This document shows positions 1 to 32,000 of a DNA stretch of 32,000 bases, piece by piece; position 1 is the stretch's first letter; every line of letters begins with the position of its first letter. This DNA is from Schaalia odontolytica. GTDB taxonomy: Bacteria > Actinomycetota > Actinomycetes > Actinomycetales > Actinomycetaceae. A program made the translations under genes and the position numbers. The stretch spans positions 2,190,001 to 2,222,000 of the forward strand of contig NZ_CP040006.1 of assembly GCF_005696695.1 (NCBI RefSeq), given 5' to 3'. Below the pieces are notes generated by a model. The model ran no database searches, was not told the DNA's origin, and saw only the letters and a program-made list of their open reading frames with translations.

Positions 1-7752: not shown

Positions 7753-8475
7753 TTACGACTGCCCTCCGAGTTCTGCGCTAAAGCGATTGAATCCCAGGAT
7801 CGGATCCACCCCCGGGGTCGGATTTCCCATCTGGGGCAGCGTCACGGGAGGCACCTTGGGAAGGTCGATAGCAGGTTTCGGAAGGGGGCGCGGACCAGTC
7901 GGCCCCGTGATGATCGGATCCAAGGGCTTGAGCGGACCGACGGGGTTATAGGGCATGGGCTCAACCTTCGGCCGACCTGTGCCGGGGTTCGGTCGGCGGT
8001 GGCCGCGAGTCCCCTCGCCCCCGTGGTGGCCCCCCCTCTGCTTGCCCGGGTCACCGGGAAGACGCGGGCCGCGCGTAGGCGGATTGCCACCGCCGATCGG
8101 CGAGGGAAGAGGAACCAGTCGCGGGTTCTTACGACCGTCTCCGCCGCCACCTGGACCCGAGTGACCGCAGTCGTCACCGTTGACAATCGAGCCGATGAGC
8201 TGGCCGTTCTCTTCCTCTGCGGCGATGAAGTCTCGTTCGGCAGCCTCGAGCGAGTCGGCACATTCCTCGAGCTTCATGCTGGTCTTCATGCACTGGTCGG
8301 CGAGCTTCTCTTCGGCTGCCTGCATGGGTGAGGCCAGGTCAGCGCCGGGCATCGCGGAGGCGAACGCACTCGCCCCTCCTTCCGGGCGTGCAGACCGGAC
8401 GGCGTCTGCGGTTTCACGCGAGGTCGCGGCGAGCTTCGGGAACTCACCCGCAACAAAGGACAGATCGCTCATCAT
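7753..8475 (-). CDS. Small helical (EspC/DUF2580-like, T7SS-target-like) protein with a long Pro/Gly-rich tail
   Basis: ATGATG start, with GGAG 3 or 6 nt upstream depending on which ATG is used. The ~100-aa helical N-domain ends in LEAAERDFIAAEEENGQLI. A ~140-aa Pro/Gly/Arg-rich disordered tail follows. There is no signal peptide. The stop lies 2 nt before the hydrolase ATG. Confidence 0.75.
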   Translation of the reverse strand: MMSDLSFVAGEFPKLAATSRETADAVRSARPEGGASAFASAMPGADLASPMQAAEEKLADQCMKTSMKLEECADSLEAAERDFIAAEEENGQLIGSIVNGDDCGHSGPGGGGDGRKNPRLVPLPSPIGGGNPPTRGPRLPGDPGKQRGGHHGGEGTRGHRRPNPGTGRPKVEPMPYNPVGPLKPLDPIITGPTGPRPLPKPAIDLPKVPPVTLPQMGNPTPGVDPILGFNRFSAELGGQS

Positions 8476-8689
8476 TTACTCCATTGAATACTGACCAGTG
8501 ACACACACAATATTACCGGATGGATATAGACGGCGCACCGCTTCACCATAGCTGCGCCGCACATTGTTCTTGTAGCCCATCACCCAATTTCACCGTTTTT
8601 ATCCCTAGAAAAGTACGTGCAGGGCCGCTACCTTGGCACTGTCCCCAGATGGGAACAACGGCAACGCCCACCGACTCCAGGAGCCCCAC

Positions 8690-9961
8690 ATGAGCGAGGC
8701 ATCCCGCCCACCCGCACACGACGCGGGACCGGATGCGCCAGCCCAGGCCTCGTCGATAGCGACGAGGCCTCCCATCCCCCGGCTGCCCGTCGGCCGCCTC
8801 GCGTTCCTGCTCCTCGCGGGCGTCGCGCTCCTGGCGGGACTGGACGCCTCCCTCGTGCGCCTGGGGGCGCTCGCCCCCGTGGCTTCGACGAGCCTGGGGA
8901 CCGTGCACGGACTCCTCATGATCTACGGGTTCCTGGGCACCGCGATCTGCCTCGAGCGCGCGGTCGCCCTGCAGTCCGACGGGCGGCGCGCGTGGGCGTA
9001 CGCCGCTCCCCTACTGACCGGAGCCGGCGGCGTCAGTGCGGTCGTCATCTCCCTGAACGAGGGGGCGCGCGCGGCGCTCGCGAACCTCCCGATCCCACGC
9101 TACCTGGCCGCCCACCTGCCCGGATTCGCGACCGAGCGGATGATGCCCGGCTTCCTCATCACCCTCGGCATGGCGCTGCTGACGGCGATCTACTGCTACG
9201 TGTGGGCGCGCCGTCAGGCCACCCACGCGGTCCTCATCCAGCTGATGGGCGCTCTCATTGGCCTGGGCGGCATCCTCCTGTGGTGGCGAGGCCTGGAGAC
9301 GCCGCGCGCAGTGCCCTGGTGGCTGGCCTTCCTGATCGTCACGATCGTCGGCGAGCGCGTCGAGCTCGCACGCCTCGCCTTCGCGTCCGGCTCCACCGAG
9401 CGGCGCATCACCGCCGAGAGCGCCGCCCTCATGGTGGGCCTGACCGTCGCGCTTTACTCCCCCGCGATCGGTTACCCGCTGATCGGGCTCTCCCTCGGTG
9501 TCCTCGCGGCGGACACCGCGTGGCATGACGTCGCGCGCGGCACCGTGCGCATGAGCGGCCTGCCTCGCCTGGCGGCCGTGTGCATGCTGAGCGGATACGC
9601 GTGGGCGCTTGTACCCGCGTTGATGTGGGTCATCGCTCCGCCCGCTTTCGACGGATACGGCTACGATGCCGGCGTCCACGCGATCACGATCGGCTTCGTC
9701 GTCTCGATGCTGCTGGCCCACGCGCCCGTCATCATCCCGGCGGTCGCCCGGCGCGAGGTCCCGTACCACCCCGCCATGTGGGTCCCCTTCGCATTCCTGC
9801 AGGTCTCCCTCCTGCTGCGTCTCCTCGCGGGCGCGCGCGAGGCCGCCTACCCGTGGCGCCTGGGCGGCACCCTCGGGGTCGTCGGCATGCTCCTCTTCGT
9901 CGCCACGACGTTGACGGTGACGATTCGCCGGGCGCGCGCCAATGCTCGGGAGGCCCGATGA
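8690..9961 (+). CDS. 12-TM integral membrane protein, NnrS-like (family tentative)
   Basis: ORF 8633..9961. ATG 8690 has AGGAG 6 nt upstream. About 12 hydrophobic spans are visible. TM-embedded His motifs (TVHGLLMIYGFLG, GVHAITIGFVVSMLLAH) resemble NnrS HxxxM..GF / HAxTxG motifs as I remember them. The stop overlaps the next start (ATGA at 9958..9961). Confidence 0.8.
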   Translation: MSEASRPPAHDAGPDAPAQASSIATRPPIPRLPVGRLAFLLLAGVALLAGLDASLVRLGALAPVASTSLGTVHGLLMIYGFLGTAICLERAVALQSDGRRAWAYAAPLLTGAGGVSAVVISLNEGARAALANLPIPRYLAAHLPGFATERMMPGFLITLGMALLTAIYCYVWARRQATHAVLIQLMGALIGLGGILLWWRGLETPRAVPWWLAFLIVTIVGERVELARLAFASGSTERRITAESAALMVGLTVALYSPAIGYPLIGLSLGVLAADTAWHDVARGTVRMSGLPRLAAVCMLSGYAWALVPALMWVIAPPAFDGYGYDAGVHAITIGFVVSMLLAHAPVIIPAVARREVPYHPAMWVPFAFLQVSLLLRLLAGAREAAYPWRLGGTLGVVGMLLFVATTLTVTIRRARANAREAR

Positions 9962-11256
9962 ACAAGCCTCGCGTTCCGCGCACCGACCGCGCGACCTCCG
10001 TCTGGATGTGCGTGGCGGCCATCGCCGCCGCGGTCACGATTGTCGCTCGAGGCCGCATCCCGCAGAACCTGTGGACGATGATCCACCTAGTGACCCTGGG
10101 CGTCCTGTCGAACGGGATCTTCCAGTGGTCCTGGTACTTCACGCGCGCGCTCGCTCACCTGGCCCCGGACGACCGGCGCGCGGGGCGGGACAACACCGTG
10201 CGCATCATTGCGTTCAACCTTTCCCTGCTGCTCCTCATCGGCGGCATGTGGTCGGGCTTGTGGCACGCGACCGTCACGGGCGCGACCGTTGTCGGGTTGA
10301 TCGCGGCCTGGCACGGGTGGGCGCTGCTCACCGCGTCCCGCGAGCGCCTGGCTTCGCGTTTCGCGGTCATCATCCGCTACTACATCGCGGCCGCGTTCTT
10401 CCTGGTGCTCGGCGCGACGCTGGCGGGTTTCGTCACGGCGGCCATGTTCGACGCGGACGCTCCCGCGTGGCTGGCCGAGGCCCGGGATCGCCTGACGGTC
10501 GCCCACGCGCTGGCGGGTGTCGCCGGATGGGTGGGCTTGACGATGGGCGGGACCCTGGTGACGCTGGGGCCGACCGCGATGCGCACGCGCATGGATCCGC
10601 GTGCCGTGTCCTTCGCGACGAGCGCCCTGCCCCTGTGGGTGGCCGCGCTTCTCATCGCCGTCACGGGCGCTGTGGCCGGGTCGATGCGCGTTGCCTCGGT
10701 GGGCCTCCTCATCGTCGTGGGCGCGGCCACCCTGGGCGTGGGCGTTCCGCTGGTCCGCGTGGCGCTGAAGAAGGGCCCGGCGGAGTACGGCGCGTGGTCC
10801 CTCATGCTGGGCGCCGCCTGGATCCTCATCGCCGGCGCGGGAGCGTCCCTGCGCGCCTTCGGGGCGGCGGACGCGACCGGGCTGCGCTCGGCTTTCCTCG
10901 CGTGGATGCCGATCCTGGGCGCGGCCGGGCTGGGCCAGCTCTTCGTCGGCGCGCTCACCTACCTGATGCCCGTCGTGATTGGCGGCGGCCCGTCCGCGGT
11001 GCGCGTCGGCGTCGGCGTGCTCGAGGCCGGGGCGCCCATCCGGGAGGCCGCTCGCAACGTGGCCGCGCTCCTCGCGCTCGCCGTCGCGTCCCTGGGCGGA
11101 ACGTCCGCCGAACGCCTCACCATCGCCGCGTGGGTGGTCCTGCTGGCCACCTACGTCGTCGACATCGTCCTCATGGCCCGCTGCGGCGTGGCCCAGGCGC
11201 GCGCCAAGCGCGCCGCCGATTCATACCCCACCACGCAAGGAGGCCGCCGTGGCTGA
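9958..11256 (+). CDS. Second polytopic membrane protein, NnrS-like paralogue (family tentative)
   Basis: ORF 9580..11256 trimmed to ATG 9958, which has GGGAGG 4 nt upstream and an ATGA overlap with the upstream stop. It has multiple TM spans, with IHLVTLGVLSNG and AHALAGVAGWVGLTMGG His-containing helices. The 3' end overlaps the nirK GTG by 8 nt. Confidence 0.8.
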   Translation: MNKPRVPRTDRATSVWMCVAAIAAAVTIVARGRIPQNLWTMIHLVTLGVLSNGIFQWSWYFTRALAHLAPDDRRAGRDNTVRIIAFNLSLLLLIGGMWSGLWHATVTGATVVGLIAAWHGWALLTASRERLASRFAVIIRYYIAAAFFLVLGATLAGFVTAAMFDADAPAWLAEARDRLTVAHALAGVAGWVGLTMGGTLVTLGPTAMRTRMDPRAVSFATSALPLWVAALLIAVTGAVAGSMRVASVGLLIVVGAATLGVGVPLVRVALKKGPAEYGAWSLMLGAAWILIAGAGASLRAFGAADATGLRSAFLAWMPILGAAGLGQLFVGALTYLMPVVIGGGPSAVRVGVGVLEAGAPIREAARNVAALLALAVASLGGTSAERLTIAAWVVLLATYVVDIVLMARCGVAQARAKRAADSYPTTQGGRRG

Positions 11257-12769
11257 CCTGAACCTGTCCGCTTCGCCGTCGTCGGGAGGCGAGAAGCCGA
11301 AGACGCCCGCCCCGAAAGGCCCCGCGACGGGAACCCCCAAGCTGCGCATGAGTCCTGCGGGCGATCACTCGCCCGTGAGCCGCACAGCCGGAGCAATCGT
11401 CGGCGTCGTCTCCGTCGTGGCGCTCGCTCTCGCAATCTTCCTGTCCAACCCGTCCGCGCCCACGACGCAGGGCACGGGAACGGGGACCGGGACCACGGCC
11501 TCGTCGGTGACGCCGACCGGGCACACGACCCGCGTGTCCGTGGGCGTCGACGGAATGGCGTTCACGCCCAACCACATCGAGGTGCCGGTCGGCGATCGCC
11601 TCATCGTCGACTTCACGAACTCGGGGGACCAGCGCCACGACCTGGTGTTCGAGACGGGCGTATCCTCCGGGTCGCTCGCCGCGGGTGAGACGAAGGAACT
11701 CGACCTCGGTGTCATCTCCGGCGACGTCGAGGGCTGGTGCTCCCTGCCGGGTCACCGCGAGATGGGCATGACCCTGCACGTGCAGGCCACGGGCGCGTCA
11801 TCGTCGTCCTCGTCCTCCTCGGGGACCTCGGCCTCGGGTAGCCACGCGCACCACGGGCACGACCACGGCCAGGACGCCGCCGCAGGACCGGCCACCCCGA
11901 CGGCCCTGACGGACTACGCGGCGACGATCGACGCACGCGACCCTGCGCTGCCGCCCGCCACGAACGAGACCGAGCGCCACTACACCTTCACGGTCACCGA
12001 GCAGACCGTCAACGTCACGAGCTCTCTCACGCGCGAGACGTGGACCTTCAACGGGGACGCACCCGGCCCAATCCTGCACGGACACATCGGCGACACCTTC
12101 CACATCACGCTCGTCAACAACGGGACGATGAGCCACTCGCTGGACTTCCACGCGGGCCTCGTCGCCCCCGACAACGTCATGCACTCAATCGAACCCGGGC
12201 AGACCCTCGAGTACACCTTCGTCGCGAAGAACGCGGGCATCTGGCTCTACCACTGCTCGACCGCGCCCATGTCGATGCACATCGCGAACGGCATGTTCGG
12301 GGCCGTCATCATCGACCCGACCGACCTGGATAAGGTCGACCGCGAGTACGTCATGGTCGCCTCCGAGCTCTACCTGGGCGCGGACGGGCAGCCCGCTGAC
12401 GCCTCACTCCTGTCGGCCCTGCAGCCCAACGCGATGGCCTTCAACGGCGTGCCCTTCCAGTACAAGGCTCACCCGATCCAGGTCAAGACCAACGAGCGCG
12501 TGCGCGTGTGGGTCATGGACGCGGGCCCGAACCTGGCGACCACCTTCCACGTCGTCGGCACCCAGTTCGACACCGTGTGGCGCGAGGGTGCCTACGTGAT
12601 CCGAGGCGGCGGAAGCGGCGGCGGCTGGGGGCAGGTCCTCACGCTGGGCGCCGCCGAGGGCGGATTCGTCGAGTTCACACCGCTCGAGGCCGGCCACTAC
12701 GCGTTCGTTAACCACGCTCTCTCCCTGGCGGAAAAGGGCCAGCTCGGCGTCTTCGAGGTGACCGACTAG
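11249..12769 (+). CDS. nirK: Copper-containing nitrite reductase (NirK) with N-terminal membrane anchor and extra cupredoxin domain
   Basis: ORF 10979..12769, with GTG 11249 preceded by AAGGAGG 5 nt upstream. A TM helix AGAIVGVVSVVALALAIFL is followed by a cupredoxin domain with a T1Cu set (HDLVF ... WCSLPGHREMGM). A Ser/His-rich linker leads into the NirK core: HSLDFH (T1/T2 His), YHCSTAPMSMHIANGMFG (T2 His, T1 Cys/His/Met), TFHVVGTQFD and FVNHALSLAEKG (catalytic and T2 His equivalents). Confidence 0.88.
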   Translation: MADLNLSASPSSGGEKPKTPAPKGPATGTPKLRMSPAGDHSPVSRTAGAIVGVVSVVALALAIFLSNPSAPTTQGTGTGTGTTASSVTPTGHTTRVSVGVDGMAFTPNHIEVPVGDRLIVDFTNSGDQRHDLVFETGVSSGSLAAGETKELDLGVISGDVEGWCSLPGHREMGMTLHVQATGASSSSSSSSGTSASGSHAHHGHDHGQDAAAGPATPTALTDYAATIDARDPALPPATNETERHYTFTVTEQTVNVTSSLTRETWTFNGDAPGPILHGHIGDTFHITLVNNGTMSHSLDFHAGLVAPDNVMHSIEPGQTLEYTFVAKNAGIWLYHCSTAPMSMHIANGMFGAVIIDPTDLDKVDREYVMVASELYLGADGQPADASLLSALQPNAMAFNGVPFQYKAHPIQVKTNERVRVWVMDAGPNLATTFHVVGTQFDTVWREGAYVIRGGGSGGGWGQVLTLGAAEGGFVEFTPLEAGHYAFVNHALSLAEKGQLGVFEVTD

Positions 12770-12787
12770 ACCTTTCCCCGCTCCCCG

Positions 12788-12827
12788 GCCACGGCCTCGT
12801 CCTTTTTGACGAGGCCGTGGCTTTTTT
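12788..12827 (+). terminator. Rho-independent terminator of the nirK operon
   Basis: 14-bp perfect stem GCCACGGCCTCGTC (12788-12801) / GACGAGGCCGTGGC (12808-12821), 6-nt loop, then TTTTTT (12822-12827). Confidence 0.85.
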
Positions 12828-12910
12828 CGCGGTATCCCCTCCCCTCGCGGAGGGTCCGAATGGTTACGAACGCCCCATTCCACGTGGCTTTCGGGACGCT
12901 GCCCCGGCGA

Positions 12911-12916
12911 TAGAAT
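12911..12916 (+). promoter_or_regulatory. Putative -10 hexamer (TAGAAT) giving a leaderless MFS transcript
   Basis: TAGAAT ends 6 nt before ATG 12923, and there is no Shine-Dalgarno sequence between them. This geometry is typical of actinobacterial leaderless mRNAs. Confidence 0.35.
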
Positions 12917-12922
12917 GGATGG

Positions 12923-14143
12923 ATGCTCGGCACCTATCTTGACATTCTGCGTTACCGCCAGTCCTGGAAATTCTCCGCGGCTGGACTTGTGCTACGCATG
13001 CCGATGTCCATGGTGGGATTGTCAACAATCCTCATGGTGCGCACCGAGTACGGAAACTACACGCTGGCCGGCGCGGTTTCCGCCGTCAACATCATCGTCA
13101 TGGCACTGTGCGCGCCCATCCTCGCGCGCCGCGTCGACCGCTACGGGCAGCTGCGCGTCATGGGCCCCGCATGGACTATCTCGGTCCTGTCGATGTCTGC
13201 GCTGGTCGCGGCCGTCTTCATGCACGCCCCGGCGTGGACGCTCTTCATTCCGGCCGCCCTCGCGGGCGCCACGTGGGGGGCGCCCGGCGCGCTCGTGCGC
13301 TCGCGCTGGTCGACGATCCTGCACAAGCCCGGACAGCTGACGACCGCCTACGCCCTCGAGTCCGCGGTCGACGAGTTTGTGTACATCGTGGGCCCCGTGC
13401 TCTCCACGGTCCTGGGCACCGCGGTGCACCCCGCGACCGGCCTCATTATCTCAATCGTCAGCCTGGCGGTGGGCGGCGCTCTCTTCCTGTCGCGCCGCGG
13501 CTCTGAGCCCGCGATCATCCCCTACGATCCCAGCGCCCCGCGCGAGTCCGTTATCCGCAAGCCCGTCGTCCTCGTCATGGCCGCGACCTACATCGGCATG
13601 GGCATGACGTTCGGCGCGATGGAAGTGTCGATGGTCAGCTTCACCGAGGAACTGGGCTCCCCCGCGCTTGGCGGCATCCTCCTCGCCCTCTTCTCGATCG
13701 GCTCCCTGACGGCCGCCCTCGTGTACGGCGCACGAACGTGGAGGCGCCCCACCTGGCAGCTCTTCGTCATCGGCGTGATCGCGATGGCGATCGGCATGAG
13801 CCTGTTCCCCGTGGCGTTCAACGTCTGGACGATGGCCATCGTCATCCTCATCACGGGCCTCACCTGCGCCCCCACGATGACGAACGTCAACGTCATCATC
13901 CAGAAGTCCGTCTCCCCCGCAAAGCTCACCGAGGGCCTGACCTGGATGTCCACCTCGATCAACCTGGGTACCTCGCTGGGCACGGCGATCGCCGGACCCG
14001 CGATCGACGCGATCGGTGCGCGCGGCGGCCTGTTCACCATGGCCGGCGCAGGGTGGGCGATGGTCCTCCTCATGCTGATCGGCCTGCCCGCGCTGCGTAA
14101 GGGCACAGCAGCCACCCCCAAGCCCACGCTGCCCCTCGACTAA
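12923..14143 (+). CDS. MFS transporter
   Basis: 406-aa ORF with about 12 hydrophobic spans. An MFS-like loop 2-3 motif is present ([20 protein letters not shown]). Confidence 0.85.
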
Positions 14144-14189
14144 GGACGGATTCCCTTCGATTCTTGCGCCCGCACGGGCGCGAGGACCT

Positions 14190-15437
14190 ATGATTGCCCT
14201 CATGCGCCTCCGACCGCCCCTCATCGACGACGAATCACCGTCGCTCGCGCTCGCCCTGACGGCAGGCGTGGGTGAATTTGCCTCGTCTCTGCTGGTCGCC
14301 GCCATGTCGCAGGGCTGGTATTACCCGGGCGTGGTCGGATTCGGCGGCATCGGCTCCGAGCGCAGCGCCCGCATCCTCGGCCGCGTCCTCATGGCGCGCG
14401 GCGACGACGGTCGTTCCTGGCTGCAGACCCGGCGCGGGTGGCGCCAGTTCTTCAACGCGCAGGTCCCCCGCCAGCCCGTACTCATCACGGTCGGCAACGC
14501 GCGCCGACTCGCATTCGCGGACCGCGGCGGATTCGTCGACATGACGGTTCTGGGCCACGGCCTCGAACCCGGCTGGCACGACGCGACCATCCAGGTCCTG
14601 CACGCGGGCGACGTGCGTGCGCTCGGCCTGTCCGAGGACACCGCCGCCAAGCTCGCGACCACTCTGCGCACGGCGACCCCGTTGCCCGCCCCGGCCTCGG
14701 CGATGTACGAGCGCCCCCGCAAGGGCCGCATCCGCGCCGGCCGCCCCACCTCCGTACGACTGCGCATCGTGTCGGATCATGAGCATTTCGGCGTGGTTTC
14801 CGACATCGATGACACCGTCATGGTGTCGATGCTGCCGCGACTGGTCACGGCCGCGAAGCACGCCTTCCTGGACCGCGTGTCTTCACGCGAGGCCGTCCCC
14901 GGCATGGCGAACCTGCTGACGACGCTGACGACGTCGTCGGCCTCGTCGGAGGGTGTGCCCGAGGGCACCCACTCCCCCATCATGTACCTGTCCACCGGCG
15001 CGTGGAACGTCGTGCCGACGGTGCGTTCCTTCCTGGAGCGCTCCGGCTACCCGGCCGGCGGCTTCCTCATGACGGACTTCGGCCCCTCGAATACGGGATG
15101 GTTCCGTTCGGGGCCGGAGCACAAGCGCCGCGAGCTGCGCCGCCTGGCCCGCATGTTCCCGCACATGCGTTGGCTCCTCGTCGGCGACGACGGGCAGCAC
15201 GACCCGGAGATCTACGCGGAGTTCGCTCGCGAGTTCCCGCAGTGCGTCGCCGGCATCGCGATCCGCTCCCTGTCCGAGATCGAGCAGTTCATGGCGCACG
15301 GCAGCTTCGAGGCCATGGTGCCCGACGCCCTGTGGACCGTCCCCGAGTCCGTCCCCGTCTGGTACGGGTCGGACGGCGAGGCACTCCTGGAGAACATACG
15401 AGGCCGTGGCACGGCCGGGCCTCTGACCGGCCGCTGA
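14190..15437 (+). CDS. App1-family/DUF2183 phosphatase (phosphatidate phosphatase-like)
   Basis: 415-aa ORF. It has a HAD-like DxDxT motif ([12 protein letters not shown]) and [11 protein letters not shown], which are the App1/DUF2183 signatures as I recall them. The N-terminal [26 protein letters not shown] is also typical. The exact start is uncertain. Confidence 0.75.
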
Positions 15438-15497
15438 GCGCAACGCCCCCATCGCCCGCGGCTCTCTTCGGTCAACGAGCGGCGCAGCCGATGCGAA

Positions 15498-15522
15498 AAG
15501 GCCGCCCACTCGGGGCGGCCTT
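15498..15522. terminator. Bidirectional hairpin between convergent genes
   Basis: 10-bp stem AAGGCCGCCC (15498-15507) / GGGCGGCCTT (15513-15522). It is flanked by GAAA on the left and TCGTCTGTC on the right. Confidence 0.6.
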
Positions 15523-15537
15523 TCGTCTGTCTCAGTC

Positions 15538-16146
15538 CTACTTCGTGCCCGACATCGGTCGGCACTTCGCGGGCTGCTCGATCGAGTCGTTGGACTTGAG
15601 GACTCGCTGCACGTCCTCGGCGCTCATCGTGTCGTCGTAGAAGGTGCCGAGTTCGACCTTGACGGTGGCGTCCTCCGCGTCGCTGAGGCGCACGTGGGAG
15701 CCGGGGAAGAATCGAGCCACCGAATAGGCGGCGTCCACCGAGTCAGCGCGTGCGGTGATGCGCACCTTGCCGGTGTACTCGGTGTCCGAGTTCGCCGGTT
15801 CCTCGGTCTGGAAGCCGGCGGTTGAGAGCATATCCGTGGCCTTGGAGGCCAGGCCCTGGTGCTGAGTCGTGTTGATGACCGTGACGGTGACCTGCGAGGG
15901 GGCCACGGGCTTCGCGTCCGCCGTCGGACACGGGATGTCACCGGTCTCGGCATACTTGACCTTGACGGAGAAGTCGTTGCCGAACGGGACGGGAACGATT
16001 CCCGTGAACACGAGGGCGGCCGCCACCGCGGCCACTATCATCGCGATGCCGATGACAGCGAACGTCGTGTTCTGGCGCTGCTGACGCTCGCGCAGGAAAC
16101 GCTGACGCGGAGTGAGGGCAGGGCGGGGCGCGTTCGGAGTACTCAC
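15538..16146 (-). CDS. LytR_C (LytR C-terminal) domain membrane protein
   Basis: ORF 15538..16203, with GTG 16146 preceded by GGGTGGA 4 nt upstream. It has an Arg-rich N-terminus and a single TM helix (FAVIGIAMIVAAVAAALVF). The following VTVTVINTTQHQGLASKATDMLSTAGFQ pattern is typical of LytR_C. Confidence 0.75.
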   Translation of the reverse strand: MSTPNAPRPALTPRQRFLRERQQRQNTTFAVIGIAMIVAAVAAALVFTGIVPVPFGNDFSVKVKYAETGDIPCPTADAKPVAPSQVTVTVINTTQHQGLASKATDMLSTAGFQTEEPANSDTEYTGKVRITARADSVDAAYSVARFFPGSHVRLSDAEDATVKVELGTFYDDTMSAEDVQRVLKSNDSIEQPAKCRPMSGTK

Positions 16147-16350
16147 AGTATCCACCCTAGCTAATAGGGGCGGCCCGAGGCCAGACAACGCCCCGTCAGG
16201 CACATTACATCTCGCCCACGCGTCCCACTCAGCGTTACAGTTAGGTCACCCTGAGTAACGGGGACATTCCACGCGCTACCGCCCCTCGAAGGGCGCCGAC
16301 GCGCACGAGGCACCCCGGCCTCGTTCACCCCCACCGAAAAGAGGACCGCG

Positions 16351-17499
16351 ATGAGCTTCCTGGATTCCGACCTGCTCGCCCGCATCCACGAGCGCGCCGC
16401 CGACGCGGACGCCACCAACGCCTACCCCGAGAAGGATCTGGAGGAGCTACGCGAGGCCGGATACCTGTCGGCCTTCGTTCCCACCGAGTTCGGTGGCGCG
16501 GGCCTGAGCCTCACCGAGATCGCCGCCGAGCAGACGGCCCTGGCCAAGGCCGCTCCCGGCACGGCACTGGGCATCAACATGCACCAGATCATCGTCGGCC
16601 TCGGCCGCTACCTGGGCGCCCACGGCAACGCGCGCGGTGAGCAGATCCTGCGCGACGCGGTCGCCGGCGAGGTCTTTGGCTTCGGCATCTCCGAGCCGGG
16701 CAACGACCTCGTGCTCTTCGGTTCGACGACGCGCGCGACCGCGACCGCAGACGGCGGCTACTCCTTCGAAGGCACCAAGATCTTCACCTCCCTGTCCCCC
16801 GTGTGGACGCGCCTGCTCATCTTCGGGCGCGCGGAGACCGAGGAGGGCCCCAAATCCGTGTTCGGCATCGTCCACCGCGACGACGAAGGCTACTCGATCA
16901 AGGACGACTGGAACACGCTGGGTATGCGCGCCACCCAGTCCATGACGACCCTGCTCGAGGGCGTCACCGTGCCCGAGGAGCGTATCCTCACGATCACAGA
17001 TCCCGGCCCGAGTGCCGACCCGGTCATCTTCGGCATCTTCTCCCACTTCGAGATCCTGCTGGCCGCCACCTACCAGGGAGTCGGCGAGCGCGCGGTCGAG
17101 GTGGCCGCCGAGCACGTGGCGAAGCGCCGCTCGGTGAAGAACCAGACGACCTACTCCAACGACCCGGACATCCGCTGGCGCATCGCCGAGGCCGCCCTCA
17201 TCATGAACGCGGTCGGCCCGCAGATCCGCGAGCTTGCGCGCGACATCGACGAGGGCGTGGACCGCGGTCGCTCGTGGATGCCGCAGCTGTCCGCCGCGAA
17301 GAACGCGGCCGCCGAGGCCACGCTTCGTGCCGTCGAGCAGGCCATGCGCGCGTGCGGCGGCAGCGCCTACTACAACACGCACGAGCTCTCGCGCCTGTAC
17401 CGCGACGCGCTCGCCGGCCTCTTCCAGCCCTCCGACCAGGAGTCCCTGCACGCCGCGTGGGCAAACCTGATCCTGGGCCCCATCGAGAAGGCCCAGTAG
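16351..17499 (+). CDS. Acyl-CoA dehydrogenase family protein
   Basis: 382-aa ORF with AAGAGGA upstream. The ACAD-like layout is present: an N-terminal helical part, a middle beta domain (GYSFEGTKIFTS, WNTLGMRATQS), and a C-terminal helical bundle (ACGGSAYYNTHELSRLYRDA). Confidence 0.8.
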   Translation: MSFLDSDLLARIHERAADADATNAYPEKDLEELREAGYLSAFVPTEFGGAGLSLTEIAAEQTALAKAAPGTALGINMHQIIVGLGRYLGAHGNARGEQILRDAVAGEVFGFGISEPGNDLVLFGSTTRATATADGGYSFEGTKIFTSLSPVWTRLLIFGRAETEEGPKSVFGIVHRDDEGYSIKDDWNTLGMRATQSMTTLLEGVTVPEERILTITDPGPSADPVIFGIFSHFEILLAATYQGVGERAVEVAAEHVAKRRSVKNQTTYSNDPDIRWRIAEAALIMNAVGPQIRELARDIDEGVDRGRSWMPQLSAAKNAAAEATLRAVEQAMRACGGSAYYNTHELSRLYRDALAGLFQPSDQESLHAAWANLILGPIEKAQ

Positions 17500-17514
17500 G
17501 CTTGCGCAGACTTA

Positions 17515-17550
17515 AGGGGCGGGCCCGAGGATGTCCTCGGGCCCGCCCCT
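17515..17550. terminator. Bidirectional hairpin terminator
   Basis: Perfect 16-bp stem AGGGGCGGGCCCGAGG (17515-17530) / CCTCGGGCCCGCCCCT (17535-17550) with loop ATGT, between convergent genes. Confidence 0.7.
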
Positions 17551-17565
17551 GTTATGCGCGTGATG

Positions 17566-18807
17566 TCAGTCGTTCCAGCTGAACTTCTGGGGACCGATCT
17601 CGCCGGTCGTACCGGTCATCCAGCCGCCGCGTGCCAGCGCGAACGACTGGCCGGTCTTCGTATTCCAGCAGCTAATGCCATCCTGCGTGGAGTGGCAGGC
17701 GTAGTCGCCCTTGGCCGCTGCGGCGCCGTACGCGAGGGCGTTGCCGCCGCCCGGCACCGCGGCCTCGCAGGACTGGCCCGCCTTGTCCTTCGAGGCGGTG
17801 AGGACGCCGACCTGGCTGCCGGAGCAGGAGGCGTATCCGTCCTCGGCCCAGTCGGATTCCTTGATGCCGCAGCTAACGCCGTCAGCGGTGAAGGAGCAGG
17901 TGATGTTGCCGGACGGGGACGAGAAAGAGTCCACGGTGATCGCACCGGCGGGCGCCGGGTACTTGACGGGTTCCTCCGTGGTCGCGCTCGGTGAGGGCGT
18001 CGCGTGTGCCGGCGCCGAAGAGGAGGCCGAGGGGGTCGCGTCCGAGCTCGTGGCCGGGCCCTCGTATCCGCGCGTGAAGACGTAGATGACGAAGCCGAGG
18101 AGGATCACTGCGATCAGGCCTAGGATGCCCAGGACGAGGCCCATCATCGGGAAGCCACGGCGTTCCTTTTCTTCCTTCGGCGCAACCTCCTGCGAGGCAG
18201 TGGGCTGCACCTGGTAGGAGGCGCCGGCGCCCCGGTAGGCCTGCGGCGTGGACTGGGGCCGCGCGGGGGTACCCGACGCGCTCGGGTAGGACGAGCCGGA
18301 GGACGCGCTCGGGTAGACGGCGGTCGCCTCGGGATCCTGTGCTCCCTTGCTGCCCATGATGGAATGACGCTGCACCTGGGCGACGACCTGCTCGCGAGCA
18401 CCCACCTGCGGGACGGGAGCATTCGTGCCGACGACAGCCGAGTAGGGGGTGGTGCGCTCGACCTGCGAGTAAGAGTTCACGCCGCCCTGACCGAGGACGT
18501 ACATGCCGGATTCGGAGGTGCGGATCGACGAGCCGGCGACCGCGCCGGACACGTCTCCGTGCATGACGAGGTAGCCGTTGGAGTCGATGTAGCCGTCATA
18601 GTCGTCGCGAGCCTCGAGGGCCGCGTTGACCTGCGGGTCGTTGAACTGGTGCAACCAGTCGAGCAGCCCGCGGTACGCGTGCGGATGCGCGGCCACGACC
18701 GGGCGCAGCTCGGGGTAGCGGTACGCCAGCTGGCGCAGCGCTTCGGCGTCGGTCGACGGGTCCTGGGCAGCCGCCGCAGGATCGTCGAAGTGCAGCTCTT
18801 CAGCCAT
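17566..18807 (-). CDS. Single-pass membrane protein: cytoplasmic leucine-rich-repeat-variant-like N-domain, Ser/Pro-rich linkers, six-Cys extracytoplasmic C-domain
   Basis: ORF 17566..18846, with ATG 18807 preceded by GGAG 5 nt upstream. The N-terminus is DPSTDAEALRQLAYRYPELRPVVAAHPHAYRGLLDWL. The TM helix is FPMMGLVLGILGLIAVILLGFVIYVF. The C-domain has 6 Cys (ITC, VSC, ASC, QSC, YAC, ISC). Confidence 0.8.
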   Translation of the reverse strand: MAEELHFDDPAAAAQDPSTDAEALRQLAYRYPELRPVVAAHPHAYRGLLDWLHQFNDPQVNAALEARDDYDGYIDSNGYLVMHGDVSGAVAGSSIRTSESGMYVLGQGGVNSYSQVERTTPYSAVVGTNAPVPQVGAREQVVAQVQRHSIMGSKGAQDPEATAVYPSASSGSSYPSASGTPARPQSTPQAYRGAGASYQVQPTASQEVAPKEEKERRGFPMMGLVLGILGLIAVILLGFVIYVFTRGYEGPATSSDATPSASSSAPAHATPSPSATTEEPVKYPAPAGAITVDSFSSPSGNITCSFTADGVSCGIKESDWAEDGYASCSGSQVGVLTASKDKAGQSCEAAVPGGGNALAYGAAAAKGDYACHSTQDGISCWNTKTGQSFALARGGWMTGTTGEIGPQKFSWND

Positions 18808-18923
18808 CGAAACTCCAGACTTCATGGTCACGAGGTTGTTACACAATACCGCGATCAGTGGTCACAAGTGAAACCTTCCCCATATTTTTTCCCAACATGC
18901 GGCGCTGTCACTTGACAAATGCT

Positions 18924-19736
18924 CTACGAGTCCCCACGGAAGATAAACCTGTCAAAGTCCAGCGTTTCGATGTCCCGCGCGAGGGAACGAACCTGGTCAT
19001 CCCACCCCGGCCTCGTCGCGGAAAAGCCGTCGGGCGTCCCCATGTCGCGCGCCTGCTGAAGGGCGAAGGTCCTCGCCCCCATCTCGCGTGCGCGCGCCGC
19101 CACCTCGAAGCCGTCGCCAGGCCCGTCCGGGTAGACGGTCAGGCGCACCTCGTGGTCCACCTCGGGGTGGGCCAAGACGATGCCCAGCGACTCCCACGCC
19201 TGCTCGCCCGCGCCGCTGCGGCCGGCCACGGCCTCGTAATTGCCCCGGGTCGCCTTCACGTCGATGCCCACCCAGTCGACGAGGCCCACGCCGAGCAGCT
19301 CCTCGAGGCGCCGCGGATAGGGGCCCGCGGTATGCAGGCCCACGCCAAAGCCGAGCTCGCGCACGCGAGCCATCGCCGCCCCGAGCGCGATCTGCCGGGT
19401 CGCCTCGCCGCCGGAAAACACGACGCCGTCGAGGAGGCCGCGCCTGCGCGCCAGCAGATCCTCGAGCGCGCTCCACGCGACAACACCCGGGATGCGCGGG
19501 TCGATGATCGCACTGTTGTGGCAGTACGGGCACGCCCACGGGCACCCCTGCAGGAACAGGGACGCCGCGAATTTTCCCGGCCAGTCCACGGTCGACATCG
19601 GCACGAGGCCGGCGATCTGCAGGTCGTCCGGCGTCCACTCGCGCGCAGCCCGCCCCCCGACGAGGCCGGGGACGCCCAGGCTCAGCGTGCCCTCCCGGGT
19701 CGCCCCGGCCTCGTCGTCATGGGGACGGGCGCCCAC
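18924..19736 (-). CDS. nrdG: Anaerobic ribonucleoside-triphosphate reductase activating protein (radical SAM)
   Basis: Radical-SAM cluster motif GCPWACPYCHN, preceded by STVDWPGKFA. The likely start is GTG 19736, with GGAG 8 nt upstream, 1 nt after the nrdD stop. ATG 19787 (ORF-track start) would overlap nrdD by 50 nt. Confidence 0.85.
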   Translation of the reverse strand: MGARPHDDEAGATREGTLSLGVPGLVGGRAAREWTPDDLQIAGLVPMSTVDWPGKFAASLFLQGCPWACPYCHNSAIIDPRIPGVVAWSALEDLLARRRGLLDGVVFSGGEATRQIALGAAMARVRELGFGVGLHTAGPYPRRLEELLGVGLVDWVGIDVKATRGNYEAVAGRSGAGEQAWESLGIVLAHPEVDHEVRLTVYPDGPGDGFEVAARAREMGARTFALQQARDMGTPDGFSATRPGWDDQVRSLARDIETLDFDRFIFRGDS

Positions 19737-19737
19737 G

Positions 19738-21603
19738 TCAGCGACTCCCCGCGGGAGGGAACGCGCTGACGAGCTCACCGTGCGCATCCGCGGCGCTCTC
19801 GGAGAACATCTGACGCTCGTGGTACTCGCCCTTCTTGCCGATGTTGAAGGACTGGACCGGGCGGAAGTAGCCCATGACGCGCGTCCACACCTCGCAGGCC
19901 TGCGGCTCCGAGTGGGGGTGGGCGGCTGCGCACTTCTCGCACGTGAAGTGCTCGCCGGCCAGGTAGCCGTGAACCGGGCAGATCGAGAAGGTCGGCGTGA
20001 TCGTAATGTAGGGGACCTTGAAGGCCGTCAGCGAGCGGCGCACCATCTCCTTGCAGGCCTCGCCCGAGGAGACGCGCTCGCCCATGTACAGGTGCAGGAC
20101 CGTACCGCCCGTGTACTTGCCCTGCAGGACCTCCTGATCCTCGAGGGCCTGGAACGGATCATCCGTGTAGCCGACGGGAAGCTGCGAGGAGTTCGTGTAG
20201 TAGGGCTCGTCGGGCGTGCCCGCCTGGATGATGTCAGCGAAGCGCTTGCGATCCTCCTTCGCGAAGCGGTAGGTCGTGCCCTCCGCGGGGGTGGCCTCCA
20301 GGTTGTACATGTGGCCGGTGGCCTCCTGGAGCTGGACCATGCGCTCGCGCACTCGATCCAGGATGCGCACGCACATGTCGAAGCCGCGCGGGTCCGTCAG
20401 GTCGTAGGCGTCGTCGCTGAAGTTGCGCACCATCTCGTTCATGCCGTTGACGCCGATCGTCGAGAAGTGGTTATCGAGCGTGCCCAGGTAACGCTGCGAG
20501 TAGGGGAAGAGGCCGTGGTCCATGTGGTACTGGATGGTCTCGCGCTTGATCTCGAGGGACTTCGAGGCCAGGTCGATGAGCTCGTCCATGCGCGTGACGA
20601 GGCCCTCCTCGTCCCCCTTGTACAGGTAGCCGAGGCGCGCCATGTTGAGCGTGACCACGCCGATCGAGCCGGTCAGCTCCGCCGAGCCGAAGAGGCCGTT
20701 GCCGCGCTTGAGGAGCTCGCGCAGGTCCAGCTGCAGGCGGCAGCACATGGAACGGATCATGTGCGGGTCCAGGTCGGAGTTGATGAAGTTCTGGAAGTAG
20801 GGCAGGCCGTACTTCGCGGTCATGTCGAAGAGGGCGTCGACATTCTCGCCCTCCCAGTCAAAGTCGGGCGTGATGTTGTAGGTCGGGATCGGGAACGTGA
20901 AGACGCGACCGTCCGCGTCGCCGCCCGTCATGACCTCAATGAAGGCGCGGTTGATGAGGTTCATCTCCCGCTGCAGCTCACCGTAGGTGAAATCGACGAC
21001 CTCGTCGCCGATGAGGGGGTGCTCGTCCGCGAGGTCGTCCGGGCACGTCCAGTCGAAGGTCAGGTTCGTGAACGGGCACTGGCTGCCCCAGCGCGAGGGC
21101 ACGTTCAGGTTGTAGATGAGCTCCTGCATGCACTGCACGACGTCCTCGTACTCCATGTTGTCCAGGCGCACGAAGGGGGCCATGTAGGTGTCGAAGGAGG
21201 AGAACGCCTGGGCGCCCGCCCACTCGTTTTGGAGGGTTCCGAGGAAGTTGACGATCTGGCCGCAGGCCGAGGAGAAGTGCTTGGGCGGGGCCGAGGCGAT
21301 CGCGCCGCCCACACCGTTAAAACCCTCCTGGATCAGGCGCTTGAGAGACCAGCCGGCGCAGTATCCGGCGAACATGTCGAGGTCGTGGATGTGGTAGTCG
21401 CCCTCGCGGTGGGGGGCGCCGATCTCGGGGGTGTAGACGTGTTCAAGCCAGTAGTTGGCGACGATCTTGCCCGCCGAATTCAGGATGAGGCCGCCGAGCG
21501 AATACCCCTGGTTCGCGTTGGCATTCACCCGCCAATCGGAGCGGTCGAGGTACTCCTGCACGGTTGCGATGGCGTCGACGTCGTAGCGGGGTGCGCTAGT
21601 CAT
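19738..21603 (-). CDS. nrdD: Anaerobic (class III) ribonucleoside-triphosphate reductase
   Basis: ORF 19738..21696 trimmed to ATG 21603, with AGGAAG 4 nt upstream. It has a C-terminal Zn ribbon (CPVHGYL..CEKC) and glycyl-radical motif TRVMGYFRPV. The conserved MCCRLQLDLREL region and an adjacent nrdG are also present. Confidence 0.92.
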   Translation of the reverse strand: MTSAPRYDVDAIATVQEYLDRSDWRVNANANQGYSLGGLILNSAGKIVANYWLEHVYTPEIGAPHREGDYHIHDLDMFAGYCAGWSLKRLIQEGFNGVGGAIASAPPKHFSSACGQIVNFLGTLQNEWAGAQAFSSFDTYMAPFVRLDNMEYEDVVQCMQELIYNLNVPSRWGSQCPFTNLTFDWTCPDDLADEHPLIGDEVVDFTYGELQREMNLINRAFIEVMTGGDADGRVFTFPIPTYNITPDFDWEGENVDALFDMTAKYGLPYFQNFINSDLDPHMIRSMCCRLQLDLRELLKRGNGLFGSAELTGSIGVVTLNMARLGYLYKGDEEGLVTRMDELIDLASKSLEIKRETIQYHMDHGLFPYSQRYLGTLDNHFSTIGVNGMNEMVRNFSDDAYDLTDPRGFDMCVRILDRVRERMVQLQEATGHMYNLEATPAEGTTYRFAKEDRKRFADIIQAGTPDEPYYTNSSQLPVGYTDDPFQALEDQEVLQGKYTGGTVLHLYMGERVSSGEACKEMVRRSLTAFKVPYITITPTFSICPVHGYLAGEHFTCEKCAAAHPHSEPQACEVWTRVMGYFRPVQSFNIGKKGEYHERQMFSESAADAHGELVSAFPPAGSR

Positions 21604-21874
21604 TGTTCTTCCTGTCTTGATTCCGTTGCGTGCTGCGGGCTGCTGGGCACTGGGTGGGAGATGTGTGTGGTGTCGTGGAACTGTGTGGGGCGACATGCGC
21701 CTCTCGCCCTACCGTCGCTTCGGTGGGCGGCGGGCCGGTACTGCTGTTCGGTCGCATGATCGACACGTCGTGGATGCTCCGCCCTCGCGGGACGAGGCCG
21801 TGGCACTGTGGGTGGAGGTGGTTTCCTCCGCCCGGTGCGAGGCTCCCCTAGGTCTAGGGACGTGCGATCATCAA

Positions 21875-21890
21875 GCACTAGATGTAGTGC
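21875..21890 (-). promoter_or_regulatory. NrdR box 1 (proximal to nrdD)
   Basis: GCACTAGATGTAGTGC matches 12/16 of the NrdR-box consensus acaCwAtATaTwGtgt. It is embedded in a perfect 10+10 palindrome TCAAGCACTA-GATG-TAGTGCTTGA (21871..21894). Confidence 0.8.
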
Positions 21891-21906
21891 TTGATGCGAA
21901 TGGTGA

Positions 21907-21922
21907 CCACAATATCTAGTGT
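21907..21922 (-). promoter_or_regulatory. NrdR box 2 (distal)
   Basis: CCACAATATCTAGTGT matches 14/16 of the consensus. It is centred 32 bp from box 1, which is the canonical tandem spacing. Confidence 0.8.
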
Positions 21923-22051
21923 CATACGTGCGTCAGAAGCGCGACGCGCGCGGCGAGCAGTTCCGCTCATCACGCGCGCGCTTTTTCGACATATACTGAG
22001 GACCAACGTCCCGTTGCGCAGCCACGCCCCGCGCGCCCGCCGACAACACAG

Positions 22052-22085
22052 CGAGGCCGCAACCGGAAACCCGGCCACGGCCTCG
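22052..22085 (-). terminator. Candidate hairpin terminator downstream of the DoxX gene
   Basis: Outer stem CGAGGCCG (22052-22059) / CGGCCTCG (22078-22085) encloses an inner CCGG-(4 nt)-CCGG helix. It lies 15 nt past the stop at 22100. Confidence 0.4.
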
Positions 22086-22099
22086 TTGATCGATGCGAA

Positions 22100-22624
22100 T
22101 CAGATGAGGAAGGGCAGCTTCTTCACCAGCCCCAGGCCCTTCCACCACGCGCCCAGGCCGAGCGTGTCGCCCGCACTGGTCAGCGGAATCAGGATGAGAA
22201 CGAGCGCGTAGACCAGGTGCTCGTTGACGACCGGATTGAGGGAACCCCACACCCAAGGGGCGACCGCCGCATACATGAAGCCCAACATGACGACGCCCGC
22301 GACAGCCGCGAGGCGCGTACCGATCCCCAGCAGGAATGCCAGGCCGATACCCAGGAGGCCCAGCATGAACAGCCAATCCATGGCGGGCATGGCCAGCGAC
22401 TCGAAGAAGGAGGCCAGGGGCTTGCCGGTCGTGGCGCCCGTCAGGTAGCTCTGCGCCGGCGTTCCGCCGTTGATCCACGCGCGCGAGGGGCCCGTCGAAT
22501 AGTGCAGGCCGAACGTCTTGTCCAGGAACGACCACAGGAAAATGAAGCCGACCGCGATGCGCAGCAGGGCCAGGACGAAGCGCGCGGGCTTGGAGGTGAC
22601 GACGGCTGATGCGGGACGAGGCAT
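22100..22624 (-). CDS. DoxX-family membrane protein
   Basis: ORF 22100..22801 trimmed to ATG 22624. It has four hydrophobic spans and the N-terminal FVLALLRIAVGFIFLWSFLDKTFG motif characteristic of DoxX/DoxD. Confidence 0.75.
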   Translation of the reverse strand: MPRPASAVVTSKPARFVLALLRIAVGFIFLWSFLDKTFGLHYSTGPSRAWINGGTPAQSYLTGATTGKPLASFFESLAMPAMDWLFMLGLLGIGLAFLLGIGTRLAAVAGVVMLGFMYAAVAPWVWGSLNPVVNEHLVYALVLILIPLTSAGDTLGLGAWWKGLGLVKKLPFLI

Positions 22625-22824
22625 GTCGGTCCTTTCGGGACGGGTCTGCGGGTGGGCGTTGTATGGGCGTCGACGGCGTGCTGCCCTCCTCCCATTATCC
22701 ACTGGCCAAACCCTGCAACGCCAGGGGCGGTTCAGTGAGCATGAGGCCATCGAGCAAACAACTGCGCACAAGTGGCGGCCCAGTGAAACCCGTGGCACCA
22801 CTGCTCAGGCATCCAGGGGCAACC

Positions 22825-22946
22825 TTGAAACCAGCATCGCCTTTGCTCGCCCACAATGCCACAAAAACACACATTTCGGGCGAGCAAAGGTGATGGCGGT
22901 TTCACCCACGCACGAATACCGGGACGCAAAGGTGACAGCGGTTTCA
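22825..22946. repeat. Three copies of a ~21-nt motif GCAAAGGYGAYRSYGGTTTCA (one inverted); the first two form a long hairpin
   Basis: Copies lie at 22825-22846 (inverted), 22884-22904 and 22926-22946. The perfect 13-bp arms CCTTTGCTCGCCC (22840-22852) / GGGCGAGCAAAGG (22878-22890) enclose an A/C-rich 25-nt loop. The imperfect pairing extends to ~30 nt per arm. Confidence 0.7.
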
Positions 22947-22998
22947 GCCCGGCAACGCGTTGCACCAAAAAGGCAGGCAATGCACCAGTTCGCGTGCC

Positions 22999-23028
22999 AT
23001 TGCGGAGACGAGCCCCCTCCCCCGCAAT
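22999..23028 (+). other. Hairpin with a 16-nt C-rich loop
   Basis: 7-bp stem ATTGCGG (22999-23005) / CCGCAAT (23022-23028) with loop AGACGAGCCCCCTCCC. It abuts the left arm of the 17-bp inverted repeat. Confidence 0.4.
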
Positions 23029-23138
23029 TTCGCACGTAATTCGATTGGACGAAGTTTCAACAAACTCTGAAAACACTGCAATTCCAACGATCTGAATTCA
23101 ATGTTTGAAAGAGTCGCGGGGGAATTACGTGCGAAATT
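23026..23138. repeat. Perfect 17-bp inverted repeat flanking a 79-bp AT-rich core
   Basis: AATTTCGCACGTAATTC (23026-23042) is the exact reverse complement of GAATTACGTGCGAAATT (23122-23138). The spacer 23043-23121 is conspicuously AT-rich for this genome. Each arm also fits a 16-bp palindromic pattern AATTWCGYRCGWAATT at 12/16 positions. Confidence 0.85.
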
Positions 23139-23143
23139 ACTGA

Positions 23144-23400
23144 GCGGCGGCGGGGCCTGGCCGGGAGTCGAGACGACGCGCCAAGCCACCCAGCACACCA
23201 CAAGCGCCACCGGTGAGGAGGGCGCCGGAGGGAGCTGCCGCGGTGCCGGTGGGCGGTGGCGGGGCCTGGCCGGGAGTCGAGACGACGCGCCAAGCCACCC
23301 AGCACACCACAAGCGCCGCCGGTGTGGAGGGCGCCGGAGGGAGCTGCCGCGGTGCCCGTGGGCGGTGGCGAGGCCTGGCCGGGCTTCGAGTCGACGCGCC
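23144..23400. repeat. 109-bp tandem repeat, ~2.35 copies (VNTR/MIRU-like)
   Basis: Copy 1 (23144-23252) and copy 2 (23253-23361) differ at 4 positions by my alignment. Copy 3 starts at 23362 and matches for ~39 nt (4 mismatches) before diverging. The period is not a multiple of 3. Confidence 0.9.
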
Positions 23401-23535
23401 GAGCGAAGCTCGCGGCGCGGACGGCTCGCGGGCGGGCCGCCGCCCACCGGCACACACAGCGGCCGGGCCCTCCGGCGCCCGGAACACCCGTGGGGCAACA
23501 AGCAACGCCACAGATCAGGCGACGCTCAGCAGGAA

Positions 23536-24627
23536 TTACTCGCCCGCGAGGCGGTCGACCTCGTGCATGATGAGGCCACACACCGCGCTCACCCACGCGA
23601 CGGCTGCGACGCCGAGGACGCGCGAGCGCCAGGGCCTCACCTGCAGGAAGTCCTCGAAACCGTAGCCGGATCCTGGGGACGCGGCGGACATGCTGAAGCC
23701 CCACATGGCGGCGCCGGTGGCCAGCAGTGCGATGACGATGAGTCCAAGGCTCGCCCACACCATGACGCGTTGGACTTTCGCTCCGTGTCGGGGGCGCCGC
23801 TCGATGGGCGACAGGGCGAGGGCCCACGCTCCAGCGATGAGGGCGGCGGTGATGACGTCGGAGGGGCGGTGCCAGCCTTCCATCATGACGGACACGCCCA
23901 TGAGGGATGTCCACGCCCAGCCGATCCACGCGGACGGGCTGCGGAACCACTGGGGCGCGACGACGATGAGGGCCAGCGACAGGGTGACGGCGACGGTCGT
24001 GTGCCCGGAGGGCAGGGAGTTGCCGGCGCCGGTCGTGACGCCCAGATTCGGGCGGGTGAGGATGTAGTCCTTGAGGATCTGGGTCGTGATGTTAGCGCCG
24101 ATGACAGCGCCGAGGGCGCGCCCTGCGAGCGTGGGCCGCCGTCGCGCAGCGGCGACGAGGGCGACGACAATGCCGGCTGCGACCATGACGGGCACGGACA
24201 CGATGCCGGTGATGAGGGTGGAGAAGGCCTCGTAGCGCCTCGCGGAGCGCATGGTGCCTTCCATGAGGATCGTGTCGAGGACCTGCCCGGGCGCGGTCGA
24301 GAGCGCCACGTGGCTGATGAGCATCGTCAGCGCCAGGCAGGCGGCAACTCCCCCGAGGCGTCGGGCGAGCTTGCGCCGGTACCAGGAGTCGGAGGTCAGG
24401 CGACGAGGCTGGGACCCATTCGCCGGGGCCTCGCCGTTGGTCTGGGGGCCGGGAGCACGCCCTCGGGTGGGCCGCTGGGTAGCGGGGGTGCGCTCCGCTC
24501 GGGAGGAGCGGCCGGCGGTCTCGGCGGATGCCGACGAGCGCGCGCGGGGGCGCACGGGGCGTGAGCCTTTGGTGTAGGACTCGTCGACGGTGGGGTCGGA
24601 GGGCAGGGCGGCGTTGGGGTCGTCCAT
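23536..24627 (-). CDS. PAP2-superfamily (type 2 phosphatidic acid phosphatase-like) membrane phosphatase
   Basis: ORF 23536..24798 trimmed to ATG 24627, with GGAGGA 4 nt upstream. The N-terminus is disordered and Arg/Pro-rich, followed by TM helices carrying the three PAP2 motifs: KDYILTRPN, LPSGHT and GWHRPSDV. Confidence 0.82.
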   Translation of the reverse strand: MDDPNAALPSDPTVDESYTKGSRPVRPRARSSASAETAGRSSRAERTPATQRPTRGRAPGPQTNGEAPANGSQPRRLTSDSWYRRKLARRLGGVAACLALTMLISHVALSTAPGQVLDTILMEGTMRSARRYEAFSTLITGIVSVPVMVAAGIVVALVAAARRRPTLAGRALGAVIGANITTQILKDYILTRPNLGVTTGAGNSLPSGHTTVAVTLSLALIVVAPQWFRSPSAWIGWAWTSLMGVSVMMEGWHRPSDVITAALIAGAWALALSPIERRPRHGAKVQRVMVWASLGLIVIALLATGAAMWGFSMSAASPGSGYGFEDFLQVRPWRSRVLGVAAVAWVSAVCGLIMHEVDRLAGE

Positions 24628-24888
24628 GGTGTCCTCCGTTCGTGTCGATGCGTTATTTCGTATCCACTGTAGTGGAGGGACGCGCGGGCGCGTGTATTGG
24701 TTTCGCTTTCTCACGAATCGAAGGCAAGCACACAGCGGGTGGGCACCCTGCGCACCTGCCCTGGCCTCGTCGAAAAGGCGCGGAAGGCCCCGTGTCAAGA
24801 CTTGTCGGACAACGTGGGCGCGCGCGGGAGAGAGGCCTCGGTTACAGTGGGGGTGTCCGATTCTGTATGTCTCACGCGGGAGTTGTCA

Positions 24889-25347
24889 GTGGCTGCATCT
24901 TCACCTGTCAGCACCGATCGCATTCGGGATTTGCTGCGTTCCCGGGACGTGCGTTTCGGCGACTACAACGAGGGCGAGCTGGCGTATCTGACGCCGAACG
25001 CCGCTTTTTTCTGGAATGCGACGAACCCTCAGATTTTGCAGTTGCGCGCTCAGTGGCGCGGGATTGCGCGCACGCCGGAGCAGTTCGGTGAGCTTGCCCG
25101 CGAGGTCGCGGCCTGCAATTCGACGCGCACTGGCCCGAAGGCGTACTTGGCGCCCCTGGAGGATGGCACGCAGTACGGCCTGATCGCGGAGTGCAACGTC
25201 GTGGTCATGTCGGGGCTTACGCAGGCTCAGTTGGATAATTTCTTTGAGACGTCCATGTCGATGATCATGGGTTTCTTCGCAGATCTTGAGGTGACGTTGC
25301 CCGGGTTCGTGGATTGGGATTCCCAGGGTCGGGAGGTGTCGCTGTGA
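24889..25347 (+). CDS. YbjN-like small acidic protein (paralogue 1; family tentative)
   Basis: ORF 24697..25347, with GTG 24889 preceded by GGGAG 6 nt upstream. It shares layout with the next gene (LQLRAQW vs LSIRALW; GLTQAQLDNFF vs [11 protein letters not shown]). The stop overlaps the next start (GTGA). Confidence 0.7.
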   Translation: MAASSPVSTDRIRDLLRSRDVRFGDYNEGELAYLTPNAAFFWNATNPQILQLRAQWRGIARTPEQFGELAREVAACNSTRTGPKAYLAPLEDGTQYGLIAECNVVVMSGLTQAQLDNFFETSMSMIMGFFADLEVTLPGFVDWDSQGREVSL

Positions 25348-25826
25348 ACGTTCCGTACGTGGTGCCCGAGGACGACGTGACCCCCTACCCGGCCGATTTT
25401 GAGCGGGTCGTTCAGGCCGTGCGCGAGATGGGTTACGCGCTGGACGTGATCGAGAAGGGGCGCGCGGCGGGCGCTATTTTTGACGAGATTCCTTTCCTCG
25501 TGTCGTTCGATGCGGCGGGGCGTTTCCTGTCGATTCGTGCGCTGTGGGAGTCGGATCTGCCGGCCGAGAGCGCGGAGCCCGCACTTTTTGCGACGGCCGA
25601 CAATTGGAATCGCGAGAAGTATTTCCCGACGGTGTACACGGCGACCTCTCCGGAGGGGACGCTGGGCGTGTACGCGGACTTCGTGGTGGACACGGAGGCC
25701 GGCCTGTCGGATGTGCAGCTGCGTGACGCGATTTCGTCGGGTATTTCGACGGGTATCGCGGCGATCCAGTACGTGAAGGAGTCCGCCTCCGAGGCACTGG
25801 GGCTCGGTGAATCCGGGCGCGAATGA
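25344..25826 (+). CDS. YbjN-like small acidic protein (paralogue 2; family tentative)
   Basis: ORF 25314..25826, with GTG 25344 preceded by GGGAGG 7 nt upstream. The stop overlaps the helicase ATG (ATGA at 25823..25826). Confidence 0.7.
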
Positions 25827-28531
25827 GCGCTGACCTGCCACCCGCTTCTGAGACGTCTTCGTCGAACGAGGCCGGGGCTTCCTCGCCCGATCAGGCGCAG
25901 CAGGGCCTGTCCTCTCCTTCTCCCGCGCACCTGCTCGATGTTCTGGAGCGCATGAGCGCCGGGGATGATCGGCTGCTCGGCCACGTGACGCTGCCGGGCC
26001 GATCGGGGAAGATCGCGGATTGGCCGCAGTGGGTGTCGCCCGCAGTCGTGGACGCGTGGGCGCGCCGGGGCGTGGAGCGCCCGTGGATCCATCAGCGCGA
26101 GGCCTTGGACGCTGTGCGCGAGGGCCGCGACGTCGTGCTCGCGACGGGCACGGGGTCAGGCAAGTCGCTGGCCGCGTGGACGCCGATCCTCTCCGACCTG
26201 GTGGAGGCCGAGGATTCGTCGCGCATTTCCGCGATTCACCGCCGCCCGACGGCCCTGTACCTGGCTCCGACGAAGGCTCTGGCGGCGGATCAGCTGGCTT
26301 CGCTGATGTCGCTTCTCGGCCAGGACGACAAGCCCGCCGACGCGCAGGCGAGCGCAGACGCGGAAGGGAGCCCCGGCCTCGTCGATGAGAGGCTGCGCCG
26401 CGTGCGCGCGACGACCGTGGACGGGGATACTCCGCGCGAGGCGAAGGAGTGGGCGCGGGCGGGCGCTGACCTGATCCTCTCGAACCCTGATTTCCTGCAC
26501 TACGTGATGCTTCCGTCGCACCAGCGGTGGTCACGTTTCCTGGCATCGCTGCGCCTCATCGTCATCGATGAGGCCCACCATTGGCGAGGCGTGACCGGCT
26601 CGCACATTGCGCTGGTCGTGCGCCGACTGCTGCGCGTCGCCCACCACCTGGGCGCGGATCCGCGCGTCGTCATGCTGAGCGCGACCGTGCGCGACGCGGC
26701 GGCGGTGGGCCGCGCGCTCACGGGGCGCGACGCGGTCGCCATCACCGAGGACGGCTCGCCGGCGGGCGCCCACGAACTAGTCCTGTGGCAGGGCGCGATC
26801 ATGGCCGACGAGTCCGAGGTCGACATCTCTTCTTTCCTGGAGGCCCTCGACGCGCCGCCCGGCACGGCCACCCTCAAGGTCCCGATCGTGCGACGCAGCG
26901 CCGGGGTCGAGGCCGCCAACCTGGCCACCGCTTTCGTCGAGGAGGGGGCGCGCCTCCTCGCCTTCGTGCGTTCTCGCGCGGGGGCCGAGGCCGTGGCCGC
27001 TCAGGTGCGCGACCGGCTCTCGGCGCGTGGTTCCGCGGACGCGGGCCGGGTGGGAGCGTATCGCGGCGGTTACCTACCCGAGGAGCGCCGGGCGCTCGAA
27101 GAGGCGATCCGCACGGGAGAAGTACGGGCGCTCGCCACGACGTCCGCGCTCGAAATGGGCCTGGACATCTCGGGCCTGGACGCGACGATCACGGTCGGCT
27201 GGCCGGGCACGCGCGCGTCCCTGCGCCAGCAGATCGGCCGCGCGGGTCGCGCGGGCGCGCCCGGAACCTCCGTGCTCATCGCTTCCGACAACCCGCTGGA
27301 CGCGTACCTAGTGCGCCACCCGGAGCACATTCTCGGCGAGGTCGAGGCCTCCGTCATCGACCCCTCCAACCCGTGGGTGCTGGCACCGCACGTCGCAGCC
27401 GCGGCCGCCGAAATGCCGATCACGGCGTCCGATATCACCTACTTTGGCCCGGAACTGCGAGGCGTCACCGAGCGCCTCGTCGCCGACGGGTACCTTAAGC
27501 GCAGGCCCTCAGGGTTCTTCTGGGACGCCACCAGGCCCGAGCGTCCCAGCGACCTCACCGACCTGCGCGGAGCCGCCGGCGACGTCCAGATCGTCGACGC
27601 GGCCACCGGCACCGTCATCGGTACGATCGACCAGGCCTCCGCCGACGCCCACGTCTTCCCCGGCGCCATCTACATCCACCAGGGGCGCACCTTCCACGTC
27701 CTGAGCCTCACCTCCCTCACCACGCCCGCCGCTCCCGCCGCCCAGGGGTGGCCGCGCGCCCTCCTGCCCGAGGCACCGGGCGGCACCCAGGGAACCGAGC
27801 ACCTCGGGGGCGGGGAGCGGGAGGGGGCCCAGGCCTCGTCGATCATCATCCCGCCCGCGCGGACGGGCGACGCGCGCGTCGCCCTGGTCGAGGAGGTGCG
27901 CACTCCCCTGCGCACGCGCTCGGCGACCCACACGAGCGTCGAGGTCTGCGCGATCGAGGAGACCTACGTGTGCGGGGACGGCACGGTCACCTGGCATCAC
28001 GGGCCGACGAACGTGTCGACGCGGGTCACCGACTACGACCTGCTGCGCCTGCCCGGGCTCGAGTTCATCCGCAACATCGAGCTCTTCCTGCCCACCCACA
28101 CCCTGCCCACGAAGTCGACGTGGTTCACGCTCACTCCGGCGGCGCTGGCCGCGATGGGGATCGAGGCCGCGGACCTGGCGGGCACGCTGCACGCGACCGA
28201 GCACGCGATGATCGGGATCCTGCCGATCGTCGCGACCTGCGACCGCTGGGACCTGGGCGGCCTGTCCACCGAGCTGCACGACGACACGGGCGCGCCCACT
28301 GTCTTTATCCACGACGCGTTCCGGGGCGGCGCGGGGCACGTGCTCGCCGGCTTTCACAGCGCGCGGTCGTGGGTGGCCGCGACCCTCGAGGCCGTCTCCT
28401 CCTGCGACTGCGAGTCCGGGTGCCCGCGCTGCGTCCAATCCCCCAAGTGCGGCAACGGCAACGAACCCCTGTCCAAACAGGGCGCGATCACGCTGCTTAC
28501 CTACCTCCTGGAGCGCGCACCGGGGGCGTAA
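25823..28531 (+). CDS. SF2 DEAH-box helicase with C-terminal DUF1998 zinc-ribbon domain (MrfA/YprA / SftH-like)
   Basis: 902 aa. Motif I is [11 protein letters not shown], Ia is [13 protein letters not shown] is [11 protein letters not shown] is SAT, and VI is [10 protein letters not shown]. The C-terminal four-Cys module is [23 protein letters not shown], the DUF1998/MrfA Zn-binding domain. Confidence 0.9.
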
Positions 28532-28607
28532 TGCACGTTGCCTTTTCGGTAACCTCACCATATGCTGAGCGACGTCCCCCATCACGCCGAACACATGATC
28601 AGTGTGC

Positions 28608-28634
28608 CAGCCACGAGGAGCCGCATCGTGGCTG
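28608..28634 (+). other. Hairpin between the helicase and the S8 protease gene
   Basis: 9-bp stem CAGCCACGA (28608-28616) / TCGTGGCTG (28626-28634) with a 9-nt loop. There is no U-tract, so its function (weak terminator or processing site) is unknown. Confidence 0.3.
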
Positions 28635-28656
28635 TCCAACGATGGAGTCCCTTTCA

Positions 28657-29847
28657 ATGACGACACCTGCCTCTTCTACGGCGCGCCTGCTCGGCGTCGT
28701 CACCTCGACGCTGGCGCTCACTGTGGGGACCGCGGCACTACCCTCCGGCCCGGCGCGGGCGGCGGACACGATCACGGCAGCGGATCAGCCGTACGTCTCC
28801 TACTACCGCCTCGACGAGCTGCACGCCACCGGCCTGACGGGTGAAGGCGTCACTATCGCGATCATCGACGGCGAGGTTGACACGAAAGCCCCCGAGCTGT
28901 CGAGCACAACCATCACGGACAAGACGCCGTGCACGGTGACGTCCAGCCCGTTCGCGCGGACCCACGGCACGGCGGTGGCCTCGGTCATCGGCGCCGACGG
29001 ATACGGGGTCGCTCCCTCGGCGATGATCCTCTCGTACCGATCGAGCCTGTCCGGGCAGGGCGACGTGTCCGGCGATGACTGCCGCGGTGACTTCGGCGTG
29101 CGAAAGGATTCCTACGCGTCCCTCGCCAACCACGCGATGAATGACGGTGCGACGATCATCAACATGTCGGTGTCGAGCGACGACCGGGACGTCTTTTTGA
29201 AGTGGGCGGTCGCTCGAGCCATGTCTCAAGGCGTCATCATCGTCACCGCGAGCGGGAACTCTGGCCGGGATGGGAACTCTCGGTCGCTTGCCTGGTGGTC
29301 GGGCGTTGTCGGCGTCGGCGCCATCGACACTCAGGGTGCCGTCGTGGCGTCCTCATCCAGCGGCGACGGACTCGTCTCTGCAGCCGTGAGCGGCCCCGTG
29401 ACCGTGCACGACTATTCCTCCCGACAGACCACGCAGGTCAGCGGCACGTCGATTTCCTCTCCCCTTGTTGCTGGTTTCCTGGCCTTAGCCCGCCAGAAGT
29501 GGCCCGAGGCGACCGCGAATCAGTTGCTCCAACTCCTCGTTCACACGGGCACCAACCCGGACCACACCTGGAACGAGCACACCGGCTACGGTCCGATCGA
29601 CCCGGCTGCGATGCTGGCGACCGACCCAACCCAATTCCCGGATGAGAATCCCCTGGCGAACAAGGGTGACGCGTCGACGCCGACTCCGGAGGAGATCCAG
29701 CAGTACGAGGACGGGGTCGTCTCTCCCTTCGACATAGCCTTCGACAACTCCTACGTTTACCGAGGCCTGGACCAGAGCACGCTATTCGACAACCGCAACC
29801 CCTACCCCACCCACCTGGGGACCAGCCCGCGCTACCACGGCAAGTAA
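28657..29847 (+). CDS. Secreted S8 (subtilisin-family) serine peptidase
   Basis: ORF 27748..29847 trimmed. ATG 28657 has GGAG 9 nt upstream; ATG 28642 is the alternative. The signal peptide is MTTPASSTARLLGVVTSTLALTVGTAALPSGPARA/AD. The catalytic triad motifs are IAIIDGEVD, HGTAVASVIG and SGTSISSPLVAG. Confidence 0.88.
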   Translation: MTTPASSTARLLGVVTSTLALTVGTAALPSGPARAADTITAADQPYVSYYRLDELHATGLTGEGVTIAIIDGEVDTKAPELSSTTITDKTPCTVTSSPFARTHGTAVASVIGADGYGVAPSAMILSYRSSLSGQGDVSGDDCRGDFGVRKDSYASLANHAMNDGATIINMSVSSDDRDVFLKWAVARAMSQGVIIVTASGNSGRDGNSRSLAWWSGVVGVGAIDTQGAVVASSSSGDGLVSAAVSGPVTVHDYSSRQTTQVSGTSISSPLVAGFLALARQKWPEATANQLLQLLVHTGTNPDHTWNEHTGYGPIDPAAMLATDPTQFPDENPLANKGDASTPTPEEIQQYEDGVVSPFDIAFDNSYVYRGLDQSTLFDNRNPYPTHLGTSPRYHGK

Positions 29848-29901
29848 TCCGACACGACACGGTAACTACCGCTGCACGTCGTCCGTTGTCCGTCATATGA
29901 C

Positions 29902-29930
29902 TTGTTTTCTTGAACACCTGGTCATATGCT
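29902..29930 (+). promoter_or_regulatory. Putative promoter (-35 TTGTTT, 17-nt spacer, -10 TATGCT) overlapped by GTCATATG repeats
   Basis: -35 TTGTTT lies at 29902-29907 and -10 TATGCT at 29925-29930. A 10-bp palindrome GTCATATGAC (29892-29901) has a second copy GTCATATG (29921-29928) overlapping the -10. This stretch is lower in GC than its surroundings. Confidence 0.3.
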
Positions 29931-29995
29931 GATCAGCGTCTCATTTTGTTCCGCAGGACACGTGTTTGGCGGACTCGCTACGCAGGAGGTGCGCC

Positions 29996-30466
29996 GTGGC
30001 TGACGTCGCTTTCGATTCCAACAAGCACGCCCAAACTCGCCAGGACGTCGAACAAGGGGAGGCGGCAATCACCTCCAGCTCCGAGGCAATCACTCGCCTC
30101 TCGAACGGACAATACGAGCGTTTTTGGACCGATGAAGCAGGCCCTCAGGCACTGCGGAACGCGTTTATCTCTTTCCTCGGCACATACGGCAAAATTGCCG
30201 CTACCGAGCGCGACACTCTCCTCTCCTTCGGGCGCAATGTCGATCAAGCGATCGAGGACTTTGCCGCCGTTGAGCAGGCGACGGGGGACGAGCTGAAGGC
30301 GCTTCGCGACTCGATGGGCGACCCATCGTCCTACACCTCACCAACGCCCACTTCTTCGACAAGCCCGTCCTCCTCACCTGCCGGGGGATCAGCAACGAGT
30401 CCCGATCCTGCAACGACGGCGGGCACCAACGGCGCGCCCACCCAGGACGCGCAGACAGATTTCTAG
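29996..30466 (+). CDS. Small helical (EspC/WXG100-like, T7SS-target-like) protein with Ser/Thr/Pro-rich tail; paralogue of 7753..8475
   Basis: ORF 29966..30466, with GTG 29996 preceded by AGGAGG 6 nt upstream. The ~105-aa helical domain has Trp44 in the expected hairpin-turn position (RFWTDEAG). Its C-terminal motif DQAIEDFAAVEQATGDELKAL parallels LEAAERDFIAAEEENGQLIGS of the 7753..8475 product. A tail SYTSPTPTSSTSPSSSPAGG... follows. Confidence 0.75.
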   Translation: MADVAFDSNKHAQTRQDVEQGEAAITSSSEAITRLSNGQYERFWTDEAGPQALRNAFISFLGTYGKIAATERDTLLSFGRNVDQAIEDFAAVEQATGDELKALRDSMGDPSSYTSPTPTSSTSPSSSPAGGSATSPDPATTAGTNGAPTQDAQTDF

Positions 30467-30492
30467 CCCGAGACGCACGATAGGAGACAGAC

Positions 30493-32000
30493 ATGGTGAG
30501 TAGCCCCATGTACGACCGCCTCATGAAGTTCGTTGAAGGCGTGGAGGAATCCCGCAAGCTCAGCGGCTACGACACCGAGCATTCCGCGATTATTGCCGGA
30601 ATGGGGATGATGAGTTCCAGGGTGTCCCACTTCAAGGAATACCAGGGCTTCGAGGGGCAAACGGGCGAGGCCATCGATGGCTGGATCGATCGGGCGCAGC
30701 AACGCTACAGCAGCGAACGACAGGGGTACGTGACCGGCACCGAGCACTACGTCGAAGGCCGACGCCTGCTCGTGCACGCCGCCGAGGACGCTAAGCTCCT
30801 ATCACCAACGCTCCTAGACAAGGCAACCGAAGCAATGCGGGGGCTTGCTCAGGTCGTCATTCCTGTCACGAAGCACATGGGCCCATTCGGAGAGACCATC
30901 AACACGATCGCCACAACTGGCGCCGCCTACGTGGACGCTATCGAGGCGCAGGCAAACGCACAGCGCGAGGCTGCGGCCACGGCAATCCTGCAGCGAGTCA
31001 ACGACGAGGCGCAGAAGCTCGCCGACCAGTTGCAAGCACACACGGAACAGCTCAAAGATCTGAAGGACGGCATTGACGATAGGTCCTTTCCTTCCCATTC
31101 AGGCCCCTCTAGCCCATCCGTGTCCGATCAACTAAACCAGGGCAACATGTGGGTCTCCCCTCACGAAGCAGGCGTGTACGGAGCCAGCCGCGATGACGAC
31201 TACGGGCGTTCCGACCTTCGGGGTCAAGGGTCGGGCCTGTACGCGGACGGATACGACGAGGGCGGTCCCATCGATTCCCGCGTCATGTCCTCGAAGCGTA
31301 TTCCCAACCAATACATTTCCGAAGGAGAGCTTGGATCCCGCCTGAACCCCGTCACCGATCCGCAGGATCTGATGGATATCGACCTGCTACACACGCGCGT
31401 CAACGGTGACCGACACGCGAACGGCGTCATCGGCGGTCACACCCCGGCTTCTCCCGTCGATCGCGATCACCCTCTATGGCGCTTCAACGGAGGCCCTGCC
31501 AGCGAATCGTCAACGGCTGGTCGCCTCGGCGGAGCCGGCATCCTCGGCGCAGGGGCGTTAGGCCTTCGCGGCTCCGCTCGTATGGGTTCTGCTGGAACCA
31601 GCATGGGGCGAGCCGGTGGAGCGGGAGCAGGAAGCGCGGCCGGCTCAACGGCCCTGCGCACCGGTTCCTACTCCGGTGCCGGATTTGGCAAGTACACGCC
31701 CCCTGCTCCTGCTGGCGCAACGGGGGCTGGTGCCAACGGAACCTCTGGAGTGACGGGCTTGTCAGGGACGTCCAGCGGCGCGAATAGTGCTGGAAGCTCC
31801 GCGGCCGGCGGTCGCACCCAGGGAGCCGGCGGTTTCATGGGTGCTGGCGGCGCTGGCGCTGGAGGAAAGAAGGACGAGAAGAAGGTCCAGCGACGCCGCT
31901 ACACGCCGTTCCGATTTGAGGAAGACGATGAGCTGCCCGAGGGCTACGTGAACCCACTGTCGCAGACCTACGGTTCCGACAAGGACATTTCGCCCGCACC
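30493..32000 (+). CDS. Large signal-less protein with helical N-domain and Gly/Ala/Ser-rich region, 5' 502 codons (3' end beyond the right window edge)
   Basis: ATG 30493 has AGGAGA 5 nt upstream and lies 26 nt after the previous stop. I translated all 502 in-frame codons to position 32000 and found no stop. It is absent from the ORF track because it is open at the window edge. The N-terminal ~190 aa look helical (..FEGQTGEAIDGWIDRAQQRY.., ..AIEAQANAQREAAATAILQRVNDEAQKLADQLQAHTEQLKDL..). Confidence 0.8.
   Translation, partial: MVSSPMYDRLMKFVEGVEESRKLSGYDTEHSAIIAGMGMMSSRVSHFKEYQGFEGQTGEAIDGWIDRAQQRYSSERQGYVTGTEHYVEGRRLLVHAAEDAKLLSPTLLDKATEAMRGLAQVVIPVTKHMGPFGETINTIATTGAAYVDAIEAQANAQREAAATAILQRVNDEAQKLADQLQAHTEQLKDLKDGIDDRSFPSHSGPSSPSVSDQLNQGNMWVSPHEAGVYGASRDDDYGRSDLRGQGSGLYADGYDEGGPIDSRVMSSKRIPNQYISEGELGSRLNPVTDPQDLMDIDLLHTRVNGDRHANGVIGGHTPASPVDRDHPLWRFNGGPASESSTAGRLGGAGILGAGALGLRGSARMGSAGTSMGRAGGAGAGSAAGSTALRTGSYSGAGFGKYTPPAPAGATGAGANGTSGVTGLSGTSSGANSAGSSAAGGRTQGAGGFMGAGGAGAGGKKDEKKVQRRRYTPFRFEEDDELPEGYVNPLSQTYGSDKDISPA

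Follow-up and report, generated by a model that had tools for sequence, protein, structure and literature searches.

The two genes that close the window (the whole 32,000-nt stretch of Schaalia odontolytica DNA analysed here) are very probably a satellite copy of an AesA/AesB-type Esx substrate pair in S. odontolytica XH001, the large protein being matched to AesB by description. The pair is a further member of the recently described AesA/AesB family and thus of a kind already known. Family membership is based on the features described for AesB, combined with the pair's homology to copies that are linked to Esx in other genomes.

Gene organisation and extent

29996..30466, forward strand: small open reading frame, GTG 29996 to TAG 30466, translated into 156 amino acids
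30483..30487, forward strand: ribosome-binding site GGAGA, read directly in the intergenic gap
30493..32000, forward strand: large AesB-like protein, start ATG 30493, residues 1-502 of 514 within the window

Both genes are confirmed as real, on the forward strand and at these coordinates. The GTG of the small gene has AGGAGG positioned 6 nt upstream and agrees with the public gene call and with the N-terminus of the homologues, M-ADVAF(D/N)S. The intergenic gap covers 26 nt (30467..30492). The initial annotation was right about the small helical protein with its S/T/P tail, the gap, the ribosome-binding site and the signal-less large protein with about 190 helical residues, as seen from the sequence and the AF2 models. 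It also took the large protein to be truncated by the window, but 502 of the 514 residues are inside. The window is 100% identical to S. odontolytica XH001, in which the large protein is 514 aa long, so that only 12 residues, PRKDDGWDPRQW, extend beyond the window. The full-length gene was taken from the XH001 record LLVT01000001.1 (0 mismatches in 12005 nt compared with the window), where the stop codon ends 37 nt past the window end.

Both proteins lack a signal peptide and a membrane segment, and no hydrophobic segment was found in them (maximum Kyte-Doolittle values in a 19-residue window are 0.95 and 0.69). Scans of both proteins with Pfam, NCBIfam and PADLOC gave no match at threshold. 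The canonical YxxxD/E export motif is not conserved in either protein; Y50-x-x-x-E54 is unique to the window copy in the alignment.

The small protein

The small protein is predicted to be an AesA/WXG100-like helical hairpin with a disordered S/T/P tail. The AF2 model, a low-confidence one (mean pLDDT 52), has helices at residues 8-37 and 48-106 with a turn around W44, i.e., a hairpin of about 105 residues followed by a disordered tail from about residue 107 to 156. The central motif of this low-confidence hairpin is W44-x-x-E47-x-G49 and not WXG. A database search yielded 105 relatives; in the family alignment Q39, W44 and E47 are invariant and the N-terminal ADVAFDS is conserved. The small protein has no match to WXG100 (PF06013), and its Pfam matches are weak (DUF2563, 0.069; EspC, 0.036, for one member). 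Searching PDB profiles with the small-protein alignment produced chance-level matches only. It is homologous to the small protein located beside the Esx cluster in locus L022 (28% identity, E 6e-8).

The large protein

30493..31068, forward strand: N-terminal helical domain, aa 1-192 (AF2 pLDDT about 80-90)
30649..30657, forward strand: FXG motif F53-E54-G55, the turn joining helices 24-49 and 56-101
31324..31488, forward strand: aa 278-332, the block with the highest conservation in the family (about 30 invariant columns; pLDDT 30-47, predicted disordered)
31489..31866, forward strand: Gly/Ala/Ser-rich intrinsically disordered region, aa 333-458 (33% G, 21% A, 21% S+T)
31867..32000, forward strand: charged C-terminal region, K459-W514, 56 residues, of which 44 and a partial 45th codon are in the window
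31942..31956, forward strand: GYVNP motif, aa 484-488, all five residues invariant in alignment A1

The N-terminal domain is modelled by AF2 as helices 5-20 and 24-49, the FXG turn, helices 56-101 and 110-117, a hairpin at 121-141 and helix 143-192; after about residue 225 the protein is disordered throughout. F53 and G55 do not vary in either alignment A1 or A3. The N-domain family is narrow, comprising 63 representative clusters out of 1.84 billion proteins. Its full-length members have 437-558 aa, and a lone entry of 1560 aa is a weak repeat match (E 2e-5). For the large protein as a whole the database holds more than 2000 relatives, and the best-scoring 120 listed are all 512-521 aa long. 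No relative of the N-domain was found in Pfam or in the PDB, by sequence or by fold, the PDB profile matches being at chance level.

The middle block, with the consensus GSRxNPxTDPxDLMxxDLLHTRVNG...NGVxGGHTPAxxxDxxHPLWxxN, is more conserved than the GYVNP tail, and the N-domain is the least conserved of the ordered parts: mean identity among paralogues is 41% for the N-domain, 78% for the middle block and 66% for the C-terminal tail. A variable C-domain attached to a conserved N-domain was considered and rejected, as the pattern seen is the reverse. The Gly/Ala/Ser-rich region (pLDDT about 30-45) differs in both sequence and length among homologues. The charged C-terminal region, KKDEKKVQRRRYTPFRFEEDDELPEGYVNPLSQTYGSDKDISPAPRKDDGWDPRQW, contains 44% charged residues (23% D+E and 21% K+R).

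Comparison with AesA/AesB of strain F0309

AesA and AesB (OBNOAD_00323 and OBNOAD_00324) were described in S. odontolytica F0309, a sister strain of XH001, where the Esx system and AesB restrain Saccharibacteria epibionts (Wang et al., bioRxiv 2026-09-09, PMC13622651). In AesB, an FXG turn replaces WXG/LXG and was proposed to be one half of a variant Esx targeting signal, while the N-domain was modelled as a heterodimerisation and secretion domain (PMC13622651). It is followed by a Gly-rich disordered region of about 160 aa and a 56-aa charged region with GYVNP; this motif is needed for restriction of the epibiont TM7-008, which was relieved by point substitutions (PMC13622651). AesB was recovered from the cell-free supernatant of F0309, and its secretion is co-dependent with that of AesA (PMC13622651). 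The AesB clade of the preprint comprises proteins of the same architecture with 30% identity or more (PMC13622651).

The window pair comes from the same species group and shares the helical N-domain with the FXG turn, the lack of a Sec signal, the glycine-rich disordered region, the 56-residue charged tail with the invariant GYVNP and the small helical hairpin partner encoded immediately upstream. Unlike AesB proper, it is located outside the Esx gene cluster, and its Gly-rich region is shorter (about 126 aa compared to about 160 aa).

The pair is flanked by a helicase gene and a Tad pilus locus. Neither the 32-kb window nor the 8.4 kb that follow it contain EccC, EccD or WXG100 genes; since there are no Esx core genes nearby, we regard it as a satellite AesB-like copy and not as the cluster-encoded AesA/AesB pair. 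The connection to Esx is provided by other genomes. In L022 the gene order is EccC, lipoprotein, small, large and S8, and in L029 it is EccD, two WXG100 genes, EccC, lipoprotein, small, large and five S8 genes. The large protein aligns with the Esx-linked copy of L022 over its full length (40% identity, E 1e-80). A further satellite cassette was found at the locus of P0334. In F0309 too, AesB homologues (among them OBNOAD_00094, 00733 and 01965) are present elsewhere in the genome, each beside a small EsxA/B-like protein (PMC13622651). When one such distal homologue, OBNOAD_01965, was deleted, the epibiont was unaffected; nor was the product of this gene seen in the secretome (PMC13622651). 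On this null result, a satellite copy may be silent or redundant, or may serve under other conditions.

Cassette organisation and flanking proteases

28657..29847, forward strand: S8a, subtilisin-family (mycosin-like) protease, 396 aa (Pfam Peptidase_S8, E 4e-33)
29920..29935, forward strand: conserved upstream element GGTCATATGCTGATCA, 76 nt ahead of the small gene start, a candidate promoter or operator

At every locus with downstream sequence the unit has the same order, small gene, large gene and mycosin-like S8 protease, and the S8 start usually overlaps the stop of the large gene. This also applies to the window's large gene, which is directly followed by an S8 protease gene whose start overlaps its stop. 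The number of cassettes at the locus differs between strains: one, one plus an orphan protease, or two. The main text of the preprint makes no mention of coupled S8 protease genes or of the conserved middle block (PMC13622651). Both the small-large-S8 unit and the variation in cassette copy number between strains go beyond that text.

S8a is the orphan third gene of the first cassette, the small and large genes of which are absent in the window strain. It is 68-69% identical to the cassette-1 S8 of L011, L012 and L015. Its best NCBIfam model is TIGR03921 (T7SS_mycosin; E 1.8e-49, 168.8 bits, below the cut-off of 278.75). It has a hydrophobic N-terminal signal, no C-terminal membrane anchor and the triad D71/H103/S265. 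In the pair of proteases flanking the two genes both triads are intact, the second being D76/H108/S268. They score 168.8 and 154.2 bits against TIGR03921, both under that cut-off, and the match ends at about position 315 of the 353 in the profile. The last 60 residues of these proteases contain no hydrophobic segment, so a mycosin-type membrane anchor is absent. S8 arrays of like type stand behind the EccC-linked cassettes of L022 and L029.

Of the 35 loci fetched, 19 contain the 9-mer GGTCATATG, each in exactly one copy, and the window has a single match. Its position relative to the small gene start was checked in L018, L025 and the window, and in these it precedes the start by 71-76 nt; the 9-mer is also kept in divergent paralogues (L018, L025-27). 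A consensus scan for promoters and terminators was uninformative in this high-GC genome.

Alternative interpretations

The large protein could be mainly a glycine-rich coat or scaffold of the PE_PGRS-like kind, which would leave the cell through Esx, be trimmed by the neighbouring S8 proteases and serve envelope remodelling instead of being an effector directed at another organism. Its Gly/Ala/Ser-rich disordered region does resemble low-complexity T7SS cargo such as the tails of PPE/PGRS proteins (compared in PMC13622651), and the cassettes are linked to secreted proteases and, at other loci, to a lipoprotein as well. However, AesB of F0309 was found in the cell-free supernatant, and the GYVNP point substitutions specifically relieved epibiont restriction, which is a better fit to a docking motif (PMC13622651). 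We therefore consider a coat function unlikely.

It is highly improbable that the N-domain is the active part, a ClyA/Hbl-like membrane-inserting bundle with a beta-tongue for which the disordered tail would provide targeting only. The AF2 model does contain two helices of about 45-50 residues and the partly hydrophobic hairpin 121-141, but this hairpin is the lowest-confidence part of the domain (pLDDT 56-59). A Foldseek search of the PDB with the AF2 model recovered generic BAR/ClyA-type bundles at a best E of 0.37 and did not recover EspB, PE/PPE or LXG proteins; ClyA is among these weak matches (E 0.57-2.3), and Pfam gives a weak match to Bacillus_HBL (E 0.058-0.16). All of them are far from significance, and BAR domains score as well as ClyA. 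The low conservation of the N-domain also argues against this function, as does its assignment to heterodimerisation and secretion in the preprint (PMC13622651).

The initial annotation proposed a polymorphic toxin module with an N-terminal trafficking domain, a variable toxin C-domain beyond the window and then an immunity gene; although a small helical partner encoded with a helical N-domain is reminiscent of Lap/LXG toxin systems and the family is multi-copy, this can practically be dismissed, being refuted by the full-length XH001 sequence, in which the protein ends 12 residues past the window with a C-terminal half that is disordered, Gly/Ala/Ser-rich and closed by a charged tail, and by the homologues examined, which are uniform in length and none of which has an added C-terminal domain (best 120 listed; 63 representative clusters), while the C-terminus is conserved, the N-domain is variable and the slot downstream of the large gene, past the window, is occupied by the S8 protease where an immunity gene had been expected.

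Paralogy with the module at 8475..6143 was not borne out either. Comparison of the N-domains and of the small proteins gave BLASTP E values of 0.33 and 0.018, and hhalign probabilities were 0.3% and 2.6%, with a hydrolase-side profile built from 2 sequences only. That module, consisting of an EspC-like protein and a WXG-like Abhydrolase_8 protein, shares with the pair only the general grammar of WXG/LXG-type substrates. The stretch FEGQTGEA, which had been loosely aligned with the hydrolase N-domain, contains the invariant FXG turn of the family. The two-gene grammar taken as a hallmark of polymorphic effectors is a real secretion-substrate grammar belonging to a multi-copy, effector-like family, only not to polymorphic toxins.

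Relation to other secretion substrates

The LXG/Lap systems of Bacillota (T7SSb; TelA-LapA3-LapA4) are similar in that a secretion-competent bundle arises when small helical proteins from upstream genes bind to an N-terminal helical domain, and in having a turn motif of the XG type. LXG proteins, however, bear a folded toxin domain that is variable, and their genes precede an immunity gene, whereas in the AesB-like family the C-terminus is conserved and disordered and the next gene encodes a protease.

EspB (with its chaperone EspK and the protease MycP1) is another T7SS substrate with a helical N-terminal bundle, a WXG-type turn and a long low-complexity C-terminal region, and a subtilisin-family protease is encoded with its system. 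In mycobacterial ESX-1, MycP1 cleaves the C-terminus of EspB. EspB nevertheless has no detectable sequence or Foldseek similarity to the window protein, and it is secreted as a single chain mimicking a PE-PPE pair, while the window system encodes a separate small partner. The proteases of the window system have no mycosin-type membrane anchor and do not reach the cut-off of the mycosin model.

Proposed mechanism

As an AesA/AesB-type pair, the 156-aa hairpin protein would combine with the N-domain of the 514-aa protein into one long bundle of helices. In this bundle, the FXG turn of the large protein and an N-terminal aspartate of the small one could form a two-part signal of a variant type for the EccC ATPase, which for this pair would be encoded elsewhere in the genome, and export of the pair would not involve a Sec signal. 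The active portion of the large protein would be its disordered C-terminal half and not a folded enzyme; this half would consist of the conserved middle block, a glycine-rich spacer and the 56-residue charged tail with GYVNP as the putative docking determinant. The large gene is probably translationally coupled to that of the Sec-exported, anchorless, mycosin-like S8 protease. Presumably, the secreted substrate is a target of this protease at the cell surface, or the two work there side by side. We infer that the window copy is secreted and active; its secretion, heterodimerisation and anti-epibiont role are carried over by analogy solely from the F0309 prototype.

A more tentative and rather doubtful extension is that the AesB-like gene and its coupled S8 form a self-contained module, in which S8 would cleave within the conserved middle block (aa 278-332, DLLHTRVNG...HPLW) after Esx export, releasing or activating the GYVNP part. 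The variation in cassette number and the S8 arrays (up to five, at Esx clusters) might then reflect an arms race with epibionts.

Biological significance

XH001 is the original host strain of TM7x, the first cultivated member of Saccharibacteria. Placing the XH001 pair in the AesB family makes it a candidate for a defence effector in the host-epibiont model that has been studied most. It also illustrates that a helical partner encoded next to a helical N-domain does not imply a toxin domain. The protease overlap, the middle block, the upstream element and the differences in cassette number may serve as handles on the mechanism by which Esx and AesB restrain epibionts in F0309.

The large protein and its family

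Features considered here (window positions):
5544..8475, - strand: probable second Esx substrate set (EspC-like, Abhydrolase_8 and DUF4853 proteins)
28657..29847, just upstream of the small gene: S8a, a subtilisin-like S8 protease paralogous to S8b, which lies downstream of the pair
29996..30466, + strand: small ORF, GTG to TAG, 156 aa, AGGAGG 6 nt upstream of the start
30493 to the window end, + strand: large ORF, starting with ATG after a 26-nt gap that contains GGAGA

The small and large genes are co-oriented, and a hydrophobicity check found no segment fit for a signal peptide or a membrane span in either product. The initial annotation described this sequence accurately (two ORFs, the 26-nt gap, a ribosome binding site, a signal-less protein with helical first ~190 aa) but placed a toxin domain beyond the window. 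The exact small protein sequence is present in the NCBI record LLVT01000001.1, to which the last 12,005 bases of the window are identical. Accession LLVT belongs to strain XH001 of Schaalia (formerly Actinomyces) odontolytica, which hosts the Saccharibacteria epibiont TM7x (PMC4742689). In this record the large gene stops 37 nt past the window end and codes for 514 aa, only PRKDDGWDPRQW being outside the window. It has more than 2000 close relatives, the best-scoring 120 listed spanning 512-521 aa. With the N-domain as query, 1.84 billion representative proteins gave only 63 clusters, with full-length members of 437-558 aa; the sole entry above this range has 1560 aa and is a weak repeat match (E 2e-5). 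It follows from this full length and the similar length of the relatives that no toxin domain lies outside the window; the complete protein has no effector-like C-domain.

The pair belongs to a known, very recently described family. In S. odontolytica F0309, an Esx (type VII secretion) system restricts the epibiont TM7-008 (bioRxiv 9 September 2026, PMC13622651). Its cluster encodes AesA and AesB, which co-precipitate and whose secretion is EccC-dependent and mutually dependent. In AesB, a helical N-terminal domain is followed by ~160 aa of glycine-rich disordered sequence and then by a charged region of 56 residues, whose conserved GYVNP motif is required for the effect on the epibiont. The two-part signal is a variant one, with FXG replacing WXG/LXG in AesB and an aspartate near the AesA N-terminus, and each distal AesB homologue in the F0309 genome adjoins a small EsxA/B-like protein (all PMC13622651). 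The large protein studied here has every sequence feature listed for AesB, and its tail, at 56 residues, agrees exactly in length. The sequence of the small protein starts with ADVAFDS; an AlphaFold2 model of low confidence gives it two helices (H8-37, H48-106) joined by a turn, followed by a disordered Ser/Thr/Pro tail. Since neither the window nor the 8.4 kb downstream of it contains an Esx core gene, we file the pair, by the described features of AesB, as an AesB-like satellite copy rather than AesA/AesB proper.

The family alignment and regional statistics divide the large protein into five parts.

Regions of the large protein, with mean identity among paralogues
aa 1-192: helical N-domain, 41%, invariant G52-F53-x-G55 turn
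aa 193-277: linker and variable region, short and variable, 26% (193-214) and 42% (215-277)
aa 278-332 (31324..31488): middle block, 78%, predicted disordered, ~30 invariant positions
aa 333-458: Gly/Ala/Ser-rich region, 45%, 33% Gly, length variable
aa 459-514: charged tail, 56 residues, 66% (measured over 459-502), invariant GYVNP at 484-488

AlphaFold2, run with 23 family sequences, models residues 1-192 as long helices with one hairpin (pLDDT ~80-90) and the protein as disordered throughout from about residue 225 onward. The middle block is the best conserved stretch of the family, yet AlphaFold2 calls it disordered; its invariant residues include DLLHTRVNG and HPLW, and a possible role is that of protease site or binding motif. 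No relative of the N-domain was found at a meaningful threshold among Pfam, NCBIfam, PDB sequences or PDB folds. The hairpin (aa 121-141, 30853..30915), partly hydrophobic, is predicted with lower confidence between the long helices, and the resemblance of the N-domain to ClyA and HBL is at chance level only. These resemblances and the hairpin offer only a lead towards a possible membrane-active role.

S8 proteases and related loci

The real unit is three genes: small, large and S8. In XH001 the start of S8b (399 aa) overlaps the stop of the large gene by 22 nt, and the order small-large-S8 recurs in every related locus with downstream sequence, in six or more distinct genomic settings. In both S8a and S8b the Asp-His-Ser triad is intact, the N-terminus has a signal-like hydrophobic segment, and a C-terminal anchor is absent. 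The type VII secretion mycosin model fits them far better than any other family model, yet both score below its cut-off.

All cassette-linked S8 proteases (among them S8a, L001 12021-13220 and L029 11519-17797, L numbers denoting the loci compared) share a C-terminal extension of ~75 aa, at 29620..29847 in S8a. It ends in a near-invariant HLGTSPR(Y/F)H, after which G/R-K usually closes the protein. The membrane anchor of true mycosins is missing from these proteases, and two to five such genes form arrays within the Esx clusters of relatives.

Two relatives carry the cassette within a type VII secretion locus. The gene order in L022 is EccC, lipoprotein, small, large, two S8, lipoprotein, small, large, three S8; L029 has EccD, two WXG100 genes, EccC, lipoprotein, small, large, five S8 genes and a Ser/Thr kinase. 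The large protein is 40% identical to an Esx-linked copy over its full length (E 1e-80), and the small proteins are also homologous (E 6e-8). A lipoprotein gene of ~180 aa (signal peptide, lipobox Cys) precedes the small gene in Esx-linked and some satellite cassettes (L022 3234-3782 and 8824-9372; L029 8817-9359; L031 8833-9375); the cassette in the window has none ahead of its small gene.

Close strains differ in the structure of the locus that is flanked by the helicase gene and the Tad pilus genes (28531..30466). Two full cassettes are found in L011, L012 and L015, a single one in L010, L014, L016, L017 and L021, while XH001 and L009 combine one cassette with an orphan S8a remaining from the other. 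The element GGTCATATG(CTGAKCA), at 29920..29935, has a single occurrence in each of 19 loci out of the 35. Where its position was checked (the window, L018 9472-9480 and L025 272-280), it precedes the start of the small gene by 71-76 nt, also ahead of cassettes whose proteins are only 30-40% identical. A role as common promoter or operator is possible, perhaps as the target of the Esr response that PMC13622651 describes.

Two adjacent overlapping YbjN-family genes (24697..25826) lie just upstream of the helicase gene, a position kept in related strains. The fold of YbjN proteins resembles that of secretion chaperones. Records labelled Sanguibacter keddieii strain 250_SKED and Xylanimonas cellulosilytica strain 352_XCEL (L012, L017) and a 'Mycobacteroides abscessus' protein (P0105) match Schaalia at ~90% identity in this locus or protein; these assemblies or records are probably mislabelled or contaminated.

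The hydrolase module

Three proteins are encoded by the module at 8475..6143. The first, of 240 aa, matches EspC weakly; the second, of 535 aa, combines a weak WXG100/LXG-like N-terminus containing an LTG turn with a strong Abhydrolase_8 domain (E 2e-31); the third is a DUF4853 protein. The module is probably a further Esx substrate set, with the DUF4853 protein as a possible immunity-type partner. A hydrolase homologue of Actinomyces sp. HPA0247 is located directly beside an AesB-like cassette (L019 12771-15870), together with as many as three DUF4853-like stretches, of which one is partly masked in its record.

The initial annotation took the pair for a paralogue of this module. Homology between the two is undetectable (BLASTP E 0.33 and 0.018; profile-profile probability 0.3% and 2.6%), so 'paralogous' is unsupported. 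The two do share the same general grammar; the proposed secretion-substrate organisation and effector family stand, without the paralogy or the distal toxin domain.

Relation to the published system

The main text of PMC13622651 does not mention protease, peptidase or mycosin and does not discuss the middle block. Several points therefore appear to be additions to it: the coupling of S8 genes to every AesB-type gene examined, a middle block conserved above the GYVNP tail, the strain-to-strain structure of the locus and the GGTCATATG element before divergent cassettes. Of chief interest are the S8 protease coupling and the occurrence of the cassette in XH001, the model host of TM7x.
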